Notes under the pieces: model-generated
What the model saw: the letters and a program-made list of their open reading frames with translations, nothing else
The model's database searches: none
Told to the model about the DNA's origin: nothing
Assembly (NCBI GenBank): GCA_964601355.1
Contig: CAZRNB010000001.1
Span: 825-64,824, forward strand
Reading direction: 5' to 3'
Source: an uncultured Pirellulales bacterium
GTDB taxonomy: Bacteria; Planctomycetota; Phycisphaerae; Sedimentisphaerales; Anaerobacaceae
DNA: 64,000 nucleotides
Shown: piece after piece, positions 1 through 64,000 of the stretch
Position numbering within the stretch: the stretch's first letter is position 1
Layout of the letters: each line of letters starts with the position of its first letter
Translations under genes and position numbers: made by a program

Positions 1-228
1 TCTAAGCGCTGCGTTTGCTTCGCGCAGTGACTCGCGTTCAACTGTTAACTGCTTGTTTGTCTCCTGGAGTTTGCGTTCGGCTGAAAGCCGCATTGCCACC
101 GCACTGATGTTTTCAGCCACGGCATCAAGCAGGGTGCGCTCTTCTCTAAGAAACGGCCCTTCGTACAGGGCCGGCTTCTGCTGTGTATAAAATACCTCGA
201 CCTCGCCGACAGGCTCATTGAACATCAT
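1..228 (-). CDS. partial signalling protein fragment (end of a GAF-like module plus coiled-coil linker); runs off the window edge
   Basis: Minus-strand frame is open from 327 to position 1, with the first ATG at 228. Translation MMFNEPVGEVEVFYTQQKPALYEGPFLREERTLLDAVAENISAVAMRLSAERKLQETNKQLTVERESLREANAALR resembles sensor-kinase GAF-end/linker regions. Absent from the ORF track because there is no in-window stop. Confidence 0.35.
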   Translation of the reverse strand, partial: MMFNEPVGEVEVFYTQQKPALYEGPFLREERTLLDAVAENISAVAMRLSAERKLQETNKQLTVERESLREANAALR

Positions 229-691
229 AATCCTGGCAGCCTGCCGGGACTTGCGTCTGGTGTGAGCTGGGCAAGGGCTTCCAGTGCACACGCCAGGTAC
301 AGGCAAGATAAAATCCGCCGTTCCATATCAACTCCTAGCTCTACTTGGTGTTCTATACGGATTTAGCATTAACGTATTGCTTCACCAAATTTTTGTGCTA
401 AGTTCAGTCATCAAATCCCGCCATAAATTAGATGAAAGCAGACTGTCTGAACTTATTTGTTCCTCCAATTACCGATAACCCAGAATATTCAGTGACAGCA
501 ATTATGAAAGCTGTTTGCTGAAAAATTTTCTGATAGATTCTCTGTTAATTTTTCCTTATTCATGCGTCAAATCGTGCCGATATTATACGCACATTCATAA
601 GATGTTTCATCTTAGACATGCAAGCATATGCTGCACCGTGGGATATAGCAAACTTTTGTAGCAAGGCAAAGAATACAAGGAATATAAATTT

Positions 692-1132
692 ATGACAAGC
701 GAACCCCAAAAATCTCGAATTGAGGAATTATCGAAATTGTTCCATGATCGGGCACGTCAGAGTGCTGTAGAGCTTCATCGGCTTCTGCTCTCATTGTCAA
801 CTGGTGCTGTAGCAGTATTCTTTTTTGCTCTAACTATGAAGGTTGACCCTCCGCTGGGCCTCATTCAGAAGATTGCCGTCCTAATGAGCTTGGTTGCTAT
901 GTCTCTTGCAACCGGTGCGGGTATTAGAGCTTTACGTGCGGATATTCTTGTGAATTACTTCTGTGGCAAAGATATGCAATCTCAAGAATGTATAGAAAAA
1001 GAAAAATTCCGCCAGCAAAAGTATAAAAACGAAAAATCGAAAAGTAGGTCACAATGCGTTTTTTTGACCTCATTTGTCATCGGGGTGGTTACTTCTGTGA
1101 TCTATATTGTTCTTCGGGTATTGGGGATTTAG
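692..1132 (+). CDS. hypothetical small membrane protein (3 predicted hydrophobic helices)
   Basis: 146-aa ORF in an AT-rich segment with hydrophobic stretches LLLSLSTGAVAVFFFAL, IAVLMSLVAMSLATGAG and VFLTSFVIGVVTSVIYIVL. No recognisable family. Confidence 0.45.
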   Translation: MTSEPQKSRIEELSKLFHDRARQSAVELHRLLLSLSTGAVAVFFFALTMKVDPPLGLIQKIAVLMSLVAMSLATGAGIRALRADILVNYFCGKDMQSQECIEKEKFRQQKYKNEKSKSRSQCVFLTSFVIGVVTSVIYIVLRVLGI

Positions 1133-1166
1133 TCGGCGTAAGACGAATTTTTGCATACCTTACGAT

Positions 1167-2114
1167 TTACTCGGCAGTCGTAAGATGCTTTTTGAGATCC
1201 GGGTGAAAATGTCCCTCGAAGACTCCTTCAACCGGGCCGATCATCTGGATGCCCCAGTCGTTGTCGATTTCAACCAGCAACGTTCCGCCGGGCATTTTAA
1301 CATTTATGATTCTATCTACAAGTCCCAGCTTATAGGCCGCTGCGGCTGCTGCACATGAGCTGCTGCCGGAAGCAAGGGTATATCCTGCTCCTCTTTCCCA
1401 AATCCGTATCTCGATATTATTTCTGTCGAAGACCTTTAGAAGCTGCATGTTAATGCGATTCGGAAACACCTTGTGATTTTCAACGAAAGGCCCAATCTGT
1501 CGTGCCTTTTTCTCGCTCACCTCCGCCATCGGAATAACGCAATGGGGATTACCAATGGATAAACATGTCACTTTGTACTTATTTTTATTTATTTCAAGCT
1601 CCTCGTTGACAACCTCTCTTTTTTTGCCCGCAACCGGTATCTCGGTGCTGATGAAGGTGACTTTCCCCATACCGATTTTTATTAAGTTTGCAGTGTCATC
1701 TTTTATCTGAACTTCAACAACACCGCCTAATGTTTTGATTTTAAAATTCTTTTTATCGACGTATTTATTTTCAAATAGATATTTGGCAAATATCCGCAGG
1801 CCGTTGCCGCTTTTTTCAGCCTCGCTGCCGTCGGGATTGAAGATACGCAGCCCATATAAGTTTTGAGTTTTGAGTTCCCTCGACTCCGCTCGGGACAGGT
1901 TTGAGTTTTGAGTTTCTTTGATGGGGCCGTATAAAATTCCATCTGAGCCGATCCCATAATTTCTGTCACAAATCAGCCGAATGAACTGCGGCGTCAGCTT
2001 AATATCGTTGACGTTGGGGTCGATAACGAGGTAATCATTTCCAAGCCCGTGGTACTTTTTAAAATGTACTTCCATAGTTTTGCCCCTGATTATCTTCGCA
2101 GAAGTATCGGCCAA
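1167..2114 (-). CDS. dapF: diaminopimelate epimerase
   Basis: Motifs GLGNDYLVID, GIGSDGILYGP, IFNPDGSEAEKSGNGLRIF, SIGNPHCV and ERGAGYTLASGSSSCAAA are typical DapF. Carries an extra repeat-encoded segment (see 1860-1916). Confidence 0.9.
   Translation of the reverse strand: MADTSAKIIRGKTMEVHFKKYHGLGNDYLVIDPNVNDIKLTPQFIRLICDRNYGIGSDGILYGPIKETQNSNLSRAESRELKTQNLYGLRIFNPDGSEAEKSGNGLRIFAKYLFENKYVDKKNFKIKTLGGVVEVQIKDDTANLIKIGMGKVTFISTEIPVAGKKREVVNEELEINKNKYKVTCLSIGNPHCVIPMAEVSEKKARQIGPFVENHKVFPNRINMQLLKVFDRNNIEIRIWERGAGYTLASGSSSCAAAAAAYKLGLVDRIINVKMPGGTLLVEIDNDWGIQMIGPVEGVFEGHFHPDLKKHLTTAE
1860..1916. repeat. in-frame repeat insertion inside dapF: (GTTTTGA)n 7-mer flanks around CCCTCGACTCCGCTCGGGACAGG
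   Basis: Sequence gttttgagttttgagtt-ccctcgactccgctcgggacagg-tttgagttttgagtttc encodes TQNSNLSRAESRELKTQN between the conserved DapF blocks GILYGP and LRIFNPDGSEAE. It shares GGGACAGGTTTG with the pdxA insert. Confidence 0.75.
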
Positions 2115-2133
2115 ATCTCCATAGTTAGGATTT

Positions 2134-2751
2134 TTATACTATAAGGCTTACAAGGACTAACAGCCCGAAACCGGTGATAACTATGCCGGAAATCTTGTTC
2201 AGCCAGGTCAATTTAGCAAAATCCATTTTTTTCAAAAAAATACTCGTAATGCTATTCAATATAAACCACCAAAGTCCGGCACCAATAAACACGCCTCCAA
2301 CTAATACGCCGATTAATGAATATGGTACATTTGTGGTTACTACGCCTAATCCTGCGAATACCGCAGCGAAGATAAGAAATGCACCTGGATTCGTAAGCGT
2401 GAGAATAAATGCCGATACATAATTTCTAAAATAGCTTGTGCCGTTTCCTAAAGCATTTCGTTGCACCGGTCTTGAGCGAAAAAGCCTTACGCCCATATAG
2501 CAGATAAAAAGACCACCCACCAGGCGAAGCCAAAGCTGCTCTTTAATAATAAAATTTAAAATAAACGTCAGGCCGGAAGCTGCAATGAAACCATAAAAAG
2601 CATCGGCGGTAGCTGCTCCCAGTCCTGAAACTATTCCGTGAATCCTGCCCTTATTTAAGGTTCGCTGTATGCAAAGCATTGCGATAGGCCCCACAGGCAT
2701 TGAAATCAGGAAACCTATGAATATTCCTTTAAGAAGGATAATGGTCGCCAT
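2134..2751 (-). CDS. LysE/RhtB-family amino-acid exporter
   Basis: 205 aa, about 6 TM helices. The N-terminal GxxxGxxISxPxGP-like motif (GFLISMPVGPIAMLCI) is typical of LysE translocators. Confidence 0.8.
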   Translation of the reverse strand: MATIILLKGIFIGFLISMPVGPIAMLCIQRTLNKGRIHGIVSGLGAATADAFYGFIAASGLTFILNFIIKEQLWLRLVGGLFICYMGVRLFRSRPVQRNALGNGTSYFRNYVSAFILTLTNPGAFLIFAAVFAGLGVVTTNVPYSLIGVLVGGVFIGAGLWWFILNSITSIFLKKMDFAKLTWLNKISGIVITGFGLLVLVSLIV

Positions 2752-2881
2752 AAATACTACCTCTGGAGTATAGAACGTAAGCTATTCAAATTGGCTGATT
2801 CACTGCTGTTAATAATCTAAACTTTTTTATGTGCAAAGCAATACAGCATTTTATAATTCCTTTGACTCCGTTCCGAATTAT

Positions 2882-3385
2882 TCACACCAATTTCATCTCC
2901 ATAAAAATCATACCATCTACGTCGAAATGTTCATAGGGCGAAATCTCTTTAAATCCAAGAGAGCGGTAGAGCTTTTCCGCGCCAGCCATTCTACGATTAC
3001 TATCCAGGCGAATCGACGTATAACCGAGATTTCGGCCGTGCTCAATAACGGCATTAGCGAGGGCCTTTCCTATTCCCAATCCTCGATATTTGGGTCTGAC
3101 AAAGAGTCTTTTTAGCTCGCATATTCCGCCTCCCACGTCCCGAAGTCCAACACAGCCAGCCGGCTTTCCATCCTTCACGGCAAGCAGCAGACACCCTTTA
3201 TCTGTACCATAAGATCCGGGTAGAAAATTGGCAATTTCCTGCTCATAATTTCGGAAGTACTCTTCAAAGGCGGGTAAGTGCGAACGTTCATGGAAACAGC
3301 TCTTTAGAAATTCCCCGTATTCCCGCCAAAGTATCCGGACCTGCTCAAGATTTTCACCACTTTCCACCATACATAACTTTAACAT
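2882..3385 (-). CDS. GNAT-family N-acetyltransferase
   Basis: Acetyl-CoA motif RLFVRPKYRGLGIGKALANAVIEHGR; 167 aa. Confidence 0.8.
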   Translation of the reverse strand: MLKLCMVESGENLEQVRILWREYGEFLKSCFHERSHLPAFEEYFRNYEQEIANFLPGSYGTDKGCLLLAVKDGKPAGCVGLRDVGGGICELKRLFVRPKYRGLGIGKALANAVIEHGRNLGYTSIRLDSNRRMAGAEKLYRSLGFKEISPYEHFDVDGMIFMEMKLV

Positions 3386-3411
3386 TTCAGTCTATCCTTG
3401 TGCTTTTGGAT

Positions 3412-3858
3412 TCAGCTATCCACTGCCAGCATTTCTTCAAGAATCTCAGCGGCATCCTGAACGAGCCTGGGACATCTCGAAGTATACAGGCCTTTTTCCT
3501 CTGCCTGTTTCCGTCCTTCCGGCGTGCTTATATCACAGCCAAGCAAATCTCTACACATCACGGAGCCGTTGAGAGCCTTGAATCGTCTTGTATATTCCTC
3601 GACTTTTGTGTATGTCTTTGCTTTTGACTGCTTATCTTCAGCCGCGATATTGCCGTATTTTAAACCGAGCACCATCAAAGCGCCTGTTACTGCTCCACAG
3701 GTATCGCCCATGCGCATTCCGCCGCCAAAACCCGTTGCCACTCTAAATGCTTTTTCGCAATCAAGGCTGAACTGTTCACTGTAGCTGCTCAATATTGCCT
3801 GAGAACAGTTAAAACCTTTTTTGAATTTTTCAACCGCCTGTTCAACTTTCACACTCAT
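3412..3858 (-). CDS. C_GCAxxG_C_C family redox-active protein
   Basis: NCSQAIL..., GDTCGAVTGALMVLG and CRDLLGC match the C-GCAxxG-C-C signature. Confidence 0.8.
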   Translation of the reverse strand: MSVKVEQAVEKFKKGFNCSQAILSSYSEQFSLDCEKAFRVATGFGGGMRMGDTCGAVTGALMVLGLKYGNIAAEDKQSKAKTYTKVEEYTRRFKALNGSVMCRDLLGCDISTPEGRKQAEEKGLYTSRCPRLVQDAAEILEEMLAVDS

Positions 3859-3883
3859 AAATCTTCTCCGATTATTAGAAGCT

Positions 3884-4159
3884 CTAAGATTTTTCCTCCT
3901 CGATCTTAAAGATGACCTTAGCCAGGGGATCGGGGCACTGCCATTGGTCTAAAATATCCAAAATACCTTCACCTTTCTGGCTTTTGATAATCGCAGCCGT
4001 AATGGCCTGCAAGATACTGCCAAGGGCGAAGATACATAGACCCTGCGCCGGAGGAAGCTCCAACTTTGCGTTTCTCACATAGAATGTGTCACCTGGTTTG
4101 GAACGGCTGCACTGGCCTTCGACTTTTACACAAGTTATTTTTAAGTTTTTAAATGACAT
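3884..4159 (-). CDS. small TIGR04076-like protein
   Basis: 91 aa. The pattern C-x-GDxF...GLCxxAL...CPD resembles the TIGR04076 family, which is often paired with C_GCAxxG_C_C proteins. Confidence 0.55.
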   Translation of the reverse strand: MSFKNLKITCVKVEGQCSRSKPGDTFYVRNAKLELPPAQGLCIFALGSILQAITAAIIKSQKGEGILDILDQWQCPDPLAKVIFKIEEEKS

Positions 4160-4253
4160 TTTTGGTCTCCTTCATTACTACTTTACTCAAACCGACCGAT
4201 TTACTGAAAAACAATATCACAAGTAGCTATGCAGCAATAATGTAGCACAATAT

Positions 4254-4349
4254 GTCATTCCAGCGCAATGCCTGCCCTGAGCGCAGCCGAATGGGCGGGA
4301 ATCCACTGCTTCGATACGATAAATGGATACCCGCCTTCGCGGGTATGAC
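4254..4349. repeat. composite palindromic intergenic repeat (GTCATTCC...GGGAATCC / GGATACCCGCCTTCGCGGGTATGAC)
   Basis: gtcattccagcgcaatgcctgccctgagcgcagccgaatgggcgggaatcc followed by ggatacccgccttcgcgggtatgac (stem ATACCCGC/GCGGGTAT). The module CCCTGAGCGCAGCCGAA is related to the CTCAGGAC/CTCGGGAC modules at 1880, 13185 and 18145. Confidence 0.6.
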
Positions 4350-4433
4350 AAATTGTACTATTTTGTTGTTAAATAGTCACTTATAGCAATGTCCTATCGT
4401 AAAACGGTCGGTTTGAGTTCTTTAGATATTTCC

Positions 4434-5321
4434 CTAAACCAACTCTCCTTTGGCAACCATTACTACTTTTCCGCCGACGAACACATCTATCTTGCCGCTT
4501 TTCTCTTCCGCCCGCAGATAGAGCAGCGATGGCCTGCCTATTTCATGGCCTTGCTCTACACGAACATCAATTTTGCTTGTTCCGAAGTACCGATACTTGA
4601 CAAGATACCCAGCCAGACAGCAATTCGCACTTCCCGTAGCAGGGTCCTCTTGTATCCCGTAATAGTCAGCAAAGAACCGAACGTTCAAATGATTTTCGGG
4701 CTTATAAGTTTCCGGGCAAAAAACGAAAATGGTTTTCGCCTGCTTATTTTTAGCCCAATCGAAAAGTTTATCTTTGATAACGCCCGCTCTTCTGACAGCG
4801 TCCAATGTCCGAAGCGGCACAAAAACAAAATCAACGCCGACAGAGACCTGCTGGATCGGAAACCTGTCATCGATGTCTTCTCTACGCACCGTCAAAAACT
4901 GAGTTAACTCATCCGCCTTAAATATTTGTCCGAAGGTCGGCTCTATCGGCCTCATCCATAGAAGCTCCTCTCCGTTTGCTTTCCGGTCAAAAGTCACCGG
5001 AATCTGCCCGACCTTCAGATTCAGGATTACTTTGTCGATGGTTTTTTTGATAATTTCTTTCTGTATTATATAAGCGGTTCCAAGGGTCGGATGCCCGGCA
5101 AAAGGCACTTCCGCTGCCGGTGTGAAAATCCGAACATCATAGCCTCCATTGCACTCGGTTTCAGAGACGATGAACGTTGTCTCTGAGTAGTTCATCTCCT
5201 TGGCGATCTGCTGCATTTGGCTATTCGATAAAGAAGCTGCGTCTCGGACTACTGCAAGCTGGTTGCCTGCGTATTTTTCCTCAGCAAAAACATCCACAAT
5301 ATAAAAAGTCGGTTTTTCCAT
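4434..5321 (-). CDS. PhzF-family isomerase
   Basis: N-terminus FYIVDVFAEEKYAGNQLAVV, later FAGHPTLG and DPATGSANCCLAGYL; typical PhzF superfamily. Confidence 0.85.
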   Translation of the reverse strand: MEKPTFYIVDVFAEEKYAGNQLAVVRDAASLSNSQMQQIAKEMNYSETTFIVSETECNGGYDVRIFTPAAEVPFAGHPTLGTAYIIQKEIIKKTIDKVILNLKVGQIPVTFDRKANGEELLWMRPIEPTFGQIFKADELTQFLTVRREDIDDRFPIQQVSVGVDFVFVPLRTLDAVRRAGVIKDKLFDWAKNKQAKTIFVFCPETYKPENHLNVRFFADYYGIQEDPATGSANCCLAGYLVKYRYFGTSKIDVRVEQGHEIGRPSLLYLRAEEKSGKIDVFVGGKVVMVAKGELV

Positions 5322-6026
5322 TTAGTTTCTCTCCGTTACCGGATTCTTTTTGAATCCCCTTCCATTTGGGCAGAGCTTGCGACAATTATTGCAGAGATAT
5401 ATCCGATCGCCCTTCTTGGTACGTCCCTCGCACTTCTCTCTGCAAAGCTTTTGATTTACTCTTTTTCCGTCAAGAGCTCCAGCCGGACAGTTTCTTATAC
5501 AGATTTGACAATCGTCCGAGCAAAAATCATAGTCTGCCAAATCGTCAGGCTCAAGGGTTACGTTCAGTAAGGCTGCACCAAGTGAAATGCGATTGCCAAA
5601 GGTTGTATTTGTCAGCAGTGTATTTCTGCCAAGAATCCCTAATCCGGCCATATATCCGGCGTGACGTAATGAAAGGATGCCTTTACCTTCGCGTTTTTCT
5701 TCGTCCCAATATTCATAAGGCTCACTTGGCACGGGAACCGCAAAGACACCATCTTCCTGCTCAAGCCGGCAGCAAAGTGCACAGGCGAGGTTGATAACAT
5801 CTCTTATTATAACGATACTGGCAACTGTATAAGGAATCGGGCTATTAGACAGGAATGGCCCTTCAGGAAATCTCTTGGCGACAACAACCACTGATTTGGC
5901 GTCCGTATAAATATCTGTCGGCTTGAAACCAACAGGAGCTTCGCGAAAACGGTCCACCGATGCGATTCCACACAAGTCAGCGCCTAATTTTAGAGCCAGG
6001 TTCTTTACAAAATTAGCATTAATCAT
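5322..6026 (-). CDS. 4Fe-4S cluster protein, epoxyqueuosine-reductase-like
   Basis: Cys cluster CSDDCQICIRNCPAGAL plus a second Cys-rich tail. The N-terminal LGADLCGIASVDRF resembles the QueG/reductive-dehalogenase-related family. Confidence 0.55.
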   Translation of the reverse strand: MINANFVKNLALKLGADLCGIASVDRFREAPVGFKPTDIYTDAKSVVVVAKRFPEGPFLSNSPIPYTVASIVIIRDVINLACALCCRLEQEDGVFAVPVPSEPYEYWDEEKREGKGILSLRHAGYMAGLGILGRNTLLTNTTFGNRISLGAALLNVTLEPDDLADYDFCSDDCQICIRNCPAGALDGKRVNQKLCREKCEGRTKKGDRIYLCNNCRKLCPNGRGFKKNPVTERN

Positions 6027-6038
6027 ATTTCCACCTAT

Positions 6039-6176
6039 TTATTTTTTAAATACTGTATCCATCACTTCAAGGGCGAATCATGTTGATACTGTGGCAGGGC
6101 CGACACCCATCTCCATTCCAACCTATACCGCTTTAAGAACTTCCCGCATCGAGGCCCCAGCGTTTGAACCGTGAGC
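6039..6176 (-). pseudogene. decayed 3' fragment of a carboxymuconolactone-decarboxylase (AhpD-like) paralog
   Basis: Nucleotide similarity to 11803-11940. Translation AGASMREVLKAV*VGMEMGVGPATVST*FALEVMDTVFKKK* versus intact AGASMQEVLEAIEVGMEMGGGPATVSARFALEVMDTVFKE*. Two in-frame stops (6123-6125, 6078-6080) and no 5' part. Confidence 0.75.
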
Positions 6177-6298
6177 TGAACGACGCGGCGTAATACTTAA
6201 GGCCAAACGGATTGGATAGTTCTGAGCAGCTCGTGCTACGTAGCTCCCGCAGCTTCGTTTGCGAAGCAAACTGCAGGGGCAGAGTAGCAAAAGAAGAG

Positions 6299-8122
6299 TT
6301 ATCCCAGCTCTTCGGAATCCAGAATACTCATAAAAGCTTCCTGGGGTATCTGTACCGAGCCTATGCTCTTCATACGCTTCTTGCCTTCTTTTTGCTTTTT
6401 GAGCACCTTCATCTTTCGAGTGACATCACCGCCGTAAAGTTTGGCGGTTACGTCCTTACGATAAGCCTTGACGGTTTCCCTGGCAATAATCTTGGCCCCG
6501 ATGGCCGCCTGGAGTGGTATCTCAAACTGATGTCGCGGGATTGACTTGCGAAGCCTGGTTATAAGTCTTCGGCCGCGAGCCTCAGCAGTGCTTCGATGAA
6601 CAATCAGAGAAAGTGCGTCAACAGCGACTTTGTTGACAAGAACATCCATCTTGACAAGGTCGCTCTTTTCAAAATCCATAAACTCGTAGTCCATCGTCGC
6701 ATAGCCGTGGCTTATGCCCTTAAGGACGTTGTAGAAATCATAGACTATTTCAGCGAGTGGTGCTTTGTATTCAAGCATGACTCGGGTTCCACTTATGTAA
6801 TCGGTCTTGAGCAGTCTGCATCGTCGGCTCTCGGCCAGCTTCATAATATCACCTATCGAGTCGCTTGCCGTGACTATCTCCAGTCGAACAAACGGCTCAC
6901 GAAGCTCGGCGACTTTTGTAATGTCGGGCAGCTCGCTTGGAGAATCAATCCTTGTTACCTTGCCGTCTTTAGTCAGGACTTCATAGCTGACAGTCGGAGC
7001 AGTTTGGATGACGTTTATACCATGCTCGCGCTCGAGCCGCTCCTGGATAATATCCATGTGCAGGAGTCCCAGGAAGCCGCACCGAAAACCAAATCCCAGA
7101 GCGGGTGAATTGTGTGCAGAAAAAGAGAAACTTGCGTCATTGGGCGCCAATTTCTCAAACGCTGCCCGAAGTTTGGGATAGTCGGTATTATTACCGGGAT
7201 AGAAATCGGAAAACACCATCTGCATCGGCGGCTTATAGCCGGCCAGCGCCTTGTGAGCAGGTTCAGCGTTATCGGTAATCGTATCCCCAATAGTGACGTC
7301 AGCCAATTCGCGAATATTGGCAATCACATAGCCGACCTCTCCTGTGCCCATTTCGTCCACAGGTTTCATTTTGGGTGTGAACTTGCCTAACTCAGTTATG
7401 GTATATGTCCTGCCATTGCTCATAAAGCGAATCTTCTGCCCAACTCTAAGGCTTCCTGCGAATACCCTGACATAGCATATTACGCCCCTATAGTCATCAC
7501 AGTGACTGTCGAAAACAAGCGCTGCTGTTTGCTCGCGGCTTCGGTCGGGAGGCGGCGGAAGAAGCGTTACTAATGCATCCAGCAGCTCCGGAACCCCCGT
7601 GCCTTTCTTGGCACTGATGTGAAAACATTCATTCTTCCTGATTCCTATTGTGTGCTCAATTTCCTCTGCGACAATTTCGGGCCGGGCCGATGGGAGGTCA
7701 ATCTTATTCACCACGCCAATAAGCTCCACGTTATTTTCAACAGCCAGATGCGCATTGGCAACCGTCTGGGCCTGGACACCCTGGGTCGCATCAACCACCA
7801 GAAGCGCCCCCTCGCATGCCGCCAAAGCACGTGAGACTTCATAATGAAAATCCACGTGCCCGGGCGTATCAATGAGGTTTAGCATGTACTTTTTTCCTTC
7901 GTGCTCGTAGTTGAGGGTGACAGCGGAAGCTTTGATAGTGATGCCGCGCTCTCGCTCAAGGTCCATATCATCGAGTATCTGGTCCTTCTTTTCACGCTCA
8001 GTCACCGCCCCGGTAAGCTCCAGTATCCGGTCGGCCAGTGTGCTTTTACCATGGTCGATATGTGCTATTATCGAGAAATTTCTTATATGTTCTGTACTCA
8101 TCAATATTTCACCAAAATGCAA
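6299..8122 (-). CDS. lepA: elongation factor 4 (LepA)
   Basis: IRNFSIIAHIDHGKSTLADR, DTPGHVDF, NKIDL and the LepA-specific C-terminus. An alternative start is at 8101 (MSTEH). Confidence 0.95.
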   Translation of the reverse strand: MHFGEILMSTEHIRNFSIIAHIDHGKSTLADRILELTGAVTEREKKDQILDDMDLERERGITIKASAVTLNYEHEGKKYMLNLIDTPGHVDFHYEVSRALAACEGALLVVDATQGVQAQTVANAHLAVENNVELIGVVNKIDLPSARPEIVAEEIEHTIGIRKNECFHISAKKGTGVPELLDALVTLLPPPPDRSREQTAALVFDSHCDDYRGVICYVRVFAGSLRVGQKIRFMSNGRTYTITELGKFTPKMKPVDEMGTGEVGYVIANIRELADVTIGDTITDNAEPAHKALAGYKPPMQMVFSDFYPGNNTDYPKLRAAFEKLAPNDASFSFSAHNSPALGFGFRCGFLGLLHMDIIQERLEREHGINVIQTAPTVSYEVLTKDGKVTRIDSPSELPDITKVAELREPFVRLEIVTASDSIGDIMKLAESRRCRLLKTDYISGTRVMLEYKAPLAEIVYDFYNVLKGISHGYATMDYEFMDFEKSDLVKMDVLVNKVAVDALSLIVHRSTAEARGRRLITRLRKSIPRHQFEIPLQAAIGAKIIARETVKAYRKDVTAKLYGGDVTRKMKVLKKQKEGKKRMKSIGSVQIPQEAFMSILDSEELG

Positions 8123-8176
8123 AAAATGTTATATTAACATCTTTTACAGTTAAAAGCAATTTATACTAAACGCTGG

Positions 8177-8449
8177 TTGTGTCCTAATTTGAAAAAAGAT
8201 TGGTACAATCAAACAGAAGAACCCATCAGAGAATTAGTTCGCCTGCTTTGTAATAATGGCTTTAATACGACTTGTTCTTGTGGACATGAGATGTCTGTTC
8301 AAATGGAATGGTATGGATTTGAAGAAGAAATCCGCAGACTTTATAACCCGCTGGGCCAAAACGGCTACAATAATTTTGAATTGCGCATATTTTGGCCCAG
8401 TTCAGGTATTGGTCAGTTTATGGAGGTCAAATTACTTAATGCTAATTAA
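8177..8449 (+). CDS. hypothetical small Cys-containing protein (non-ATG start)
   Basis: 90-aa ORF in the AT-rich islet. Its stop overlaps the convergent HNH gene by 4 nt. No recognisable family. Confidence 0.35.
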   Translation: MCPNLKKDWYNQTEEPIRELVRLLCNNGFNTTCSCGHEMSVQMEWYGFEEEIRRLYNPLGQNGYNNFELRIFWPSSGIGQFMEVKLLNAN

Positions 8450-8727
8450 CCACCATAAGAGCCAGTATTTTCATGGCACGGTATACAAAGGGCTTCGCAG
8501 TTGCTTAGTGTATCGCCACCACCTGCTGCAACGGAAGTTTTGTGATGAGCGTGCCAATTGTGAGCGGTCAAAGTCTTGTTACAACGACCTATATGTCCGC
8601 AAGTTATTCTGGTACATTCGCATTTGCCCCCAGAACGTCTCCATACTTGGTCAATAACAGATTGTGGAAATGCCATATTTTTTTTCTCCTTTAATAATTT
8701 TTTTGATAGAAATATGCGCCCAGCCAC
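8446..8727 (-). CDS. small HNH endonuclease-domain protein
   Basis: CECTRITCGH...HAHHKTSVAAGGGDTLSNCEALCIPCHENT fits the HNH (His-Asn-His, Cys4) motif. Confidence 0.7.
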   Translation of the reverse strand: MAGRIFLSKKLLKEKKNMAFPQSVIDQVWRRSGGKCECTRITCGHIGRCNKTLTAHNWHAHHKTSVAAGGGDTLSNCEALCIPCHENTGSYGG

Positions 8728-8959
8728 ATAACTGAGCGCATGATGTTTGAGCCTTTATAAGCCCTTGTAGGACATAAAAGTCCAATGGCGCTTAAAAGGC
8801 CGAACAAATACAATTTGTTTTGGAATGGCCGGCATCCTTTCCGAGAATCACTTGACTTATAGGGCAGGATAGCCGATAATGATGATAGATATACGGGGCT
8901 ATCCCGCCCCTGCCTAATGGTTTGATTCCCTTATGAACCATTAGGAGTAACAAAATTCA

Positions 8960-8985
8960 GGGCTACTCTTGACAGAGAGTAGCCC
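8960..8985 (-). terminator. stem-loop immediately 3' of the 239-aa ORF
   Basis: gggctactct/agagtagccc is a 10-bp perfect stem with a 6-nt loop. On the minus strand it is followed by ctgaattttgtt. Confidence 0.55.
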
Positions 8986-9704
8986 TACTCTTTTGGTTCT
9001 TCTACTGCATTAACTTTTTTATAAAAATCCATAAAATCTTTGATTGTATCTAAATCCTTTATGGTTGGTTCTCCACTTGGAATAATCAACGTGGCAATCC
9101 TTCCTTTTAATGGTATATTCAAAACAAAATCACCTTCTTTGGGTTTTTGCAAAGGTGGTTTGGGTATTACTGGCGTTGAGGGCGAAAAGATTGGAAACTC
9201 TAATTCTTTATTCTCAACAGACTTTACTTCTGGTAGTTTTACCAATTCTCTCGTTTCTCTGAAAGACTTTATTAGTTTCTTTGATGATTCCTCGGTATAG
9301 GGCACTGGTCTCCTCAATAGATAGGCTTTCAAAGTATCATCGGAAGGTAAGTCAGTAGGATATTGGTTTATCAATTCACGGAAAATCGTTGGACGGTTAG
9401 CAGCTTCTTGAATGGCTCTTGCTCTATCATCAATGGATTTTGGAAGCAGTATATCTAACCCTAATTCCGTAATTTTAATTTTTTGCTTGCCTGCTCGTTC
9501 TATTAGCCCAAACTGTGCAACGGATGCAATCGTTTGTAGCGCAGGCCCGCTTACGCTATTATATCCCCACGCCTTGACCGCCACATCATTAACTACAGGT
9601 GCTGTCTTTTCACGTTCATATAAACTTTTTAACTTTTCTATGGCAGTGCTTAAACCCATACTTGGATAATTAGGACTTCTTTGGTATTTCTTTTTTTCAG
9701 CCAT
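8985..9704 (-). CDS. hypothetical protein
   Basis: 239-aa ORF with good coding look, in the AT-rich islet. No family recognised. Confidence 0.55.
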   Translation of the reverse strand: MAEKKKYQRSPNYPSMGLSTAIEKLKSLYEREKTAPVVNDVAVKAWGYNSVSGPALQTIASVAQFGLIERAGKQKIKITELGLDILLPKSIDDRARAIQEAANRPTIFRELINQYPTDLPSDDTLKAYLLRRPVPYTEESSKKLIKSFRETRELVKLPEVKSVENKELEFPIFSPSTPVIPKPPLQKPKEGDFVLNIPLKGRIATLIIPSGEPTIKDLDTIKDFMDFYKKVNAVEEPKE

Positions 9705-9848
9705 AAATGGCCTCCTTATAATATTTGGTCAATGTCAGGTTTTGATATATTATACATAGACCGAGATATAGCACAAGATAAATCTTCACTAAATTGAATA
9801 TTATTTCAAATTATTCTAAGTATTCTCTTGGCAGTTATAGAATAGGTG

Positions 9849-10223
9849 TTATGATTGTAAATGAAAAGTAAATAAAAAGGCCCCGTTGGGCAACATGCAA
9901 GTAACTACACAACAGGGCGATTGTTTAGGGCTTGGAACGGACTGAATCAGCCGCAACAGGATTTCGACATTGGCAACATCAGTAATCCGCATTTTGCCGT
10001 CTTCAGCAACCATTTTCAACCGGTTACATTTTGTAACCGTTTCACTGCCTTCTTTGTTCAGCCTGTTTTTCAAGACTTTCCAATAGTTTCTGGCAGCCTG
10101 GAAATCAGGCTGCTGTATCAGAACCTGTATAATATCCACTACTGAGAAATACCATGTTTCTGTTTCTTCATCGTACAGACGACGGATTTTGTAGTCTTCA
10201 AAAATGGCTAAATTGTTCTTCAT
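9849..10223 (-). CDS. Bro-N-like (phage antirepressor N-terminal) domain protein, probably C-terminally truncated
   Basis: IFEDYKIRRLYDEETETWYFSVVDIIQVL...ARNYWKVLKNRL...KMVAEDGKMRITDVANVEILLRLIQSVPSPK resembles Bro-N/DinD-type proteins. The tail QSPCCVVTCMLPNGAFLFTFHLQS looks like out-of-family read-through. Confidence 0.5.
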   Translation of the reverse strand: MKNNLAIFEDYKIRRLYDEETETWYFSVVDIIQVLIQQPDFQAARNYWKVLKNRLNKEGSETVTKCNRLKMVAEDGKMRITDVANVEILLRLIQSVPSPKQSPCCVVTCMLPNGAFLFTFHLQS

Positions 10224-10517
10224 AACAACTCCCTAATTGTATTCAGGTTTTCCGCAGACTGTTTACGCCAGAGGCGTATAAATCTGCCAGTACTGGCCCC
10301 TGCGTCTCCCGACGCAAGTCGGGGCAGCGGGTAAGAAGTTCCCGATGTTTCTTCAATCGTCTGCCGGACGGCAATGTTGACGGACGAAGGTATGATTCTC
10401 TGCCCCCGGCCTTAAAGTATCAATATATCGTTAAACCAAGGAAGAAAACAAGCTTTTTGCGCAGCTATATAAAAAACAGCGTTAATCTGCGTTAATCAGT
10501 GTCTAAAAAATCCCATT

Positions 10518-11672
10518 CTAAACGCCTGCAAAATCGCATAGGATCGAATCAGCAATTCCAAACGCTTGGCGCGTAAGGAAAATCCGTCCATGGTCGGTAT
10601 TAATTAACCCCAGTTTCTGATACGTCCGAATCGGTTCTGCAAATAGCTGCATGGCGTCAAAACCAGTCCGTGTTTTGAATTCCACCAAATCAATCCCACA
10701 CCGGCGACGCAGATTCAGCACCGCTGTCTCATAAGCCCGTTCGACATCGCTGAGCGTTTCACTGGCCGCGACCACACTTGCCCCGCTTGCAACTGCCTCG
10801 GCATACCTGTTTATATCAGCGAAATTTGTATTTCTTGTCCCATTCATGTACGAAGCTGCACCAGGCCCAATCCCGACATAACCTCCGTTCGCCCAGTAGT
10901 TAAGATTATGTCTGCACTTGAAACCATCCCTCGCGAAATTTGATATTTCGTACTGGTCAATGCCGGCCCTTTCAAGCTCGTCAATTGTTAGCTCGTACAT
11001 TGCCCTGTCGGTATCTTCATCGACGGGTTTTATCAGCCCAGCCGCAAGTTCCCTGCCAAGAGGAGTCTGGTCTTCGTAAGTAAGGCTGTAAGCGCTTACA
11101 TGGTCTATTGCCAGTTTGATTGCCGAGCGGAGATTGTGCTTCCATGAGTCGAGACAAGAGCCCGGAACGGCGAAAATCAAATCCAGACTGATATTGTCAA
11201 AACCCGCCGTCCTGCCCTGTTGGACCGATTTACGTATGCAATCGACAGTATGGCCCCTACCCAAAAAATCCAGCTCCCGCTGAATAAAAGATTGTGCACC
11301 GATTGAGAGCCGATTTACCCCTGCTCTGCGTAACTCATTAAGCAGTGTCTTATCCACTTGGCCGGGATTGATCTCGACTGTAAACTCCTCTGCCGCCGGG
11401 CACCGCAGCGTCAGCCGGTTAACCAGCCGAAGTATAAGTTCCTGCGTAAGGGAGCTTGGACTTCCACCGCCGATGTAAAGGGTTTTTATGCTCTCGCCCA
11501 GTTCATATCGCTCCATCTCGGCAATCATCGTGCTGACAATAGCACCTGCATCGTATTTAGCGATAGGCTCGGAGTAGAAGCCGCAGTAGCGGCACTTGGT
11601 CCGGCAAAATGGAACGTGAACATATAAGCCGGTACCGTCTGAACAAGATTTTGAGCTGCAATCACCTGACAT
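10518..11672 (-). CDS. hemW: radical-SAM heme chaperone HemW (oxygen-independent coproporphyrinogen-III-oxidase-like)
   Basis: LYVHVPFCRTKCRYCGF radical-SAM CxxxCxxC, GGGSPS and an HemN_C-like tail. Confidence 0.9.
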   Translation of the reverse strand: MSGDCSSKSCSDGTGLYVHVPFCRTKCRYCGFYSEPIAKYDAGAIVSTMIAEMERYELGESIKTLYIGGGSPSSLTQELILRLVNRLTLRCPAAEEFTVEINPGQVDKTLLNELRRAGVNRLSIGAQSFIQRELDFLGRGHTVDCIRKSVQQGRTAGFDNISLDLIFAVPGSCLDSWKHNLRSAIKLAIDHVSAYSLTYEDQTPLGRELAAGLIKPVDEDTDRAMYELTIDELERAGIDQYEISNFARDGFKCRHNLNYWANGGYVGIGPGAASYMNGTRNTNFADINRYAEAVASGASVVAASETLSDVERAYETAVLNLRRRCGIDLVEFKTRTGFDAMQLFAEPIRTYQKLGLINTDHGRIFLTRQAFGIADSILCDFAGV

Positions 11673-11802
11673 TTTCCCTGACCTGCACTACTGACGAAAT
11701 TTTTACGACCACCTGATGAAGTTTATCAGAAAGTGGCCGAATATAAAAGAGGCGCATCTGAAGAAACGGATACGAAGATCACAGGGGGTCACAGAGCACT
11801 AC

Positions 11803-12156
11803 CTATTCTTTGAAGACGGTATCCATCACCTCAAGGGCAAATCTTGCTGATACCGTAGCAGGGCCGCCGCCCATCTCCATTCCAACCTCTATCGCTTCAA
11901 GAACTTCCTGCATCGAGGCCCCGGCCTTAGCTGCCTGCTCAATGTGCCACTGCATACACGATTCGCAGTTAATTACCACCGAGATGCCGATTGCAATAAG
12001 TTCCTTGGCCTTTTTAGGTAAAGCGCCATCAGAGTAAGCAGCTTTCTCCATCTTGAGAAAGGATTCATAAACCTTGGATTTGAGTGACACCAATTTTGCA
12101 TGCGCTTCTTTTCTTCTTTTCGATATTTCTTCTAATCGACTCATATTTTTCTCCAT
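11803..12156 (-). CDS. carboxymuconolactone decarboxylase (AhpD-like) family protein
   Basis: 117 aa with the CxxC-like CESCMQWH motif typical of the CMD family. Confidence 0.85.
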   Translation of the reverse strand: MEKNMSRLEEISKRRKEAHAKLVSLKSKVYESFLKMEKAAYSDGALPKKAKELIAIGISVVINCESCMQWHIEQAAKAGASMQEVLEAIEVGMEMGGGPATVSARFALEVMDTVFKE

Positions 12157-12165
12157 GATTTCCAG

Positions 12166-12699
12166 TTAAATTCCAATTAGTTTACTTCTGCGTTCGGCAA
12201 GAATAACGTCACGCCATCGTCCATTCATACAGCCGATTTTTTCTCTTCTTCCAACTACTCGAAAGCCGCAACTCCTTTGAAGAGACAGGCTTGCGGCATT
12301 CTCGGGAAAAGTGCCGCCTTGAAGCATCCAGATACCAATGCGTTCCGATTCTTCTATAGCTGCTTTCAGCAAAGCTTTACCCACGCCTTGTCCCCTTGCC
12401 GATGATTTAACGTACAGGCTTACTTCAGACACGCCGCGATACGCACATCTGTCGGAAACCGGACTCAGCGCGACCCAGCCAACAATCTGCCCTGCGATTT
12501 TTGCAACCAATCTGCAATCTCGTAAGTGAGTTTTATCCCACTGCTGTCGGCTCGGCACTTCAGTTTCAAAGGTTGCATTGCCTGTATCGATACCTTCTTG
12601 ATAAATTTGCTTCACAGCAGGCCAGTCCTCATCTTTCATTTTTTCTATTATGACATTCATAATATTCTTATTTGCTCCGTAGAAAAGACCCTCTGTCAT
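12166..12699 (-). CDS. GNAT acetyltransferase, phosphinothricin-acetyltransferase-like
   Basis: GNATFETEVPS...WVALSPVSDRCAYRGVSEVSLYV...RGQGVGKALL. The likely true start is MNVIIEK at 12657. Confidence 0.8.
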   Translation of the reverse strand: MTEGLFYGANKNIMNVIIEKMKDEDWPAVKQIYQEGIDTGNATFETEVPSRQQWDKTHLRDCRLVAKIAGQIVGWVALSPVSDRCAYRGVSEVSLYVKSSARGQGVGKALLKAAIEESERIGIWMLQGGTFPENAASLSLQRSCGFRVVGRREKIGCMNGRWRDVILAERRSKLIGI

Positions 12700-13128
12700 C
12701 TCCGAAATCGCATTTTATGTCAAACTAATTTCATTTTTGAATCAAAATTTACAGACAAACACTATAAACATAGATTCTGCCATAATTTCTTTTGGCTTCG
12801 TACCAGGTCATCTCCTCGCCGTCAATGCGGCATGAATATGTCCGGTGGGCATGTCGCAATCATTTCGCGGGCCTCTATTGACTCATGACATAAACGCGCT
12901 TATGCCCGCCTCGACGAAACCTTTAAAATACCACGTTCCTGATAATGCTCCTTCTTCTTCAATATCCAATACGTCCCCTCCGCTCAAGACGGATGTTCTT
13001 TATTCCTTCACCCGAACTTACACACAATATATTACACTACTATACGCGTCTCCTTTCTGCGGCTTAACCGCAAATGTTTTTCTGATGCAGGGATTATATC
13101 CCAACACCAGGAGACGCGCTTTCATAAA

Positions 13129-13270
13129 ATCATTTCGAGCGAGCCGAAGGCGAGTCGAGAAATCTGCTTTAGATCCTTCGACTTCGCTCAGGACGCCTTA
13201 CGGCGGATTTCTCCGCTTCGCCCCTGTTTCTGTCTTCGACAGAAGACACGGGGGCTTCGCTCGAAATGAT
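13129..13270. mobile_element. MITE-like 142-bp element with perfect 14-bp terminal inverted repeats
   Basis: atcatttcgagcga at 13129-13142 and its exact reverse complement tcgctcgaaatgat at 13257-13270. The interior contains the CCTTCGACTTCGCTCAGGAC module and a gtctt/aagac hairpin. No coding capacity. Confidence 0.45.
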
Positions 13271-13595
13271 AGTGGGTCTTTTCTACAGAGCAATTTTGGT
13301 ATGTAATTTTTTATTTGTGCCTTTTGTAATTTAAATTTGTCTGGGCTGCCTTAAAGCCGATGATATACACTGACAAGCTGTTTCAACTGCATATATCTTT
13401 CGAACCTTTCAGATGCGCTTAAACTTACGAAACTTTCTAACGTCCTATAATTTTTATATTATCATATTTTTTATTCTCTTTCCTCATGTAATAGAATCTG
13501 CCTAAATTGCCTGTTCAATTCTATTTAGATTTTTTTAAGGGTTGATAATAAATAGCTTATCATGGCTAATATGGGAAATTTAATAATTTTTATTC

Positions 13596-13624
13596 TTGAC
13601 AACGAAAAGCTCCATAGTTAAATT
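13596..13624 (+). promoter_or_regulatory. sigma70-like promoter candidate for the response-regulator operon
   Basis: TTGACA (13596-13601), 17 nt, TAAATT (13619-13624). Followed by a small hairpin aggccg...cggcct and an RBS GGAAGGGATGGAGA before the ATG at 13690. Confidence 0.45.
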
Positions 13625-13689
13625 AGGCCGAAAAGGCAATATGGCGGCCTTTTGTCAAAAGGAATTGGCTAAAAAGGAAGGGATGGAGA

Positions 13690-14256
13690 ATGAAGGATTT
13701 GTTTACGACCGGCGAAGCCGCTGAAGTCTGCAGAGTAAGTCAACAAACAATTATCCGCTGTTTTGATTCCGGTCGCTTGGAAGGATTCCGTGTTCCAGGC
13801 TCAAAATTCCGCAGGATTCCACGTCGAAGTCTGATCAGGTTTATGAAGGAAAATAATATCCCTCTTGATCAGATCGAATCCGGTAAAAAGAAAGTACTTG
13901 TAGTTGACGATGACGCTGAAATAATAGAGTTGATAGTAGAGGTCTTGTCTCGAGACGGGAGATTCGAAGTTAAAACCGCTTCAAGCGGCTATGAAGCCGG
14001 GATATCTACTCAGCAGTTTCGACCCGATCTGATATTACTCGACTATATGCTGCCCGATGTTAATGGCAACATAGTCTGTCAGACCATAAGGAAAAACGCC
14101 GAATTCGAAGACACCAAGGTTATCATCGTAAGCGGCGTCGTCAAACAGGATGAAATCGACCAGCTGCTGAAATCCGGCGCTCAAGGTTTTTTAAAAAAAC
14201 CGTTCAACATTGATGAGCTTAACGATAAAGTCACTACCGTTCTGCAGATGAAATGA
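13690..14256 (+). CDS. response regulator with an N-terminal excisionase/MerR-type HTH and a C-terminal receiver domain
   Basis: TTGEAAEVCRVSQQTIIRCFDSGRLEGFRVPGSKFRRIPR (excisionase-family HTH), then KKVLVVDDD...DLILLDYMLPD...KPF receiver motifs. Confidence 0.85.
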   Translation: MKDLFTTGEAAEVCRVSQQTIIRCFDSGRLEGFRVPGSKFRRIPRRSLIRFMKENNIPLDQIESGKKKVLVVDDDAEIIELIVEVLSRDGRFEVKTASSGYEAGISTQQFRPDLILLDYMLPDVNGNIVCQTIRKNAEFEDTKVIIVSGVVKQDEIDQLLKSGAQGFLKKPFNIDELNDKVTTVLQMK

Positions 14257-14345
14257 AAACTGCAACCACGCAGCAGATTCCAAATCCCACGACAGCCGGC
14301 AGGGGTAATAACGGGTATTTTCTTAAAGTGGATACCTAATACGTC

Positions 14346-16673
14346 ATGCCGGTTCCAAGAGGCAAGGACGACTATATGCAGGTAAAGAACTCTGACCCAA
14401 CTATTGCACAGCAGATATATCTCGCAATAGGTCGGATTGAATCGTTTTCTACACTGCCCTGTATTGCCGTGCGATTCCTTCCCAGGCTCATGGAAGGCCA
14501 TTTCTCGCCGGCAGCCTTAGCGGATATTATAGAATCGGAGCCGGCCCTTGCCGCCAAGATTCTTTCAATCAGCGGCAGGCGAAATATAAGCCTGCCTGAT
14601 GAAAGGTTATCGCTTCGCCATATCCTTGACAGGCTCTCTGCGGATGAGGTTCGTAGCGCCCTTTTATCCATTAAAGTCCTTCCGGCTTTTGAATCAGGCC
14701 ATCCAGCGGCGCAAAGAATTCCGCTTAGAAGTGAGCTTTTACTTCACAGCCTTGCGGTGGCCTGCTGCGCAAAAGAAATTGCTGAAATAACTTTACCTCA
14801 GGCGGACCCGCACTTAGCTTACTGTGCAGGTCTGCTGCACGATATTGGAAAACTGGCTATCGAGGAGGCGATGCCGAAAAGTTTTGAACGAATTATTGAA
14901 CAGGCACGTTCGGCAAACGAATGTTCCTGCACTATTGAGCGACAGCATCTTGGCGTCGATCATACTATTCTGGGCAAGCACTTGGCTGAAAAGTGGCACC
15001 TGCCGAGTCAAATTGTCCTGGCAGCCTGGCTGCACCACAGTGACACTGCAACCATATCATGGCACGTGCCTGAGGCACGAATAGCCCAGGTCATTCAGTC
15101 AGCCGATTCCATAGCCCGGCAAGCCGGCATTGGCCAATCCGGCAGCTTCAATTCGCCCGAGCAGCCGGAAAAAACGGCATGGTCACTCGGAATAAGCCTT
15201 GCTCAACTGCAGCAAATTATTCAAAAACTGCCGGAAATAGTGACAGAAAAATCCAAAGTTCTGGGCCTGGCTTTACGAGATGCTCATGCGCGTTATTGTG
15301 ATATCCTCCACGCCGCCGCCGCACAGTTTGCACGCAAACAAATAGATTTATCCGGTGAAAATCGCCGGCTGCAAACCGCATCGAGTCACCTGGATTTTAC
15401 AACAGATTTCCTGCTCAATATCAGCTCGGCTGCAGCAGCTATTGAAATAGCAGAATACTTTGCCGCTCGCTGGCAAAGGTTCTATCAGACCGGTACAGTC
15501 TGTGTGTATTTAGCTCCTCCTGACGAGGGGCCACGTAGCCGGTTTCTCGAAGCCGTTGTTATAGAAAGCCTCGGGCAAAGCAAGACCGTTTTTCTGAATG
15601 TCCCTGAGAACGTGACACCGATACCGGAGACAATAACAAAGAGCTTTGCTATTTTAGACGCTCACAAGCACGTCGATTGGCTGTTTGAGCAATTAGACGT
15701 TGAATTCGGTCGGCAGCAAACCAGGCTGGTGCCGCTGCTTTCGGGCGGCAGAGCGGTCGGAGCGATAGTTTTTGAGCTTCACTGGCCGATAGACTCAAAT
15801 CTGATGGAGGAAAATTTTAGAATAGTGACCTCAATCGCAGGATCCGTTTTGGATTCTGCCTTCAAGCGGCAGAAACAAAAGCATCTTGCCGAATGTTTCG
15901 CCCAGCTTATTTGCAGTCCCACCCCGTCCGAGCCCTCAAAACCTGCGGCGTCAAAGGAGAAAATGACTCACGAGATTTCTTTTCCGGCTACGGCTCGGCG
16001 CTTCGCCGAGACGAGTGAGGCACTGGCTGAGATGGCGTCCGGCATAGCACATGAGCTGAATAATCCGCTCTCGGTCGTTTCCGGACGTGCGCAGTTGCTC
16101 GCAGATGCTGAGACCGACCCAAAAAAGAAACAATCGCTTAGACAAATACATGAAAAAGCATACGAGGCCTCTGCAATTATCTCAGACCTGATGGGCTTTG
16201 CTGAGCCTTCGCAGCCAAGGCCGACCCAGACGGATATGAAGCAGATGCTCATTGAAGCTATGCAATTAGCCGGCCAGAAGGCCAATGTAGAAAATATCGA
16301 CGCTCAGATTAGGGTCACTGAAGATGTCGGTAACGTCTTTGCAGACTCAGCTCAGATTGCATCAGCAATCGCAAACGTTATATGTAATTCACTCGAATCT
16401 TACGCAGACGAAATTGGGCCAATAACAATTACCGCTGACGCTGAGGGAGATACTCTGGTGAGACTGCAAATCAGTGACGAAGGTTGTGGAATGGATACGG
16501 AAACCCTGCGAAAAGCAATACAGCCGTTCTTCTCAGCAAGGCCTGCGGGCCGCAAACGAGGAATGGGTCTTGCCCACGCAGCAAGACTTATTCAATTAAA
16601 CAATGGCACATTGGATATAACAAGCCGGCCAGGCAGCGGAACTACAGTGACAATCACCCTGCCCTGTAAATAA
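14346..16673 (+). CDS. HDOD-domain sensor histidine kinase
   Basis: HDOD-like N-terminus (LLHDIGKLAIEEA, HHS), a central GAF-like region, H-box GIAHELNNPLS and an HATPase_c (DEGCGM...GMGL...GSGTTVTITLP). Confidence 0.8.
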   Translation: MPVPRGKDDYMQVKNSDPTIAQQIYLAIGRIESFSTLPCIAVRFLPRLMEGHFSPAALADIIESEPALAAKILSISGRRNISLPDERLSLRHILDRLSADEVRSALLSIKVLPAFESGHPAAQRIPLRSELLLHSLAVACCAKEIAEITLPQADPHLAYCAGLLHDIGKLAIEEAMPKSFERIIEQARSANECSCTIERQHLGVDHTILGKHLAEKWHLPSQIVLAAWLHHSDTATISWHVPEARIAQVIQSADSIARQAGIGQSGSFNSPEQPEKTAWSLGISLAQLQQIIQKLPEIVTEKSKVLGLALRDAHARYCDILHAAAAQFARKQIDLSGENRRLQTASSHLDFTTDFLLNISSAAAAIEIAEYFAARWQRFYQTGTVCVYLAPPDEGPRSRFLEAVVIESLGQSKTVFLNVPENVTPIPETITKSFAILDAHKHVDWLFEQLDVEFGRQQTRLVPLLSGGRAVGAIVFELHWPIDSNLMEENFRIVTSIAGSVLDSAFKRQKQKHLAECFAQLICSPTPSEPSKPAASKEKMTHEISFPATARRFAETSEALAEMASGIAHELNNPLSVVSGRAQLLADAETDPKKKQSLRQIHEKAYEASAIISDLMGFAEPSQPRPTQTDMKQMLIEAMQLAGQKANVENIDAQIRVTEDVGNVFADSAQIASAIANVICNSLESYADEIGPITITADAEGDTLVRLQISDEGCGMDTETLRKAIQPFFSARPAGRKRGMGLAHAARLIQLNNGTLDITSRPGSGTTVTITLPCK

Positions 16674-16960
16674 CCTTGCAGGCAATCGCAAGGCCAACCG
16701 ATTATTGGCTTAATGAGATTCAGTTAAACTATACGATATTGGCCTCTAATAACGCTGTTTTTGTCCTTGCAAATCCCCCTTATGCAGGTTAGCATCTCAT
16801 TGAAGTGCAGGAAGCTCAGAAAGATGTTGCCAAAAACATGGCTGAAACAGCTATCACCGTGACCCGCGACTTGATCGGGGCTTAAGAATAATCCCAGGAA
16901 AATGACACAGCAGGATATAGAAAGAATCTGACGTAATCTTGTGAACAACAAGTAATCCTA

Positions 16961-17905
16961 ATGGTCAAACAAAATCGCCAAGACGGCTTACGCCAGAAAT
17001 ATCGTGGTGTTGTAGTCCCTATGGTGACTCCTTTTACACCGCATGGCGATATCGATCTGGACACCACCGGGAGACTCGTTGACCACATCGTTGGTAACGG
17101 GGCTTGCATATTCGCGCTCGGCACTACAGGAGAAGCAGCCTCTATCAGGAACTCGGCTAAGGCACAATTTATTGACACGGTCGTTAAAAAAAACGCGCAT
17201 AGAGCTATGACTTATGCAGGCATATCAGATAATTGCCTGGCTATTTCCGTGGACTTGGCCAAACAGTTTTTTGATTTAGGCGTTGATGTGGTCGTGGCAC
17301 ATGTGCCGAGCTATTATCCCTTGACCGGCGATGATATACTGAGCTACTACGAAACTCTGGCTGAGCACATTGGCGGCCCTTTGATGCTATACAATATTCC
17401 GATAACAACAGGAGTGTCAATTCCCTTAGAGGTAATTGACCGGCTCAGTCATCTTCCGACGATTATAGGATTAAAAGACTCGGATAATAACATGGACCGC
17501 ATGAAACAAGCCATTGCCTTGTGGAAGGACAGGGATGACTTTTCATACCTGAGCGGCTGCACGTCTCTGAGCAAGACTGCATTAGCTATGGGTGCAGACG
17601 GAATTGTGCCGAGCGTGGGCAACATTGTACCTGATTTATTCGTCAAGCTCTATAACTCTGTGCTGAATGGCGATCCGGATGAGGCGGAGCGGTGTCAGAG
17701 ATGTGCCAACGACATCTCGGATATTATTCAGAAGAACAAAACTTTGAGCCAATCGCTGCCTGTCCTGAAGGTGATAATGCACATCCTGGGATTTTGCGAG
17801 CCGAAAGTCCTGCCGCCTCTGCGCGACTTGACCGAAGATCAGATTCAAGACGTCAGAGAAACTTTGAATGACATGGGTCTCTTACAGGAAGGCCACTCAC
17901 TATGA
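16961..17905 (+). CDS. DapA/N-acetylneuraminate-lyase-family class I aldolase
   Basis: VVPMVTPF, GTTGEAASI, YNIP, and GLKDS (Schiff-base Lys). Confidence 0.85.
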   Translation: MVKQNRQDGLRQKYRGVVVPMVTPFTPHGDIDLDTTGRLVDHIVGNGACIFALGTTGEAASIRNSAKAQFIDTVVKKNAHRAMTYAGISDNCLAISVDLAKQFFDLGVDVVVAHVPSYYPLTGDDILSYYETLAEHIGGPLMLYNIPITTGVSIPLEVIDRLSHLPTIIGLKDSDNNMDRMKQAIALWKDRDDFSYLSGCTSLSKTALAMGADGIVPSVGNIVPDLFVKLYNSVLNGDPDEAERCQRCANDISDIIQKNKTLSQSLPVLKVIMHILGFCEPKVLPPLRDLTEDQIQDVRETLNDMGLLQEGHSL

Positions 17906-18999
17906 AAGACACAAGGCCTATTCTTGGAATCACGATGGGCGATCCTCACGGCATCGGCCCGGAGGTTGCCGTCAAGGCCCTGTCAAATAAGGACGTCTAT
18001 TCGCTTTGCAGGCCCTTGCTTATCGGCGATGCCAATGTATTCAAGCAGGCTATTACTTTTACTCGTCCCGGCGTAGCGGGCCGGAGCGGGACAGGTTTGG
18101 AATTGAAAGTCCGGCCGGTGCAAAGTGAGACCGATGCTGATCCTTCGACTTTGCTCAGGACAAGTTTCGAGCCGGGCCAAATCGACGTGCTTCAGCCGCA
18201 AGGCGGCTGTGTCCAAGAACTAAAATACGGAACTATCTCGGCTCAGGCCGGTCAGGCCGCTTTTGCTGCAATTGAAAAGGCAATCGAGCTGGCTCTTGGC
18301 GGAAGGATTGATGCAGTAGTGACAGGCCCGATCAATAAAGAAGCGATACGTTCAGCGGGACATAACTTCCCCGGCCATACCGAGATATTCGCCCATTATA
18401 CGGCTACCAGCGATTACGCAATGCTTCTGATCCATGGCGACCTGAGAGTAGTTCATGTCACAACCCATATTCCTATTCAGCAAGTCAGCCAAGCGATTAA
18501 CCAAGCGCGCATCTTAAAAGTTATTAAGCTGGCGCACGACGCCTGCCAAAAGCTCGGCATAATCCATCCTCGAATCGGCGTAGCAGGATTGAATCCTCAT
18601 GCCGGTGAGGGAGGTTTGTTTGGCCAAGAGGAGCACGAGCACATCGCACCAGCCATCGAAGCGGCCAGATCTATTGGGATCAATGCCGAAGGCCCTATTC
18701 CGCCGGATACGTTATTTCCAAAGGCTATTGGCGGATGGTTCGATGTCTGCGTTGCCATGTATCACGACCAGGGACATATACCCTTAAAAGTGATGGGTTT
18801 TATCTGGGACAAGGAAAATAAGCGATTGTCTTCCGTCAACGGTGTCAATATCACACTGGGACTTCCCATTATAAGAACTTCGGTTGATCATGGCACAGCC
18901 TTCGATATTGCAGGCCGAGGCATTGCCTCGCCGGACAGTATGATAAGCGCGATTACATACGCCGTAATATTGGCGAACTCAAACAAGACACAGGAATGA
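17902..18999 (+). CDS. PdxA-family NAD-dependent phospho-hydroxyacid dehydrogenase/decarboxylase (PdxA2-like)
   Basis: LGITMGDPHGIGPE, VTGPINKEA, GHTE, NPHAGE, MYHDQGHIPLK and RTSVDHGTAFDIAG. Start overlaps the upstream stop (ATGA). Contains a repeat insertion (18064-18175). Confidence 0.9.
   Translation: MKDTRPILGITMGDPHGIGPEVAVKALSNKDVYSLCRPLLIGDANVFKQAITFTRPGVAGRSGTGLELKVRPVQSETDADPSTLLRTSFEPGQIDVLQPQGGCVQELKYGTISAQAGQAAFAAIEKAIELALGGRIDAVVTGPINKEAIRSAGHNFPGHTEIFAHYTATSDYAMLLIHGDLRVVHVTTHIPIQQVSQAINQARILKVIKLAHDACQKLGIIHPRIGVAGLNPHAGEGGLFGQEEHEHIAPAIEAARSIGINAEGPIPPDTLFPKAIGGWFDVCVAMYHDQGHIPLKVMGFIWDKENKRLSSVNGVNITLGLPIIRTSVDHGTAFDIAGRGIASPDSMISAITYAVILANSNKTQE
18064..18175. repeat. in-frame mosaic repeat insertion inside the PdxA-family gene
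   Basis: ccggcgtagcgggccggagcgggacaggtttgg...gatccttcgactttgctcaggacaagtttcgagccggg encodes RPGVAGRSGTGLELKVRPVQSETDADPSTLLRTSFEPG. It shares GGGACAGGTTTG with the dapF insert and CCTTCGACTT(T/C)GCTCAGGAC with 13185-13204. Confidence 0.65.
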
Positions 19000-20180
19000 T
19001 ACTTGCCGTAGCAGATGATATCAGTGGCGCCGCAGAGATCGCGGCGGTTGGACGGACATTCGGCCTAACAGCTCAGATCCAGACCAGGCTGCGGCTATCT
19101 CCGCCCAGACGAGTGAATGTCCCCAGGAGCACATCTTCTGATCTTGTGGTTGTTGATACGGACACCAGATACAGGACATGCGATTCAGCACGTGACATTG
19201 AGCAGGCGCTGGCAAATTGCGACAGGTCCGCAGTTGAGTGGTATTATAAAAAGGTGGATTCCGTGCTGCGCGGCAACGTGGCCGAAGAATTATGCGCCAT
19301 GATGCAGATTCTGCAAAAAGACAGGGCCATTCTGGCCCCGGCCAATCCGGCTAAGGCAAGAGTGATATCAAACGGGCAGTATTTCATCAATGGTCATCTT
19401 CTCCATGAAACAGACTTTGCGAACGACCCGGATTATCCGGCTACAACATCCGATGTCGTCAAGCTATTAAATGTGCCGAAAGGTTATCCTCTCCAGATAC
19501 GGACGTGGAGGACTTATGACAATAATGAGCAGGGCATCATCATCGCAGAAGCCCAAAGCATGAACGACCTGGTTCGATGGTCGCATTGCGTAGATGAGCA
19601 TACGCTGGCAGCGGGCGGCTACGACTTTTTCAGAACCTTGCTCGAGAAGAAACTTCCTTCGGTAAGAGCGCAATCTGAGATGGGCATTATTGCTGTCTCA
19701 GGCAAGAAGCTGTTTGTTTGCGGCAGCACATCGGAGACCTCAAGAAAGGCCGTCGCCCAGGCCGGCGATTTGGGCGTCACTGTGTGTCCTATGCCGGATA
19801 CCTTGTTTAATGATACTCCGGCTAATGATACTCTGCTGGCGCGATGGTCAGATGATGTTTTGAAGGCCTTGTCAAAATCCGGCTGCGTTATCATAGCAAT
19901 CCTTCAGCCGGTTGTGCGCGATTCTAAATTGGCACAAAATCTGCGTATGAAAACCGCCGCCTTAGTGCAAAGGGTGCTCAATAAGACAGCGATCCATGAG
20001 CTGTTCCTCGAAGGCGGGGCAACGGCGGAGGCCGTGCTGCACAAACTACGATGGGACACCTTCGACGTGCTCGCCGAATACGGACCTGGTGTAGTACAAA
20101 TGCGCGTCACACTGGAACCAGATAATTATGTCACTATCAAGCCTGGCAGCTATCCATGGCCTAAAAAGATTTGGATATAG
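18996..20180 (+). CDS. four-carbon acid-sugar kinase family protein (DUF1537-type)
   Basis: N-terminus ILAVADDISGAAEIAAV matches the ADDxTGA motif of DUF1537 kinases. Translationally coupled to the PdxA-family gene (ATGA overlap). Confidence 0.75.
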   Translation: MILAVADDISGAAEIAAVGRTFGLTAQIQTRLRLSPPRRVNVPRSTSSDLVVVDTDTRYRTCDSARDIEQALANCDRSAVEWYYKKVDSVLRGNVAEELCAMMQILQKDRAILAPANPAKARVISNGQYFINGHLLHETDFANDPDYPATTSDVVKLLNVPKGYPLQIRTWRTYDNNEQGIIIAEAQSMNDLVRWSHCVDEHTLAAGGYDFFRTLLEKKLPSVRAQSEMGIIAVSGKKLFVCGSTSETSRKAVAQAGDLGVTVCPMPDTLFNDTPANDTLLARWSDDVLKALSKSGCVIIAILQPVVRDSKLAQNLRMKTAALVQRVLNKTAIHELFLEGGATAEAVLHKLRWDTFDVLAEYGPGVVQMRVTLEPDNYVTIKPGSYPWPKKIWI

Positions 20181-20192
20181 AAAGGTTTCAAA

Positions 20193-21740
20193 ATGCCGTA
20201 TGAAAAGCTCCACTTGTTAGACTATCTCGTGGTCTTGTTATATCTGGGTGTCATTGTGTACATCAGTGCATACCTCTCCAAGAGACAAAAATCCACAGAA
20301 ACCTATTTTGCAGGCAATCGTTCGGTTCCTGCCTGGGCGGTGGGTATGTCCATGCTGGCCACAATTATCAGCAGTGTCACCTTCATAGCCTATCCGGGCG
20401 AAGGATTTACCGGGAACTGGATTCGTCTGGTTCAGGGATTAGCCGTGCCTGTGGTGCTTCTGGTCATTATCTGGTTCATTGTGCCCATGTATCGCCAGAT
20501 TATCGGGCTTAGCGCGTATGAGTACTTCGAAAAACGGTTTGGCTATTTCGCACGCTTGTATAGCTCATTGGCCTTTATTATGGCACATTTTACCAAGATG
20601 GGCTCGGTACTCTATCTGCTGGCTCTGGCGATAGCTTCCATGACGGGTATGAATACATACAATGTGATCCTGATATTAGGAGTGATAACAGTCCTCTACA
20701 CACTGATTGGGGGCATTGAAGCGGTTATCTGGACTGACGTCATTCAAGGATTCATCCTCATCGGCGGCGGGCTAACTTGTGCCGCTGTGTTACTGCTCAG
20801 GCCGGAGCAGGGGCCTGTGGCTGTGATACAGACAGCCTGGGAAAACGGCAAGATGGGCATGGGGCCTTTCGACTGGGACTTCAAACGCCTGACATTCTGG
20901 GTTATGGCCATCAACGGTATCTTCTATGCCATCCAAAAATACGGAACGGACCAAACCATCGTACAGCGATTCATCGTAACAAAGTCGAATAAAAGCGCCA
21001 TCAGAGCAACGCTCATGGGCGTACTATTATGTGTTCCTGTGTGGACGTTATTTATATTCATCGGCACATTACTATGGGTCTTTTACCGCACGTCAACCGC
21101 TAAACTTCCCGATGGCATTACAGGCGATGCGGTATTTCCCTATTTTATCATGTCACAACTTCCCCCCGGCGTGACCGGGTTAATCTTAACTGCACTGATC
21201 GCAGCAGCCATGTCCACTCTGGATTCGGATATGAACAGCTTAGCAGCGGTCGCCGTTGTGGACTACTATCGTCGTTTCAAGCCTCATGCCACGGACAAGC
21301 AATGCCTGACCATGGGAAAGATAATCGTCACTGTCAGCGGGCTGGCCTCGATCGGCATTGCGTGCCTGTACGTTCATTTTGGGGGCGAGGCCATCCTCGG
21401 CACGATTTTTGCCCTGTATGCAATTTTTTCCGGTGGTATTGCGGGCCTGTTTGTTTTGGGATTTCTAACGGTTCGCGCCAACCGCAAAGGTCTCTATGTC
21501 GGCATTGCGGCCTGTGTTCTATTTACGGCCTACGCGTTTTTAACCAGCACCAAGTTCGATCTGGGAGGACCCGAGACAATTCAAATACTCGATTTCGGCA
21601 GATTTAACTTCCCTCATCACAAGTACATGCTCGGCGTATATAGCCACATCGTACTTTTTGTTGTCGGCTACTTTGCGAGTTTTCTATTCCGCCCAGACAA
21701 GGACACCAGAAGCTTAACTCTCTACGGCTGGCGCCGTTAG
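20193..21740 (+). CDS. sodium:solute symporter (SSS family)
   Basis: 515 aa, about 13 TM helices. YFAGNRSVPAWAVGMSMLATIISSVTFIAYPG is typical of SSS transporters. Confidence 0.85.
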   Translation: MPYEKLHLLDYLVVLLYLGVIVYISAYLSKRQKSTETYFAGNRSVPAWAVGMSMLATIISSVTFIAYPGEGFTGNWIRLVQGLAVPVVLLVIIWFIVPMYRQIIGLSAYEYFEKRFGYFARLYSSLAFIMAHFTKMGSVLYLLALAIASMTGMNTYNVILILGVITVLYTLIGGIEAVIWTDVIQGFILIGGGLTCAAVLLLRPEQGPVAVIQTAWENGKMGMGPFDWDFKRLTFWVMAINGIFYAIQKYGTDQTIVQRFIVTKSNKSAIRATLMGVLLCVPVWTLFIFIGTLLWVFYRTSTAKLPDGITGDAVFPYFIMSQLPPGVTGLILTALIAAAMSTLDSDMNSLAAVAVVDYYRRFKPHATDKQCLTMGKIIVTVSGLASIGIACLYVHFGGEAILGTIFALYAIFSGGIAGLFVLGFLTVRANRKGLYVGIAACVLFTAYAFLTSTKFDLGGPETIQILDFGRFNFPHHKYMLGVYSHIVLFVVGYFASFLFRPDKDTRSLTLYGWRR

Positions 21741-21804
21741 AAATACACAATTTTAGGAAGGCAGGTAAATTTCTTGCGATAATTGTGCCGATAAATTAAA
21801 ATTA

Positions 21805-21862
21805 GGATACCACGTGGGCAGCAGTGGCATACGCCACGCCGTGTGCCGGTATCCCACTGTGG
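21805..21862. repeat. nested hairpin repeat GGATACC...GTGGC-ATAC-GCCAC...GGTATCC directly upstream of clpX
   Basis: ggataccacgtgggcagcagtggcatacgccacgccgtgtgccggtatcccactgtgg. A shortened copy ggataccacgtggagtatcccacagtgg lies inside the S41 peptidase ORF at 37124-37151. Confidence 0.65.
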
Positions 21863-21875
21863 AAGGAAGGTAATA

Positions 21876-23147
21876 ATGGCCAAGCAATCAAATATGAAAG
21901 GGCCGAAAGCAATCTGCAGCTTCTGCGGACGATCGGCAAGCCAGGCTGATACGCTCATAGAGGGCCCGAACAGGGTTTTTATTTGTCCGGAATGCGTTGA
22001 GCTTTGCCATAACATCATTCGACAAAACCGAAAACATCCCGTCCGCACAAGTACAAATCTGCGAGAATTGCCCAAGCCAAAGGAAATAAAAGCGTTTCTC
22101 GACCAATATGTAATCGGGCAGGAGCACGCCAAAAAATATCTCTCCGTCGCCGTGCACAATCATTACAAACGGCTCCTCCATAGTGACACAGCCGACAGCG
22201 ACATCGAGATAGACAAATCCAATGTGCTGCTAATCGGGCCGACCGGCAGCGGCAAAACGCTGCTCGCCCGCACGCTGGCCCGGAAATTAGAAGTGCCGTT
22301 TGCGATATGCGACGCCACCACCGTTACCGAGGCCGGCTACGTCGGTGAAGACGTCGAAAATTTCCTGCTGCGGCTGCTGCAGAACGCCGACTACGACCTG
22401 GAAGCCGCCCAGCGAGGCATTGTCTATATCGACGAAATCGACAAAATAGGCAAAACTTATCAAAATATCTCAATCACCCGTGACGTCTCCGGCGAAGGTG
22501 TGCAGCAGGCACTATTAAAGATGCTGGAAGGAACAACCGCTAATATCCCGCCCCAAGGGGGAAGAAAGCATCCGGAGCAGACCTATATACAAATGGACAC
22601 CACGCAAATACTTTTTATATGCGGCGGAACCTTCATAGCCCTGGACAATATCATCAAAAAACGTTTGGGCAGAAAAATGATCGGCTTCGGCTCGGAAATA
22701 TCCGGCAGAACCGATGAAAAAACAGAGTATAGCGACATCCTCAGACAGGTTACTCCTGAAGACCTAATAGAGTTCGGCATGATACCGGAGTTCGTCGGAA
22801 GATTGCCTGTAATTGCCAATCTTGACGCACTCGATGAAAAGGTGCTTATGGAAATATTAACCAGGCCGAAAAACGCATTGATAAAGCAGTATCAGAGATT
22901 CTTCGAGATGGAGGATGCCGGGCTGGAATTTACAACGGGCGCCTTACAATCGCTGGCTCAAAAGGCGCTCAAGCGGGACACAGGCGCCAGGGCTCTTCGT
23001 GCAATTACTGAGGAGCTGATGGTGGACCTGATGTACCAGCTTCCGGATGAATCCAGAGGCGCAAAATACGTAATTACCCGTGACATTGTCGAAGGCAAAG
23101 CCGACCTATTCACTGCAAAACAAACGAGAAAAAAAGAATCCGCTTAA
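21876..23147 (+). CDS. clpX: ATP-dependent Clp protease ATP-binding subunit ClpX
   Basis: Zinc finger CSFCGRS...CPEC, Walker [14 protein letters not shown] and the ClpX-typical IGF-like loop region. ATG at 21876 is preceded by GGAAGGAAGG. Confidence 0.95.
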
Positions 23148-23154
23148 GTCTGTT

Positions 23155-23228
23155 GATCGATACTCGATGCTTTGATGCTCTCCACAGGACACCTTTCGGC
23201 GGGCGAGTATCGAATATCCAGGATCGAG
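23155..23228. repeat. hairpin element: 7-mer arms (TCGATAC/GAGTATC type) around the 22-nt core, between convergent clpX and the L,D-transpeptidase gene
   Basis: gatcgatactcgatgctttgatgct-CTCCACAGGACACCTTTCGGCG-ggcgagtatcgaatatccaggatcgag, where tcgatactcg pairs with cgagtatcga. Likely a bidirectional terminator. Confidence 0.7.
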
Positions 23229-24308
23229 TTAATCTACGACTCTGACCTGCGAATGAACCGGCACTAACATATTATAAAGGAGTATTGCATCACCATTATG
23301 CAGACGAATACAACCTCTGGATTCGGCAGCACCAATCGTATCCGGCTCTTTTGTGCCGTGAATACCAAAGCCGGTTCGGTCCCTGGCTGGTCCTTCCACG
23401 CCTTGCAGCTCAATCCATCTTGAGCCTAAGGGATAATCCGGATCGGTAGGCTTATATACCCGATGTGTATCAGGGTCTGTCCAAATGGGCTTTTCCATTT
23501 TTCCATCTTTTTTCACACGCCAGAGCCCTAACGGCGTTTCCTTGCCCGGCTTGCCAAGCCCCACGGGGAAGCTACGAATGTAAGTATTCTGCAGATATAA
23601 ATCCATTGTAAAAGTCGAACGATTTACCTTAGCATTGAAAGGGCCATTAATGGCCTTTATAGTCTGTCCGACCTGTAGTGCCTGCGGACTGCTGATATTG
23701 TTAATCTGCATTAAAATCTCATAAGGCACTTTATACCGCTCACCAATTATTCTTAGCTCATCACCCTGTTTGATTCTATAACTGCTGCAAATTTTATCAT
23801 CCGGAAAAAGACTTTTGCTGAAGAGCCAGCGCTCTGAGAGACCGGTTAGCTGCCCTTTAATAAATTCTCGCTGCCTGGCGTCACGGCATATTATTAGCGC
23901 ATCATTCAACCTGTCGCGTGCCTCTATAACCAAGCTGGGCTGACTGTTGATCAGCGCCATAGCCTCGCGAATAATCTCGGCGACCTTAGGATCCGATTGA
24001 ATCGCTGATTTCGATAAAAGACTTACCACATTAGGCTCAAGCCTGGATCCTGCCGCCAAGGTCGCAACAGACTGTGGCGTTTTGATGCCTAAATCAGGCT
24101 CAGGCAAACTCTTAGCCACGGCTTTTTCATTTCCCTCGGCCACGCTCTCCACAGGACGCCTGTCGGCGGGGGCAGATTTGCCGAAAGGACCGAGACCGTA
24201 AATCACGGCAATTATCGCAACAATGATAAGAAGAGCTAAAATGATGTATATTCCATTTGTGCTCAGGCTTATCCGTCTGCCAGGCAATGGGAAAGGAAAA
24301 CGAGCCAT
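23229..24308 (-). CDS. L,D-transpeptidase (YkuD) with LysM domain, membrane-anchored
   Basis: LysM: YRIKQGDELRIIGERYKVPYEILMQINNISSPQALQVGQTIK. YkuD: GFGIHGT...SRGCIRL. The ATG at 24308 has an AAGGAG RBS; the ORF-track start at 24335 is less likely. Confidence 0.85.
   Translation of the reverse strand: MARFPFPLPGRRISLSTNGIYIILALLIIVAIIAVIYGLGPFGKSAPADRRPVESVAEGNEKAVAKSLPEPDLGIKTPQSVATLAAGSRLEPNVVSLLSKSAIQSDPKVAEIIREAMALINSQPSLVIEARDRLNDALIICRDARQREFIKGQLTGLSERWLFSKSLFPDDKICSSYRIKQGDELRIIGERYKVPYEILMQINNISSPQALQVGQTIKAINGPFNAKVNRSTFTMDLYLQNTYIRSFPVGLGKPGKETPLGLWRVKKDGKMEKPIWTDPDTHRVYKPTDPDYPLGSRWIELQGVEGPARDRTGFGIHGTKEPDTIGAAESRGCIRLHNGDAILLYNMLVPVHSQVRVVD
24147..24168. repeat. diverged copy of the 22-nt core inside the L,D-transpeptidase linker
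   Basis: ctccacaggacGcctGtcggcg has 2 differences from the copy at 23180-23201. It encodes ADRRPVES. Confidence 0.55.
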
Positions 24309-24309
24309 A

Positions 24310-24894
24310 TTAATCTCCTTTTCTACGGCTTTCAAAATACAGTATCTCTTCGTCGGTTACTAAAAAATCTACCGGCTCATCGCACTCCGTTACCGGTATT
24401 GAGCTGACCACCTGCTCTTCAAAAGCAAAGCCACACCGAAAGGCCCGAAGCTGCTTATTACTGAAAAGCCTGTCATAGAAGGAACCGCCTCTGCCGAGAC
24501 GATGGCCTTTCCTGTCAAATCCCAACGCCGGGGCAACCACTAAATCGATTTCCTCAAACGGTATCGGTATGCCTGTCACCGGATTCCGCAGTCCTGAAAC
24601 CTCTATGGTAAAATCCGTCTCCAATGAGTTGATTTGCACGGGTATCATGTGCCTTTGCTGCCATGAAATTTTCGGCACCGCGACAGTTTTACCGAGCTGC
24701 CAGGCCTGAAGTATAGCCTCAGAGGTGTCCACCTCATGGGGAAGTGATAAATACATCATAATCGTCGAAGCATCCTGAAATTCCTTCGTTGAAATCAGAT
24801 TCCGACAGGCCTTGTGACTTTTCTCAACACGCTGCTTTTCATCGATCTCGAATATACAATTTTTTAACTCACACCGCAATCGGCCTTTATCCAT
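24310..24894 (-). CDS. 5-formyltetrahydrofolate cyclo-ligase
   Basis: 194 aa. VAVPKI..., GFDRKGHRLGRGGSFYDR matches the 5-FCL family signature. Confidence 0.8.
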   Translation of the reverse strand: MDKGRLRCELKNCIFEIDEKQRVEKSHKACRNLISTKEFQDASTIMMYLSLPHEVDTSEAILQAWQLGKTVAVPKISWQQRHMIPVQINSLETDFTIEVSGLRNPVTGIPIPFEEIDLVVAPALGFDRKGHRLGRGGSFYDRLFSNKQLRAFRCGFAFEEQVVSSIPVTECDEPVDFLVTDEEILYFESRRKGD

Positions 24895-26283
24895 TCAATA
24901 ATCCTTCGTTTCAGAAATATCTTTATCAGATTTGCTATTTTGTACCAACGTTTGAAACTTTTGTAAATAATGCCTGATATTTTTTTCATATCCGATTTCT
25001 TTTGGCTCATAATATTTGCTCTTCATCGCCGTCGGAAAATACTCCTGTGGCACAAAGCCATTCTCAAAATCGTGCGGATATTTATAATCAGCCCCATAGC
25101 CCAGCTTTTTCGCAGCCGGGTAATGACTATCCTTCAGATGCTTAGGCACAGGTTTAATCGGCTGCTCTTTAACATCGGCCATAGCCTTCCATATAGCCTT
25201 CGCTGCTGCGTTTGATTTTGGAGCACAAGCCACATATAAGGCCGCCTGCGCCAGAGCGAGCTGCGCTTCCGGCAAACCCACGAATTCGGAAATTTGAATA
25301 GCCGCTGCCGCCAGCACCGCTGCCATAGGGTCGGCATTTCCAACGTCCTCGGCTGCACAAACCGCAATCCGCCTCGCGATAAAACGCGTATCTTCTCCGC
25401 CGGCTATCAGCCGGGCAAGCCAATAAACAGTAGCATCAGGATCGCTGCCCCTCATGCTCTTCTGCAGCGCACTTGCCAAATCGTAGTGCGTATCGCCCGT
25501 ACGGTCATAGACAATAGCCTTTTGTTGTATCGACTCTTTAGCAGCTTCCAAATTAAATATTATTTCTCCTTTATGCTTCCGGGCGGATTGTGATAAGATG
25601 CCTATCTCCAGTGCCGTTAAAGCCCTTCGGGCATCACCATCGCACATCACGGCTAAGTATTTAAGCGCATTTTCATCCGCCTGGATGTCGAATTTGCCCA
25701 GGCCACGTTCAGAATCAACAATCGCTCTTTGCATCAACAATAGAATATCCTGCTGACTTAGCGGCTCAAAATGAAAGACGGTGCTGCGGGAAATTAACGG
25801 CGAATTTATCGCAAAGTATGGATTTTCCGTCGTAGCGCCTATGAGAATCAAGACACCGGCTTCAACATCATCCAGCAATACATCCTGCTGGGCCCGGTTG
25901 AAGCGGTGGATTTCATCAATAAAAAGCACCGTCCTGCCGCCGCTAACAGCGAGTCTGTCTTTCGCAGCAGTAATTATCTCGCGAATATCCTTCACGCTGG
26001 CAGCCGGTGCACTTAAATAATAGAATTTGGCCTTGGTATAATTAGCGATGACCATCGCTAATGAGGTTTTGCCTACGCCGGGCGGGCCATAAAATATCAG
26101 GCTGGTCAGCTTGTCGGCTGCAAGAATCCGAGTTAACAGCTTATCAGGCCCAAGGAAGTGACTTTGCCCGATAAATTCATCGAGATTTTTCGGCCTCATC
26201 CGCACCGCTAAAGGCTCGGCTGAGACTATATTGGCCTTTTCGTGTGAATCAAACAGCTTTTTATCGGTCGAATCTTTGCGCAT
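24895..26283 (-). CDS. rarA: replication-associated recombination protein A (RarA/MgsA)
   Basis: LAVRMRPKNLDEFIGQ, Walker A GPPGVGKTS, DEIHRFN, and a MgsA C-terminal domain (YDLASALQKSMRGSDPDA, YAKAP-like). Confidence 0.9.
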   Translation of the reverse strand: MRKDSTDKKLFDSHEKANIVSAEPLAVRMRPKNLDEFIGQSHFLGPDKLLTRILAADKLTSLIFYGPPGVGKTSLAMVIANYTKAKFYYLSAPAASVKDIREIITAAKDRLAVSGGRTVLFIDEIHRFNRAQQDVLLDDVEAGVLILIGATTENPYFAINSPLISRSTVFHFEPLSQQDILLLMQRAIVDSERGLGKFDIQADENALKYLAVMCDGDARRALTALEIGILSQSARKHKGEIIFNLEAAKESIQQKAIVYDRTGDTHYDLASALQKSMRGSDPDATVYWLARLIAGGEDTRFIARRIAVCAAEDVGNADPMAAVLAAAAIQISEFVGLPEAQLALAQAALYVACAPKSNAAAKAIWKAMADVKEQPIKPVPKHLKDSHYPAAKKLGYGADYKYPHDFENGFVPQEYFPTAMKSKYYEPKEIGYEKNIRHYLQKFQTLVQNSKSDKDISETKDY

Positions 26284-26370
26284 CGAAGATATTATATGCT
26301 GACCACTTAAAACTGTCGAAAATTTATTTTCTGCCGATCGTAGGATATGCCACGCATACCATATTCTTGT

Positions 26371-27384
26371 CTAAACCGTCCGGTTGGCCATAAATTTAGC
26401 CGTTTCAATCAAAGCCTCTTTAGCACGGCTTTCCTTCAGGCTGGTTATGGCCGATAGTGCCGCATCGAGAAAATCCTGTGCCCGGCTGTGCGCATATTTT
26501 AAACTCCCATGATCCGTCAGCATTTCCAGAAGCTTTTCCTTATCAACTCCTGATGTTTGGTTGAACGTATCATGGACCTTTTTCCCCTCTTTATCATCGA
26601 CAACTCTCAGCAGATGTATTACAGCTAAAGTCAGCTTATACTTGTTGACGTCGCTGCCGGCCGTTTTTCCGGTTTGGTTTTCATCGCCGGTCAGGTCAAG
26701 CAAATCATCGGCAATTTGAAATGCTATACCGGCATTGAGACCAAAAAGCTTAAGCGATTGGACATGAGTTTCACTTCCGCCAGCCAGAAGGGCACCAACA
26801 CCGCAACAATCACTAAAGAGAGCAGCACTTTTTTCGGTGATTATATCAATATATTCCGACTCACTTAGCTGCCAATTATGCCTCTGTATCACCTGCCTTA
26901 ATTCACCTTCACAGGTTCGCGCAGCAGCAGAAGCAATCACGTTAATGACCTTTGGCTCCAAATCGGAGCATATCTTAAAAACCCGGCTTAACAGGAAATC
27001 GCCCAATATTACGGCTGATTCGTTGCCCCAAAGCTTGTTTATGGTAGGCTGTCCTCGTCGCTTTTGCCCTTCATCTATAACGTCGTCGTGCAGCAGCGTA
27101 GCATTATGAATCATCTCAACAACTGCTGCAATTCTTATATGCTCATCAGCAATTTTGCCAACGGCGCTGCCGGCAAGCAAAACCAGGCCCGGCCGAAGCA
27201 TTTTTCCAGGACGGCTGTTTATATATTGGAGTAATTGCTCAATATCCCCTGCTTTTACAGGGACGGCCAACTGTTTATTGATCAGCTCTCTTACCTGGTC
27301 TAACTTGACTTCGATAAGTTTAAAAGGAGGGATGCCGCTGCGTGGAATCCTATCGGTTATATCGGTATGTATTGGTAACTCCAT
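26371..27384 (-). CDS. polyprenyl diphosphate synthase (IspB/heptaprenyl-octaprenyl type)
   Basis: First DDxxD: LLHDDVIDEGQKRRG. Second: FQIADDLLD. Confidence 0.9.
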   Translation of the reverse strand: MELPIHTDITDRIPRSGIPPFKLIEVKLDQVRELINKQLAVPVKAGDIEQLLQYINSRPGKMLRPGLVLLAGSAVGKIADEHIRIAAVVEMIHNATLLHDDVIDEGQKRRGQPTINKLWGNESAVILGDFLLSRVFKICSDLEPKVINVIASAAARTCEGELRQVIQRHNWQLSESEYIDIITEKSAALFSDCCGVGALLAGGSETHVQSLKLFGLNAGIAFQIADDLLDLTGDENQTGKTAGSDVNKYKLTLAVIHLLRVVDDKEGKKVHDTFNQTSGVDKEKLLEMLTDHGSLKYAHSRAQDFLDAALSAITSLKESRAKEALIETAKFMANRTV

Positions 27385-27431
27385 ATATCGTAGGTCAGCA
27401 GACAGCGTTCAGCGTACAGGAAAAATAAGAC

Positions 27432-27514
27432 GAATTTGAATTAAGAATTGAGAATGTAGAATTTAGAATTAAACTTTTCCCTTTTCTCAATTCTCAATTC
27501 TAACTTCTAAATTC
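27432..27514. repeat. hairpin element, family A (AGAATTG/TAGAATT 7-mer arms)
   Basis: gaatttgaattaagaattgagaatgtagaatttagaatt-loop-tctcaattctcaattctaacttctaaattc followed by a T-run. 3' of ilvE. Related copies at 44293-44376 and 54013-54068. Confidence 0.75.
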
Positions 27515-27538
27515 TTTTTTTGCCTGATATTCAGATTT

Positions 27539-28432
27539 CTACGCAGTATGGCTTGCGCCACTGCAACCTGATTTTCTGCTGTGCGCATATTCAAAGAAGT
27601 TCTTTCTCATTAGCTGAGTAATACACCCGGGTTTACCGTCACCTATTACTCTGCCGTCTATTTCGACAACACCAATGACCTCGGCGGCGGTGCCGGTCAG
27701 GAATAATTCATCACAGATATATAGATCAACTCTTGTGAGATTCTTTTCAACCACCGCCAGCTTTTCTTTTTTAGCCAGCCGAATAACCACAGCTCGCGTT
27801 ATTCCTGCCAACGCCCCTGCTTCAACCGGTGGTGTATAAATCACACCATTTTTGACAATGAAGACATTGTCGCCCGTCGCTTCGGCAACATAGCCTTCGT
27901 GGTTATACATAATCGCTTCCGGCACATTGTTGTCCAGCGCCTCAATCTTGGCCAGAATGTTATTGAGATAGTTTAGGCTCTTGATCTGTGGCGGAATAGC
28001 AAGCGAATAGTTACGAACCGTCGTAGCGCTTATCACCTTCATCCCTGTTTCATAAAGCTCCCCCGGATAAAGCTGAATATTATCGGCGATGATAAACACT
28101 TTGCTGCTCTCACAAACGAAAGGATTCAGCCCCAACGTTCCTTCTCCTCGAGTAACCACCAGCCTGATGTAGCCGTCAATAACGCCGTTTGCTTCAACGG
28201 TTTTCTCGATAGCACTTGTAAGCAAGCTCTTTTCCATTGGGATTTCAAGCCGAATAACCTTAGCTGACTCGTAAAGCCGTTTTAAGTGAGCGTCAAGCTC
28301 AAAAATCCTGCGATTATAGACACGAATGCCTTCAAAAACGCCGTCGCCATAAAGCAGTCCATGATCAAAAACAGAAATTTTAGCATCCGCCTCATCAACA
28401 AGCTTATCATCAAGCCAAATCTTCAATGACAT
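27539..28432 (-). CDS. ilvE: branched-chain amino-acid aminotransferase (class IV)
   Basis: FDHGLLYGDGVFEGIRVYN, YIRLVVTRGEGTLGLNP, SLNYLNNILAKIEA and FLTGTAAEVIGVVEIDGR. Confidence 0.9.
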   Translation of the reverse strand: MSLKIWLDDKLVDEADAKISVFDHGLLYGDGVFEGIRVYNRRIFELDAHLKRLYESAKVIRLEIPMEKSLLTSAIEKTVEANGVIDGYIRLVVTRGEGTLGLNPFVCESSKVFIIADNIQLYPGELYETGMKVISATTVRNYSLAIPPQIKSLNYLNNILAKIEALDNNVPEAIMYNHEGYVAEATGDNVFIVKNGVIYTPPVEAGALAGITRAVVIRLAKKEKLAVVEKNLTRVDLYICDELFLTGTAAEVIGVVEIDGRVIGDGKPGCITQLMRKNFFEYAHSRKSGCSGASHTA

Positions 28433-28482
28433 AAAAAACCTCTACGAACTCAAAATTCCAAGCACTTTGGCATTTTAATTTT

Positions 28483-28566
28483 GTAGGGTGGGGTCATACC
28501 CCACCAATCGTTATCCTTCGTCATATAAATCAAAATGTTCGGTGGAGTAAAAGACCCCACCCTACC
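28483..28566. repeat. inverted partial copy plus 50-bp direct repeat copy 1 (28517-28566)
   Basis: gtagggtggggtcataccccacc (28483-28505) is an inverted relative of the repeat end. ttcgtcatataaatcaaaatgttcggtggAgtaaaagaccccaccctacc (28517-28566) recurs at 29200-29249 with one mismatch. Confidence 0.8.
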
Positions 28567-29179
28567 ATTCTCTTTCTCCCATCTTCCAAATAGGATAGTA
28601 ATACCAAATCGCAAGTTCGATTTGCCGCAATGCACAATCATGGAGTTCGTTATGATCCTGCTGCAGTTGCAGCAGTCTGCTACGGAAGTTAATGTAATCG
28701 CGTACTAAAATATCATTTCTTACACTGTCCTGTCTCATCCCGAGTACGACCAGCGTCCTAAAATCAACAATGCCAAACTGTATAGGATTCCAAGCAGTAA
28801 GTAGAGCGCTCGCCGTCGGGATCGCCACTCCGTCCAGTTGAGTTAACTCCCGTAATGCGTTACTAATATCATTGTCTTGTAGTACCTGTTCATCCAGATG
28901 GAATAAAGCCCTTTGCCAGCAATTGCTCACTTCGTCCTGCCTCATTTGACGCACCAAACGGGATCTCCTTTGGGACTTCCAGTGACAAATGTTTCTAAAT
29001 AAACCCAATGGAATAGAATTACGATTTGAGCGCCATTTAAGTGAATTTTGCAAATAGAACACCTTATCATCTTGTGGCAATACAGGAGCAAGATGGCATA
29101 CGAAATTCACGTATGTATAGGCATCTACTGGGCGGCTGCCGTATGAGTATTTCATACTTTTTTCCTTTGTTCTATCCAT
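28562..29179 (-). CDS. hypothetical protein, possible helix-hairpin-helix-like fold
   Basis: 205-aa ORF bracketed by the 50-bp direct repeats. The segment LDGVAIPTASALLTAWNPIQFGIVDFR resembles an HhH-type 'GvG..tAS.iL....P..f.i.D.r' motif (weak). MKYSY at 29155 has a better RBS than the first ATG. Confidence 0.5.
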   Translation of the reverse strand: MDRTKEKSMKYSYGSRPVDAYTYVNFVCHLAPVLPQDDKVFYLQNSLKWRSNRNSIPLGLFRNICHWKSQRRSRLVRQMRQDEVSNCWQRALFHLDEQVLQDNDISNALRELTQLDGVAIPTASALLTAWNPIQFGIVDFRTLVVLGMRQDSVRNDILVRDYINFRSRLLQLQQDHNELHDCALRQIELAIWYYYPIWKMGEREW

Positions 29180-29199
29180 AACAAAATCATCAAATCTTT

Positions 29200-29249
29200 T
29201 TCGTCATATAAATCAAAATGTTCGGTGGGGTAAAAGACCCCACCCTACC
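29200..29249. repeat. 50-bp direct repeat copy 2
   Basis: 49/50 identical to 28517-28566. Contains the hairpin ggtgggg-taaaaga-ccccacc. Confidence 0.8.
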
Positions 29250-29262
29250 TTAATTGATGAAT

Positions 29263-29308
29263 AGGGTTCGGGGGTCAGTAAAAACCAGACCTCTGAACCC
29301 TGATCCCT
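29263..29308. repeat. hairpin element, family C (GGGGTCA / TGACCCC type), short copy
   Basis: agggttcgggggtcagtaaaaaccagacctctgaaccctgatccct, directly 3' of lolD. Confidence 0.65.
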
Positions 29309-29311
29309 TAA

Positions 29312-30001
29312 TTAAGAACCAGCCGTCATCTTTCCATCTACCATTTTTATAATCCGTCCTGCTCTTTTTGCGACTCCTTCATTATGAGTTACCATTACAA
29401 TGGTTTGGCCGGCTTTATTTAGTTTTTCAAAGGTCTCTAAAATACCACTTCCTGTTGCCGAGTCAAGATTTCCCGTAGGTTCATCGGCTAAAAGCAGCTC
29501 AGGCTCATTCATCAGGGCCCTTCCGATAGCAACCCTTTGTCTTTCTCCGCCGGAGAGCTGGTATGGTTTATGTTCGGCTCTGTCCGTTAGACCAAGCTGA
29601 ACCAGCAGCTCTTTGGCTCGGCTTTTCGCCTGCTTTCGGCACGTGAGCCAGCCGACCACGCTTTTCGAGGCCATTGCCGGCAGATAAACGTTTTCCAATA
29701 CAGTTAATTCGTCCAATAAATGGTAGAACTGAAAAACAAATCCAATCATTTTATTACGAAACCTGTTTAATTCGCCGGAACTGTAGCTATTTAAATCCCT
29801 GCCTTCAAACTTAACTATTCCTTTATCGGGCCTGTCCAGAGCACCCAATATATGCAATAACGTGCTTTTACCACTTCCGGAAGCCCCGATTATCGCAGCA
29901 AATTCGCCCTTTTCAACAGACAAATCAACACCTTTGAGCACCTTAACTTCGGTTGCACCCATGCGATAAGATTTATATATTTCCTCGGCTCTTAACATCA
30001 A
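29312..30001 (-). CDS. lolD: ABC transporter ATP-binding protein, LolD/MacB-type
   Basis: Walker A GASGSGKST, signature LSGGERQRVAIGRAL, Walker B LLLADEPT. Adjacent to two FtsX-type permeases. Confidence 0.8.
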   Translation of the reverse strand: MMLRAEEIYKSYRMGATEVKVLKGVDLSVEKGEFAAIIGASGSGKSTLLHILGALDRPDKGIVKFEGRDLNSYSSGELNRFRNKMIGFVFQFYHLLDELTVLENVYLPAMASKSVVGWLTCRKQAKSRAKELLVQLGLTDRAEHKPYQLSGGERQRVAIGRALMNEPELLLADEPTGNLDSATGSGILETFEKLNKAGQTIVMVTHNEGVAKRAGRIIKMVDGKMTAGS

Positions 30002-30020
30002 TTGTCCTACATAAAATTGT

Positions 30021-30085
30021 GAGTAGGATTCGGGGGTCAGGGGTCGGGAGTCGGCAAAAACCTGACCCCTGATCCCTGATCCCTT
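30021..30085. repeat. hairpin element, family C, full copy
   Basis: gagtaggattcgggggtcaggggtcgggagtcgg-caaaaac-ctgacccctgatccctgatccc. Nearly identical to the copy inside lysS at 34347-34417. Confidence 0.85.
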
Positions 30086-30106
30086 AATTTTTATATTTGA
30101 TATTCT

Positions 30107-31528
30107 TTATAATTGGCTTACCTGCAAAGTCTCTATCGTATTCCGCCTTGCCGCCTGCCGGCTCGGTATAAATGCACCAATTAAACATACAGCAACCGCG
30201 GAGAAAATAATCAGTGCCAGAACATCAAACTCCACCTGATTCGGGATATCACCAATAGCATATATCGTCCTGTCCCAAAGTTGAAAACCAAAATGTTCGA
30301 AAAGCCACTGCTCAATCTGATTTATTTTCCGCAAAAATAACCAGCCGGTGAATAATCCTATTGCAGAGCCTATCAGGCCGACAGAAAAGGCAAATCCCAA
30401 AAAAAGCATAATAATATTGGTATTTGAGACACCGACGCTTTTTAGTATCCCAATATCTTTGCTTTTATGACTGATAATCATATAAAAGACAACTAAGACT
30501 ATAAAAACCGTCGTAATTCCCACGAGTGCAAATAATACGGTCATCATCGTCTGCTCTTTCTCCATGGCAGCGATGTACTCACGTCTGTACTCCTTCCAGC
30601 TTTGAACGGTTACCGTATCTAACAGGTACGCCTGCTCTTCGGCGGCTTTTCCCTGCTTAAATTTGTCCCAGAGCAAAGCGACTTTTTCGCAGCCGATGTG
30701 CAATCTGATATCGGGTTTGAACTTTATATGAATGGTGTTGACTCGTTTCAAAGGGCCATCCATACCACAAAGCCATTGGGCCTGCTCAAAAGGAATATAT
30801 ACGACAGAACCATCCACTCGGGCTAAACCGCTGTAAGAATAGTCACTATAGTAGAAATTTTGAGTGTTAATCAGCCCTAAGTCAGCTTTAGCCGGCGCAC
30901 CTTTTGCCGTCAGGGGAACACAGCTAACAGATACAGATGTTTCATCAAGACGGTCACTAAAAAAATAGTCTCCTCTCGGCCCGCGCTGCGGCGCCATAGC
31001 GATTCCCAGCCTGTTACCAACCTCGATACCCAGCACGCACCCAATGAGGTTCGGGTCGCCCTGCCCAAGGCGGGTCTGACCTCGTCCAGGCATTTGGCCT
31101 GGCCGGCCCGGCGGCTCAAATGCCTTCGAGAGATCGCCTCTGTGGTAATACAGCATCTCGCCGAAACCCGTGGTACTGCTGTGCCTGACCGGCTCGATAC
31201 CCATAATCTCCAGGCCGACCCCGCGCTCCGTCCAGCTCGGACAGACCAGCGCGTAACTTTTTATCACAGCAGATACACTATCAATAAAATCGGCCTGCTC
31301 CAATATCTTCATAAAATCTTCGTAGTATGTAAAACCAACCAATGTCTCAGTACCGACCACGCAATCCCCGGTAAAGCGGTGATTTTTCTGCTTAAAGTCA
31401 CGCACTAAGCCCGTCAGCACAGTCATTACCACTAAAACGATAAAAACGCAAAGTGCAACAGTAAGCACCACAAAATACGTTATATGGCGCTTCACCAAAT
31501 ATCTGCTTGCAAGAATAAGCTTATACAT
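30107..31528 (-). CDS. ABC transporter permease, FtsX/LolC-E family
   Basis: 473 aa. N-terminal TM, large periplasmic domain and three C-terminal TM helices (FtsX fold). KSKDIGILKSVG motif. Confidence 0.8.
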   Translation of the reverse strand: MYKLILASRYLVKRHITYFVVLTVALCVFIVLVVMTVLTGLVRDFKQKNHRFTGDCVVGTETLVGFTYYEDFMKILEQADFIDSVSAVIKSYALVCPSWTERGVGLEIMGIEPVRHSSTTGFGEMLYYHRGDLSKAFEPPGRPGQMPGRGQTRLGQGDPNLIGCVLGIEVGNRLGIAMAPQRGPRGDYFFSDRLDETSVSVSCVPLTAKGAPAKADLGLINTQNFYYSDYSYSGLARVDGSVVYIPFEQAQWLCGMDGPLKRVNTIHIKFKPDIRLHIGCEKVALLWDKFKQGKAAEEQAYLLDTVTVQSWKEYRREYIAAMEKEQTMMTVLFALVGITTVFIVLVVFYMIISHKSKDIGILKSVGVSNTNIIMLFLGFAFSVGLIGSAIGLFTGWLFLRKINQIEQWLFEHFGFQLWDRTIYAIGDIPNQVEFDVLALIIFSAVAVCLIGAFIPSRQAARRNTIETLQVSQL

Positions 31529-31541
31529 ATCTCAAAGTTTA

Positions 31542-31600
31542 GTTCATTGTTATTAGTTCATAGTTCATCGTCAATAAACAACGAACTATGAACAATGAAC
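31542..31600. repeat. hairpin element, family B (GTTCATN 7-mer arms)
   Basis: gttcattgttattagttcatagttcatcg-tcaataaaca-acgaactatgaacaatgaac. Related copies at 38344-38406 and 53882-53923. Confidence 0.75.
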
Positions 31601-31604
31601 CAAT

Positions 31605-32978
31605 CTACTCATATCGCAGGATCTCCACCGGCTTTGTCTCGGCTGCGACAATCGCAGGGATTAATGTTCCGATAGCAGCTGCTACGACGGCAAACAATAC
31701 GATAGGCAAAACCGATGACCAGTCAATATTATTCGGAATCCTGCTGAACATATAGACACTGCTTTTCCAAAGCTTCAGCCCGAAGATTATCCTAATCCAT
31801 TCCTCAAGCGTATTGATATTCTTTGTAATAATGTATGCCAAAACAGCTCCGAGACCTGAGCCGACGGCTCCTACAAAACCTCCAAAACCGAGAAACACAA
31901 GGGCTACTGAGCTGCTCGTCGTCCCGCAGCTTTTTACTATGGCGATGTCACGCTGCTTAAGCCTGACTATCATGTAGAATATACAGAATATAAGCACTAT
32001 TACACTGAAACTGACGACGCCAAAAATCAGCAATAAAACTCCCATTTGCTTTCGCAGCTCACCGGCATACTGACTCTGCATCTGTTTTGCCGTTTCAATG
32101 TCTGTATAGCCTATAAGATATGGATTTGCGTTAAGGTGCTGATTAACAAAATTCAGCCACGCGCCACGAATTTGGGCTATTGCAGCATCTGTCCTGGCAG
32201 CACTGGTGAGCTTAATTTGAATCTGGTTGGCAAGCGGCTCTTTTTCCGTCGGATATAAAACCTGCTGTAATTGTTCTATGGGAAGGTACACAAATCCTTT
32301 ATCAAGGTCATAGACGCCGGTCTGTACAATATCTACAATGGTTAATTTTAAGGCCTTTCTTTTAAACCTGATGCCGGCCTGACCACTTGATGGCGAATCT
32401 TCAGATCCTATTTTTGCACCTGTAGTGAGAACAACCTGCTGGCCAATCATGCTATCGACCACTCTGTAATCATATTCATCTGTCGTTTCATTAGGTTCGG
32501 TTATCACTGCGATCCCAACAAATCCACCGACATCGTTTGGCGAGTCCGCCACTTCAAAAGAAGGCTCCTCATCCGATTGTCCCTGTCTGCGCAAAAACTG
32601 TTTAAAGCCGGTTACCCTCGCACGTTTGGCAGGCTCAATCCCCCAAATGTGCACTGCACGCACATTGCCTTTGCCTAAATGCAGAAGTCCCTGTGACGAT
32701 AGTGTAGCCGTGGCCGCATCAACAGCAGAAATCTTCTCGAGCTGCTCAATAAATAGTGGATACTTTGCAAATGTTACCGGTGCCGAAAGAACAACGTCGC
32801 CTATTGTCTGAACCGCCGCCTGTTCAAGCATATTGATAAAACCGGTGAACAGGCTGGCCACAACAATCAACAGCGACGTTGACAACGCAACCGCAGCGAT
32901 GCTCAACAGTACAATTTTTTTCTTACAGAGGTATCGAAACCACAAAAATAATTTCAACATCTCGTTTCGGAGGTTCAA
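31605..32978 (-). CDS. ABC transporter permease, FtsX/LolC-E family
   Basis: 457 aa with the same architecture as 30107-31528. KQRDIAIVKSCG motif. Confidence 0.8.
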   Translation of the reverse strand: MNLRNEMLKLFLWFRYLCKKKIVLLSIAAVALSTSLLIVVASLFTGFINMLEQAAVQTIGDVVLSAPVTFAKYPLFIEQLEKISAVDAATATLSSQGLLHLGKGNVRAVHIWGIEPAKRARVTGFKQFLRRQGQSDEEPSFEVADSPNDVGGFVGIAVITEPNETTDEYDYRVVDSMIGQQVVLTTGAKIGSEDSPSSGQAGIRFKRKALKLTIVDIVQTGVYDLDKGFVYLPIEQLQQVLYPTEKEPLANQIQIKLTSAARTDAAIAQIRGAWLNFVNQHLNANPYLIGYTDIETAKQMQSQYAGELRKQMGVLLLIFGVVSFSVIVLIFCIFYMIVRLKQRDIAIVKSCGTTSSSVALVFLGFGGFVGAVGSGLGAVLAYIITKNINTLEEWIRIIFGLKLWKSSVYMFSRIPNNIDWSSVLPIVLFAVVAAAIGTLIPAIVAAETKPVEILRYE

Positions 32979-34564
32979 TCTTTAAAAGGTTTCAGAAGTG
33001 GAAACAATACGACATCACGAATACTCAAAGCGCCGGTCAAGACCATAACCAATCTGTCAATTCCGATACCCAATCCACCTGCCGGCGGCATACCATACTT
33101 CAGCGCCGTTATATAGTCCTGGTCCATTTTGGTTAGTGATTCTTCCTGGCCGCGAAGCTGCGTAAGAAAATTCTCATATTGTTCCGCAGGGTCATTCAAC
33201 TCAGTATATGCATTCGCCAGCTCCATCTGGGCGACGAACAATTCAAATCGCTCGGCAAATCTTCCGTCATCCTTTTTACGTCTGGCTAAAGGACACAATA
33301 CGGCCGGATAATCAATCACAAACGTCGGGGCAATGAGATGCTCCTCAACGGTGGTCTCAAATACCTCATTGGTAACTACCGCGTCATCCAAAACATCCTC
33401 TTCTATACCGAGCGATTTTGCTTTTATTCTGATAGCTTGTATATCATCAATATTACAGCCGCTGTATTGCTTTAGAAGGTCCGCGTATCGGGCTCGCCGC
33501 CAGGGCCGCGTGAAATCCACAGCCATTTCGCCGAACATCACCCCATTAGAAATTTCTCCCTGAGAGGTAATCGCCTTCTTTTCGTTATTTCCAACGGGGT
33601 GAATCTGTTTGGCCGCGCTAAGTTTTTCCGCGCATGCGGAGATAGCATCCTCAGCCAATTCCATCATCACATTGTAATCAGCGTACGCTTGATACGCTTC
33701 GAGCATCGTAAATTCCGGATTGTGGTATCTGCTGATTCCTTCGTTGCGGAAGCTGCGATTTATCTCGAAGACCTTTTCCATCCCGCCCACCAGCAGTCTC
33801 TTGAGAAACAGCTCCGGCGAAATCCGCAGGAATAAATCCATATCAAGACTATTATGGTGCGTTATGAAAGGCTTTGCCGCGGCTCCGCCGGCTATGGTCT
33901 GCATCATCGGCGTCTCGACTTCCAGAAAACCCTTCGATACAAGGAGCTGGCGAATCGCAGCAATGACGTCGCTGCGTTTTTTAAACCGCTCCAGCACCTC
34001 AGGATTAGCCCACAGGTCAACGTATCTCTGCCGGTAGCGCAGGTCAATATCCGCCAGACCGTGAAACTTTTCCGGCGGCGGATACAAACACTTGCTCAAA
34101 AGTGTAAGGCGGTCAACCCAAATGGTTATCTCTCCCGTTTGGGTCCTGCCCAATTGACCGGCAGCACCGATTATATCACCAAGCTCAAGCAGCTTGGCAA
34201 GCTGCCAATCGTTTGCATTGGTTCCAATCAGACCCTTGCTCAAGCCGACCTGGATGGTTCCGCTGCTGTCACGCAGAGTAATAAATATCAGCTTGCCAAT
34301 ATCCCTCAGCAGCACAATCCTGCCTGCACAATTGGCACGCCCCGATGAGTAGGATTCGGGGGTCAGGGGTCGGGGGTCGGCAAAAACCTGACCCCTGAAC
34401 CCTGATCCCTGACCCCTTGCCGGGTCTTTGAATCTGCGCTTTACATCTTCAGCCGGCTCCGTATCCTCATATCTGCCGCCGTACGGCTCAATACCAAGCT
34501 GCTTAATTTGGTTCAGCTTTTCCTGTCTTTGTCGTTCAAATTTATCTTGTTTTGTATCTTGCAT
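32975..34564 (-). CDS. lysS: lysine--tRNA ligase (class II)
   Basis: RYRQRYVDL, EVETPMMQ..GGAAAKPF, FRNEGIS..HNPEFTMLE and GGLGIGIDRLVM. Contains a repeat insertion at 34347-34417. Confidence 0.95.
   Translation of the reverse strand: MQDTKQDKFERQRQEKLNQIKQLGIEPYGGRYEDTEPAEDVKRRFKDPARGQGSGFRGQVFADPRPLTPESYSSGRANCAGRIVLLRDIGKLIFITLRDSSGTIQVGLSKGLIGTNANDWQLAKLLELGDIIGAAGQLGRTQTGEITIWVDRLTLLSKCLYPPPEKFHGLADIDLRYRQRYVDLWANPEVLERFKKRSDVIAAIRQLLVSKGFLEVETPMMQTIAGGAAAKPFITHHNSLDMDLFLRISPELFLKRLLVGGMEKVFEINRSFRNEGISRYHNPEFTMLEAYQAYADYNVMMELAEDAISACAEKLSAAKQIHPVGNNEKKAITSQGEISNGVMFGEMAVDFTRPWRRARYADLLKQYSGCNIDDIQAIRIKAKSLGIEEDVLDDAVVTNEVFETTVEEHLIAPTFVIDYPAVLCPLARRKKDDGRFAERFELFVAQMELANAYTELNDPAEQYENFLTQLRGQEESLTKMDQDYITALKYGMPPAGGLGIGIDRLVMVLTGALSIRDVVLFPLLKPFKD
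34347..34417. repeat. family C hairpin element inserted in-frame in lysS
   Basis: gagtaggattcgggggtcaggggtcgggggtcggcaaaaacctgacccctgaaccctgatccctgacccct encodes ARGQGSGFRGQVFADPRPLTPESYS, N-terminal to the anticodon-binding OB fold. Confidence 0.85.
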
Positions 34565-37283
34565 CTTGTAATAGGAGACAGGAGACAGGAGACAGAAGAC
34601 AGGAGTTAATATTCTGTATTCTGTATTCTGTATTCTGTATTCTTTCCTGAGCCAGTTTAGTTTTAATAACCAGGACGGCTACCGCCAGCTCCGGGTCCGC
34701 CGCTAAGGTCTCTTCGATAGTATGTCTTTTCGGCATCTCTCTGCCGGCGCCACGGTCGGCTTGAGATCCGTTAGAAGATTCTTTTCTGCCGGTTAGAGTA
34801 TTCTGATCCTCCCTTCGGGTCTGAGCCTCAGGGTCGAAGACTAACACGGTTTTTCTAACGGGTTGAACAAGCACGTCATTATCGCGCTGAATATCGAGCA
34901 TTTTCTTGAGATCATCACTTGTCAGCACTATTTCAACGTTTGGCCCGACACCCCAATCTTTGCCGCCCTGTTTTTCGACCTCATCTCGGCTTTTAACTCT
35001 TTGACCGGAAGGTAAATGATAGTATGCCATCGTATATTTTAGCTGTGCTCCGCCGCCTGGATATTCGGTTATTCCCTGTACGCTGCCTTTGCCATGCGTT
35101 CTTTCGCCGACCAGGACCGCCCGGTTGTGCATCTGGTCTGCTAAAGCTCCCGCTACAATTTCAGAAGCGCTGGCCGAGTCGGAATTAATCAATATGACCA
35201 GCGGATAATCCGGATGCGTCCCCTTGGCGTGCGCCGCTTTATAACTCGGCGTCCTGCCGAAGCCGGGTTGTGTTCTGACTATCAATCCCTCTTTTATGAA
35301 ATGGTCGGCCACATCCACGGCACTTTCCAGCAGACCCCCGGAATTGAATCGCAGGTCCAGGATAAGCCCTTTCAATCCTTCCTGCTCTAATTGACTTAAT
35401 ACCTTATCAAGCTCCACGGGAGCATCTGCGGAAAAGCTGGTAAGACGAACATAGCCGACTTTGTTCTGCTGGTCGATCATATACAGCCAGTCGCCTGTTC
35501 CAGTCCTTTGCCAGCCCCGAACCGATGAAACAGTTATCCTGGCTCTGGTAATGGTAATATCCTGAGTTTTTTCTTCGCCCGGCCGCTTAATCGTCAGCGT
35601 CACCTTCGTGCCTTTGGGGCCGGTGATTTTATGAACAGCGCATATAAGACTCATATCTTGCGCATCAAGGCCGTCCACCGCCGTTATCACGTCACCGGCG
35701 TCAAGACCGGCTTTATATGCCGGTGTATCCGGCAATAAGCTGGACACCGTCAACAGCCCTTTGGGTTTGGAAATCTCTATCCCAATGCCCGTGAACTCAT
35801 TGGTCATTATCTTCTCGAAATCCTGCACTTGCCTGGGCCATACTATAACCGTATAAGGATCAAGCGAAGATAATGCCGCTTCTGCAAACTGGGAAATCAG
35901 CACCTGCCGAGGCAGCTGAATCGTTACGGCGTTCAGTGACATTATTCTCTCAAAAATTTCTATGAACTTATCTTTAGTGAGCCCGGCAGACAAAGTAAGG
36001 CCCTGTATATGACCTCCGGTCGAGCTCGATGCGGCTTCAGCCTCGGACAATTCGTTAAGGCGGACAAGAGCAGCTGAGAAGGCGGCAAGCTCATTGGCAT
36101 CCACCCCCCGCAGCACTGTGGAGGATTGATTGGGCGATGAGCCTTCCACTGTGGGATTACTATCTTCACCCTCCGACATGGCCAAAGGTAACTGCCGACC
36201 GGCTTGAAAATATGTATTTACAATCTCGGCCAACAGCTCACAACGTTTGATAGCATCGGCAGTCATCCGGCTATAATCGATAGTATTGACGTAATGCGTA
36301 TCGAGCGCCTCTATCGTCCGAATGAACATCTCTTTTTTAATCCCCTGGAAACGTTCTTCGCGTGTTTCACAGGGACTGTCCTGAAGAGAAGCAATAATGC
36401 CGGCTTTATCCAAAAGCTGATCTGCATAATCTGAATAAGCCTCGTTGTTTGGATCAATTGCCTGCAGCCAAAAGTAGCAGGTTGTGTATGCTTCAAGATA
36501 TTTACCCTGAAGCTCAAGACCGGATGTCCTATCTATGGCCTTTTGAAAAACCTGTTTAACATAAGAATTAGATAATAGCTCCGCTTTCTGCGCATCATCT
36601 GCCAGCTCACCTGCCGCGGTGATAACAGAAAGCATTTTAATTATATCATTTACGTCGTTTACGTCGTTTGCGGAGGATTTAGAGGCCGAATCGTTGACGT
36701 GGATTCCTGCTAAGGGGGGTTCGTCGCTGCTGTGCATCTTGGCCTGAAGTTTCTCCAGCTCAGTTAACTGCTGCTGGTAAGCTGATTGCCGAGCTGATCG
36801 ACGCTGTCGATCTAAAGTCTGATACGCATCAATAATCTCCAACAACTGACGAATAGTTCCACTAAATCCACCTGCATTGCCCTGGTCGATTTGTTTCAGC
36901 AGCTCGCCGGCAAAATCGAATTTACCCTTGTAAATCAGTTCGCACGCTGCGCGGATAACGCTTAACGGCGATTCCGACACTTCATTAGCGTTTGGTTCCG
37001 CCGGGAGGGGCTTTGGAACTTCAGCAGGCGTTAGTTTATCCTGAAGTATGCTGTCAGCTGATACGTCAGCAGCAGGTGTTTCCAGGGCAATTAGCGGAGT
37101 TGAAAATCTATGCCCAAGAGATAGGATACCACGTGGAGTATCCCACAGTGGCCAGCAGAAGAACACCAAAAGAAAAGAGCATAGAAGCAGCAGGAACAAA
37201 GTGACTTTTACACTTTTAGCTCGATTGTCCTGCCAAAATAATTTTTTTAATCTTAACAACTGCAATGAACCGCTCCTTACCAA
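34542..37283 (-). CDS. S41-family C-terminal processing peptidase with PDZ domain and a long N-terminal extension
   Basis: PDZ (GIGIEISK...PAYKAGLDAGDVITAVDG) and S41 core (LILDLRFNSGGLL, INSDSASASEIVAGAL, GERTHGKGSVQ). TTG start, so uncertain. The C-terminal 30 aa are read through the family F repeat. Confidence 0.85.
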   Translation of the reverse strand: MVRSGSLQLLRLKKLFWQDNRAKSVKVTLFLLLLCSFLLVFFCWPLWDTPRGILSLGHRFSTPLIALETPAADVSADSILQDKLTPAEVPKPLPAEPNANEVSESPLSVIRAACELIYKGKFDFAGELLKQIDQGNAGGFSGTIRQLLEIIDAYQTLDRQRRSARQSAYQQQLTELEKLQAKMHSSDEPPLAGIHVNDSASKSSANDVNDVNDIIKMLSVITAAGELADDAQKAELLSNSYVKQVFQKAIDRTSGLELQGKYLEAYTTCYFWLQAIDPNNEAYSDYADQLLDKAGIIASLQDSPCETREERFQGIKKEMFIRTIEALDTHYVNTIDYSRMTADAIKRCELLAEIVNTYFQAGRQLPLAMSEGEDSNPTVEGSSPNQSSTVLRGVDANELAAFSAALVRLNELSEAEAASSSTGGHIQGLTLSAGLTKDKFIEIFERIMSLNAVTIQLPRQVLISQFAEAALSSLDPYTVIVWPRQVQDFEKIMTNEFTGIGIEISKPKGLLTVSSLLPDTPAYKAGLDAGDVITAVDGLDAQDMSLICAVHKITGPKGTKVTLTIKRPGEEKTQDITITRARITVSSVRGWQRTGTGDWLYMIDQQNKVGYVRLTSFSADAPVELDKVLSQLEQEGLKGLILDLRFNSGGLLESAVDVADHFIKEGLIVRTQPGFGRTPSYKAAHAKGTHPDYPLVILINSDSASASEIVAGALADQMHNRAVLVGERTHGKGSVQGITEYPGGGAQLKYTMAYYHLPSGQRVKSRDEVEKQGGKDWGVGPNVEIVLTSDDLKKMLDIQRDNDVLVQPVRKTVLVFDPEAQTRREDQNTLTGRKESSNGSQADRGAGREMPKRHTIEETLAADPELAVAVLVIKTKLAQERIQNTEYRIQNINSCLLSPVSCLLLQDARYKTR
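34574..34642. repeat. hairpin element, family F (GGAGACA / TTCTGTA 7-mer arms)
   Basis: ggagacaggagacaggagacagaagacaggag-ttaat-attctgtattctgtattctgtattctgtattc. Arms pair with G-T wobbles. Related long copy at 62724-62826. Confidence 0.8.
37124..37151. repeat. short copy of the GGATACC...GTATCC element inside the S41 peptidase ORF
   Basis: ggataccacgtggagtatcccacagtgg encodes WDTPRGIL in the N-terminal membrane-proximal region. Confidence 0.6.
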
Positions 37284-37290
37284 GGTATCT

Positions 37291-37363
37291 GGTAATTGGT
37301 GAGTGGTTAATTGGTTAAATGGTTAATTGGTTAATTAACCACTCACCGCTCACCATTTAACCA
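37291..37363. repeat. hairpin element, family E (GGTTAAT 7-8-mer arms)
   Basis: ggtaattggtgagtggttaattggttaaatggttaattggttaatt|aaccactcaccgctcaccatttaacc, 3' of fba. Confidence 0.75.
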
Positions 37364-37365
37364 GT

Positions 37366-38310
37366 TTACAAACACTCCGCCGCTTTGCCGGCACAACCGA
37401 GGACGTGCAGTTTATGCCTGACCATCTTCTCGATAGCCTCTCTGCCCGGGCCGAGGTACTTACGGGGGTCAAACTCACCCGGCTTTTCCGCAAAGACCTG
37501 CCTGATTTTAGCCGTCAGCGCCAGTCTCAAATCCGTATCAATATTAACCTTGCAGATGGCCATCTTTGCAGCTCTGCTGATTGCTTCTTCCGGCACGCCC
37601 ATAGCATTGGGCATTTTGCCGCCGTACTTGTTAATAAGGTCAACGAACTCTTTTAGCACAGTGCTTGCGCCGTGCATTACCAGCGGAAAGCCGGGCAGCC
37701 TGTCGGCTATCTCCTGTATTACGTCGAAAGCTAATTTGGGTTCACTTTTGAACTTATAAGCCCCATGACTTGTGCCGCAGGCCACCGCCAGCGAATCACA
37801 GCCGCTCTTTTCCACAAACTCTTCCACCTGATCCGGGTCAGCCAGGTGTTTATGCACATCGTCAACGCTGACCACGTCCTCTTCAATACCGCCCAATTGG
37901 CCAAGCTCAGCCTCAACGCATACGTCCCTTGCGTGCGCATATTGAACCACCTTTTTAGTAATCTCGATGTTTTCTTTAAACGGTCGGCTCGAAGCGTCAA
38001 TCATCACTGAGGTGAAACCATCATCCACGAATTGTTTGCACGTCTCAAAGGAATCACCATGGTCGAGATTTGTGGCTATGGGTATGCCGGGATTTTCTTC
38101 AACTACCACATTGATAATCGCCTTAAGATAGCTATTCTTTGCATAATCACGGGCGCCCCTGGATATCTGCAAAATAAGCGGGGCTTTTTCCGCACCTGTG
38201 GCAGCAATAATACCCTGCGTTATTTCCATATTGTTCACGTTGAAGGCCCCAACTGCATAGCCATTTTTATAAGCCATCTCGAACATCTTTCTTGTATTAA
38301 CCAACGGCAT
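37366..38310 (-). CDS. fba: class II fructose-1,6-bisphosphate aldolase
   Basis: GYAVGAFNVNNME, LDHG, HGASTV and the TDLR-type motifs. The ATG at 38310 has an AAGGAGA RBS; the ORF-track start is 38337. Confidence 0.9.
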   Translation of the reverse strand: MPLVNTRKMFEMAYKNGYAVGAFNVNNMEITQGIIAATGAEKAPLILQISRGARDYAKNSYLKAIINVVVEENPGIPIATNLDHGDSFETCKQFVDDGFTSVMIDASSRPFKENIEITKKVVQYAHARDVCVEAELGQLGGIEEDVVSVDDVHKHLADPDQVEEFVEKSGCDSLAVACGTSHGAYKFKSEPKLAFDVIQEIADRLPGFPLVMHGASTVLKEFVDLINKYGGKMPNAMGVPEEAISRAAKMAICKVNIDTDLRLALTAKIRQVFAEKPGEFDPRKYLGPGREAIEKMVRHKLHVLGCAGKAAECL

Positions 38311-38343
38311 AATTGTCTCCTTAAATATGGACGTCATTTTGAA

Positions 38344-38406
38344 CGTTCATTGTTATGAGTTCATAGTTCATCGATGAACAATGAACAGCGGACAATGAAC
38401 AACGAA
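38344..38406. repeat. hairpin element, family B
   Basis: gttcattgttatgagttcatagttcatcg|atgaacaatgaacagcggacaatgaacaacgaac, between the LptD-like gene and fba. Confidence 0.75.
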
Positions 38407-38411
38407 CATAG

Positions 38412-41400
38412 TTAATAGTTTACCGGACTGCCAACTTCCATATATCTTCTTGATCCCAGCGTTAGCTCCGCCAAACCTTCAGGCCATAAGCTAAATACCA
38501 CTGAATGGTCGTTCATCGACTCATCCACGCCATACGTCAAAGCAAAATTAACCCTGTGATATTTTCTCACGAGCGTTACTTCGCTGCGGACGTTTTGGCC
38601 GTAGTCGAAATCATACTGCTGTGAGAAGACGGCCGTATAACGCGGATCGAGCACATACGTAGCTGCGAAAGTAAAGGCGTTCGAGCCTTCCTGGCCGAGA
38701 CCGTTTTCGAACCGTTTTAAATATCTGCTTCCTATGTAATAACTTAAATTAGGCCAGCGCAGAACTGAAACGCCGATATTAAACTGCTGCACAACTCCGC
38801 TTTGCATATCATAATTCAAATCGCTCAATATCGCCGTAACATCGCTCAGATTCCATATATAGTCCGCCGAGAAGTAATTGCGCCTTGGACCGAAGTTGTC
38901 ACTGCTGCGTCTGTCCACCGGCGGTATCAAGGCCTGGCCAAATTTGCTGCTGTATCTATTTGCTAAGGGGATAAACGGCTTATTCCAGATGAATCTGTCC
39001 GGCCCTGCGGATGCGTCATCTGAGTTATTTACCCATGTCACATCCGTATCCAGCCGCATCCAGTCAACGGTTCGCTCCTTGTCGCCGGCGCCTCGCTTTG
39101 TCTGCAGCCGCTGAGAAAGACCAATGTTCAGCGTATCTCGCTGCTCAATAACCGATTCATCCTGAGCAAAAGCAACGGCTGTCAGCCGTGGACTTATAAC
39201 GTGCCGCAAGCCGTTCAAATCCCAAAGACGCGACTTTGCATTTGGATAAATCTTCCAAAAAGGCTGCGTTGCCGCACGCATACCCGCCTCACCGAGCCAG
39301 ACGGCATTTTCTGCCGGCTCAGCAGAGCCGTCGATATTGGTTCTGAAGCCGCTGCCGTCGTCATATCCGAATGTCCCCGCCAGGAAAGGCACAACTTTTG
39401 ATCTGCCCAAAACCATCGGCAGGTCCATCTCATTTCTTGTTGAAGCAAACGTGTAAAAATCATTCAAGGCGGCTGATGAATCGCTGGTACCTAAACGCTG
39501 ACGAAACTGGTCAAACTGGGTATCACTATAGAACGTCAGCGTATCGTTACGAAAAGATTGACCCGTCCAGTGAAACTCGGCGCCGGGCAGCTCCTCTACT
39601 ACGTTTTGAAAATCATTCATCCGAGCTTTGCCCAAAAAAGCCAGAGCCCAATTATCTTCGATGCGCTTTAAATAAAGAGCTGTCTCCTGCTCTTTATCGG
39701 TATAGAACTCGCCGCGATAAAACTGCTCTATAAAATTCTCATCGGAAATATAGCTTGCCTCAGCGGTTAGCTGCCAGTTGTACGGCAGAAAGTGCCTGTG
39801 CTGCCAACTGAACCGGCCGCGCAGGTCGCGCGGCGGCTCAAGGTCTCTACGGCTGCCGGCCCTTCCAAGCCTGTCCTCACCGGAGTCACTAATTATATAA
39901 CCCAACATTCTGCCGAAATATTTTTCTCTTTCGTAACTAATCTCTGCACCGCTGCCTAAGCCGCGCTTACTATAATAATCCAAAGAAACAGTGCTATCCG
40001 TCCCTTCAGACTCATGCAGACCCAGCAGCCGGGCCAGGTACCATTGAGTCTCAATCGACGTTCCCCAGGTGCTGTCATTACCGACACTAACACTTTTAAG
40101 CGGAACATCGGGCCTTTGAAGATTACTCCGCACGTATGGCCAATAAAAAAACGTTTTATCATACACCTTAAATCGCACATCCTTCATCTCTGCGTCGAAG
40201 CTGTCATCAGAAAGCCTGCCGCTTCGCTCATCAACAGGCGTAGTATCTGTAATACTTATTTTCGAAGCGTTAACTGAAAGCTGCGGCAGATAAAATTCGC
40301 TTGTTGTCAGGGTAATATCGTCAGCCGTAAATGTATTTTCCGCCAGCTGTTTTAGCTTTGCCGCTCTGATATAAATCGGTATCCCCCTGGATGCATCAAA
40401 GGTCCTGGCTACCGCATTTATCGCAAGGGCTTGTTTCCGGTGGAAATCATAGTAAATCTCGTCCGCCCGGATCGTTCGCTGCCCCTCTGTCATCACTACG
40501 TCACCGGACAGATAAATCGCCTGCACCTTCCCGGTTGCCAAAACATCCTCGATACCACCGGTTTGGCCGGAACCTTCATAAGTCTGCTCGGCAAAAAATA
40601 TAACTGCATTATCCGCCTGCAATTCCAGCAGACGGCCGGATTCATCCTGTTTTTGCCACAGATAAAACCTGCCGATAACTGTTCCGATCTTTGCTTTAAC
40701 GTCCCATTCTATTCGCGGCGCAACACCTCCGGCAGGCGATAGATTGATCGGATACAAAAAATAAGGTTTCTTTTCCTGCGGCGTAATAGGCAGCACCTCT
40801 TCAGACTCCAGGCCCTCTTCTGGCGGCGTCAAAATCGGCTTGAGCTGAGGCTCCGCAGGACCGACGGCGGCAAAGGCTTTTACATACAGCTCCAAACCAC
40901 GGGGATCCTCGGCTTCTCTTTTTTCCGCCGTCACAAAGACTTCGCCTCTGAAGCCGAAACTAACTACCGTGGCTGTGCCCTGTTCAATCAGGACCTTCTT
41001 CAAAAAGATAGGCTCGGTATCTTTAGCCTCTTCGGCTGATATATTGCCCTGCAAATACATCCTCACTTCGTAACCAGTGGCTAAGCCACCAGCTAACGCG
41101 CTGTCTTCGCGCTTAGTCACGACATTTGTAAGCCAGACAACGGCACTATCGCTCTTTAACATGGTATCGCCGAAAACAAACGAAAAGCCCTTTTGGAAAA
41201 CAAGAATGTGCTCGTTTCCCCTTTCAGTGCTTATCTGATGACTTACAACCTCCCGCCCGGCCAAGTGCAAATTCCGACCGATAAAAACCAGCTTTGCATC
41301 TTTATTACCGGCGAACGATAACTCCATCGGCAGCAAAATTATAATTGTAAAAAGAGTAAAAATGACTGGTTTTCTTTGTCCCATACTAACCTTAACTAAT

Positions 41401-41438
41401 TTCGTTATGCGTCGTGCGAAGAAATTGGGCAATCCCAC
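38412..41438 (-). CDS. large outer-membrane protein, LptD/OstA-like
   Basis: Signal/anchor at the N-terminus and OstA-like beta-jellyroll segments (ADNAVIFF...GDVVMTEGQRTIRADEIYYDF). The long C-terminal region is rich in alternating aromatic beta-strand patterns and ends in an aromatic residue (VNY). Start possibly at 41384. Confidence 0.5.
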   Translation of the reverse strand: MGLPNFFARRITKLVKVSMGQRKPVIFTLFTIIILLPMELSFAGNKDAKLVFIGRNLHLAGREVVSHQISTERGNEHILVFQKGFSFVFGDTMLKSDSAVVWLTNVVTKREDSALAGGLATGYEVRMYLQGNISAEEAKDTEPIFLKKVLIEQGTATVVSFGFRGEVFVTAEKREAEDPRGLELYVKAFAAVGPAEPQLKPILTPPEEGLESEEVLPITPQEKKPYFLYPINLSPAGGVAPRIEWDVKAKIGTVIGRFYLWQKQDESGRLLELQADNAVIFFAEQTYEGSGQTGGIEDVLATGKVQAIYLSGDVVMTEGQRTIRADEIYYDFHRKQALAINAVARTFDASRGIPIYIRAAKLKQLAENTFTADDITLTTSEFYLPQLSVNASKISITDTTPVDERSGRLSDDSFDAEMKDVRFKVYDKTFFYWPYVRSNLQRPDVPLKSVSVGNDSTWGTSIETQWYLARLLGLHESEGTDSTVSLDYYSKRGLGSGAEISYEREKYFGRMLGYIISDSGEDRLGRAGSRRDLEPPRDLRGRFSWQHRHFLPYNWQLTAEASYISDENFIEQFYRGEFYTDKEQETALYLKRIEDNWALAFLGKARMNDFQNVVEELPGAEFHWTGQSFRNDTLTFYSDTQFDQFRQRLGTSDSSAALNDFYTFASTRNEMDLPMVLGRSKVVPFLAGTFGYDDGSGFRTNIDGSAEPAENAVWLGEAGMRAATQPFWKIYPNAKSRLWDLNGLRHVISPRLTAVAFAQDESVIEQRDTLNIGLSQRLQTKRGAGDKERTVDWMRLDTDVTWVNNSDDASAGPDRFIWNKPFIPLANRYSSKFGQALIPPVDRRSSDNFGPRRNYFSADYIWNLSDVTAILSDLNYDMQSGVVQQFNIGVSVLRWPNLSYYIGSRYLKRFENGLGQEGSNAFTFAATYVLDPRYTAVFSQQYDFDYGQNVRSEVTLVRKYHRVNFALTYGVDESMNDHSVVFSLWPEGLAELTLGSRRYMEVGSPVNY

Positions 41439-41573
41439 TCACGCAATACGCATCACGAATTATAGCTGCTAATTCGACCAACGCCAGAAAAAATCATTAC
41501 TATAATATCGACAGCTTGATTTAAATATAATTATCATTTAAAAATGATTTCCTGAATAGACAAGAGGATTGCT

Positions 41574-41855
41574 ATGGCGAAAAATGAGTATTCAGACTAT
41601 CAGAAAAAAGTTATATCAGGCTATTACGACAACCTTAATGCGATAATGCTCCAGAAATTAAGCGAGCTTGTAACAGAATTGTACTTAGCCGATTCGCAGG
41701 CCAGGAAAGACCGGCTCTGGCAAAGGGCCAACAAGGCCATGTTAAATCTAAAAATCCCGCCCGCAATCATCAATCATATTATGCAGAAAAAAGACGTGGA
41801 AGTTTTAGCCAAAAACCTCCAGGACTGGCTTGCCACAGCAAAAAAGAAAAAATAA
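41574..41855 (+). CDS. hypothetical small helical protein
   Basis: 93-aa ORF with a clear ATG and a Lys-rich tail. No family recognised. Confidence 0.55.
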   Translation: MAKNEYSDYQKKVISGYYDNLNAIMLQKLSELVTELYLADSQARKDRLWQRANKAMLNLKIPPAIINHIMQKKDVEVLAKNLQDWLATAKKKK

Positions 41856-41862
41856 AAAGAAC

Positions 41863-41889
41863 TATCCGTCGCCGTGCTGGCGACGGATA
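41863..41889. terminator. perfect 11-bp stem-loop after the 93-aa ORF
   Basis: tatccgtcgcc-gtgct-ggcgacggata. A T-run is present only on the minus-strand side (gttcttttta). Confidence 0.5.
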
Positions 41890-42019
41890 AACTTAGCCTT
41901 TGCTTTAGTATAGTTGCGTTGATATACTATCACCATGCCTTCCCAAGTGGGATGGAATTTTCGATTTTTACTATTAACAAAATACTGATTACTAACGACT
42001 AATTCCGGTGGAGGCAAAT

Positions 42020-43156
42020 ATGTCCGAAGGTTATCCTGAAACAGCGAAGGTCTATCCAACTGAAAAACTGGGTCAGCTCAGCATCCTCGATATGCTTGTC
42101 TATTTTGAGCAGCACGGAGCGCTGCGAGTCTCAGACCTGCACCTCAAAGTCGGCGCACCGCCCACGTACCGCATTGACGGCGACCTGGTAAAACTCAAAG
42201 GCCCATCCGTAACTGCGGATATGGCAGCACGCCTTATTTACCCCCTTATAAGCGATGCAAATTTGAAAAAGTACCAAAGCAAAAACAGCGTCGATTGCTC
42301 CTATCGGCTTCGCTCGCTGCAATTCAGAATAAATATCTTCAAAGAAAATGACGGGATAGCCGCAGCCATCCGGGCATTATCGCTGGACGTTCCAAAAATC
42401 GAAGACATCGGCTTCCCAAACAATGTCTGGGAGGATATTCTCGACCTCAAGCAAGGTCTGGTCCTCTTAACCGGCATCACCGGCGCCGGCAAATCTACAA
42501 CAATCGCATCATTTATCGGCAGAATCAGCGAAAAACACGCCTGTCGGATGATAACCGTTGAGGACCCGATAGAATACATCTTCCAGCAGAAATATTCGAT
42601 TATCTCCCAAAGGGAGGTTGGAAGGGACGTCAAATCCTTCATTGAGGGACTGAAAGAAATGATGCGGGAGGACCCGGACGTGATATTCGTCGGCGAAATG
42701 CGAGACCCCGAGACCATAGCCATGACGCTTATGGCCGCCGAGACCGGCCATTTAGTCTTTTCCACGCTGCACACCAGAGATGCGACCGGCACAGTGTCAC
42801 GAATCCTGGACTATTTCCCGTCCGGCAGGCAGCAGGAAGTGCGAAATCAGCTCTCGCTCGGACTTGCCTACATCATCAGTCAAAAGCTCATACCGAAAAA
42901 AGACGGCACGGGCAGGATCGCCGCGATAGAAATCCTCAATAACAATTACGCCTGCGCCAACCTGATTCGCATCGGCAAGATAGAACAATTATATTCACAA
43001 TTGCAGACAAAGACGCGAGAAAAACCCGATGAAAAAATGATAACGATGGAAAAGCATCTGGCGATGCTGGTAAAGCAGGACAAAATCGACCTGCTCGAAG
43101 CCAAAAAGTGGGCCAACGATCTTAAAGCCTTCACCGACTGTATGCAGCGAGAATAA
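42020..43156 (+). CDS. pilT: type IV pilus retraction ATPase PilT
   Basis: Walker A GITGAGKST, Asp box ITVEDPIE, Walker B-like FVGEMRD, His box TGHLVFSTLHT. The ATG at 42020 follows GGAGG. Confidence 0.9.
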   Translation: MSEGYPETAKVYPTEKLGQLSILDMLVYFEQHGALRVSDLHLKVGAPPTYRIDGDLVKLKGPSVTADMAARLIYPLISDANLKKYQSKNSVDCSYRLRSLQFRINIFKENDGIAAAIRALSLDVPKIEDIGFPNNVWEDILDLKQGLVLLTGITGAGKSTTIASFIGRISEKHACRMITVEDPIEYIFQQKYSIISQREVGRDVKSFIEGLKEMMREDPDVIFVGEMRDPETIAMTLMAAETGHLVFSTLHTRDATGTVSRILDYFPSGRQQEVRNQLSLGLAYIISQKLIPKKDGTGRIAAIEILNNNYACANLIRIGKIEQLYSQLQTKTREKPDEKMITMEKHLAMLVKQDKIDLLEAKKWANDLKAFTDCMQRE

Positions 43157-43176
43157 ATACGTTGTGCGTCTTATAA

Positions 43177-43263
43177 GTGCCTAAAGTGAGCTAAAGTGTC
43201 TAAAGTGAACTAAAGTTGTTGTTCTTAACTTTAGGCACTTTTAACTTTAGTCACTTTAGTCAC
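43177..43263. repeat. hairpin element, family D (CTAAAGTG 9-10-mer arms)
   Basis: gtgcctaaagtgagctaaagtgtctaaagtgaactaaagt-loop-aactttaggcacttttaactttagtcactttagtcac, 3' of pilT. Second copy at 60681-60789. Confidence 0.8.
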
Positions 43264-43310
43264 CGGCCCTTCGTATTAACAATGAACAATAAACTTTTTG
43301 CGGAGCGGGA

Positions 43311-43343
43311 CGAGTATCGAGTATCCAGCATCGAGTATCGAGT
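43311..43343. repeat. tandem 7-mers (GAGTATC/CAGCATC) abutting the start codon at 43344, preceded by a core remnant GCGGAG
   Basis: gcggagcgggacgagtatcgagtatccagcatcgagtatcgagt-ATG. Confidence 0.6.
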
Positions 43344-44237
43344 ATGACCATAGAATTTAACTGTCCCTATTGCGAGGCTCTGATTGCCTTCGACAGCAAA
43401 CACTGCGGCAAACGCGCACGATGCTTAACCTGCGGACAGCTCTTCATAATACCTTCTAAAGACTTTGAAAAAGCGGAGAAAATTAAGCCTAAAATTGAAA
43501 GAGCTGAACCACTGCCCGGCTTTTACCGAGCCGTATTTGTCGGAAGCTGGAAGTTATTCATCAATCCAGAAAACGCAACCTCAATTGTGTTCGTTTTCGT
43601 AGCGATATGCTTTAAATTTCTTTTCGGCAGAGGGATATGCTGTATGAATCATATCTCATTTATAGTTGTCTGGGGCTGGCTGCTGGGATTCTACCTGAAT
43701 ATTATCTATGAGACGGCATACGAGATAGATAAGCTGCCAAAAATTTACCTCGGTACAAGCATTACATTTCTGTGGTACATTATTAAGCCGCTTTTTATTT
43801 TCTTATGGACTATGGCGTTCTTGGAGCTTCCATTTATTATCACACTGAGCATCTTACAAAATAAGAATTTGACTGTCGAAAATATGTGGCGGTTAGGAAT
43901 CGGACTACAATTGCTGCTTCAAACTCTATTTATTCTTGGCTTATTCCTTTTTCCAATGGCGATATTAACTATTGCGGTCGGTAGAGACATCACCTTATTA
44001 AGGCCTGATTACGTTTTCAAGCCGGTTTTTAGAAAACCTGGGCCGTATTCAGTATCCGTGCTACTACTTGCCACTGCGGCTATTATTGAGATGCAAACGA
44101 GGTCATTTACCGGTATAAATCTTACTGTAGATGTGGTCTATTTAATGTTGGACCTTTCAGCCCAGGTGATTGCCATCATTTCTATGCGTGCGATCGGCCT
44201 ATTCTATCGCCACTATAGCTGTCATTTTGCATGGTAA
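43344..44237 (+). CDS. membrane protein with an N-terminal zinc ribbon
   Basis: CPYC...17 aa...CLTC zinc-ribbon pattern, then about 6 hydrophobic helices (DUF4013-like architecture). Confidence 0.6.
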   Translation: MTIEFNCPYCEALIAFDSKHCGKRARCLTCGQLFIIPSKDFEKAEKIKPKIERAEPLPGFYRAVFVGSWKLFINPENATSIVFVFVAICFKFLFGRGICCMNHISFIVVWGWLLGFYLNIIYETAYEIDKLPKIYLGTSITFLWYIIKPLFIFLWTMAFLELPFIITLSILQNKNLTVENMWRLGIGLQLLLQTLFILGLFLFPMAILTIAVGRDITLLRPDYVFKPVFRKPGPYSVSVLLLATAAIIEMQTRSFTGINLTVDVVYLMLDLSAQVIAIISMRAIGLFYRHYSCHFAW

Positions 44238-44292
44238 AATACGGATGATACCAGGCAAATTAGACTTGACGCAAGTAATTGAGAAACATAGT

Positions 44293-44376
44293 ATTTAGAG
44301 TAAGAGAATTTTGAATTTAGAATGTAGAATCCAGAAAATTCAATTCTCAATTCATCATTCTTAATTCTTAATTCTA
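44293..44376. repeat. hairpin element, family A
   Basis: atttagagtaagagaattttgaatttagaatgtagaat-loop-attcaattctcaattcatcattcttaattcttaattct. Confidence 0.75.
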
Positions 44377-44431
44377 CCGAAATGACCCTGTTCATCTGAT
44401 AACCTGATTTCCTTTTTAGGCATTTAGACTT

Positions 44432-46036
44432 ATGAAACTGGTCAAAAACAAAAAAGTCTTCTTAATAGCTATATTGCTTGCCGTCTGTTTTGCAGTCGGC
44501 TGCGGCAGGATATTTAGCACTAAACGCAGCTCAAAAGAACCGGCACCTAAGCTGGGTCCTACAATAGGAACGTTAGCCGATGTAATCGTGCCGGAATCGA
44601 TCGCTGTGGAAGGTTACGGAATAGTGGGAGGTCTTAACGGAACAGGCTCGGCTGAATGTCCGCCGCCTGTTAGAGTATATCTAAAACAATATATACTCAC
44701 GCAGCTGCCGGAACGCATAGATATAGGCAAATTTATCGAAAGTCTCGATACTGCCGTAGTACGTGTCGAGGGAGTAATACCCGCAGCGGCATCGAAGAAC
44801 CAGTCCTTTGATGTGAAAGTAACCGCCCTTCCGGGCACACAGACAACCTCACTGGAAAACGGCTGGCTCTACGGCACGGAGCTTATCCTTAAAGGAACCT
44901 TCGGCATAAGTACAAGGGTCATGGCTAAGGCAGAAGGACCTCTGTTCATAGATAAAATCGATGTTCCCAGGGTGGATACAAAACTTGCATACATATTGGG
45001 CGGCGGTAAGGTTGCCGAAGAAAGCATTATAAATCTGGTTATCCGCAAACCCGACTATAGAATCACCAGCCTCGTTCGCAACCGTTTAGACGAACGTTTC
45101 GGCTTTGGCATTGCTAAGGCGGTCTCAGCCAGCCGGATCGAATTGAACGTGCCGGCCAAATATAAAGAACAAAAACAAAAATTTGCCGGGTTAGTTAAAG
45201 CGCTTTATCTTGATAATCAGCCGCAAGCTACTCAGGAAAGAATCACAACCTTAGTCAACAAACTTGCAGGCCCACAGGATAAAGGTGAAAGTGAAATCGC
45301 TCTTGAAGCCATAGGCAATGAATGTCTCAATGCACTGTCGCTTTTTTTAAATTCCTCCGAGGAGCAGGTCCGGCTGCGAGCAGCCAGATGCATGCTTAAT
45401 CTGGGCGGCGACCAGGGCCTGCCGATTCTTCGGGGGATAGCAATGGACAGGAGCTCCACTTACAGGCTTGAAGCCTTACAGGCGATAGCCACAGCAGCAA
45501 GGCGTGAAGATGTCGCCGCAATATCACGGAAATTACTTCGTGATAATGATTTTGACATCCGGCTGGCAGCGTATGAACAATTGCATAAATTAAAAGATTT
45601 TGCTGTAACACAAAGACTCGTGGCACGCAGTTTTTATCTGGAACAAACCGCACAAACCGAGCATAAGTCTGTCTTCGTTTTGCGCAGCGGCCAGTCGAGA
45701 ATTGTACTATTCGGCGCACCAATTTATTGCCGCGATGATGTTTTTGTGCAGTCGGCAGACGGCAATATAACAATAAATGCTTCGCCCGGCGCCGAATATG
45801 TCACAATAATACGCAAACATCCCAAACGGCCCGATGTAGTTCTGCAATTGAAAAGCTCCTTCGATCTGGCCGATATTATTATGACACTATGCGAAGAGCC
45901 TCTGACAAAAGAAAAGCAGGAACGTCAGGGTTTAGGAATCTCTTATTCCGACATAATATCCCTTTTGAAACAGATGTGCGACAAAGGAGCAATTACAGCA
46001 GAGTTTCGAGCTGGGCCCATTCCTAAAATCGGCTAA
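44432..46036 (+). CDS. lipoprotein with a FlgI (flagellar P-ring)-like N-terminal domain and HEAT-like repeats
   Basis: Lipobox LLAVCFAVGC. VEGYGIVGGLNGTGS and AVVRVEGVIPAAASKNQSFDVKVTALPGTQTTSLENGWL parallel FlgI blocks (GYGLVVGLxGTGD; AAVMVTAxLPPFxxxGxxIDVTVSSxGDAxSLxGGTL). Residues about 290-400 are HEAT/armadillo-like. Confidence 0.55.
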   Translation: MKLVKNKKVFLIAILLAVCFAVGCGRIFSTKRSSKEPAPKLGPTIGTLADVIVPESIAVEGYGIVGGLNGTGSAECPPPVRVYLKQYILTQLPERIDIGKFIESLDTAVVRVEGVIPAAASKNQSFDVKVTALPGTQTTSLENGWLYGTELILKGTFGISTRVMAKAEGPLFIDKIDVPRVDTKLAYILGGGKVAEESIINLVIRKPDYRITSLVRNRLDERFGFGIAKAVSASRIELNVPAKYKEQKQKFAGLVKALYLDNQPQATQERITTLVNKLAGPQDKGESEIALEAIGNECLNALSLFLNSSEEQVRLRAARCMLNLGGDQGLPILRGIAMDRSSTYRLEALQAIATAARREDVAAISRKLLRDNDFDIRLAAYEQLHKLKDFAVTQRLVARSFYLEQTAQTEHKSVFVLRSGQSRIVLFGAPIYCRDDVFVQSADGNITINASPGAEYVTIIRKHPKRPDVVLQLKSSFDLADIIMTLCEEPLTKEKQERQGLGISYSDIISLLKQMCDKGAITAEFRAGPIPKIG

Positions 46037-46144
46037 TTATCAAGAAATAACGAACCGTCGGCCGATAATAGTATTAAATATCAACCTGAAGTGATTGCGT
46101 GACTTTAGTATATTTATTATAGGACGTTAATAATAGGGTGAAAA

Positions 46145-49100
46145 ATGAGACTTGAAAAAATCGTTCTTGATGGATTCAAAAGCTTCGCAGACAAAACAGA
46201 TTTTAATTTCAGATCATCAATAACCGCTGTCGTAGGACCCAACGGCTGCGGCAAAAGCAACGTTGTCGATGCGGTAAAATGGGTGCTCGGAGAGCAAAGC
46301 GTCAAAAGCCTTCGGAGCGACCAGATGGCCGATGTGATATTCGGCGGCAGCAGCAGCCGTAAGCCGCAGGCGGCAGCCGAAGTCAATTTGTTTATTTCAA
46401 ATCCCGATGGAAGCATAACAGGCAAATTACCGCTCGCTTCTGACGAAATACAAATAAGCCGCAGAATATACAAAAATGGTGAAAGCGAATACCGAATAAA
46501 CAACAACATCTGCCGGTTAAAAGACTTACGAGAGCTATTCATGGACACCGGCCTCGGTACAAAAGCCTATTCGATTATCGAGCAGGGACAGGTCGAGCAA
46601 TTGTTAAGCGGCTCGAAGATAGACAGAAGAGCCCTCTTTGAAGAAGCAGCGGGCATAAGCAAATATAAAGCGCATAAGAAAGAAGCGATTCGCAAACTTG
46701 AACGCACCGAGCAAAATCTGCTGCGGCTTGTGGATATTTTAAGCGAAGTCACCAGAGAATTGCGAAGCATAAAGATTCAGGCTGCCAAAGCACGAAATTA
46801 CTTACAATACAGCCAAAGACTCAAAGAGCTGCAGGTCAATTATTGGCTGGCTGAATACGCCAGAAACCAAACCCAGCTTACAGAGAAGGCAAATTCCCTC
46901 GACCATATTGAGCAGCAGCTGCAGCAGGTGGATGTAGAAGTGGCAAAAGACGATGCTCTGCTCAGTAAGATGGGAGAAGAAAAAATCGAAATCGAGCATA
47001 AGCTGAACCATACCGACAACCTTCTGGTCTCTATCCAGAGCAAAATTGAGCAGCTTCTTCAGCGTATCGAGTTCCTGCGAACCAGAATAACAGAACTCCA
47101 GCAAAGGAAAGAAAACGCCGGCCTGCGTATCGAAAAAATACAGGAGCAGGAAAGGATTCTTCAGGAAAATTTGTCTGGTCACAAACAGGAGCAGGCCGAC
47201 TGCGAAAAAATGCTGCAGGAAAAAAGCAGCTCCGTCGAGCAGACCCAAAAAGCAATCCAGCAGATTAATGCGGACTGTGCCTCGCTCGAGGCAGATTTGG
47301 AAGACAATAAGTCAGGTATTATAGATATGGTTCGCAGAACCGCACAACTGCACAATGAAATTCAAAGCATTTCAGTCTATCGCAATAATTTGTCTAACCA
47401 GAAGGACCGCCTTGCAGGCAGAGCGGAAACCGCCAATGCCGAGCTTGAAAAACTCTTTGCTGAAAAAGCACAATGCAAAGCCCGCCTGGAGGACATCGAA
47501 AAAGTGCTGAGTGAGCTGCATCGGAGTCTGGATTCCAAACGCACAAGAGCAGAAGAAATTACCAGCCTTACCGAAGCAGATAATAAGCGATTGGCCCATA
47601 CCAAAGAGGCACGCAGCGCATTGTGCAGCGAGCTGGCCGTATTGGAAGATATGGAAAAAAAATACGAGGGCCTAAACAGCGGGGTTAAAAGCATCCTGCA
47701 GAATAAAACCGTTGATAAATTAGATTATATCGAAGGCTTGCTGGCTGAAATAATAAAAGCTGATTTGCAGTACGCCAACGCGGTCGAGGCCGCTCTCGAA
47801 GGCAAGACCGACGCCCTGGTAGTTGATAACACAAACAGACTGCTTGCTGATACCGAAACCATTGAGAAGCTCGAAGGCAGAGTGAGCTTTATCTGCATGG
47901 ACAAAATAGAGCCTTTTTCAGATCAGAAAGACTTTTCAAGCCGGTCAGGCGTCAAGGGTCGTCTTGCTGAATTTGTTAATGCCGAGAGTAAATATGCACC
48001 TTTAGTCTGGAAACTGCTGGGCAAAGTGATACTGGTTGATTCGATTGCGAACGCGATTGAGATGGCGAACGAAAACGGCAGTGATTATACGTTTGTCACT
48101 TTAAAAGGTGAATCCGTAAGCAACGATGGCACCGTGAAGCTTGGGCCGATGAGCAAGCCGGCCGGGCTGATATCTCGCAAGAGCCGGCTGCGCCAATTGG
48201 AACAAAGTATCGCAAAAATACAATCCGAAATCACGATGCTCGAAGAGGAAATTGATAAGAAAAATCGGGAAAACTCACATTTAGACAAGCTTTGCAAGGA
48301 CCTGCGAACCGCCGTCTATGAAGCCAATACCGAAAAGATGCACATAACCTCAAAGCTGACCGTTTGCGAGCAGGATATAAATCGGCTCAAAAAAGAGCAG
48401 CCTTTGATAGCCGGGGAGATCGACCTGCTGGAGGCTCAGATCGCCCAATCGGTGCAAAAAGAGTATGACTCACAGCAGAAATTGCAGGAGCTTGAGGCTG
48501 TTAATAAGCAGCGCACGGAACGCATAAAAGAGCTTGAGACAAAGTTCAGCGAACAAAAAGAGATGCAGCAGAGGCAGATGACCCTGCTTACCGACCTTAA
48601 GGTGGCTTTGGGACAAGCTGCCGAGCAGAGCCGGGCTTTGAAACAGATAATAATGAACCTGGAAAGCCAGGTGCGGTCAAACCGTTCGGCTGCAGAAACG
48701 GCACAGAATGAAATTAAAAGCTGCAGCGAGCAATGGCAGCAGGCTCAAAGAGACATCCTTGGCAGCGAAGCGGCTGTATCGGAACTTTTCGTCGAGAAGG
48801 AGCAGAACCAGAAAAACAATCAGCTTTTATATCAACAGATAGAAAAGCTGCTCAGCGAGAAAAAACAAATAGAGGAAACTCTGCTGCTTAAGCGGTCCGA
48901 AAAAGGCAAATTCGAGTCCGTCATAGGGGAGCTTAAAATAGAGCTGGGCCAATTGGAGGTAAAAAAACAGAACTTAATTGACAGGGTCCAGGAGGAGCTG
49001 CAGATTAACCTTGTCGAGGCATACAAAAATTATACGGACAGGGACGTCGATTGGGATAAGGTTCGGGAAGAGATAGCCGAGCTACGCGGCAAAATCGAAC

Positions 49101-49762
49101 GGCTTGGCAACGTAAATATGGACGCCATCGCTGAGCAGGATAATCTTGACCAAAGGCATAAATTTTTGAGCAGCCAGGTTGACGATTTGAACTCAAGCAA
49201 AGCTCAGCTTCAGCAGCTAATAAATCGGCTTAACAAAAAGAGCCGGGAGAAATTCATCGAGACTTTTGAGCAAATCAGAGGTCACTTCCAGCAGATTTTC
49301 CGTAAGCTCTTTGGCGGAGGTAAGGCTGATATAGTGCTTGAATCCCTGATTCAGCCGGGAACCGGCCAAAGCGGAGAATCGGACCCGCTTGAAGCTGGGA
49401 TAGAAATTATTGCAAAACCTCCCGGCAAAGAGACAAGGAGCATATCTTTGCTTAGCGGCGGTGAGAAATCAATGACAGCGATTGCACTTTTATTTTCGGT
49501 TTTTAAGACAAAGCCTTCTCCATTTTGTTTCCTCGATGAAATCGACGCGGCGCTGGACGAGGCAAATAATGAACGTTTCAATATTCTGCTGCGGGAATTT
49601 CAAAAAGATACTCAGTTCATCGTAATTACTCACTCCAAGCGCACGATGAGCGTTGCTGATGAGCTATTCGGCATAACTATGCAAACCCAGGGAGTAAGTA
49701 AGAAGATAAGCGTCAGGTTCGACCAGTTCGGCCGGCAGGAGGAAACTGCTGCCGTAGCGTAA
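46145..49762 (+). CDS. smc: chromosome segregation protein SMC
   Basis: N-terminal Walker A GPNGCGKSN, long coiled coils, hinge region, C-terminal LSGGEKSMTAIALLF signature and Walker B FCFLDEIDAALD. Confidence 0.95.
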   Translation: MRLEKIVLDGFKSFADKTDFNFRSSITAVVGPNGCGKSNVVDAVKWVLGEQSVKSLRSDQMADVIFGGSSSRKPQAAAEVNLFISNPDGSITGKLPLASDEIQISRRIYKNGESEYRINNNICRLKDLRELFMDTGLGTKAYSIIEQGQVEQLLSGSKIDRRALFEEAAGISKYKAHKKEAIRKLERTEQNLLRLVDILSEVTRELRSIKIQAAKARNYLQYSQRLKELQVNYWLAEYARNQTQLTEKANSLDHIEQQLQQVDVEVAKDDALLSKMGEEKIEIEHKLNHTDNLLVSIQSKIEQLLQRIEFLRTRITELQQRKENAGLRIEKIQEQERILQENLSGHKQEQADCEKMLQEKSSSVEQTQKAIQQINADCASLEADLEDNKSGIIDMVRRTAQLHNEIQSISVYRNNLSNQKDRLAGRAETANAELEKLFAEKAQCKARLEDIEKVLSELHRSLDSKRTRAEEITSLTEADNKRLAHTKEARSALCSELAVLEDMEKKYEGLNSGVKSILQNKTVDKLDYIEGLLAEIIKADLQYANAVEAALEGKTDALVVDNTNRLLADTETIEKLEGRVSFICMDKIEPFSDQKDFSSRSGVKGRLAEFVNAESKYAPLVWKLLGKVILVDSIANAIEMANENGSDYTFVTLKGESVSNDGTVKLGPMSKPAGLISRKSRLRQLEQSIAKIQSEITMLEEEIDKKNRENSHLDKLCKDLRTAVYEANTEKMHITSKLTVCEQDINRLKKEQPLIAGEIDLLEAQIAQSVQKEYDSQQKLQELEAVNKQRTERIKELETKFSEQKEMQQRQMTLLTDLKVALGQAAEQSRALKQIIMNLESQVRSNRSAAETAQNEIKSCSEQWQQAQRDILGSEAAVSELFVEKEQNQKNNQLLYQQIEKLLSEKKQIEETLLLKRSEKGKFESVIGELKIELGQLEVKKQNLIDRVQEELQINLVEAYKNYTDRDVDWDKVREEIAELRGKIERLGNVNMDAIAEQDNLDQRHKFLSSQVDDLNSSKAQLQQLINRLNKKSREKFIETFEQIRGHFQQIFRKLFGGGKADIVLESLIQPGTGQSGESDPLEAGIEIIAKPPGKETRSISLLSGGEKSMTAIALLFSVFKTKPSPFCFLDEIDAALDEANNERFNILLREFQKDTQFIVITHSKRTMSVADELFGITMQTQGVSKKISVRFDQFGRQEETAAVA

Positions 49763-49795
49763 TTTATGTGAACCCAGCAATAAATCTGTTTAGCG

Positions 49796-49818
49796 GTCGC
49801 CGGTACGGCGACGGTTTT
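49796..49818 (+). terminator. intrinsic terminator candidate after smc
   Basis: gtcgccg-gta-cggcgac followed by ggttttc. Confidence 0.5.
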
Positions 49819-49945
49819 CGGCAACAACCAATCATGCCCGATATACGCAGGGTCTTGGCTGCATTTTCTTTTTACATTCTGTAATTGCAAATATTCATGT
49901 CTATTAGTAGAATTCACATTTCATTTTTATTGTTTCACAAGAGAA

Positions 49946-51184
49946 ATGACGATGGCAGAAAAACTTGACAAACACACATTGAAAAACGGGGTGGTTCTTC
50001 TCGGCGAACCTATGGAGGCCGTCAAATCAGTAGCGTTTGATTTTATGCTGCCGGCCGGAGCCGCTGTGCTTGCCGAAGGCTGTTGTGGCGCAGCAAACGT
50101 CATCACAGATTGGATCTTCAGAGGCGCCGGTTATAGAAACAGCAGACAATTAGGCGACGCCCTTGATGGCCTTGGCCTGCACCGTGATGAGTCGGTCGGC
50201 AGCTCCCATATAACCATTGGAGCAGCCCTGGAAGCCGACAATTTAACAAAAGCCCTGGACTTGTACGCTGATATTATACGGCAGCCGCGTCTGGAAGAAG
50301 ACCAGTTCGAATTGGCCAGGCAATTAGCAATTGATGAGGTGCATGCTTTAGATGATGAGCCGCGGCAAAAAGTTAAGTTTAAGCTGCGAGAAAAGTTTTA
50401 TCCACATCCGCTCGGACGCAGCACTGCCGGCAATATTGATGAGCTAAAGAAATTGACCGCAGACAAAACCCGGGAAATTGTAAAGGATAATTTAAATCTT
50501 TCGCAGACAATTTTTTCGATTGCAGGCAAATATGATTTTGATGCGATTTGTCGGCAGATGGAGAAGCTGTTTGAGGCGAACCAGCAAAAAGCCCTTGAGC
50601 CGGTTACATTGGGTCTAAAAGCCGGCGGTTATACACATATAAATGAAGATTGTGCGCAAGTGCATATCGGCCTGATGACAGAGACAGTTAAGCCGACTGA
50701 CGACAACTACTATAATGTGATGACGGCTGTGTCGGCTCTTTCCGGCGGAATGAGCGCAAGATTGTTCACAGAGGTAAGAGAAAAAAGAGGCTTATGCTAT
50801 GCAATCGGGGCACGCTATCATGGCTTAAAAGAAGCGGCCGGCATAATGTGCTACGCTGGCACAACACCGGATAAGGCTCAGGAAACGCTCGAATGTGTCA
50901 TCGGCGAATTTAACCAGCTAAGCTCTGGAATCAGCGAAGAAGAAATTAACAGGGCTAAAGTCGGCTTAAAAAGCTCTTTAATTCTGCACAGCGAATCGTC
51001 CGGCAGCCGGGCCGGCTCAATTGGAAGCGATTACTATATGTTAGGCAGAGTGCGGAGCCTGGATGAAATTAAAAACAAGATAGAGACAACTAACGTCGAT
51101 TCAGTTTTGGATTTTCTCGGCTCCAATAAATTCAAGGATTTCACGATTGTTACAATCGGCCCAAAGGAATTAACAATCAAGTGA
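49946..51184 (+). CDS. M16-family peptidase-like protein, non-catalytic subunit type
   Basis: M16 fold features, but no HxxEH at the N-terminus (region ...AFDFMLPAGAAVLAEG...). Confidence 0.8.
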   Translation: MTMAEKLDKHTLKNGVVLLGEPMEAVKSVAFDFMLPAGAAVLAEGCCGAANVITDWIFRGAGYRNSRQLGDALDGLGLHRDESVGSSHITIGAALEADNLTKALDLYADIIRQPRLEEDQFELARQLAIDEVHALDDEPRQKVKFKLREKFYPHPLGRSTAGNIDELKKLTADKTREIVKDNLNLSQTIFSIAGKYDFDAICRQMEKLFEANQQKALEPVTLGLKAGGYTHINEDCAQVHIGLMTETVKPTDDNYYNVMTAVSALSGGMSARLFTEVREKRGLCYAIGARYHGLKEAAGIMCYAGTTPDKAQETLECVIGEFNQLSSGISEEEINRAKVGLKSSLILHSESSGSRAGSIGSDYYMLGRVRSLDEIKNKIETTNVDSVLDFLGSNKFKDFTIVTIGPKELTIK

Positions 51185-51191
51185 CAAAAGT

Positions 51192-52460
51192 ATGGAATTT
51201 AAGGGAAAAAGATTATCGAATGGTCTGGATTTAATTGGAGAGGTTAATCCATCCGCTAAATCGGCTGCGGTTGGTTTCTTCGTTAGAACCGGCTCTCGAG
51301 ATGAGACCGGGCAAATAAACGGAGTTTCACACTTTCTGGAGCACATGCTGTTTAAAGGTACTGAAAAGTTAAACGCGTTTGAAGTCAATAAGGCATTCGA
51401 CAATACGGGGGCGCAGTTCAACGCCTTTACCGGCGAGGAAAATACTGTTTACTACGCAGCCGTTTTGCCAGAGTACGTCATAGAAGTCACAAAGCTATGG
51501 ATCGAATTGATGAGGCCGGCCCTTAGAGATACAGATTTCAATATCGAGAAAAATGTCATCAAAGAAGAAATAGCAATGTACAAGGATACGCCCAGCTTTG
51601 ACGTCGTGGATAGATGCAGAAGTCTGCACTTCGATAGACATCCATGCGGCAACAGTATTCTCGGCAGCGAAAAAAGTATAGACGGTCTCACAGTCGAGAA
51701 GATGCGGGACTATTTTATAAGGCGTTATACACCGGACAATATGATGTTCACCTGTACCGGCAACTTCAACTGGGAACAAATCTGCCGGACCATGGAAGAG
51801 GCCTGTTTCAGGTGGCAGGGACAAACTGCTTCCAGAAAGTTAGAGCACTTTGGCGGCAGCAAAAAGAAAGAAAGGATTGAAAAATCCAATCTGGCCTGCG
51901 AGCATATATGCCTGATAGGCCCGTGCGTGTCCTTTCAGGATCCGCTAAGGTTCGCAGCCTCGCTCTTGACGGTTATTGTCGGCGACAACGTCGGCTCAAG
52001 ATTCTTCTGGGAATTAGTGGATAAGGCGTTGGCAGAAGCAGCCACGATGCAATATAGCCCTATGGACGGCACAGGGGCGCTGTATAGTTATATCAGGTGC
52101 AGCAGCAAAAACGTCTCCAAGGTTCTGGACATCGTCAGGATTATCTTCCAAAGCTTATCTGAAAACGGCGTAACGGAAGATGAATTGAGAAAGGCCAAAA
52201 ATAAAGTCCTCAGCGCATTGGTGATTAAAAATGAGCTGCCGATGGGTCGTCTCCTTGACCTCGGTTTTAACTGGATTTATTTAAAAGAATATTGTACCAT
52301 TGAATACGACGTTCAGGCCGTTAAGGCAGTAAGCATTGATGATATTAACTCACTGATAGAGCAATTTAATCCGGGTGAGTTCACACAATTTTCTATAGGT
52401 CCCGTTAGAAATACCGATCTAACGAAAAATCTTATAGAGAATGAATTTCTAACGGGATAG
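51192..52460 (+). CDS. M16-family zinc peptidase (catalytic subunit type)
   Basis: Inverted zinc motif HFLEHMLFKGT and a downstream conserved E. Confidence 0.9.
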   Translation: MEFKGKRLSNGLDLIGEVNPSAKSAAVGFFVRTGSRDETGQINGVSHFLEHMLFKGTEKLNAFEVNKAFDNTGAQFNAFTGEENTVYYAAVLPEYVIEVTKLWIELMRPALRDTDFNIEKNVIKEEIAMYKDTPSFDVVDRCRSLHFDRHPCGNSILGSEKSIDGLTVEKMRDYFIRRYTPDNMMFTCTGNFNWEQICRTMEEACFRWQGQTASRKLEHFGGSKKKERIEKSNLACEHICLIGPCVSFQDPLRFAASLLTVIVGDNVGSRFFWELVDKALAEAATMQYSPMDGTGALYSYIRCSSKNVSKVLDIVRIIFQSLSENGVTEDELRKAKNKVLSALVIKNELPMGRLLDLGFNWIYLKEYCTIEYDVQAVKAVSIDDINSLIEQFNPGEFTQFSIGPVRNTDLTKNLIENEFLTG

Positions 52461-52469
52461 GACCTGCAC

Positions 52470-52994
52470 GTGGTGAATATGGCCAACAGCAATAAACAAA
52501 ATGATGACGGCGTTCTTCGAGCAGGCGATATAATACCGCCCTACAACACTCGACCGGCTCGGGAAACCCCGGCAGAACAAACAGACACAAAACAGCAGGC
52601 AAGCGACATACCGAGATTTAACTTAGCCGAGCAGATCTTGGCAGAGCAGCGAAAAATATCCTCTACAAAAAGAAAATCTCCCGGCCCAAAAAGTATACCT
52701 CCAAGCCGACTCATCACGGCGGAGCGTGCCGGAGCGAGACAGGAAAAGAACGAGAAAAGCAGCGGAGTATTCATTCTCCGTCCCTTAGCGCCGAAAGGTG
52801 TCCTGCGGAGGACTGCGAAGGATGAAAGCCCCACTCAATTCTATTCGGCTGTTACACAGCCGGCAATACTGCTGTTAAACCAGCAGCAAATCATAGCAGA
52901 GATTGTAGCGAAGGATATAGCAAAGCTGTCCGGAGACTTGGCTGGTGGCCATCAAAAGCAAACATCCAGTGCATCAACCCCGTTAGAGAATTAA
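52470..52994 (+). CDS. hypothetical low-complexity protein
   Basis: 174-aa ORF immediately after the M16 pair, GTG start. Conserved-looking IPRFNLAEQILAEQRK and QQQIIAEIVAKDIAKL segments. The middle contains a core repeat. Confidence 0.5.
   Translation: MVNMANSNKQNDDGVLRAGDIIPPYNTRPARETPAEQTDTKQQASDIPRFNLAEQILAEQRKISSTKRKSPGPKSIPPSRLITAERAGARQEKNEKSSGVFILRPLAPKGVLRRTAKDESPTQFYSAVTQPAILLLNQQQIIAEIVAKDIAKLSGDLAGGHQKQTSSASTPLEN
52767..52830. repeat. 22-nt core (reverse orientation, 52789-52810) with imperfect inverted flanks, in-frame in the 174-aa ORF
   Basis: gtattcattctccgtccc-ttag-CGCCGAAAGGTGTCCTGCGGAG-gactgcgaaggatgaaagcc encodes GVFILRPLAPKGVLRRTAKDES. Confidence 0.7.
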
Positions 52995-53038
52995 GTTCTC
53001 TAATCCTGATGTATCTGGAGAGGCTTTCTCTAACGGGG
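52978..53038. terminator. 13-bp perfect inverted repeat between convergent genes
   Basis: ccccgttagagaa (52978-52990) pairs with ttctctaacgggg (53026-53038). An inner ttagagaa/ttctctaa hairpin is present. Confidence 0.55.
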
Positions 53039-53061
53039 TCAACGAAGGCCTAAAGAAAAGC

Positions 53062-53688
53062 TCAAAACGTCTTCGCAATTCGCTTAGCTTTCTCAATGGC
53101 TTCCGCCTGTTTTTGTTTCGCAACGTCGGCGCCGCCGGCGAGGGTCGGCTCAACAATTACGGAGCGAATATCAGACAAACCCATAAAGCCCAAAATAAGC
53201 TCAAGATAGCTCTTTTGCATATCAAAAGCTTTGCCGGCTTCCGATGAGTACTGCCCGCCACGCGCGTATGCAATAAAGACCAGCTTATTTTTTACCAATC
53301 CCTCATAGCTGCCGTCTTTTTTGGCGGTGAAAGTTAAACCGGGCTGAACAATGACGTCTATATATTGTTTCAGCCGGTAAGGAATCGAAAAATTCCACAT
53401 CGGCACCGCGAAAACATATTTGTCCGCTGCCTTGAACTTTTCTATTACAGAAACAATCCCCTGCCAGATTTGGCGGTCTTTTTGTGTATGCTCTTTGGAA
53501 TGCATTATTTTGTATTTTGCGGCTGCCGCCGGCAAATCAAACGCCGGCAGCTCTTCCTGAAAAATGTCGATGGTTTTGATTTCATCGCCGGAATGGCTTT
53601 GGCGATACGATTCAATAAACGCGTCGGCTGCCGCAATTGAGTGAGAAAGACTACCAAGCGGCGAGGCTTTGATGTATAAAATAGTGCT
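53062..53688 (-). CDS. azoR: FMN-dependent NADH-azoreductase
   Basis: STILYIKASP...S.S, VFAVPMWNFSIPYRLKQYID and GLTF fit AzoR/flavodoxin-like. The ATG at 53688 is 9 nt after AAGGAG; the ORF-track start 53802 is unlikely. Confidence 0.85.
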   Translation of the reverse strand, partial: STILYIKASPLGSLSHSIAAADAFIESYRQSHSGDEIKTIDIFQEELPAFDLPAAAAKYKIMHSKEHTQKDRQIWQGIVSVIEKFKAADKYVFAVPMWNFSIPYRLKQYIDVIVQPGLTFTAKKDGSYEGLVKNKLVFIAYARGGQYSSEAGKAFDMQKSYLELILGFMGLSDIRSVIVEPTLAGGADVAKQKQAEAIEKAKRIAKTF

Positions 53689-53881
53689 CATAGTGTTCAT
53701 CTCCTTGAATACTTCTGAAAATTTATATGTGGGGCTTAACACCACATTATTCTTTAGATTGCTGCAATTATAATTGATACACTCCGAATAGTCACTTAAC
53801 AAATCATTCAGAAATCAGCTTTGAGGTTAATATTGATGCTGATAAAATGCTCATAAAATGTTCAAGTGAACAGCCCTCATA

Positions 53882-53923
53882 GTTCTTTGTTCGTCGATAA
53901 ACAATGAACTGATAACAATAAAC
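53882..53923. repeat. degenerate family B element
   Basis: gttctttgttcgtcgataaacaatgaactgataacaataaac. Confidence 0.45.
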
Positions 53924-54012
53924 TACCATTGCCATTAGGCTTTGACTTTAGCAATATAAACAAATATATACGTAGCCCTGTGCTATAGTTTCTAAAGCCT
54001 GATCTGTTCAAT

Positions 54013-54068
54013 TTTGAATTAAGAATTGAGAATTTAGAATGAAGAAAAATTTAATTCTCAATTCTTCA
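54013..54068. repeat. hairpin element, family A
   Basis: tttgaattaagaattgagaatttagaatgaag-aaaaat-ttaattctcaattcttca. Confidence 0.7.
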
Positions 54069-54191
54069 TATCCTGATTCTCTAAGCACCTGCTCTGTTGC
54101 TCGGTTAGGATGGTCAAATTTGGGTAGGTTTAACGGAAGAATTATACGAGAATTTAGACACAAAATAAAACGGATTTTCAAAAAATAAAAC

Positions 54192-54220
54192 TTGACCTAT
54201 AACGTTATGTGTTATATAAT
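54192..54220 (+). promoter_or_regulatory. near-consensus promoter of higBA with an embedded palindromic operator candidate
   Basis: TTGACC (54192-54197), 17 nt, TATAAT (54215-54220). The palindrome ATAACGTTAT (54199-54208) lies in the spacer. The ATG at 54232 is only 11 nt after the -10, and no SD is visible. Confidence 0.6.
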
Positions 54221-54231
54221 CTATTTGATTT

Positions 54232-54513
54232 ATGATTAAAACCTTCAAGTGTAAAGAAACGCAAAAGATTTTTTGCCGGCGATATTCCAGAAAGCTGCCT
54301 TCTGATATTCAAAAGGTAGCTTTTAGAAAACTGCGTATGATCGACCGTAGTTACACATTAAGTGATTTGAAAGTTCCGCCAGCTAACAGGTTGGAAATGC
54401 TGTCCGGTAAAAGAAAAGGGCAATATAGTATTCATATTAATGATCAATGGCGAATTTGCTTTAGATGGATAGATAATAATGCCCTTGACGTAGAAATTAC
54501 AGATTATCATTGA
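54232..54513 (+). CDS. higB: HigB-type toxin (RelE/ParE superfamily, 'killer protein')
   Basis: MIKTFKCKETQKIF...LRMIDRSYTLSDLKVPPANRLEMLSGKRKGQYSIHINDQWRICFRW is the classic HigB/plasmid-maintenance killer pattern. Confidence 0.85.
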   Translation: MIKTFKCKETQKIFCRRYSRKLPSDIQKVAFRKLRMIDRSYTLSDLKVPPANRLEMLSGKRKGQYSIHINDQWRICFRWIDNNALDVEITDYH

Positions 54514-54522
54514 GGTAAGAAA

Positions 54523-54825
54523 ATGAGAAATAATAAAATACCTCCACTGCATCCTGGAGAGATTCTTCTTGAAGAATTCTTAAAGCCTCTGAATATAAGC
54601 CAAAATCAGCTTGGTCGAGACTTAGGAGTGTCTGCTCGAAGAATAAACGAGATTATTCATGGCAAAAGGAGCATAACAGCAGATACGGCTCTCCGTTTAG
54701 CCCGGTATTTTGGCAATTCGCCGCAGTTTTGGCTCGGCCTTCAAATAGATTACGATTTGGACGTGGAGACAGACAGGCTCTCACATCGAATAAAAAAAGA
54801 AGTGAAAAAATTAGCCTATGCGTAG
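54523..54825 (+). CDS. higA: HigA-type antitoxin (XRE-family HTH)
   Basis: HPGEILLEEFLKPLNISQNQLGRDLGVSARRINEIIHGKRSITADTALRLARYFGNSPQFWLGLQ. Confidence 0.9.
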   Translation: MRNNKIPPLHPGEILLEEFLKPLNISQNQLGRDLGVSARRINEIIHGKRSITADTALRLARYFGNSPQFWLGLQIDYDLDVETDRLSHRIKKEVKKLAYA

Positions 54826-55051
54826 GGTTCCCGCAAGGTGGGGTCCCAATCAAGAGATGCTATCACTTTTCAACCGAAAGGTAGGCAGTAAGAATGCCTG
54901 CACGACCCAAAGACTTATAGCTTTTCAACCTATTTGGAAGTTCATGCTTAAATCTCAAGCTTCCGCAAAATTACGTTATGTTTACAGAAATACGGGGTTT
55001 TATATAATACAATGTAGGTTTCCAGATAGGACCATCCGTTTGGATTGATTT

Positions 55052-55612
55052 ATGGATGAATCTCTGAAAGACTTACTCTTTAACTGTGGTTTGCAGAGTC
55101 CAGGTTCGTGGCTTATGAGCGCTTTATGACTCAAGCGTGCGGCTGAGGAGATTGACTATTGGAAGCATTATAAGGCTGATATAAATAGCCCGGAAGGCGA
55201 TTTTCAATTCATGATCCCCGTCTACAAGTTACTTTTAGGGCTCTCTTTCGAGAACTTGCTGAAAGGGATTGCAGTAGAACAACGTGGTTCAGGAGGTTCG
55301 CTTGGCAAGATCGAAAAAGATTTGACAACTCACCATATGGAGGACTTGCTAGATCTTGCCGACTTATCTGCGGTTTATATTTCAAATGAAGAAAGGTCTC
55401 TGCTGATTGATTTGGAGCAGTATGTAGTTTGGGCAGGTCGGTACCCACTCCCAAAGAAATCTGCAGACCTTTTTGCCAAAATGGACTCTTCCAATGACAA
55501 CAAAAATAGATTGGGACTTTGGGATCGCCTATTTACTCATCTAAAAAGTATCGGTTGGGTCACTAAGATGGACGGATCTAAATTATTCACTGGTAAACCT
55601 GTCAGTGAATAG
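55052..55612 (+). pseudogene. hypothetical (possibly HEPN-like) gene interrupted by an in-frame TGA, or a shorter 133-aa ORF starting at 55211
   Basis: The ATG at 55052 opens a frame that hits TGA at 55127-55129, then continues in the same frame through the ATG at 55211 to 55612. The segment YKLLLGLSFENLLKGIAV resembles the helix-1 'aiELlLKa' pattern of HEPN-type proteins (weak). Confidence 0.4.
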
Positions 55613-55627
55613 TTGCCAAAGCATAAC

Positions 55628-57283
55628 TCACCTGTTTCGTGTTTTAAGATAATCAAGAACCACTAATTTGTCGCTGAAATTGAATTTCTGGGTTCCGATT
55701 ATTTGGTAGTTTTCATGGCCTTTGCCGGCGATAAGCACAATATCATCCTTGCCGGCAGTTCTTATGGCTAACTCGATGGCCTTTCTTCTATCCGGCTCAA
55801 TTATTTTCGTCGCTCGTCGCTCGTCGCTCGTCGCTCGTAATTCCGTATGCGGTACCGCAGGCCCTTTTTCAAAACCTGTAACTATTTCATTAATGATGCC
55901 TCCGGGTTTTTCTGTTCGCGGATTGTCACTGGTGACGATTACAATGTCTGCTAATTCCTCGGCGACTTTGGCCATTCGAGGACGTTTGGTTCTGTCCCTG
56001 TCGCCGCCGCAGCCAAAAACGACTATCAATCTGCCTTTGCACAAAGGTTTCAGTGTCGTCAGGACGTTTTTCAAGGCATCATCAGTATGGGCATAATCAA
56101 TTAACACGTGACTCGTCCATTCTCCGTAGCACTGCGAAGGATGAATCGCTTGTCGCTCGTCGCTCGCTGCTCGTTCCCTGACCCCCGACCCCCGACCCCC
56201 GACTCCTGAACAATCGACTTTTTCCAATCGGCCAGGCACGCCCTGCAGGACCGAAAGGCCTGCTGCTATCGTTTCCAAATCCATGCCGGATGCAAGGCAC
56301 AATCCCGCTGCTGCAAGGTGATTGCTGACATTATGAAGACCCAATAAAGGAGTCTTTACGAGTGACGAGTGACGAGTGACGAGTGACGATTCGTCTGCAT
56401 ACTCTAAAGTGAAAACCGTTCCATTTATGTCCGTCGATTCGGTGTGAGCAGTAATATCCGCTGGTTCATCGATAGCATACCATAAGATTTTGGCCTTTGT
56501 ATTTTTGGCAATATGCTCAGCCTGGGGTGATTGCTTGTTCAATACCGCAACCGCATCAGGCAAAAGGGCGGAAAAAAGTTTCGTCTTGGCGGCCAAATAA
56601 TCTTCTGTGGTCTTGTGATAGTCCAGGTGGTCGCCGGTGAGGTTGGTAAAAGCTGCTGCTGTAAAATTTATCCCAGCCAGGCGATTCTGTGACAGGGCAT
56701 GGCTGCTGGCCTCGATGACCATATATTCGCAGCCGGCTTTAATCATTTCCTGCTGGATGCGTGCAATTTCCAGGCAATCCGGTGTTGTCATTGAAGCCTG
56801 GCAGATGCTACGGCCTGTGTCGTATTCAACGGTGCCGATTAGGCCGCACTTTTTGCCGGCCGTTTGTATTATCGACCGAACCAAATAAGCCGTAGTAGTT
56901 TTGCCGTTTGTGCCGGTGACGGCGAGATTGATTAGTAGCGAAGCCGGATTACCAGCCCTTGCCTGTGCCAGAAGGGCTGCCGCTTCTGCGGAATTTTTCA
57001 CGTCGATAATCTCGATACTCGATGCTTGATGCTGGATACCGTCACCACAGGGGTGACGGCTAAACATCGTCCATCGTCCGTCGTCTCTCGTCCCTCGTTT
57101 TTTCTTCTGGCAAACTATGTATTTTGCGCCTTTGGCGATGGCCTGGTCGATGAAGTCATGGCCGTCACAGTTGGCGCCTTTGATAGCTACAAATATATCG
57201 CCGTCTTTGACGAGCCGTGAATCAATGCAAATATTTGGGTGATCGACGGAAGATGCCAACGCTAATAATTCGTTGAATGTCAT
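55628..57283 (-). CDS. murE: UDP-N-acetylmuramoyl-L-alanyl-D-glutamate--2,6-diaminopimelate ligase
   Basis: VTGTNGKTTT, EASSHAL, FTNLTGDHLDYH, IDYAHTDDAL, FGCGGDRDRTKRP, DNPRTE and AGKGHE. The ORF is intact despite four repeat insertions. Confidence 0.95.
   Translation of the reverse strand: MTFNELLALASSVDHPNICIDSRLVKDGDIFVAIKGANCDGHDFIDQAIAKGAKYIVCQKKKRGTRDDGRWTMFSRHPCGDGIQHQASSIEIIDVKNSAEAAALLAQARAGNPASLLINLAVTGTNGKTTTAYLVRSIIQTAGKKCGLIGTVEYDTGRSICQASMTTPDCLEIARIQQEMIKAGCEYMVIEASSHALSQNRLAGINFTAAAFTNLTGDHLDYHKTTEDYLAAKTKLFSALLPDAVAVLNKQSPQAEHIAKNTKAKILWYAIDEPADITAHTESTDINGTVFTLEYADESSLVTRHSSLVKTPLLGLHNVSNHLAAAGLCLASGMDLETIAAGLSVLQGVPGRLEKVDCSGVGGRGSGVRERAASDERQAIHPSQCYGEWTSHVLIDYAHTDDALKNVLTTLKPLCKGRLIVVFGCGGDRDRTKRPRMAKVAEELADIVIVTSDNPRTEKPGGIINEIVTGFEKGPAVPHTELRATSDERRATKIIEPDRRKAIELAIRTAGKDDIVLIAGKGHENYQIIGTQKFNFSDKLVVLDYLKTRNR
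55805..55864. repeat. murE insertion 4: (TCGTCGC)x4 plus the palindrome GCGGTACCGC
   Basis: Tandem 7-mers at 55807-55834, then taattccgtatgcggtaccgcagg. Encodes GPAVPHTELRATSDERRATK between VTGFEK and IIEPDRR. Confidence 0.85.
56109..56216. repeat. murE insertion 3: mosaic of a core-like module, degenerate TCGTCGC 7-mers and family C GACCCCC units
   Basis: ctccgtagcactgcgaaggatgaatcgc-ttgtcgctcgtcgctcgctgctcgttcc-ctgacccccgacccccgacccccgactcc encodes CSGVGGRGSGVRERAASDERQAIHPSQCYGEWTSH, between GRLEKVD and VLIDYAHT. Confidence 0.85.
56360..56387. repeat. murE insertion 2: (GAGTGAC)x4 perfect tandem 7-mers
   Basis: Four exact copies encode SSLVTRHSSLV, before the conserved PLLGLHNVSN. Confidence 0.85.
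57012..57100. repeat. murE insertion 1: TCGATAC/GATGCTG 7-mers, perfect hairpin CCGTCACC-ACAG-GGGTGACGG, CATCGTC 7-mers
   Basis: Encodes KRGTRDDGRWTMFSRHPCGDGIQHQASSIE between IVCQKK and IIDVKNSAEA. Confidence 0.85.
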
Positions 57284-57287
57284 ATAA

Positions 57288-58172
57288 TCAAATAACTGCC
57301 GTTTTGTGCCTGTGACTGTGGCATTCGATATTCACTGCTACCGGCAGTGAGGCAATGTGGCAGGGTGCCATTTCAACTGCAGCCGCCAAGGCGGTAGTAT
57401 CACCGCCGAGTCCCTGCGGCCCCAAGCCAAGTGCGTTAATCCTCGAAAGCAAATCCGCCTCAATCGCAGCGTAAAACTCGCTGGGATTGTGTGAAGCCAG
57501 ATTTCGCAGCAGCGCCTTTTTGCTCAGCAGGCAGCTTAATTCAAAATCGCCGCCAATGCCCACTCCCACAATAAATGGAGGACAGGCATCCGCCCCAGCC
57601 GTTTTTACAGCATCGACGACCCAGTCAATAATCTGGTTTCTTTCCGCGGTGGGTTTAAACATCCTGAACTGGCTTTTGTTCTCACATCCGCCGCCCTTGG
57701 CCATGACGGTCAACTTTAACTTATCGCCGGGTACAATTGTATAATGAATTACAGCAGGCGTATTAGAGCTGGTATTTTCACGTTTATTCAAAGGTTCTGC
57801 AACAACGCTTTTTCGCAGGTATCCTTTCTCGTAACCGGCCTTGACGCCTGCATTGATAGCGTCGAGTGGGGTGGCGCAGTCTTTCCCTCCGCAGGACACC
57901 TTTCGGCGGACGGAAGATTTGAAAACGACATCCGCTCCCTGCTCGACAAACACTATCGCCAGGCCTGTGTCCTGACACAATGGTATTTGTTCAGCCGAAG
58001 CCATGCGGGCATTTTCAATGAGCTGATTTAATATTTTTGCTGCACGGGGATTGGATTCTTTACGTGCGGCTTTTTCCAGAGCAGCTAAAACGTCCTCAGG
58101 CAGCTCGTAATTAGCTGCTATACAAAGGGATTCGACCGTCTCAGCGATCTTTTCAAGCTCGATGTAGCGCAC
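57288..58172 (-). CDS. class I (Fe-S) fumarate hydratase / tartrate dehydratase alpha subunit
   Basis: LCIAANYELPEDV, IPLCQDTGLAIVF, NTPAVIHY and AKGGGCENKS. The GTG at 58172 is preceded by GAGGGA and avoids the 80-nt overlap implied by the ORF-track start 58274. Confidence 0.8.
   Translation of the reverse strand: MRYIELEKIAETVESLCIAANYELPEDVLAALEKAARKESNPRAAKILNQLIENARMASAEQIPLCQDTGLAIVFVEQGADVVFKSSVRRKVSCGGKDCATPLDAINAGVKAGYEKGYLRKSVVAEPLNKRENTSSNTPAVIHYTIVPGDKLKLTVMAKGGGCENKSQFRMFKPTAERNQIIDWVVDAVKTAGADACPPFIVGVGIGGDFELSCLLSKKALLRNLASHNPSEFYAAIEADLLSRINALGLGPQGLGGDTTALAAAVEMAPCHIASLPVAVNIECHSHRHKTAVI
57887..57908. repeat. 22-nt core copy in-frame in the fumarase alpha gene
   Basis: CTCCGCAGGACACCTTTCGGCG, read on the minus strand as RRKVSCG within the extra segment KSSVRRKVSCGGKDCATP. 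Confidence 0.8.
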
Positions 58173-58194
58173 AATAATAAAATCCCTCAAATCC

Positions 58195-60666
58195 TTATTT
58201 TCCCGGCAGATCGAAAGTTTTATACGTTGTATTATCAACGTCGTCTTTGACTTTGACGGTGAGGATATGCTCACCGGCTTTCAAATCTTCTACTACAATT
58301 GTGAAGCTCTCATCTGTAGTATCATAAACCAGGTCGTCAGGAATGGAGCCTTTCCATTCTGCATTGCTGTCAACGGTGTATTGCACCTCGCCGATTATGC
58401 TTAGCTCGTCATGCACCAGCAGCTTTAATGTTATTGTGCTGTCGGTTTTTGTAATAGAGTTTTCACCGATGACCGGCCCGGTATTATCGATTATCACCGG
58501 ATCGCTTATTCTGCTGTCCGTCAGTTTGGTTGCCGCATTATTGCTTCTTTCATCGCTTGCGGTTACTCTGAGCTCATACCGGCCATCTTCAACGGTCCTT
58601 CCGTCCCAGTCGAAGCTATCTGCTTCGTGCTCGTCTTCAAGCTCAATCCAGTTAGTTCTGCCGATTTTTCTAAGGTCTATCTTGTAGATCAGCTTGTCAC
58701 TGTTGTCGTCCTTTGCCTTATAGGTAATTTTGAATCCTCCGGGAAGGATTTTATTGGTAGGCTCAACCCGGCTGACATTGACGGATTCAACCTTCGGAGC
58801 CAGATTCGGCACGGTGCTGGCAACTGCAATTTCCCTTATAATGGGAGTTTTAAGACCGTCTTCGCTTTTCAGGATAAGTTTATATTGGCAGAATCTGCCG
58901 ATTGGACAAGACAGTTGTACCGGCTCATTTATCTCTATCGGCTCAGTCCAATCCGAAAAAGTTGGGTCGTTCACGTCTTCAACGTTACCGCTGCGGGATG
59001 CTATCAAAACCTTGCATCCCTGCGGGATGTCGGCCTCAATTTGCAGCTTGCCCCACCTGGCAGGCTGACCGGCGTCAATCAGGTCGGAAATGTAGGTACC
59101 ATCCGCAGCAAAAGTTTTGTTTAGCTTTATCAGCTTTGGAGGATTTGCGGTCCCAAGATACACAACACCATCGGCCACGGCTATCGATGTTATCTGTGAT
59201 GCCTGCTCGTCCTCATAAACAATTGCCTGCTGCTCCGTCGCCGGGTCGATGGTAAAAAGTTGAGCGGAGTTTCCCGTTCCTACAAGCAGCTTTGAATCTT
59301 GTTCGGCCAAGCAGAAGAAAACCGCTGTCTCGCTGAATACATCGGTTACAAAACCCTCTTTGTTTATTTTGTGTATAACGCTGGTTTTATCAGATTTGGC
59401 TGCCTGGCGGGGTGGCATCTTTTTGCCGGCTGATTCATCAACTGCTCGTCTTTTTATATTTGCTATTTGCAGCTTACGTCCCGATACATCGGGATTGACG
59501 GAGTCTTCCCGCTTTTGCGAGGGCACCTCAGGCCGACCCGCCACAAACGATTCCGCTGCAAAACTTGTTTCAGCCTGGACGGCCTGGGCCGATGTTGCCG
59601 CCGCGTATAAATATGTATCTGCAGAAGTCAAAGTCGATGCCGACAGCAGCGCTGTAATCTCAGGCTGCTCACTGTCATACAAAACCGTCGCTGTTTTAGT
59701 GCGTGGATTTATTTTATATACCAGTCCTCGGCCGTCGCTGCCGGCATAAATTGAACCATCTTTTGCAGTGGCTAACGAAAGGATGTTTTTGTCTCGACTG
59801 GTATAAATAATTTGTGCCTCTCTGCCCAGAGAGTCGAGCTGATACACATTGCCCTTCGGCCCCGTACCTAAATAAATATTACCTACATTATCGGTAGCTA
59901 TGGCGAAGATATATCTGGTGTCATCCGCAGCGCCGAAAGGTGTCCTGCGGAGCGGCGGGTCTGATCCGGTCCAGGCTTTCAGCCTGGTCGTCCTGGGCTC
60001 AAAAATCGTTTCCAGCTTGTTTCCTTCAAGCCGACACAGTCTGCATTCTTTACCACTTATACCTGCCAGCAGCCTGCCAGAAACATCGGTAGCCATCGCA
60101 AAAATATGCTCATTTGACAGATGCCGTTCTTCCCCCTCGGCTGCACTCGGGACAGGCTTAACCTCGTTTGCATCGTTGATCTCGTCTGTACTTTCAATCT
60201 CCGCAGGACACCTTTCGGTGCTGTCGGTGGCAGGCTCATTATCCTGCTCGGCATCCGGTTCTTCCCCCCGGAAGGGGTCCTGTGGACTGGGAGGATCTTC
60301 TATTGTGGGATTTTTCTCGGGCTTTTGATCACTTTGCAGAGGATATACCTTTGTCAATTGCCCGATGCTGTATTTATAAATGCCTCCGTTGGGACTTGTG
60401 CCGATGTAAATTATGCCGCCGCTTATAACGATGCTGTTTATCGACCAGACATTCTCGAGCTTCTCAACCAGAACTTGCGAGGCATATCCAAGCTGAATAA
60501 TCCCCCGAAGGTCAATGACAATGTTTTCGGTTTTGCCCTTTAGTAAATCAGCACCGCTTTTGTGGTGTATAATTTTTGTTGTGACCGCTCGGCTCTGAGT
60601 AACAAAAAACATAGGTAATATGCAGCTTGCAAGTGCACAAATCACAAAAATTCTTTTATGTGTCAT
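58195..60666 (-). CDS. secreted repeat protein (beta-propeller-like repeats plus C-terminal Ig-like region)
   Basis: Signal peptide (FVICALASCILPMFFV). A recurring motif (I/V)Y(L/I/A)G(T/S)xxxGx(V/I/L)(Y/F/I)K(Y/I/L) appears at least 5 times. An acidic disordered linker is present, and the C-terminus is beta-rich. Confidence 0.65.
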   Translation of the reverse strand: MTHKRIFVICALASCILPMFFVTQSRAVTTKIIHHKSGADLLKGKTENIVIDLRGIIQLGYASQVLVEKLENVWSINSIVISGGIIYIGTSPNGGIYKYSIGQLTKVYPLQSDQKPEKNPTIEDPPSPQDPFRGEEPDAEQDNEPATDSTERCPAEIESTDEINDANEVKPVPSAAEGEERHLSNEHIFAMATDVSGRLLAGISGKECRLCRLEGNKLETIFEPRTTRLKAWTGSDPPLRRTPFGAADDTRYIFAIATDNVGNIYLGTGPKGNVYQLDSLGREAQIIYTSRDKNILSLATAKDGSIYAGSDGRGLVYKINPRTKTATVLYDSEQPEITALLSASTLTSADTYLYAAATSAQAVQAETSFAAESFVAGRPEVPSQKREDSVNPDVSGRKLQIANIKRRAVDESAGKKMPPRQAAKSDKTSVIHKINKEGFVTDVFSETAVFFCLAEQDSKLLVGTGNSAQLFTIDPATEQQAIVYEDEQASQITSIAVADGVVYLGTANPPKLIKLNKTFAADGTYISDLIDAGQPARWGKLQIEADIPQGCKVLIASRSGNVEDVNDPTFSDWTEPIEINEPVQLSCPIGRFCQYKLILKSEDGLKTPIIREIAVASTVPNLAPKVESVNVSRVEPTNKILPGGFKITYKAKDDNSDKLIYKIDLRKIGRTNWIELEDEHEADSFDWDGRTVEDGRYELRVTASDERSNNAATKLTDSRISDPVIIDNTGPVIGENSITKTDSTITLKLLVHDELSIIGEVQYTVDSNAEWKGSIPDDLVYDTTDESFTIVVEDLKAGEHILTVKVKDDVDNTTYKTFDLPGK
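59931..59987. repeat. 22-nt core (59931-59952, reverse orientation) plus hairpin CCAGGCT-TTC-AGCCTGG, in-frame
   Basis: Encodes ...KAWTGSDPPLRRTPFGAADD... in the propeller-like protein. Confidence 0.75.
60199..60220. repeat. 22-nt core copy (one substitution) in the acidic linker of the same protein
   Basis: CTCCGCAGGACACCTTTCGGTG, read as TERCPAE. Confidence 0.75.
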
Positions 60667-60680
60667 AATAACTCCCAGAA

Positions 60681-60789
60681 GTGCCTAAAATTTAGAGTGA
60701 CTAAAGTGCCTAAAGTTACGAAATATAATCTTAGCTTGCTTTAGGCACTTTAGCTCACTTTAGGCACTTTAGCTCACTTTAGGCACTTT
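60681..60789. repeat. hairpin element, family D, long copy
   Basis: gtgcctaaaatttagagtgactaaagtgcctaaagt-loop-ctttaggcactttagctcactttaggcactttagctcactttaggcacttta, between the S55-like gene and the propeller-like gene. Confidence 0.8.
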
Positions 60790-60810
60790 ATCTAATTGGA
60801 TTCTGTCACA

Positions 60811-62862
60811 CTATTTCTCTACCGTTATACGCATACTTTTTCTATCGGCTACGATTGTGCCTGTTCTTACACTTTTTTCGAGCCATTGTGGATAGGGCTG
60901 GATTCTTAATGCTCTTATATCATCCTGCATGACAAGCGTTTTTGTCGCCGGCAAATCAGGAAGCTCAGACCTTTCTACTGCTATGCCGCTGGGCGGTAAA
61001 ACTAAAAGGCAGTACAATTTATCTCTATTGATGCTTAAAACATCGTTCAATGCCTCAATCAGACTCGTCATATCATACGCGATAAATCTATACGGGACGG
61101 TTTTCCGCAGATGCTGTTCATATTCGGACGAGCCTAATACAATCAATTCGTATTTCCCGGGATTGAGACCTTCGGGTATTTTCAGGCTGAACTGATATTT
61201 TTTCTTTTCTGAGAGGTACGATTCGAGAACGACGTCCACCTGGATTTGATGCCCAGGCTTAATACTCGAATCAGACAAATCGACCGACCATATATAAGAG
61301 GCGATGTTTTTCGGCAGGATGCGGATATCGAAATCAAGTGATGTTATATCAACTTCCTCAAAGGGATTGTTCATTAGCAGAAGCACGGAACCTTTACTTT
61401 CGGCTATCATTTCAGCCGTAGATAGTCCTGTGGATATATTTTCAAAATTGATCCCTATTTGTTGGGATTTGTCTTTCAGGCCGATACTTACCTTGTATTC
61501 AATCGTATGGTCCGGCGGAAAGCTGCCGAGGGACATAACTGCTCCAGACACGGTTGCATGGAGCAGCTCAGGAGTAAGCAATCGATTGTTGGCGAGCCGG
61601 CAGTTAAAACTTGCATCCCGTCGAAATCGGCTTTGCTCCCGTCCAGACAATCGGCCTGGCTGCTCTTGTGTGTTAAAACGGCTCACTTTTATCGTCAGCG
61701 GTATCATCTGCGGCGTTGCACCGATTTGCCCGAAAATCGCTGTTGGTTCGTCGGTTGTCAAGGCGCCGACTATTTCCATGCTGCTACCGAGCTTAAAAGA
61801 ACGAGCCAGATTTGATACAATGGTATGCACTTGGCCGGTGGCCATTGGCAAATCTATCGCTCCATAACCAAGCAGGCTGTGGCCAAAACCATAGACCTTA
61901 TCTCCCACAATCTCAGTGACGGTCCCAAGCACAGTCGATGTTATATCACCATCGACTAACGGCACCGTAAGAACTGCACCCGGGGTTAGCTGCACCTTTT
62001 GAGTATTGTTGGCATCCGAATTGCCTCCAATGCCCGAAACAGCCATAAGCCCGTAAGGCTCAAGCAAGGCCTCGAATTGTTTACAGGCATCAGGCGGCAG
62101 GCCGGAAATAATTAACGGGCACGGCAGCCATCCCAGCGCCGAAAGGTGTCCTGCGGAGCTGGATGCTGGATGCTGGATGCTGGATGCTGAATGCTCGACG
62201 AGAATCGAGCGTCGAGAATTGAGCATCGAGTTAATTTCAGCAAAATCGATCGGCTTGGAAAAATCGAGCGCAAATCCCATTTTGTTGGATTTCAAATCGT
62301 TGGCACTGCCTACTTTGAGCATTTCTTTAATCGGCGTAACGCCGTAAAGCGGGTCTTTGCTGAGTGTCCAGGCGAAAGACATCGCCCCGGCCAGCCGGCC
62401 TTCAATATAGACCGGCGAGCCGCTGCACCCGGCTACGGGACCTGTGTAAATAAAACGCTTATCTGTGCCTTGAACCAAAATCGCATCTCGACCCGGCTCA
62501 ATATTGTGCACCACACTTATAACATCCAAATCGAACTTCTCGATTTTGGTGCCGCTGTAACAGGTAAGACAATATGCCTTCATCCCAGGAGTAATCTCAT
62601 CAATGCTTATATATTTGGCTGGATCCCAAAGGTCTTTTGCAGAGCTTTTGCTGGGTGGGGCCGTATCTGGCGCAGCATTTTTTCCCACCTGCTGAGCGGA
62701 TTCACAAAGAGAGTCAGCTAAAAGCAGAAGACAGAAGACAAAAGCCGGAAAACAGAGGACAGAGGACGGAGAACGGAAATTCTGCCTTCTGTCTTCCGTC
62801 TTCTGTCTTCTATATTCTGTATTCTTTTTTTGCCCTTTTGCCCTTGTTTTTATTATGAACAT
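60811..62862 (-). CDS. secreted SpoIVB/S55-like serine peptidase-domain protein
   Basis: GCSGSPVYIEGRLAGAMSFAW (GxSGSP serine motif) and GTVTEIVGDKVYGFGHSLLGYG resemble peptidase S55. The N-terminal signal peptide is encoded by the family F repeat. Confidence 0.55.
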   Translation of the reverse strand: MFIIKTRAKGQKKNTEYRRQKTEDRRQNFRSPSSVLCFPAFVFCLLLLADSLCESAQQVGKNAAPDTAPPSKSSAKDLWDPAKYISIDEITPGMKAYCLTCYSGTKIEKFDLDVISVVHNIEPGRDAILVQGTDKRFIYTGPVAGCSGSPVYIEGRLAGAMSFAWTLSKDPLYGVTPIKEMLKVGSANDLKSNKMGFALDFSKPIDFAEINSMLNSRRSILVEHSASSIQHPASSSAGHLSALGWLPCPLIISGLPPDACKQFEALLEPYGLMAVSGIGGNSDANNTQKVQLTPGAVLTVPLVDGDITSTVLGTVTEIVGDKVYGFGHSLLGYGAIDLPMATGQVHTIVSNLARSFKLGSSMEIVGALTTDEPTAIFGQIGATPQMIPLTIKVSRFNTQEQPGRLSGREQSRFRRDASFNCRLANNRLLTPELLHATVSGAVMSLGSFPPDHTIEYKVSIGLKDKSQQIGINFENISTGLSTAEMIAESKGSVLLLMNNPFEEVDITSLDFDIRILPKNIASYIWSVDLSDSSIKPGHQIQVDVVLESYLSEKKKYQFSLKIPEGLNPGKYELIVLGSSEYEQHLRKTVPYRFIAYDMTSLIEALNDVLSINRDKLYCLLVLPPSGIAVERSELPDLPATKTLVMQDDIRALRIQPYPQWLEKSVRTGTIVADRKSMRITVEK
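62137..62230. repeat. 22-nt core followed by about ten 7-mers (CTGGATG x3, degenerating to CTCGACG/AGAATCG/AGCATCG), in-frame
   Basis: CGCCGAAAGGTGTCCTGCGGAG-ctggatgctggatgctggatgctgaatgctcgacgagaatcgagcgtcgagaattgagcatcgag encodes SRRSILVEHSASSIQHPASSSAGHLSALG. Confidence 0.85.
62724..62826. repeat. long family F hairpin inside the 5' end of the S55-like ORF
   Basis: Left arm gcagaagacagaagacaaaagccggaaaacagaggacagaggacggagaacggaa, right arm ttctgccttctgtcttccgtcttctgtcttctatattctgtattc. gaagacagaagac and gtcttctgtcttc are perfectly complementary. Confidence 0.85.
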
Positions 62863-63024
62863 CTACACCCTTTCGATTATTTATTGAATAAGATTTTAAT
62901 AGTTGAATATCTTCATTGCAAGGCTAAAGAAATTTTGATAAAATGCGGACCTGGTTGTATAGTGGAACAATGATAAATGATAAATAAGGATAAAAGGGAA
63001 CCAGAATAAAAAACGGAGAATATA

Positions 63025-63870
63025 ATGAAATCTGGGCATAGACATGAGCTTAAAACAAATGAATTAGCCGAGTGGATGTCAAATTTTCCAGAATGGATCA
63101 AAGAAAATCGCATAACAATTATCAGCTTATTGTTGGTTGTTGTTGTGGCCGGTATTCTGTCCGTCTGGAGAAATCAAAACAGAAAAGTCACTATCAAAAG
63201 ACAGCTCGAGTTTACAGGTTATTTGAGCCAGTTGTTAGGCGGCAGGGCGCAAATTATGAGCTCTCAAGCCCAGGGTAAAGACCTTTCATACATACTGCTG
63301 CAGCCGGCCAATAGTCTGGCGAATTTTGCTCAAACTGTAAAAGACAGCCGGATGTCCGCTTTTGCGCTTATTAAACGAGCGGAAGCTCTGCGAGCCGAGT
63401 TACATTACCGACTCGGCCCGGTAAATGAGCAGGATTTTGCAGCTCAGATAAGTCTGGCGAAAGACAGCTACAATGAAGCAATTAAAAAAGCTGGTTCCGA
63501 TCCTTCACTGATGGCAGAGGCAAAATTCGGCCTGGGACTATGTGAGGAAGAGCTGGGCAATTTTGAGGCTGCCCGGCAGATATATCAAGACGTGGCGGCC
63601 AATCCCGATTTTGAAGGCACAGTAGCTAAAACCGCTGCAAAGCAGCGCCTTGTGACAATGGCTGATTATAAGACAAAGATTATCTTTATGCCATCTGCCA
63701 AACCAAAACCTCCGGCTGCTATACAGCCGAAGATAGAATTAAAACCCGTTGACATCAATAGTCTGCCGGACGGCGTAAAGAAATCGCTTCAGTCCGCAGG
63801 ACGCCTTCCGGCGGACCCGAATAGAATTCGTAACGTTCCCGTCATAAATATCGAACCAAACCTGCGGTGA
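63025..63870 (+). CDS. membrane-anchored TPR-like protein (YfgM-like architecture)
   Basis: N-terminal KTNELAEW...ITIISLLLVVVVAGILSVW anchor, helical TPR-like body and a Pro-rich tail. Confidence 0.55.
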   Translation: MKSGHRHELKTNELAEWMSNFPEWIKENRITIISLLLVVVVAGILSVWRNQNRKVTIKRQLEFTGYLSQLLGGRAQIMSSQAQGKDLSYILLQPANSLANFAQTVKDSRMSAFALIKRAEALRAELHYRLGPVNEQDFAAQISLAKDSYNEAIKKAGSDPSLMAEAKFGLGLCEEELGNFEAARQIYQDVAANPDFEGTVAKTAAKQRLVTMADYKTKIIFMPSAKPKPPAAIQPKIELKPVDINSLPDGVKKSLQSAGRLPADPNRIRNVPVINIEPNLR

Positions 63871-64000
63871 AACCGCAGGCTAAATCCGCCAAAGGCGGAT
63901 AAATATTTAGCCCCACGTTTCACGTGGGGTTCATATGCAAAGCAAAATGTGCGAGTCGCCGGATACCACAGCGCCGAAAGGTGTCCTCCGAAAGGAGTCC
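63861..64000. repeat. cluster of at least five short stem-loops, including a core copy
   Basis: cctgcgg-tgaaa-ccgcagg (spans the stop codon), atccgcc-aaa-ggcggat, ccccacg-tttca-cgtgggg, then ggataccacagCGCCGAAAGGTGTCCTccgaaaggag, with cgcc-GAAA-ggtg and ctcc-GAAA-ggag tetraloop hairpins. Confidence 0.7.

Follow-up and report, generated by a model that had tools for sequence, protein, structure and literature searches.

The closest known kinds of repeat to the 24-nt module analysed here are the very small dispersed repeats (SDRs) of cyanobacteria and the REPs. SDRs were reportedly described in Nostoc and its relatives by Elhai and co-workers in 2008, and are said to be dispersed, multicopy units of 21-27 nt that are present or absent at orthologous sites and encode no enzyme; they also reportedly nest in other repeats and in tandem heptamer repeats. 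To our knowledge, what moves repeats that are too small to encode anything or to resemble MITEs has been a question ever since those cyanobacterial SDRs.

REP and REPIN sequences are mobilised by RAYT tyrosine transposases (PMC3116915; PMC3733652), bear a GTAG or CGTC tag and have been documented inside genes (PMC3733652). The in-frame occurrence of Rickettsia palindromic elements (RPEs) and other MITEs within genes has been reviewed (PMC10969869). Tandem repeats with a seven-nucleotide unit have their own literature: heptanucleotide long SSRs were treated by Mrazek et al. (2007), as far as the summary in PMC4679880 conveys that work, and GGGNATC heptamer repeats (PMC4692102) and TAACTGA repeats (PMC4679880) are further examples.

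The window (the whole 64,000-nt stretch of DNA that was analysed) contains a dapF-like gene, for an enzyme of cell-wall synthesis, in which an insert of two nested layers is found, a heptamer array and, inside it, a discrete 24-nt element. The features of this locus are as follows.

1167-2075, minus strand: dapF-like gene (an ORF of 302 aa, start MEVHFKKYHG)
1854-1916, minus strand: the whole novel loop segment, from protein alignment and a DNA alignment of 16 orthologs
1860-1876, minus strand: one half of the heptamer array, 2.4 units of GTTTTGA on the plus strand (ACTCAAA on the coding strand), from TRF; continuous with 1901-1916 in array-only alleles
1877-1900 (equally placeable at 1876-1899), plus strand in family-consensus orientation: the 24-nt module, CCCTCGACTCCGCTCGGGACAGGT, from a 24-nt gap against array-only alleles and a covariance model (CM; 35.7 bits, E 6.7e-6)
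1901-1916, minus strand: the other half of the array, TTGA GTTTTGA GTTTC on the plus strand, from TRF and the ortholog DNA alignment

The dapF product passes the DapF equivalog model TIGR00652 with 240.7 bits against a cutoff of 114.65. In alignment to DapF structures in the PDB, its KSGNG and TLASGSSSC motifs line up with (M)CGNG and TLACGTGAC, placing serine at both canonical catalytic cysteine positions. The window protein does not carry the catalytic cysteine pair of DapF, which we take to be Cys73/Cys217 in H. influenzae numbering, and Ser/Ser at these positions is found in 118 of 120 relatives.

The first-pass annotation had proposed that dapF is interrupted in frame, within a loop, by a 57-nt element at 1860-1916. 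The quoted string is found there letter for letter and reads in frame on the minus strand as KETQNSNLSRAESRELKTQNLYG, between GSDGILYGPI and LRIFNPDGSEAE; it is not, however, a single 57-nt unit, the true segment being the 63 nt (21 codons) at 1854-1916. Its peptide, ETQNSNLSRAESRELKTQNLY, replaces five codons of the empty alleles (e.g. SGDIP), for a net gain of 48 nt. At the corresponding position, 109 of 120 close orthologs have just five residues, and the insert forms a gap against every solved DapF; DapF proteins from other phyla thus do not share it as a conserved peptide. A structure model places the insert between strands 46-52 and 73-79, with pLDDT values of 48-57 as against ~90 elsewhere; such a low-confidence loop is consistent with a tolerated passenger. 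An in-frame interruption of dapF within a loop is thus borne out. The 120 closest DapF proteins vary in internal length at this loop only, and 10 of the 11 length variants are longer by 8 or 16 aa. In other lineages, unrelated hairpin repeats occupy the same loop.

The nesting is seen at the DNA level. Tandem repeats were detected by TRF at 1859-1876 (2.6 units) and 1900-1915 (2.3 units), each with 100% matches to GTTTTGA in the direct orientation that had been claimed. Deleting the 24 nt at 1877-1900 rebuilds one unbroken GTTTTGA run, and exactly that run is present in orthologs: six array-only alleles from four lineages (L082, L084, L085, L086, L087 and L088) have ACTCAAA x4.6 on the coding strand with no centre, all in open frame. 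The ortholog alignment thus contains three states, namely array plus module (the window and L081), array only (those six) and empty (nine), and by blastn the first differs from the second by a single 24-nt gap, with a 1-nt ambiguity in the module boundary. Within the dapF array, the module is common only to the window and a relative of 90% protein identity. Because the array comprises four full units both with and without the module, there is no 7-nt target duplication, and a model that would build the heptamer arrays from successive module insertions, each leaving a 7-bp footprint, was rejected. Nor do the heptamers belong to the module as flanks, since other module copies have quite different ones. 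The array-only alleles could in principle represent precise excision of the module rather than its precursor state. A single-unit precursor allele (IKETQNLYEL) was not seen among the 120 relatives, and a short-peptide homology search for further array alleles gave no usable match.

The window derives from an uncultured genome, and assemblers can be misled by repeats; one might then suspect an artefact of assembly or sequencing, or a resemblance due to chance. This reading is refuted by independent assemblies and its probability is negligible: the 63-nt segment recurs with two differences in L081, which comes from an independent JGI sample and has 85% gene identity, the array-only alleles come from five further samples, and matches in shuffle controls number zero.

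Period-7 arrays are abundant in the window, at 30 versus 1.2 per shuffled window, and MurE has four in-frame heptamer arrays. The ACTCAAA array itself is restricted to dapF, with none elsewhere in the 1.47 Mb searched, which rules it out as a dispersed family. A 24-nt quantum for all inserts was dropped, as the +7-aa insert of murE is three heptamers; heptamer growth by 21-nt steps fits the inserts better. The abundance of such tracts, together with the frame shift that each 7-nt unit gained or lost in a coding region brings, might suggest that the dapF tract is a contingency locus, a slippage-prone on/off frameshift switch that the module merely interrupts. We regard this as highly improbable, since the unit number is 4.6 and the frame open in every one of the six array-only alleles (four lineages), the tract is broken by the module into stretches of 2.4 and 2.3 units, and dapF is a biosynthetic housekeeping gene. 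Among the dapF array alleles, no unit-number polymorphism that switches frame was found between close relatives.

The centre of the insert had been proposed to be related to sequences at 13181-13200 and 18142-18161, and it does belong to a dispersed family of modules that has a copy in pdxA too; the first of those copies lies at slightly different coordinates (13174/13175-13198) and the second extends over 18142-18165. The family consensus is (Y)CCTTCGACTTCGCTCAGGRCAGGC, and the covariance model finds five copies in the window at E <= 0.0011, those outside dapF being the following.

4266-4297, minus strand: sister module, intergenic (CM 26.1 bits, E 8.6e-4)
13174-13198, plus strand: sister module in a composite palindromic intergenic element (sequence match, CM)
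18142-18165, plus strand: sister module in pdxA, codon-aligned, encoding PSTLLRTS (PDB alignment; CM 38.9 bits)
60130-60161, plus strand: sister module inside, and antisense to, an 823-aa ORF at 58195-60666 (sequence match, CM)

At no more than three mismatches, the central module has two matches in the window versus none in 100 shuffles. The pdxA copy is an exact 8-codon insert that coincides with an 8-residue gap against solved PdxA. Beyond the window, the family is found at at least 119 loci, against ~2-11 expected by chance, in Acidobacteriota, Chloroflexota, Nitrospirota, Verrucomicrobiota, Patescibacteria, Bacteroidota, Planctomycetota and other phyla, with zero family matches in the shuffled loci. 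Clean 24-nt copies lie within other heptamer arrays in L208 (a Leptolyngbyaceae cyanobacterium) and L170 (a Chloroflexi MAG), modules are nested in GTCATCCTGAGC-type repeats in L103, L115 and L212, and tandem module copies have a period of 24 nt. In a further dapF allele, L091, a clean 24-nt CCTTCGACTGTGCTCAGGGCAGGC occupies the same DapF loop in the sense direction, opposite in orientation to the window copy and with no heptamers; the 24-nt family has thus entered this loop independently in another lineage. From this copy, the pdxA copy, the L208 and L170 copies and the tandem period, the module is an independent unit. Pairing between its flanks is stronger than at control sites (Mann-Whitney P = 0.005), and perfect stems of at least 7 bp surround it at 10 of 119 loci versus 5 of 595 controls. 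Phage carriage of the module was essentially nil. A search of the window against Rfam returned nothing at gathering score (sub-threshold noise and generic hairpin matches fell around the insert and the composite element), and a known RNA family was set aside as its identity; a full-text literature search with the module motif or its peptides yielded no relevant paper.

These data bear on the further proposal of the first-pass annotation, that modules recombine into mosaics, the heptamer flanks and central modules being interchangeable pieces and the 57 nt one recombinant element. The shared string on which it drew is real: the 12-mer GGGACAGGTTTG is found again at 18088-18099 in pdxA, joining module and T-rich sequence there as in dapF, and modules adjoin other repeat types in many loci. 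Yet the ortholog DNA shows serial nesting, and the mosaic claim is therefore unsupported, as the array stands alone and intact in four lineages and the element is placed cleanly inside it by a precise 24-nt indel. The module, moreover, has unrelated flanks in 119 loci, and an array unique to dapF is not a shuffled dispersed piece. We judge recombinational assembly of this kind very unlikely.

Across 144 family members, covariation supports a 4-bp stem that closes a conserved 12-nt loop; a CAGGY tail follows and is left unpaired. In the dapF copy, T1876 and CCC1877-1879 pair with GGGA1892-1895, the loop spans 1880-1891 and the tail is CAGGT at 1896-1900; pairing of the module is the more consistent on the dapF coding strand. 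Over the family, 92.7% of cells are paired, all four pairs show double changes, and compensatory cells number 48 versus 15.3 +/- 2.9 in shuffles, with none of 500 shuffles as high. Every slid register is lower both in paired cells and in covariation score. The CCC..GGG part of this covariation could reflect a single inherited subfamily. The stem was found through covariation only, without support from thermodynamic folding, in which neither the module (z = +1.1 to +1.4) nor the 57 nt does better than shuffles.

The history of the alleles points to lateral spread. L084, which has the array, and L092, which is empty, are 93.8% identical over a whole 3.1-kb contig, whereas L084 is only 79% identical to other array alleles; the 30 nt upstream of the L084 patch resemble the dapF clade of the window (which includes L081, L082, L083 and L089) and not the sister of L084. 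The heptamer allele is thus polyphyletic, occurring in at least four lineages whose nearest relatives are without the array, and on the strength of these sequence relationships the patch has probably moved between related lineages by short-tract recombination. The window and L081 differ at 15% of gene positions and at 2 of 63 insert positions; constraint, instead of recent transfer, could account for so small a difference in the insert.

Such conservation and spread, in a family already unusual for its Ser/Ser at the catalytic positions, might instead be taken to mean that this DapF-like protein gained a new surface or regulation through the inserted peptide, which would then be functional and under selection. 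We find an adaptive loop extension improbable: 109 of 120 relatives do without the insert, which in the model is a low-confidence loop; the same spot in other lineages holds unrelated sequences, hairpin repeats or the module reversed; and the same module occurs elsewhere too, both in pdxA and between genes, as well as in many phyla.

We consider it quite probable, rather, that the dapF insert represents two nested in-frame micro-insertions, selfish or neutral, in a permissive beta-hairpin loop. In a first step, preserved as an allelic state, five loop codons would have given way to a 39-nt patch built on tandem ACTCAAA x4.6; the patch can be read as a 1.6-unit seed plus three extra units, the 21 nt of three units being the smallest in-frame expansion. 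In a second step, which the ortholog DNA shows, a member of the 24-nt family entered mid-array, neither duplicating its target nor costing the array any bases. An enzyme encoded elsewhere may have copied the module or moved it in single-stranded form, acting in trans, for which a REP/RAYT- or IS200/IS605-like HUH mechanism offers the best analogy, and landing may be preferred in transiently single-stranded or slipped DNA such as hairpin apices and heptamer arrays. Both layers would persist because their lengths are multiples of three, because the array is stop-free in all three coding-strand frames, because the dapF module copy has a G variant where the consensus would give TGA in the frame used, and because the peptide belongs to a surface turn that is disordered and separated from the active-site loop by the length of one strand. 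The patch would also have passed among related lineages through short-tract recombination. A DNA hairpin at the empty dapF site was rejected as the cause of repeated hits, four empty alleles showing no consistent fold (z = +1.5, +0.95, -1.8 and +1.5); a structural target thus fails to explain these hits, and selection for tolerance must do so. One module copy, on a Sphingomonas plasmid, is located at the 3' end of a small GIY-YIG gene; this nuclease was discarded as a mobiliser, since neither the window nor any of the 119 loci seeded with the module yielded a homolog by tblastn.

A bolder reading, which we hold to be rather unlikely, is that the module is a pan-bacterial micro-mobile element, a tagged stem-loop with a 4-bp stem and 12-nt loop, near-identical from Cyanobacteria to Patescibacteria to Planctomycetes, and that a hitherto unrecognised activity acting in trans, either a conserved one of the host or one that is widely shared, inserts it into single-stranded or slipped DNA with no duplication; the heptamer arrays that it interrupts may then arise from this process or be favoured by it as substrates. 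If true, mobile DNA would include a class ten times smaller than MITEs, whose 24-nt length and near stop-free sequence would allow it to colonise essential genes.

The dapF locus constitutes a clean natural experiment, in that empty, array-only and array-plus-module states survive in related genomes and the same 24-nt family has hit the DapF loop a second time independently. It shows loop insertions entering essential enzymes, records the entry and survival of very small repeats in such genes, and shows patches that can pass between species via very short recombination tracts. In the annotation of many uncultured phyla, the modules create spurious peptides and length variants. Because the family is conserved across phyla and its stem-loop is supported by covariation, it can be searched for by covariance model in all genomes, and correlating the copy numbers so obtained with candidate enzymes makes the mechanism testable.

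The module's architecture is, by analogy, REP-like. As in REPs, a short stem-loop carries a conserved tag that stays unpaired at one end, one of the strands tolerates G-T pairs, many copies form inverted pairs or lie in larger hairpins, their location is mostly but not solely extragenic, and there are neither terminal inverted repeats nor target duplications. Unlike REPs, however, the module has the tag CAGGY (GCCTG on the other strand), GTAG and CGTC being absent from it and its complement; its stem is 4 bp rather than the usual 6-9 and forms no stable imperfect palindrome; its most conserved part is the 12-nt loop and not the stem; and it inserts cleanly as single 24-nt units. With RPEs and MITEs it shares the character of a selfish repeat tolerated in frame in essential coding genes, typically in surface regions, but those elements are ~100-150 nt or longer, palindromic, and often endowed with inverted ends and target duplications. 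The 24-nt module has neither of these, the array comprising four full units either way.

The heptamer arrays resemble heptanucleotide SSRs in their strong over-representation, in typically comprising ~4 units and lying mostly in intergenic DNA near ORF ends, and in the slippage origin proposed for such repeats. They differ in that the units here are locus-specific rather than one genome-wide motif, and in that arrays are often paired in inverted orientation to form hairpins, with several in frame in dapF and murE. For the module itself the SDR likeness, drawn from descriptions of SDRs, lies in its being a dispersed, multicopy, exact 24-nt indel (dapF, L091, pdxA) within the 21-27 nt range, with empty and filled orthologous dapF sites, nested in heptamer arrays or other repeats. 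Where it departs from SDRs is in a family that spans many phyla, enters housekeeping genes in frame and is built on a covariation-supported mini stem-loop.

The 57-nt string at 1860-1916 that the first-pass annotation had placed within dapF lies, in frame, in a minus-strand ORF (1167-2114; ...GSDGILYGPIKETQNSNLSRAESRELKTQNLYGLRIFNPDGSEAE...). The product, which probably begins at the ATG at 2075 and would then comprise 302 aa, scores above the cutoff of the NCBIfam DapF equivalog TIGR00652 (240.7 bits versus 114.65) and can be aligned over its full length to solved DapF structures (best E 2.8e-60). Residues S89 and S236 occupy both canonical catalytic cysteine positions (KSGNG; TLASGSSSC), as serines likewise do in 118 of 120 close relatives, despite a score far above the equivalog cutoff; judged by sequence, this DapF-like family would be either an epimerase with unusual chemistry or a protein with another function. 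What had been seen in the string held good. Tandem Repeats Finder recovers the direct heptamer flanks as two perfect period-7 runs (1859-1876 and 1900-1915), the central module, CCCTCGACTCCGCTCGGGACAGG, is matched once more in the window at ≤3 mismatches versus none in 100 shuffles, and GGGACAGGTTTG is found again in pdxA, at 18088-18099. Both sister copies of the module exist, at 13175-13198 (slightly shifted from the position first given) and 18142-18165.

The most similar proteins belong to uncultured Phycisphaerae/Sedimentisphaerales. Of the best 120 cluster representatives, 109 join GILYGP and RIFNPDG by a connector of nine residues (e.g. IKSGDIPEL), the remainder being longer by 8 residues (five), 16 (five) or 19 (one), such that 10 of 11 length variants among these 120 closest DapF proteins fall at +8 or +16 aa; elsewhere in DapF, the same representatives display no internal length variation. 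At the DNA level, 16 close orthologs (L-numbers denote loci from other genomes) reveal three states.

Allele states of the dapF connector
Empty: AAA AGT GGT GAC ATC CCA GAA; L002, L083, L089 and others
Array only: AAA GAA ACT CAA AAC TCA AAA CTC AAA ACT CAA AAC TTG TAT GAG; L082, L084, L085, L086, L087, L088
Array plus module: the window and L081 (90% identical to the window in protein, 85% in DNA)

The sole difference between the two array-bearing states is one gap of exactly 24 nt, corresponding to ACCTGTCCCGAGCGGAGTCGAGGG on the coding strand (1877-1900 on the plus strand, with a placement shiftable by one base). Because four full array units are present with and without the module, its insertion caused no duplication. 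The array patch itself puts 39 nt in place of 15 nt of the empty state, which together with the module makes the novel segment of the window 63 nt long (1854-1916), 48 nt more than the sequence it replaces. The dapF insert is, then, a nest of array and module, and the view of a single 57-nt element must be given up. Array-only alleles may be earlier than the module or may have been left by its precise excision.

The module belongs to a dispersed family. The dapF of L091 (protein P0035) has a clean 24-nt copy, CCTTCGACTGTGCTCAGGGCAGGC, in the same loop, where it separates a GGC from an AGT codon; heptamers are absent, its orientation relative to the gene is opposite to that in the window, and it agrees with the window copy at 18 of 24 positions. 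In pdxA (17902-18999), an 8-residue gap versus solved PdxA (DPSTLLRT) coincides with a codon-aligned copy, this being one of three extra segments in that protein.

Extra segments of pdxA relative to solved PdxA
18066-18099: 10 aa, TRPGVAGRSG, with GGGACAGGT at its end
18142-18165: exact 8-aa module copy, PSTLLRTS
About 18799-18835: approximately 11 aa, near residue 300

Searching the 64-kb window with a covariance model of family members gives five copies (E ≤ 0.0011), namely those in dapF, pdxA and an 823-aa ORF (58195-60666) and two intergenic ones. At 13120-13280 lies a composite palindromic intergenic element whose outer arms (TCATTTCGAGCGA...TCGCTCGAAATGA) surround a module copy and a second, inner hairpin, CCCCTGTTTCTGTCTTCGACAGAAGACACGGGGG; the 153-aa ORF spanning it (12845-13306) is probably spurious.

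A scan with the pattern CCYTCGACTNNGCTCRGGRCAGG, taking one genome per species, returned at least 119 loci against an estimated 2-11 chance matches, depending on G+C, and no matches of this type in shuffled loci. The matches listed include Acidobacteriota, Chloroflexota, Nitrospirota, Verrucomicrobiota, Kiritimatiellia, Patescibacteria, Bacteroidota isolates, Proteobacteria, Binatia, Cyanobacteria and Planctomycetota. Among them, the two free positions of the pattern are strongly biased (T in 70/119, C in 96/119), and bases just outside it are conserved (Y before; C then T after). Some copies in this set sit at hairpin apices: flanks pair more strongly than control sites (P = 0.005), and perfect flanking stems of ≥7 bp occur in 10 of the 119 versus 5 of 595 controls. 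About one-third of copies lie well inside long stop-free frames, versus 70% of random positions. Some lie within other short repeats, some are in tandem with a 24-nt period, and clean 24-nt insertions also interrupt a TTTTGGA heptamer array of a Leptolyngbyaceae cyanobacterium and a CTTCCAA array of a Chloroflexi MAG. In the Leptolyngbyaceae MAG locus L208 (~850-1000), one TTTTGGA array, adjoining a GGTGTCA-type array, is interrupted by two module copies in the same phase, the architecture of dapF in a cyanobacterium. On a Sphingomonas plasmid (NZ_CP155752.1, 928-1248), a small ORF for a GIY-YIG nuclease has a module copy as its 3' end (...ALRLRSGRTRE*), a case in which a module repeat can extend or create an annotated C-terminus; by tblastn, no GIY-YIG homolog was found in the window or the 119 module-seeded loci.

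Covariation among family members shows the module to be a 4-bp stem that closes a highly conserved loop of 12 nt (TCGACTTCGCTC), with an unpaired CAGGY tail after it. With the first C of CCTTCG numbered as position 1, Watson-Crick covariation is seen at 0-19, 1-18, 2-17 and 3-16. Pair 3-16 is TA 140 times, CG 23 times, TG four times and never CA, pair 1-18 shows GC and AT double changes among variants, and in one copy the whole stem is swapped to GG..CC. Across 144 distinct sequences, 92.7% of cells are paired, double changes occur in all four pairs, and compensatory cells number 48 versus 15.3 ± 2.9 in shuffles (0/500 as high), although inheritance within a single subfamily may underlie the CCC..GGG variant, in which case independent compensatory events would be fewer than cells. 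All slid registers score lower in both paired cells and covariation. Thermodynamic folding of the module and of the 57 nt is no better than that of shuffles, and Rfam yields no match. Since the 39 C0-A19 mismatches become G-T wobbles on the complement, the folded strand is probably GCCTG-YCCY-GAGCGAAGTCGA-RGGR, in dapF the coding strand. In five of five clean insertions, the base preceding the unit equals its last base, which means that placement is ambiguous by one base or that one base was duplicated.

Unexpectedly, the array allele is polyphyletic. When the loop is masked, array-bearing genes do not cluster. Along its entire 3.1-kb contig, L084 (array) shares 93.8% identity with L092 (empty), nearly all of the 25 gapped positions being due to the 24-nt loop difference, versus only ~79% identity to other array alleles; L087 (array) likewise has L093 (empty) as its nearest relative. 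In all, the array allele occurs in at least four lineages (L084, L087, L081, L082, L085) with empty-loop nearest relatives, at up to 94% DNA identity. Since the patch has the same non-repeat ends in all array alleles (GAA..., ...CTTGTAT), these are homologous and not convergent; no ACTCAAA array was found outside dapF in 1.47 Mb. The patch is nearly invariant across array lineages: between the window and L081, 15% of gene positions differ, versus 2 of 63 in the insert, where ~9 would be expected. Taken with the empty nearest relatives, this near-invariance points to short-patch lateral transfer between species, and we conclude that the patch has passed between lineages, most simply by short-tract homologous recombination via the very conserved flanks. 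In the 30 nt upstream of its patch, L084 has five differences from its sister and resembles the clade of the window, L081, L082, L083 and L089, which weakly suggests import of a ~100-nt tract (about P = 0.05); no such upstream hitch-hiking is seen in L087.

The insert survives in frame in a disordered loop. It falls in a gap versus every solved DapF and, as the first-pass annotation anticipated, at a loop position in the AlphaFold model (mean pLDDT 82), between strands 46-52 and 73-79, with pLDDT 48-57 versus ~90 in the remainder. The strand that follows the insert runs to the active-site loop, so the turn would lie about one strand-length away. Reading of the heptamer array cycles through three frames, and ACTCAAA is stop-free in every frame on the coding strand, with TGA in its complement. 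Frame is kept only by three-unit changes, and the observed 4.6 units equal a 1.6-unit seed plus three units, a size shared by two in-frame murE arrays. A single stop is present in the module consensus: it falls on the complementary strand, in the frame CTG CCC TGA, and dapF uses that frame. In the dapF copy, a G16 variant yields CGA instead of TGA. The same loop has hairpin repeats in L062, L044 and L031 (CCCAGCCG-CCCT-CGGCTGGG and CCCCG-AGGG-CGGGG) and other unrelated inserts in further Phycisphaerae lineages (L030/L058, L047 and the proteins P0056/P0098, P0076 and P0118), several loop inserts being G+C-rich hairpin repeats, again partly nested (L062 +21 nt, L044 +48 nt). The DNA of the empty dapF site forms no hairpin, so tolerance accounts better than targeting for the repeated use of this loop.

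The heptamer background is a genome-wide trait, with 30 period-7 arrays in the window versus 1.2 per shuffle, many of them array/inverted-array hairpins filling intergenic spacers. The long hairpins, whose units vary by site (GGGGTCA, GAATTTA, TAGTTCA, CAGAAGA and others), almost fill short spacers of same-direction genes.

Long hairpins of an array and its inverted complement
27432-27515
30026-30084
31539-31600
34356-34417
38345-38408
44305-44375
62720-62845

An essential peptidoglycan gene, that of a MurE-like Mur ligase (55628-57283, minus strand), contains four in-frame heptamer-array inserts, which versus solved MurE include +7 aa (LVTRHSS, three heptamers) and +16 aa (TSDERRA...).

Heptamer arrays in murE
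55807-55838
56146-56203
56358-56389
57011-57098: hairpin module CCGTCACCACAGGGGTGACGG flanked by two different arrays

A 39-nt segment at 10293-10331, CTGGCCCCTGCGTCTCCCGACGCAAGTCGGGGCAGCGGG, is absent from the related contig L083 and looks like another hairpin-type module insertion. A 19-nt unit (AAGTGCCTAAAGTGARCTA / TTAGCTCACTTTAGGCACT) is in tandem at 43175-43263, where it forms an inverted pair, and, in opposite orientation, at 60731-60790.

As to mechanism, the module may be recognized as a single strand and copied or transferred in trans, with REP/RAYT and IS200/IS605 chemistry as the closest working analogy. Those systems act on hairpins in single-stranded DNA, insert without duplication and can excise precisely.

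Having no inverted ends, no duplication and only 24 nt, the module is neither a MITE nor a Rickettsia palindromic element. The closest description is that of the very small dispersed repeats of Nostoc, which Elhai and co-workers reportedly found in 2008 to be 21-27 nt long, mobile and nested in heptamer repeats; the module displays every defining feature tested, namely unit length, dispersal with clean presence or absence at orthologous sites, and nesting in heptamer or other repeats. REPs resemble it as tagged stem-loops that tolerate G-T pairing, but the module lacks a GTAG or CGTC tag and a stable 6-9-bp stem. REPs within genes have been documented (PMC3733652). The heptamer background of the window agrees with reports that heptanucleotide repeats, typically of about four units, are over-represented in bacteria, for which an origin in polymerase slippage has been proposed (PMC4679880, PMC4692102). 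What deserves attention beside these systems is the conservation of the module sequence across phyla, its stem-loop supported by covariation, the survival of three allele states at a single locus and the spread of the patch between lineages.

Follow-up and report, generated by a model that had tools for sequence, protein, structure and literature searches.

A variable slot between lepA and hemW in a Planctomycetota genome carries a foreign islet and a candidate nuclease cassette

Comparative evidence supports the view that the DNA between lepA and hemW in an uncultured Pirellulales bacterium is a real foreign insertion in a variable slot, in which sister genomes carry anti-phage genes. Whether the newer layer of this islet (8172 to ~9920) forms one cassette, made up of a 239-aa winged-helix protein (fam239), a structured element, a small HNH nuclease, and a convergent partner of the nuclease (p90), we judge to be an even call. 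Our best explanation, held with about half confidence, is an integrase-less defense or addiction slot with a terminator-gated nuclease cassette. The window, as the term is used here, is the whole stretch of 64,000 nucleotides that was analyzed; its source is a metagenome-assembled genome (G000) of 229 contigs.

The lepA-hemW slot in related genomes

The flanks, borders, and oldest component of the slot are as follows.

lepA, 6299-8122, minus strand: conserved left flank (Pfam GTP_EFTU, 2e-57; LepA_C, 3e-48; 96% amino acid identity in G013)
Left border, 8163-8173, no strand: 11-nt copy (10/11) of the hemW terminus ATTCTAAACGC found at 10515-10525; repeat family D11
Bro-N/PDC-S13 stub, 9849-10223, minus strand: homologous over residues 2-103, after which ~21 codons of unrelated read-through end the ORF
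Dispersed ~40-bp repeat copy, 10296-10333, no strand: in a 68-bp stretch (10264-10331) missing from G013 (alignment gap)
hemW, 10518-11672, minus strand: conserved right flank (TIGR00539 HemW, 2.4e-79; 86% amino acid identity in G013)

The first-pass annotation had described an AT-rich stretch of about 2.4 kb parting lepA from hemW. Both the gap (2.4 kb, 8123-10517) and the lower GC content were borne out by measurement, and its G+C counts (13 for 9001-9060 and 37 for 7501-7560, each stretch being 60 nt long) are exact. The GC fraction of the gap is 0.396, against a mean of 0.465 (standard deviation, 0.029) for 1772-bp segments across the window; the part with no counterpart in the nearest relative (8172-9943) has 0.389, within the lowest 1.4% of such segments. 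Three parts account for most of the low GC, namely the spacer at 9705-9848 (0.285) and the genes for the 86-aa (0.37) and 239-aa (0.376) proteins. The compositional bias is real but moderate.

Synteny in relatives defines the slot. In three family members (G002, G006, and G011), lepA and hemW are only 17 to 47 bp apart, an empty site; this close spacing shows the islet to be an insertion, and comparison within the family has shown the ancestral state to be lepA directly adjoining hemW. The two closest relatives have gaps of 4.4 kb (G013) and 2.0 kb (G039), and the three genomes hold three different fillings. That of G013 encodes an AAA_11/AAA_12 helicase and an MTES_1575/DUF559 nuclease, which match PADLOC models (MkoC, 2e-61; PDC-S37, 7e-56; also Hhe), plus a Bro-N stub; that of G039 is a type II restriction-modification (R-M) pair, an MvaI/BcnI restriction endonuclease and an N4/N6 methyltransferase. 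A 2.5-kb gap in G009 was discounted as a defense filling, since its contents (ubiE-like, CPBP, and UbiA genes) are housekeeping. Same flanks, differing cargo, and empty sites elsewhere, by which a hot spot is recognized, are all found here; a literature search on lepA/hemN hot spots returned nothing specific. Recognized defense cargo is present in the slots of the sister genomes, and in the window only the truncated PDC-S13 gene has a match in PADLOC or DefenseFinder-type libraries among the components of the islet. The earlier reading of a phage-derived or defense-type islet held up wherever it was checked and is supported by the variability of the slot among relatives, the PDC-S13 piece, and the occurrence of the 86-aa family on viral contigs.

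Could the islet instead consist of native, lineage-specific genes, or reflect a misassembled bin? The fragmented assembly leaves room for this, and, as G009 shows, DNA in this gap is not necessarily foreign. On the other side, the flanks run collinear with those of G013 in the blastn alignment and then break off sharply, the cargo genes were not found in the 40 relatives searched, and the GC content falls in the extreme tail given above. Moreover, the 239-aa protein was seen on three contigs, the longest of 86 kb, and homologues lie in unrelated contexts. We regard this explanation as very improbable.

How the cargo arrived is suggested by the borders. Homology to G013 stops at 8171 (blastn break point), at the 11-nt copy of the hemW terminus, and a match of this kind within ±10 nt of both borders would arise by chance with a probability of ~0.004. 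In G013, a 37-bp duplicate of the hemW end (L010, 5824-5860) is joined to Bro-N at the microhomology GAATCAGC. These copies of the hemW terminus are short (11 nt here, 37 bp in G013) and have no accompanying recombinase gene. As the first-pass annotation had stated, neither integrase nor tRNA turned up: ORF and domain searches of 8123-10517 found no integrase-like ORF and no tyrosine or serine recombinase gene, a tRNA search of the entire window found none, and recombinase genes of both types are also missing from the G013 and G039 versions of the slot. We propose that the 3' end of hemW is where foreign cassettes would enter and be exchanged, with copies of the hemW terminus left behind at the borders. 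The dispersed ~40-bp repeat has at least 11 copies in G000 and many in relatives.

Judged by its homology, the Bro-N/PDC-S13 ORF is a dead stub and the oldest layer of the islet. It matches the PADLOC PDC-S13 model (3.4e-42) at profile positions 2 to 102 of 286, as well as phrog_15286, and it is 81% identical over aa 1 to 104 to a full-length 279-aa copy in G029 that adjoins a SIR2/AbiH-like gene. The first-pass annotation had called this ORF a probably truncated Bro-N-like protein; what survives is the N-terminal third of the model, short of the full length of ~286 aa, and neither the C-terminal part nor a second copy of the gene was found elsewhere in the genome. The G013 stub, also beside hemW, is cut at another codon. 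A literature search on PDC-S13, PDC-M21, and PDC-S37 returned nothing specific.

The fam239 protein and the structured element that follows it

The first two parts of the candidate cassette lie on the minus strand.

fam239, 8985-9704, minus strand: 239-aa basic protein with an N-terminal R-S-P-x-Y-P motif
Structured element, 8685-8986, minus strand: ~280 nt after the fam239 gene; conserved, ends in a terminator
Hairpin at the fam239 stop codon, 8959-8986, minus strand: part of the element
Two-hairpin core, 8855-8952, minus strand: part of the element, which also contains conserved blocks
GC-rich terminator hairpin, 8714-8741, minus strand: ~35 nt ahead of the HNH start, from a terminator scan

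The fam239 protein is predicted to consist of a winged helix-turn-helix and a helical domain, a disordered Pro-rich linker, and a small C-terminal β-β-α domain (AlphaFold2 [AF2] model, pLDDT 69.5). A profile search collected 5,801 representative clusters at an E value of ≤1e-3 and 1,087 at ≤1e-30, and the RSPxYP motif is invariant across the family. The large size of the family had been overlooked in the first-pass annotation, which had recognized no family for either this protein or the 90-aa one; indeed, Pfam, NCBIfam, PHROGs, and PADLOC were blank for both. A Foldseek search of the PDB with the fam239 model found nothing significant, its best matches (E value, 0.12) being winged helix-turn-helix regulators only, and a pattern search of viral contigs found no relatives. 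For the fam239 and p90 models together, the best BFVD match was an uncharacterized protein (E value, 1.3e-3); PDB sequence profiles gave none, isolated phages in INPHARED gave 0 matches, and plasmids gave a single weak match, in Tistrella.

Defense candidates occur beside fam239 genes: PDC-M21A/B at ~10 of the 45 loci and, at a single locus, a HEC-09-like NYN gene. An HNH gene is present in just 3 of the ~45 fam239 loci, and most of the HNH loci examined are without fam239. In L068, the gene that lies upstream of HNH (251 aa) resembles fam239 by eye and was not counted (hhalign E value, 0.14).

The stretch from the 239-aa gene to the HNH gene, passed over earlier as a spacer, is a conserved structured element. 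It aligns with locus L073 by blastn (77.6% over 125 nt; E value, 6e-23), and covariance-model matches follow fam239 genes in L017, L023, L025, L072, L073, and L074; a further match, in the phage locus L054, precedes an HNH gene. Behind fam239, the matches lie 32 to 43 nt past the stop codon, and the respective proteins are only 32 to 62% identical to that of the window (seven loci). The proposed pairing shows covariation: in eight sequences whose alignment was fitted to the model, 13 to 14 pairs are altered on both sides, compared with ~6 in shuffles (0 of 500 as high). Counted over 23 pairs, 13 have both members altered; shuffled alignments give 5.6 ± 1.6, and sliding the partners gives 1 to 4. 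The G-U pairs of the element form only on the HNH-sense strand and, for that reason, RNA fits better than DNA, although a site that acts as DNA is an equal possibility.

The element is single copy in the genome. No credible Rfam match was found at an E value of ≤1 in the window region or of ≤0.1 in L072 to L074; matches to XIST_A and Cyano-2 in the window fell under the gathering scores and were set aside as spurious. The terminator stands directly before the ribosome-binding site of the next gene. In L072 and L074, a gene for a 45- to 47-aa basic peptide takes the place of the HNH gene behind it.

A small HNH nuclease and its convergent partner

The two remaining parts face each other tail to tail.

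p90 partner, 8189-8449, plus strand: 86 aa, acidic; the ORF runs from 8177
HNH nuclease, 8446-8676, minus strand: 76 aa; its stop overlaps the p90 stop (TTAA)

All four ORFs listed in the first-pass annotation are where it had placed them, and two lengths needed correction. The HNH protein has 76 aa rather than 93: its gene starts at the ATG at 8676, and all 83 relatives found have ~75 to 80 aa. The "90-aa" protein has 86, starting at the TTG at 8189, the aligned counterpart of the ATG in its relatives. The HNH protein matches PF01844 (2.7e-6; 27.9 bits against a cutoff of 21.4), and in the alignment its catalytic H..N..H residues and Cys pairs are intact (WHAHH, SNCE, PCH, CxC/CxxC). No DNA-recognition domain of the NUMOD, AP2, or IENR type was found in it, which leaves a bare catalytic core.

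The p90 family, with an invariant motif W-Y..IE.P.R..V.LLRNNGFNT..SCGH, comprises 20 close homologues and is represented on 20 IMG/VR viral contigs and in one prophage. The AF2 model (pLDDT 83) has an α-ββ-α-ββ arrangement; a PDB Foldseek search with it gave nothing significant (best E value, 0.02), and p90 had no match in the PDB or BFVD. Weak motif resemblances to TYW3 (E value, 0.066) and to an RlmI-type "SCSHH" strand (E value, 0.28) were attributed to chance.

The co-occurrence of the HNH and 90-aa genes elsewhere, which the first-pass annotation had proposed to look for, was found at several loci. The two genes are convergent with shared stops in the window, L017 to L019, L021 to L022, L054, L056, and L058, and the junction is conserved in five loci. 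Both are under purifying selection with saturated synonymous divergence (HNH dN/dS, 0.05 to 0.5; p90 pN, 0.13 to 0.22, versus pS, 0.36 to 0.88). More distant HNH relatives (L065, L068, L106, and L107) likewise have a convergent, overlapping, acidic partner, of 115 to 121 aa (P118 type), whose motif G-L-x-T-x-x-S-C resembles that of p90; the two types of partner show only weak homology to each other (hhalign E value, 0.002 to 0.008; probability, 5 to 15%). In the HNH tree, the p90-paired clade is nested among lineages paired with the longer partner, and a convergent partner was found in every examined locus where the HNH lineage has one. The pI is 8.2 to 8.8 for the HNH proteins and 4.7 to 5.6 for the partners (5.05 for p90), with the exception of the basic phage partner in L054 (8.6).

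A serious rival to the cassette model is a selfish homing nuclease amid phage debris. By this account, p90 is an ordinary phage accessory gene, the HNH gene is a free-standing homing endonuclease gene lodged at its 3' end and moving along with it, the DNA is decaying prophage or transduced material with no host function, and fam239 with its element is an unrelated neighbor. The 86-aa family does occur without HNH on the viral contigs and in the prophage, and Bro-N is a typical phage domain. In the phage locus L054, identified by PHROGs (RusA, methyltransferase, TerS, and TerL), all genes except HNH share one strand. Close p90 homologues come with HNH (L017, L021, L054, L056, and L058) or without it (L020, L057, and viral contigs), the break falling exactly at the stop codon; the pair alone, never the flanks, is shared between loci; and the catalytic histidines are gone from the L058 copy, as happens in homing genes under decay. 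On the other hand, the 76-aa core carries no DNA-recognition domain, the same convergent stop overlap is found with the very different P118-type partner in chromosomal loci, and purifying selection acts on both genes. The layout is kept and the HNH tree follows the type of partner, which suggests long co-inheritance rather than hopping. The conserved leader and terminator, furthermore, accompany HNH in L054 and L073 too. We rate the homing explanation as possible, if doubtful.

The L054 locus also raises the prospect of a phage packaging remnant, in which the HNH protein is a terminase accessory of the HK97 gp74 type and the element a cos/pac-type DNA site or late-operon regulator, captured from a phage such as that of L054. 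There, the element and the HNH and 86-aa genes lie ~1 kb upstream of the TerS and TerL genes, and small HNH proteins beside terminases are reportedly a known packaging component (Kala et al. 2014 PNAS, cited in PMC9410871). However, the L054 HNH gene is on the strand opposite to the terminase genes, a fam239 gene is present and phage structural genes are missing in six of the seven other element loci, and the P118-type pairs are chromosomal with no terminases nearby. No terminase genes were found in the window, and the G-U pairs on the HNH-sense strand favor RNA. A packaging origin appears improbable.

A candidate terminator-gated cassette and its relation to known systems

The cassette model rests on two links, fam239 to element and HNH to partner, each of which recurs in independent loci under purifying selection. 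The parts stand together at three loci: that of the window, L017, where an IS1 separates them, and L073, which has a truncated HNH gene and no partner gene after it. The four-part cassette may be two units that are often neighbors, because so few fam239 loci carry HNH and most HNH loci lack fam239.

In the model that we propose, the HNH protein would be a nonspecific toxic DNase with two off-switches. At the level of transcription, its expression would require read-through of the leader terminator, governed by the structured RNA and/or fam239; after translation, the acidic partner would inhibit the nuclease or confer immunity to it, in the manner of colicin DNase-Im pairs. Release upon phage infection or cassette loss would then lead to abortive-infection or addiction behavior, and solo phage copies of the partner could serve as counter-defense. 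A convergent orientation is unusual in toxin-antitoxin pairs. A bolder version, which we consider rather unlikely, is that fam239, the structured RNA, and a terminator-gated effector (HNH or the 45- to 47-aa basic peptide) make up a new RNA-containing conflict system. In it, the RNA and/or the winged-helix protein would sense infection and permit read-through to the toxic effector, the SC-motif partner would be a dedicated nuclease inhibitor, and solo or multiple phage copies would be counter-defense.

To our knowledge, almost nothing is known of hot spots in Planctomycetota, and the islet, unsurprising in itself as a further core-gene slot for swapping conflict genes, helps to map them. Its contents are of wider interest. 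The fam239 family counts thousands of representative clusters, has no database entry, and keeps company with defense candidates. The ~280-nt element lies outside Rfam, is tied to one fam239 branch, and appears to gate the next gene by its terminator. The minimal HNH lineage is consistently tail to tail with a small partner whose relatives are common in phages. A cassette of a DNA-binding protein, a putative structured RNA, a tiny HNH, and its partner is undescribed, and it might add a nuclease-inhibitor pair or a riboregulated toxic cassette to the defense catalogue.

Among known systems, the slot resembles the chromosomal hot spots for defense or R-M genes that lie between core genes, as well as R-M units that enter by "insertion with long target duplication" (Furuta, Abe and Kobayashi 2010, NAR, PMC2853133), in its conserved flanks, swapped cassettes, lack of an integrase, and target-end copies at the borders. 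It differs in that the duplicate is very short and the cargo of the window includes no recognized intact defense system. The likeness to PDC-S13 (Payne et al. 2024, bioRxiv 10.1101/2024.01.29.577857) covers residues 2 to 103 (E value, 3e-42), whereas the first third alone survives in the window and cannot work; the PDC systems are themselves candidates.

The HNH-partner pair recalls the colicin E7/E9 HNH DNase-Im and polymorphic-toxin pairs in that a basic HNH nuclease is encoded by the side of a small (~85- to 120-aa), acidic protein that diverges faster than it does. Unlike colicins, the HNH of the window has no translocation or receptor domains, its partner is predicted to be α/β rather than a four-helix Im fold, and the genes meet tail to tail at overlapping stops instead of being cotranscribed, the inhibitor role being putative. 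With type III toxin-antitoxin systems (ToxIN-like), the cassette shares a structured element and an intrinsic terminator right before a putative toxic gene; it has no tandem repeat array, its HNH is of the DNase type rather than an endoribonuclease, and a fam239 gene precedes the RNA. In contrast to type II systems, HNH and partner do not form one operon, being convergent in all five p90-type and four P118-type loci.

Free-standing homing endonucleases and HK97 gp74-type factors are alike in their small HNH ORF, phage association, and presence or absence by a phage gene, and the latter also in having terminase genes nearby in one phage, L054. There, however, the terminases are ~1 kb off and on the other strand, neither adjacent nor co-oriented as in the phage HNH-terminase module. 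The HNH lineage of the window is further set apart from both by its lack of a recognizable DNA-binding module, by a partner pairing that is stable over deep divergence, and by the chromosomal location of most of its copies, far from terminases.

Gene content and composition of the islet

The first-pass annotation placed four open reading frames (ORFs) in the AT-rich islet between lepA and hemW. An ORF listing confirmed all four, with revised gene models:

6299-8122, minus strand: lepA (ORF listing and family scan)
8189-8449, plus strand: p90, a protein of 86 aa
8446-8676, minus strand: HNH nuclease, 76 aa
8985-9704, minus strand: 239-aa protein, member of the family called fam239 here
between the 239-aa gene and hemW: Bro-N-like ORF, 124 aa
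10518-11672, minus strand: hemW (TIGR00539 at 2.4e-79)

The HNH protein, annotated as 93 aa, was shortened to 76 aa; all 83 relatives found are 75 to 80 aa long and share the start MAF(P/S). The start of the ORF annotated as 90 aa was moved to TTG 8189, aligned with the ATG of its relatives, which leaves 86 aa. The suspected truncation of the Bro-N-like protein was borne out, since the ORF is homologous over residues 2 to 103 only. The lepA ORF as listed begins at TTG 8122; relatives align from ATG 8101 (MSTEHIRNF), which is probably its true start and would lengthen the upstream region by 21 nt.

A recount reproduced the annotated G+C base counts exactly, and the islet is AT-rich as described: the part without a counterpart in the nearest relative (8172 to 9943) has a GC content of 0.389, against 0.465 ± 0.029 in same-size windows, and ranks among the lowest 1.4% of windows. 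Also as annotated, integrase and tRNA genes are missing; searches gave no tRNA in the window and no recombinase in the islet. The source genome is a metagenome-assembled genome (MAG) of 3.1 Mb in 229 contigs, the window representing contig 1, and one cargo gene has a close homolog in a Sedimentisphaerales MAG. We regard it as very improbable that the islet is an artifact or consists of native genes.

The HNH nuclease gene and its small partner

No match to p90 was found in Pfam, NCBIfam, PHROGs, or PADLOC, in agreement with its earlier description as a protein of no recognized family, and its confident structural model (pLDDT 83, α-ββ-α-ββ) gave no fold match in PDB or BFVD. The p90 family, which shares the invariant motif W-Y..IE.P.R..V.LLRNNGFNT..SC.H, is a phage family: it occurs on 20 IMG/VR contigs, in two copies on some, its genes lie within co-directional small-gene arrays on viral contigs, and one member accompanies ERF and YqaJ in a prophage. 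On the IMG/VR contigs, this HNH gene is never alongside. In cellular MAG loci, what follows close p90 homologs is almost always the 76-aa HNH gene, on the opposite strand. The co-occurrence of the two genes extends to other loci, where they are convergent with stop codons overlapping as TTAA or CTAA (the window, L017-19 [=L055], L021-22, L054, and L058); L056 has the same layout, its contig ending inside the HNH gene. In L054, a region of phage genes (RusA, a methylase, TerS, and TerL), HNH is the sole gene on the opposite strand. The reading of the islet as the remnant of a packaging module is an unlikely one.

Between copies of the pair, pS is 0.36 to 0.88, near saturation, while pN is 0.06 to 0.29, which indicates that both genes are kept by selection. 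For more distant members of the HNH lineage (L065, L068, L106, and L107), the partner gene is likewise convergent with an overlapping stop codon; these partners (P118) are acidic, 115 to 121 aa long, and carry the motif VW.KVNA.VD..IA.IV..L....GL.T..SC(E/Q)G....YVYF..GDW. In profile-profile comparison with the p90 family, the motif region aligns weakly (E 0.002 to 0.008, probability 5 to 15%), and the two partner types are possibly distant homologs. Three of the four P118 partners weakly match Pfam TYW3 (E 0.066) over G-L-x-T-x-x-S-C, and the p90 family weakly matches a strand of RlmI-type methyltransferases; both matches are probably due to chance, though both indicate the same motif. In the HNH tree, the genes with a p90 partner group into a single clade that branches from among those with a P118 partner; this fits long co-inheritance. 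The HNH nucleases are basic (pI 8.2 to 8.8) and their partners mostly acidic (4.7 to 5.6; the L054 partner, 8.6). One HNH copy (L058, 4264 to 4494) lacks the catalytic histidines (HAHH to HARY, PCH to PCY), and this pair is apparently disarmed; the partner gene of the altered copy looks intact. Under the main rival to the cassette proposed below, the HNH gene would be a selfish gene of homing type carried along by a phage gene, and the islet would be phage debris. The phage affiliation of p90 speaks for this account and the selection on both genes against it; we consider it a serious possibility, though less likely than the cassette.

The fam239 protein and a structured element downstream of its gene

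Family libraries gave no match to the 239-aa protein, as its first description had it. A full profile search with a cutoff of E ≤ 1e-3 retrieved 5,801 representative clusters, of which 1,087 had E ≤ 1e-30; most are 230 to 270 aa long, with a nearly invariant N-terminal R-S-P-x-Y-P. The structural model (pLDDT 69.5) has four parts: a winged helix-turn-helix (wHTH) and helical region (residues 18 to 155), a Pro-rich linker that is disordered, and a small β-β-α domain; Foldseek matched it to wHTH regulators only (E ~0.1). The family is rare and patchy: within the phylum, 5 of 401 genomes carry it, and none of 40 relatives does so at a convincing level. Its neighbors are often conflict or mobile genes: the PADLOC defense candidates PDC-M21B and PDC-M21A adjoin it in ~10 of 45 loci, IS1-family transposases lie nearby in four loci, and a HEC-09-like NYN gene lies nearby in one.

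In metagenome loci L092 to L104, PDC-M21 genes (A, 176 aa; B, 228 aa, nucleotidyltransferase-like) regularly and divergently flank one fam239 branch. For the candidate PDC-M21 system, fam239 may be an unrecognized third gene.

Judged by its sequence, the "spacer" between the 239-aa and HNH genes is no junk. The corresponding spacer in L073 can be aligned with it (77.6% over 125 nt, E 6e-23), and in phage locus L054 so can the stretch preceding the HNH gene. In this three-sequence alignment, 14 of 61 predicted pairs have changed on both sides, compared with 6.3 ± 1.9 in shuffles (0/500) and 0 to 2 in slid controls. A covariance model built on the two-hairpin core (window 8855 to 8952) finds the element 32 to 43 nt 3' of the fam239 stop codon in L017, L023 (partial), L025, L072, L073, and L074, whose fam239 proteins are just 32 to 62% identical to that of the window; some 30 more distant fam239 loci yielded no copy. 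In an eight-sequence alignment, itself fitted to the model, 92.7% of cells pair, 13 of 23 pairs have changed on both sides (shuffles, 5.6 ± 1.6, 0/500; slid, 1 to 4), and helix 1 has compensatory changes in 8 of 10 pairs. Several substitutions preserve G-U pairs unable to pair on the other strand, which favors an RNA read in the same direction as fam239 and the HNH gene.

The whole element, ~280 nt long, is kept in seven loci with the conserved blocks GGAAAGGA and TGGACTTTTATGTCC, matches no Rfam family, and is single-copy in its own genome. Its end, ~270 nt 3' of the stop codon, is formed by a GC-rich hairpin with an A/U tract behind it (window 8714 to 8741), and the next gene's ribosome-binding site comes directly afterward. 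In the window that gene is HNH, as in L073, where it is truncated; in L072 (2847 to 2984) and L074 (1505 to 1648), a gene for an extremely basic peptide of 45 to 47 aa, beginning MxRNE(K/R)TSKRV, replaces it behind the terminator. In L017 (7298 to 7372), ARAGORN predicts, immediately behind the element, a tRNA-Ser of 75 nt whose anticodon, ACT, is unusual; it may be an odd tRNA, a tRNA-like sequence, or an integration target. L025 has no next gene behind the element.

The fam239-element link and the HNH-partner link are each well supported. The window and L017 each contain all four parts, with an IS1 between the HNH/partner pair and fam239 in L017; L073 has fam239, element, and HNH gene, and phage locus L054 has element, HNH gene, and partner. 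Among the tens of loci whose neighborhoods were compared (~45 fam239 loci, ~16 HNH loci), these three to four independent loci make the link between the two units suggestive only. We predict, at about even confidence, a conditional toxic-nuclease cassette in an integrase-less defense/addiction slot. The HNH nuclease would be toxic, the leader terminator would gate its gene by read-through control, the partner protein would inhibit the nuclease, and fam239 would have a role in the cassette.

The variable slot between lepA and hemW

Locating lepA and hemW in 40 relatives revealed a gap that differs in length and content; the islet is an insertion into a variable slot.

The lepA-hemW gap in related genomes
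G002, G006, G011 (same family): 17 to 47 bp, empty
G009 (same family): 2.5 kb, housekeeping genes
G013 (closest relative, lepA 96% aa identity): 4.4 kb, helicase-nuclease and Bro-N stub
G039 (lepA 87% aa identity): 2.0 kb, MvaI/BcnI restriction enzyme and N4/N6 methylase; contig end overlaps the hemW terminus

The G013 cargo is a 1066-aa AAA_11/AAA_12 helicase with a fused MTES_1575/DUF559 nuclease (PADLOC matches: MkoC, 2e-61; PDC-S37, 7e-56; and Hhe), and a 105-aa Bro-N stub adjoins hemW. The window's Bro-N ORF matches phrog_15286 and PADLOC PDC-S13 (3.4e-42), the latter over profile positions 2 to 102 of 286 only. PDC systems are putative defense systems, candidates by "guilt-by-embedding" (Payne et al., bioRxiv 10.1101/2024.01.29.577857). 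G029 has the gene in full length (279 aa; PDC-S13, 2e-122), next to a SIR2/AbiH-like gene; the window's own genome has no second PDC-S13 copy and no C-terminal remnant. The stubs of the window's genome and of G013 end at different codons, indicating that an older PDC-S13 cassette was eroded by later events.

Homology between the window and G013 stops at 8171, returns at 9944 to 10263 (Bro-N, 81%), and resumes from 10332. Within the segment missing in G013 (10264 to 10331), lies a ~40-bp dispersed repeat (10296 to 10333). It has at least 11 copies in its own genome and many more in relatives, and it looks like a small REP/MITE-like insertion separating the Bro-N stub from hemW. Just 3' of the hemW stop codon, a short motif (10466 to 10512; 83 to 100% identity to dozens of sites in relatives) may be a further dispersed repeat or else a common element of the terminator type.

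The hemW terminus (10515 to 10525, ATTCTAAACGC) is repeated at the left islet border (8163 to 8173, ATACTAAACGC); a match of this kind at both borders has a chance probability of ~0.004. In G013, 37 bp of the hemW 3' end are duplicated (L010, 5824 to 5860 and 6369 to 6405), the copy being joined to the Bro-N stub at the 8-nt microhomology GAATCAGC, by its sequence a clean scar of illegitimate recombination. The slot has no recombinase, the target end is copied at cassette borders, and cassettes are replaced between sister genomes. This pattern resembles both the "insertion with long target duplication" and the restriction-modification-linked rearrangements of Furuta et al. 2010 (PMC2853133), and it is by analogy with these that we infer how the slot cassettes would insert.

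Follow-up and report, generated by a model that had tools for sequence, protein, structure and literature searches.

The PdxA-Family Gene and Its Operon

The window (the whole stretch of 64,000 nt analysed here) contains a gene for a PdxA-family NAD-dependent dehydrogenase, whose features are collected in Table 1 together with the related repeats. In a profile search, the encoded protein matched TIGR00557 with 358.3 bits (cut-off 290.35) over residues 8–357; PF04166 is its precomputed domain, and the solved structures nearest to it are 4jqp, 6e85 and 2hi1. The gene shares a 4-nt overlap, ATGA, with the neighbouring gene at each end, and its operon neighbours encode a DHDPS-family aldolase, a DUF1537-type kinase and an SSS transporter. 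The overlapping downstream gene matches the models of D-threonate kinase and 3-oxo-tetronate kinase, with scores below their cut-offs, and at the orthologous loci the kinase gene shows SBD_N/NBD_C domains; the DUF1537 four-carbon acid-sugar kinase that marks a PdxA2 context is, in other words, found nearby. Judging from sequence and gene context, the host protein is probably a PdxA2-type 4-phospho-D-threonate/erythronate dehydrogenase. Against the NF002891 equivalog (PdxA2, D-threonate 4-phosphate dehydrogenase) it scored 323.6 bits, below the cut-off of 583, and we therefore left its exact substrate unassigned. Another pdxA, of the housekeeping type, lies elsewhere in the genome (G000:C4:16941-17930).

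The residues that are invariant in the family are all kept, including the His/Asp of GHTE, TTHIP, NPHAG and YHDQGH. Among them, H159, H189, H233, H288, D289 and H292, which we take, after E. coli PdxA, to form the Zn/substrate site, are invariant in 85 homologues and present in the host protein. A monomer model predicted from these 85 homologues reached a pLDDT of 89 and a pTM of 0.90 (an earlier model from 23 close homologues, with a pLDDT of 45, was discarded), and its comparison with 4jqp, 6e85, 2hi1, 1ps6 and 6xmy gave target-normalised TM-scores of 0.80–0.92. The predicted structure thus combines the PdxA fold with the conserved metal/substrate residues, and low model confidence is confined to two short stretches, which are the insertions described below. 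With its catalytic residues intact, the enzyme carrying both of them looks functional in the model.

Table 1. Features of the PdxA-family gene and of the related repeat units, in positions of the window.
Feature	Position	Strand	Description
PdxA-family NAD-dependent dehydrogenase gene	17902..18999	+	365 aa, 1098 nt; TIGR00557, structures, gene context
Insertion 1	18061..18090	+	30 nt in frame, ACTCGTCCCGGCGTAGCGGGCCGGAGCGGG; residues 54-63, TRPGVAGRSG; one full fam1 unit
Native coding spacer	18091..18141	+	51 nt, T64-D80, peptide TGLELKVRPVQSETDAD; outside any insertion
Insertion 2	18142..18165	+	24 nt in frame, CCTTCGACTTTGCTCAGGACAAGT; residues 81-88, PSTLLRTS; one full fam2 unit
Intergenic fam2 unit	13174..13197	+	Central loop of a ~140-nt MITE-like composite repeat
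fam2 unit in dapF (gene on minus strand)	1877..1900	+	CCCTCGACTCCGCTCGGGACAGGT, compensated T>C/A>G
Second fam1 unit of the window	52709..52738	+	ACTCATCACGGCGGAGCGTGCCGGAGCGAG, then ACAGG
Partial fam1 3' end	43301..43315	+	GGAGCGGGACGAG, adjoins GAGTATC heptamer repeats; cf. full copies ...GCCGGAGCAGGACgagtatcgag

Two Separate Insertions in the Coding Sequence

An earlier note on this DNA had described, in the same gene, an insertion of about 110 nt formed as a mosaic of two modules, one shared with an insert in dapF and the other with an intergenic MITE-like element. The peptide RPGVAGRSGTGLELKVRPVQSETDADPSTLLRTSFEPG and both DNA strings quoted for it were found where it had placed them, in the ORF at 17902–18999. 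The extent of the inserted DNA proved to be different: alignments with 22 and with 120 homologues (the 120 closest being 55–84% identical) and a codon-level alignment with the DNA of six orthologues resolved it into two insertions, of 30 and 24 nt, with 51 nt of native coding sequence between them. Each insertion is absent from 120 of the 120 closest homologues. The extra residues whose presence in orthologues the earlier note had named as evidence against an insertion are therefore not found in any of them. In the six orthologue DNAs, the first site is empty and reads ACT TTT | ACA GGC, and the second, also empty, reads GAT | TTC GAG.

A composite element of about 110 nt, inserted once with modules of the dapF insert and of the intergenic MITE, would account for the fact that both ends of the stretch are repeat-derived, and composites joining fam1-like and fam2-like units (the two repeat families defined below) do exist elsewhere in the genome, e.g., on C25, C69 and C28. 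Nevertheless, we give such a single event only a very slim likelihood: the whole 110 nt have no other copy in the genome, and the middle 51 nt, encoding TGLELKVRPVQSETDAD, are conserved codon for codon in orthologues free of inserts (every close orthologue keeps both the peptide and its DNA) and align with solved PdxA2 structures (GGEMKIRRIEDASEA in 4jqp).

The insertions are exact, with a boundary ambiguity of 2 nt (AC) for the first and of 1 nt (T) for the second, and neither is accompanied by a target duplication. Both lie in the N-terminal part of the gene, which is the most variable one. In the model, the pLDDT falls below 50 at residues 57–64, in the region of the first insertion, between helix 44–53 and strand 69–73, while residues 81–90, in the region of the second, are of low confidence between strands 69–73 and 93–97.

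The host genome is a metagenome-assembled genome, fragmented into 229 contigs and rich in short repeats, which might suggest that the inserts are chimeras of assembly or binning, derived from repeat-containing reads. The likelihood of this artefact is close to negligible. Three sequencing runs, each assembled on its own, yielded three contigs on which the 1098-nt gene is identical and carries both inserts; a single read is longer than either insert, the flanks are unique sequence, both inserts keep the reading frame exactly, and hemC and cysS contain equivalent ones.

The Two Repeat Families

The ends of the repeat units were set by genome-wide BLAST and sequence logos. The unit of the first family (fam1) has the 30-nt consensus ACTCGTCxyGGCGGAGCy'x'GCCGKAGCNGG and is present in 31 genome copies. 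In 27 of these 31 copies the stem is kept complementary, by means of five different types of dinucleotide pairs; the covariation backs only CxyG/Cy'x'G, i.e., a stem of 4 bp with a 6-nt loop, followed by the 3' part GCCGKAGCNGGA. The unit of the second family (fam2) is CCTTCGAC-N3-GCTCAGGACARGT, 24 nt in length, with about 90 copies in the genome (45–100 over the searches made), and in its variants a T>C change is accompanied by A>G, so that the stem is compensated. Reversed-pattern controls gave no copy genome-wide for either family (for fam2, 0 vs. 45). Both insertions of the PdxA-family gene are near the consensus of their families, their ends match the family logos, and the stem dinucleotides of the first are compensated as CC/GG. 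As the earlier note had proposed, a metabolic gene of a tightly coupled operon is host to the repeat system of this genome.

With the units so delimited, the relationships proposed for the two modules could be revised. Module 2 (GATCCTTCGACTTTGCTCAGGACAAG) is indeed part of a dispersed family, with ~74–100 genome copies; it shares 22 of 24 bases with the intergenic unit at 13.2 kb and is common, as proposed, to the MITE-like element there and to the dapF insert. For module 1 as delimited (GGAGCGGGACAGGTTTGG), the window yielded no second copy at ≤3 mismatches; ACAGGTTTG, which forms its 3' part, belongs to the native coding sequence, and the true repeat unit lies further 5', at 18061–18090. 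Its supposed relatives had been misassigned, the dapF copy being fam2 and the site at 43301 a partial fam1 3' end. As quoted, neither module recurs in the window at ≤3 mismatches, and the families emerged only once genome-wide BLAST and logos had served to re-delimit the units.

The MITE-like composite that holds the intergenic unit recurs on ~15 contigs, and the intergenic copies in general favour the loops of other hairpins. In dapF the fam2 unit is nested among GTTTTGA heptamer repeats, and reading the sequence with the 24 nt removed restores the heptamer register. Two further genes offer comparable cases: by comparison with 5h6o, hemC shows a fam2 insert of exactly 8 aa, and cysS holds a reverse-oriented fam1 insert of exactly 30 nt, which is absent from 12 of 13 relatives. 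At the four filled/empty junction pairs, from the inserts of the pdxA2 gene and from cysS, target duplication is absent, and every junction examined shows an ambiguity of 1–2 nt.

Inside ORFs of at least 200 aa we counted 14 of the 31 fam1 copies and 30 of 91 fam2 copies, in both orientations. Since such ORFs occupy 75% of the genome, both families are depleted about two-fold in them. The units that do lie in coding DNA are read in several frames and in both orientations, in unrelated genes.

Probable Passenger Loops in an Intact Gene

Taken together, these data are best explained by two independent insertions, each of one complete small hairpin-repeat unit, in a functional PdxA2-type gene in which they are tolerated as passengers, a reading to which we assign a probability of about 80%. 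The fam1 and fam2 units would have landed in separate events, and the 10 and 8 flexible loop residues that they added would have no function of their own. The gene stays open because the lengths of the units are multiples of three, they contain no in-frame stop, and they hit loops between secondary-structure elements.

Several sister lineages carry inserts at the same loops of the orthologous protein. This might suggest that the loops are adaptive, giving PdxA2 a new property (contact with a partner, or regulation), or that the units act as mRNA hairpins tuning translation in the coupled operon, and the closeness of both inserts to consensus, with the compensated stem of the first, would be in line with it. 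The inserts of the sister lineages are other mini-units, of 21 nt, which belong to different families and encode unrelated peptides; they therefore speak for tolerance rather than for a shared function. Moreover, unrelated genes contain the same units in every frame and either orientation, and the two-fold depletion in long ORFs also argues against a benefit, so that we regard adaptive loops as highly unlikely. As for RNA, the predicted folding of the 161-nt insert region was no more stable than that of shuffled sequence (z = 0.35), and the idea of a selected mRNA structure at the inserts was therefore abandoned; Rfam gave no match within 12900–18400.

The close spacing of the two tolerated inserts and the presence of other families at the same loops of the orthologues are most simply explained by loop tolerance, a target preference being less likely. 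For annotation, the gene is best treated as intact, encoding a PdxA2-type dehydrogenase that has gained two passenger loops, and not as a pseudogene or a member of a diverged subfamily.

How the Units May Be Copied

The units may be copied as discrete entities, recognised through their hairpin and conserved ends. The likeliest agent would be a trans-acting enzyme working on single-stranded DNA, of the HUH/Y1 type (RAYT-like), which inserts without target duplication; we consider it a plausible candidate at somewhat below even odds. Candidate enzymes exist, as five Y1_Tnp-like ORFs are present in the genome (on C40, C72, C126, C160 and C170), of which one lies between inverted GTAGG hairpins. 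Against this agent, no enzyme could be linked to fam1 or fam2. No unit of either family flanks any of the five ORFs, whose flanks are GTAGG- or GCTAAAC-tagged hairpins, so that the arrangement of a REPtron, a RAYT gene flanked by the same repeat, was not observed for fam1 or fam2. In addition, stems of 4–5 bp are short by the standard of known RAYT substrates, and the GTAG tag is absent. Among the genes bracketed by pairs of units no parent or autonomous element was found, but ordinary housekeeping genes, namely alkaline phosphatase, dihydroorotase, and recJ and dnaB neighbours. Nor does the distribution of Y1 genes favour this agent: fam2 is present in relatives with no detectable Y1_Tnp (G016 and G023), and it is lacking in many Y1-rich ones. 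Across 41 relatives, Y1 and fam2 counts show only a loose agreement inside the family and none beyond it; these genomes are related, and the comparison hence has no value as a test.

Alternatively, the units might be copied with no dedicated enzyme, by template switching during replication or repair (copy-choice or gene conversion), in which a stalled nascent strand moves to an ectopic hairpin through 1–6 nt of microhomology. The lack of target duplication and the junction ambiguity of 1–2 nt everywhere examined are in agreement with this route, as is the native ACAGG directly after the first insertion, which resembles the consensus of the fam1 3' flank; the junction overlaps and the ACAGG are at the same time points against the Y1-type enzyme. 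Intergenic copies sit preferentially in hairpin loops, which are likely stalling sites, the units are found also where Y1 transposases are not detected, and a universal host process would ease their spread over many phyla. On the other hand, template switching should leave ragged ends, yet independent genes contain inserts of precisely 24 and 30 nt, and at 120 or more loci of many phyla the conserved sequence breaks off abruptly at identical bases; nor does it explain how a 24-mer spreads horizontally between phyla. On balance, we judge it an unlikely, if serious, candidate, and the likelihood that the enzyme and template switching leave over falls to some other copying agent.

Whichever agent is responsible, the locus supplies clean filled/empty pairs for two extremely small repeat families, with exact lengths of 24 and 30 nt, no target duplication and compensated stems. 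The mobility of fam2, if true, raises the question of its mechanism, and a set of such loci would make that mechanism testable.

Relation to Known Repeat Systems

The nearest known counterparts of the fam1 and fam2 insertions are intragenic REPs, the RPEs of Rickettsia and the SDRs of cyanobacteria. The GTAG/CGTC-tagged REPs are short (20–40 bp) dispersed stem-loops, mostly intergenic, a minority of which are located in known genes and translated with them; Planctomycetes and their relatives are among the bacteria that carry them, and the CGTC REPs, which have no known transposase, show a stem of 8–9 bp whose first two positions are A/T, a loop of 4–5 nt and a CCA tail (Di Nocera et al. 2013, PMC3733652). 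Like them, fam1 begins with a highly conserved ACT-CGTC, an unpaired tag; unlike them, it has a covarying stem of 4–5 bp, a 6-nt loop and no CCA tail. As for fam2, it has neither the GTAG nor the CGTC tag, and whereas most REP families are restricted to one species or genus, it is conserved nearly base for base in well over a dozen phyla.

The passages of PMC10969869 that summarise the RPEs (Ogata et al. 2000, 2002) describe selfish palindromic repeats, inserted in frame in unrelated metabolic and housekeeping genes whose protein products presumably retain their fold and function; according to the same passages they measure ~100–150 bp, encode a conserved peptide of 30–50 aa and are limited to Rickettsia. 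As far as they are described there, the RPEs share in-frame insertion with the units of fam1 and fam2 in the pdxA2 gene, hemC and cysS. Our units differ in their size of only 24 and 30 nt, which corresponds to 8 and 10 aa, and, being read in both orientations and in more than one frame, encode no single conserved peptide; fam2 is moreover cosmopolitan.

A further parallel is offered by the SDR4/5/6 repeats of Nostoc and its relatives, which Elhai et al. reportedly described in 2008: they are said to be 21–27 nt long and dispersed in unrelated contexts, at sites that are empty in relatives. Reportedly, they are also nested in other repeats or hairpin loops, have no associated transposase and were described only in filamentous cyanobacteria. 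In size (24 nt), dispersal, empty sites and nesting fam2 corresponds to them as so described, whereas fam1, with its 30 nt, is just outside the range of 21–27 nt. Like MITEs, the units are non-autonomous, dispersed and structured repeats able to make in-frame fusions; MITEs, however, are usually longer than 50–100 bp, with IS-derived terminal inverted repeats and target-site duplications, whereas our inserts have no duplication and no parent IS was found for them. In-frame insertion of repeats is already known from Rickettsia, cyanobacteria and REP-rich bacteria, and the pdxA2 gene is a further clear case.

Spread across Phyla

The two families differ in their distribution. In the other genomes of the phylum, the GC-rich fam1 pattern was no commoner than its reversed control, and fam1 is therefore confined, within our search, to this genome and a few sister genera. 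By contrast, the fam2 unit was matched exactly at 120 or more loci, which belong to well over a dozen phyla, whereas ~4 loci would be expected by chance (our own estimate, for 19 fixed bases and 1.2e12 positions). Across these loci, conservation falls off abruptly on either side of the unit. Full-text searches with motif and peptide strings found no published description of this 24-nt unit.

We tentatively suggest, at well under even odds, that fam2 and its companions of 21 and 30 nt may form an undescribed cosmopolitan class of mini-hairpins, multiples of a codon in length, which a possibly universal mechanism would copy as exact units into hairpin loops and protein loops in well over a dozen bacterial phyla. 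If true, such a class would be a general source of variation in the length of protein loops. In sister lineages, other mini-families have independently colonised the same protein loops; the pdxA2 loop, hit there by at least four different families, would then be a natural record of the process.

Two Independent Insertions in a PdxA2-Type Gene

The PdxA-family dehydrogenase gene of the window (C1:825-64824 of the source assembly G000: 3.15 Mb in 229 contigs, 45.7% G+C) took two insertions of tiny hairpin repeats, each of unit length and independent of the other; they lie in loops that tolerate them, and the enzyme is intact. The names carried by homologues point to Sedimentisphaerales, Planctomycetota. 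The earlier note had described a single mosaic of about 110 nt, and both the peptide and the DNA strings it quoted are present in the window. Instead, the alignment with the 22 closest homologues (69–84% identity) resolved two inserts, TRPGVAGRSG (ins1) and PSTLLRTS (ins2), separated by TGLELKVRPVQSETDAD, which is conserved in all 22. The extra residues are indeed absent from these homologues: each insert was found in no other protein of the 120 best homologues and, therefore, no equivalent insertion among them counts against the note. Neither quoted DNA string was found again within the window when up to 3 mismatches were allowed. BLAST of 18040–18200 against the genome revealed two separate repeat-related stretches, with about 50 matches genome-wide on 18139–18165 and a handful on 18061–18093.

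To place the insert boundaries, the DNA of six orthologues was threaded onto the protein alignment. Their empty sites were exact for both inserts, with a boundary ambiguity of 2 nt (AC) for ins1 and 1 nt (T) for ins2, and no target duplication was observed when filled sites were compared with the empty ones of these six DNAs. ACAGGTTTG, previously counted in the first module, is native coding sequence. Since the identical 1098-nt gene sequence was recovered in three contigs, each from the assembly of a different run, a one-off assembly error is ruled out. What holds of the earlier observation, in part confirmed, is the presence of repeat-derived DNA and, of its interpretation, that a metabolic gene hosts repeat elements; the one mosaic element gives way to two independent unit-length insertions.

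Coordinates of the PdxA2-type gene, its inserts and other genes carrying short in-frame inserts (L, loci; C, contigs of G000)
Feature	Coordinates	Strand	Description
PdxA-family dehydrogenase gene	window 17902-18999	+	365 aa ORF
ins1	window 18061-18090	+	30 extra bases where orthologue DNA reads ACT TTT / ACA GGC
ins2	window 18142-18165	+	24 extra bases where orthologue DNA reads GAT / TTC GAG
pdxA2 orthologues	L022:973-2037, L023:1160-2263, L025:1955-3019, L026:3001-4098		other short in-frame inserts, same or neighbouring loops
hemC	G000:C44:8216-9193		in-frame 24-nt fam2 unit, peptide GSFDPAQD, adjoining conserved EG-FDAIILA motif
cysS (L155)	G000:C69:989-2497		in-frame fam1 unit, reverse orientation, exactly 30 nt, peptide PATARFAETS, shortly after KMSKS loop

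The gene is joined by ATGA overlaps to a DHDPS-family aldolase gene upstream and to the downstream gene; on its 3' side lie a DUF1537-type acid-sugar kinase gene and then a sodium/solute symporter gene, and orthologous loci show the identical four-gene order. The protein passed the PdxA model TIGR00557 (358 bits, cut-off 290) and scored below the D-threonate 4-phosphate dehydrogenase equivalog model (324, cut-off 583). Because of these scores, the kinase and symporter neighbours and a separate housekeeping-type pdxA, we infer that the gene encodes a PdxA2-type dehydrogenase with an accessory role, in a pathway for four-carbon acid sugars, whose substrate would follow from the gene context and established DUF1537/PdxA2 knowledge. 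The second paralogue, at G000:C4:16941-17930, shares 46% identity with the studied protein over the C-terminal 250 residues and is presumed to be the housekeeping gene for vitamin B6; it was found in nearly all relatives, and orthologues of the studied gene in only 3 of 40.

Position of the Inserts in the Protein

A structure model built from 85 homologues (pLDDT 89, pTM 0.90) placed ins1 between helix 44–53 and strand 69–73, and ins2 between strands 69–73 and 93–97; confidence fell below 50 only at residues 57–64 and was low at 81–90. The model matched PdxA/PdxA2 crystal structures with target-normalised TM of 0.80–0.92, and the family-invariant residues are all kept. Several PdxA structures align to the protein only from about residue 100 on; therefore, the region that holds both inserts is the one least conserved in the family. 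Separately, an 11-residue segment (IWDKENKRLSS, residues 300–310, window 18799–18831), modelled as a small beta-hairpin, is missing from all solved PdxA structures and conserved throughout the clade of close homologues; it has the appearance of an older insertion, specific to the lineage and by now fixed.

The same region was hit in orthologues. The homologue P0002 carries a 21-nt insert, TCCACAGGATGCCTTACGGCA, one codon from the ins2 site, and P0021 has a similar peptide at that same position as P0002; this 21-mer belongs to a third family, TCCRCAGGACRCCTTYCGGCG, abundant in G000 (110 matches versus 2–22 for shuffled controls), a 21-nt unit of which encodes STGCLTA in a sister lineage. P0006 and P0007 have in the next loop a common 21-nt insert, CGTCTTCTTGTCGAAGACAAG, read as RLLVEDK in sister lineages and found as an exact 21-mer in a G000 hairpin loop; P0007 has, additionally, about 40 nt at the ins2 site, corresponding to two further hairpin units. 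Sister lineages also have DSRFAGAS and GILPARVEGVSPSHLA inserted in the same loops or in adjacent ones. Since different families with unrelated peptides occupy the same loops, these recurrent hits indicate that the loops tolerate inserts, not that the inserts share a function.

Two Families of Short Hairpin Repeats

In pdxA, ins1 is one complete unit of the repeat family fam1, with the CC/GG pair, and ins2 one complete unit of fam2. The 30-nt fam1 unit, ACTCGTC-xy-GGCGGAGC-y'x'-GCCG-KAGC-NGG, has 31 copies in this genome; xy and y'x' are reverse-complementary in 27 of them, with five pair types (AC/GT, AG/CT, TG/CA, CC/GG and TC/GA), a clear compensatory variation for a short stem. Counts above the control were obtained for fam1 in this genome only and, with 1–10 copies, in a few sister genera.

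The fam2 logo in this genome is (A)TCCTTCGAC-N3-GCTCAGGACAGG(T), with 74–100 copies depending on stringency; a strict pattern gave 45 copies versus 0 for the reversed control. Variants pair T>C with A>G, as in the dapF copy CCCTCGAC...GCTCGGGAC, which fits an imperfect hairpin. Within the source's own family, 19 of 24 genomes carry fam2 (up to 106 copies), whereas most other families of the order have few copies or none; 151 genomes sampled from the phylum included 17 with the unit. A cross-species scan for TCCTTCGACNNNGCTCAGGACA, with one genome per species, gave at least 120 loci, against a chance expectation that we estimate at about 4 from 19 fixed bases. Among the matches listed were Proteobacteria, Bacteroidota isolates, Acidobacteriota, Chloroflexota, Verrucomicrobiota, Nitrospirota, Cyanobacteria, Patescibacteria and others, many copies lying within host-specific inverted repeats. 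Among the 120 listed loci, conservation runs three bases past the fixed pattern (R, G, Y), TTC is favoured in N3, and background level is reached on both outer sides. A literature search turned up neither the fam2 motif nor its peptides in any paper; the element class, above all the cosmopolitan 24-mer, appears to be undescribed.

Copies Inside and Outside Genes

Well inside ORFs of at least 200 aa, which make up 75% of the genome, lie 14/31 fam1 and 30/91 fam2 copies, in both orientations; thus, genic copies are about two-fold depleted, yet numerous. Among the genes hit are hemC and cysS, both essential. The hemC peptide is an exact 8-residue gap against porphobilinogen deaminase 5h6o; the cysS insert is missing in 12 of 13 relatives and, read in unit orientation, has native AC after it, just as the pdxA insert does. 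In dapF, taking out 24 nt (1877–1900) restores the register of the flanking heptamers. Together with pdxA, these cases give each family a constant insert length (fam2, 24 nt; fam1, 30 nt).

Outside genes, copies of both families are mostly found within loops of larger hairpins specific to the lineage, or with runs of 7-nt repeats on either side. One composite, MITE-like and about 140 nt long (window 13100–13290; other contigs have about 15 similar ones), bears long terminal inverted repeats, TCATTTCGAGCGAGCCGAAGG..., and holds in its central hairpin loop a fam2 unit with a GCCTTACGGC hairpin from the 21-nt family immediately after it, which suggests that units nest in one another. In recurrent composites (G000:C25:24337-24390, C69:15652-15703 and C28:19150-19210), the fam2 variant GGCCCTTCGACTTCGCTCAGGGC has, some 12 nt upstream, a fam1-like unit in reverse orientation; therefore, the two families are sometimes physically linked outside genes.

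Possible Mechanism and Known Systems

The units are discrete, of constant length and sharp ends, with hairpins maintained, no target duplication and both orientations, depleted in but not excluded from genes. They could be recognised and copied as single-strand hairpins, and an HUH/Y1 enzyme as agent would be compatible with the missing target duplication. G000 has five Y1_Tnp-like ORFs, none of them flanked by fam1 or fam2 units, and across relatives Y1 gene counts agree only loosely with fam2 counts, which counts against the HUH idea. One of these ORFs, Y1/RAYT-like (G000:C170:1372-1947, locus L031), shows HxH and Y motifs and has inverted GTAGG-tagged hairpins, GGTGTGCAWTGCACAMC, on both sides in a REPtron-like arrangement; the four others, weak (C40, C72, C126 and C160), adjoin GCTAAAC-tagged hairpins. 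Template switching at hairpins is a serious rival, in keeping with the junction overlaps of 1–2 nt and the native ACAGG after ins1, but it accounts poorly for the invariant unit ends. A selected mRNA structure found no support, the mRNA fold of the region being unremarkable, and no Rfam family matches the region.

Nearest to these units in size and behaviour are reportedly the cyanobacterial SDRs of Elhai and co-workers (2008), likened by description. The same in-frame habit is seen in the Rickettsia RPEs, which have five times the size (PMC10969869). Intragenic REPs, including two in one ORF, and CGTC-tagged REPs with no transposase have been documented (PMC3733652); fam1 carries the CGTC tag, but its stem, loop and tail do not fit the definition of these REPs. 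This locus adds one more well-documented case to a known habit, that of small repeats within genes.
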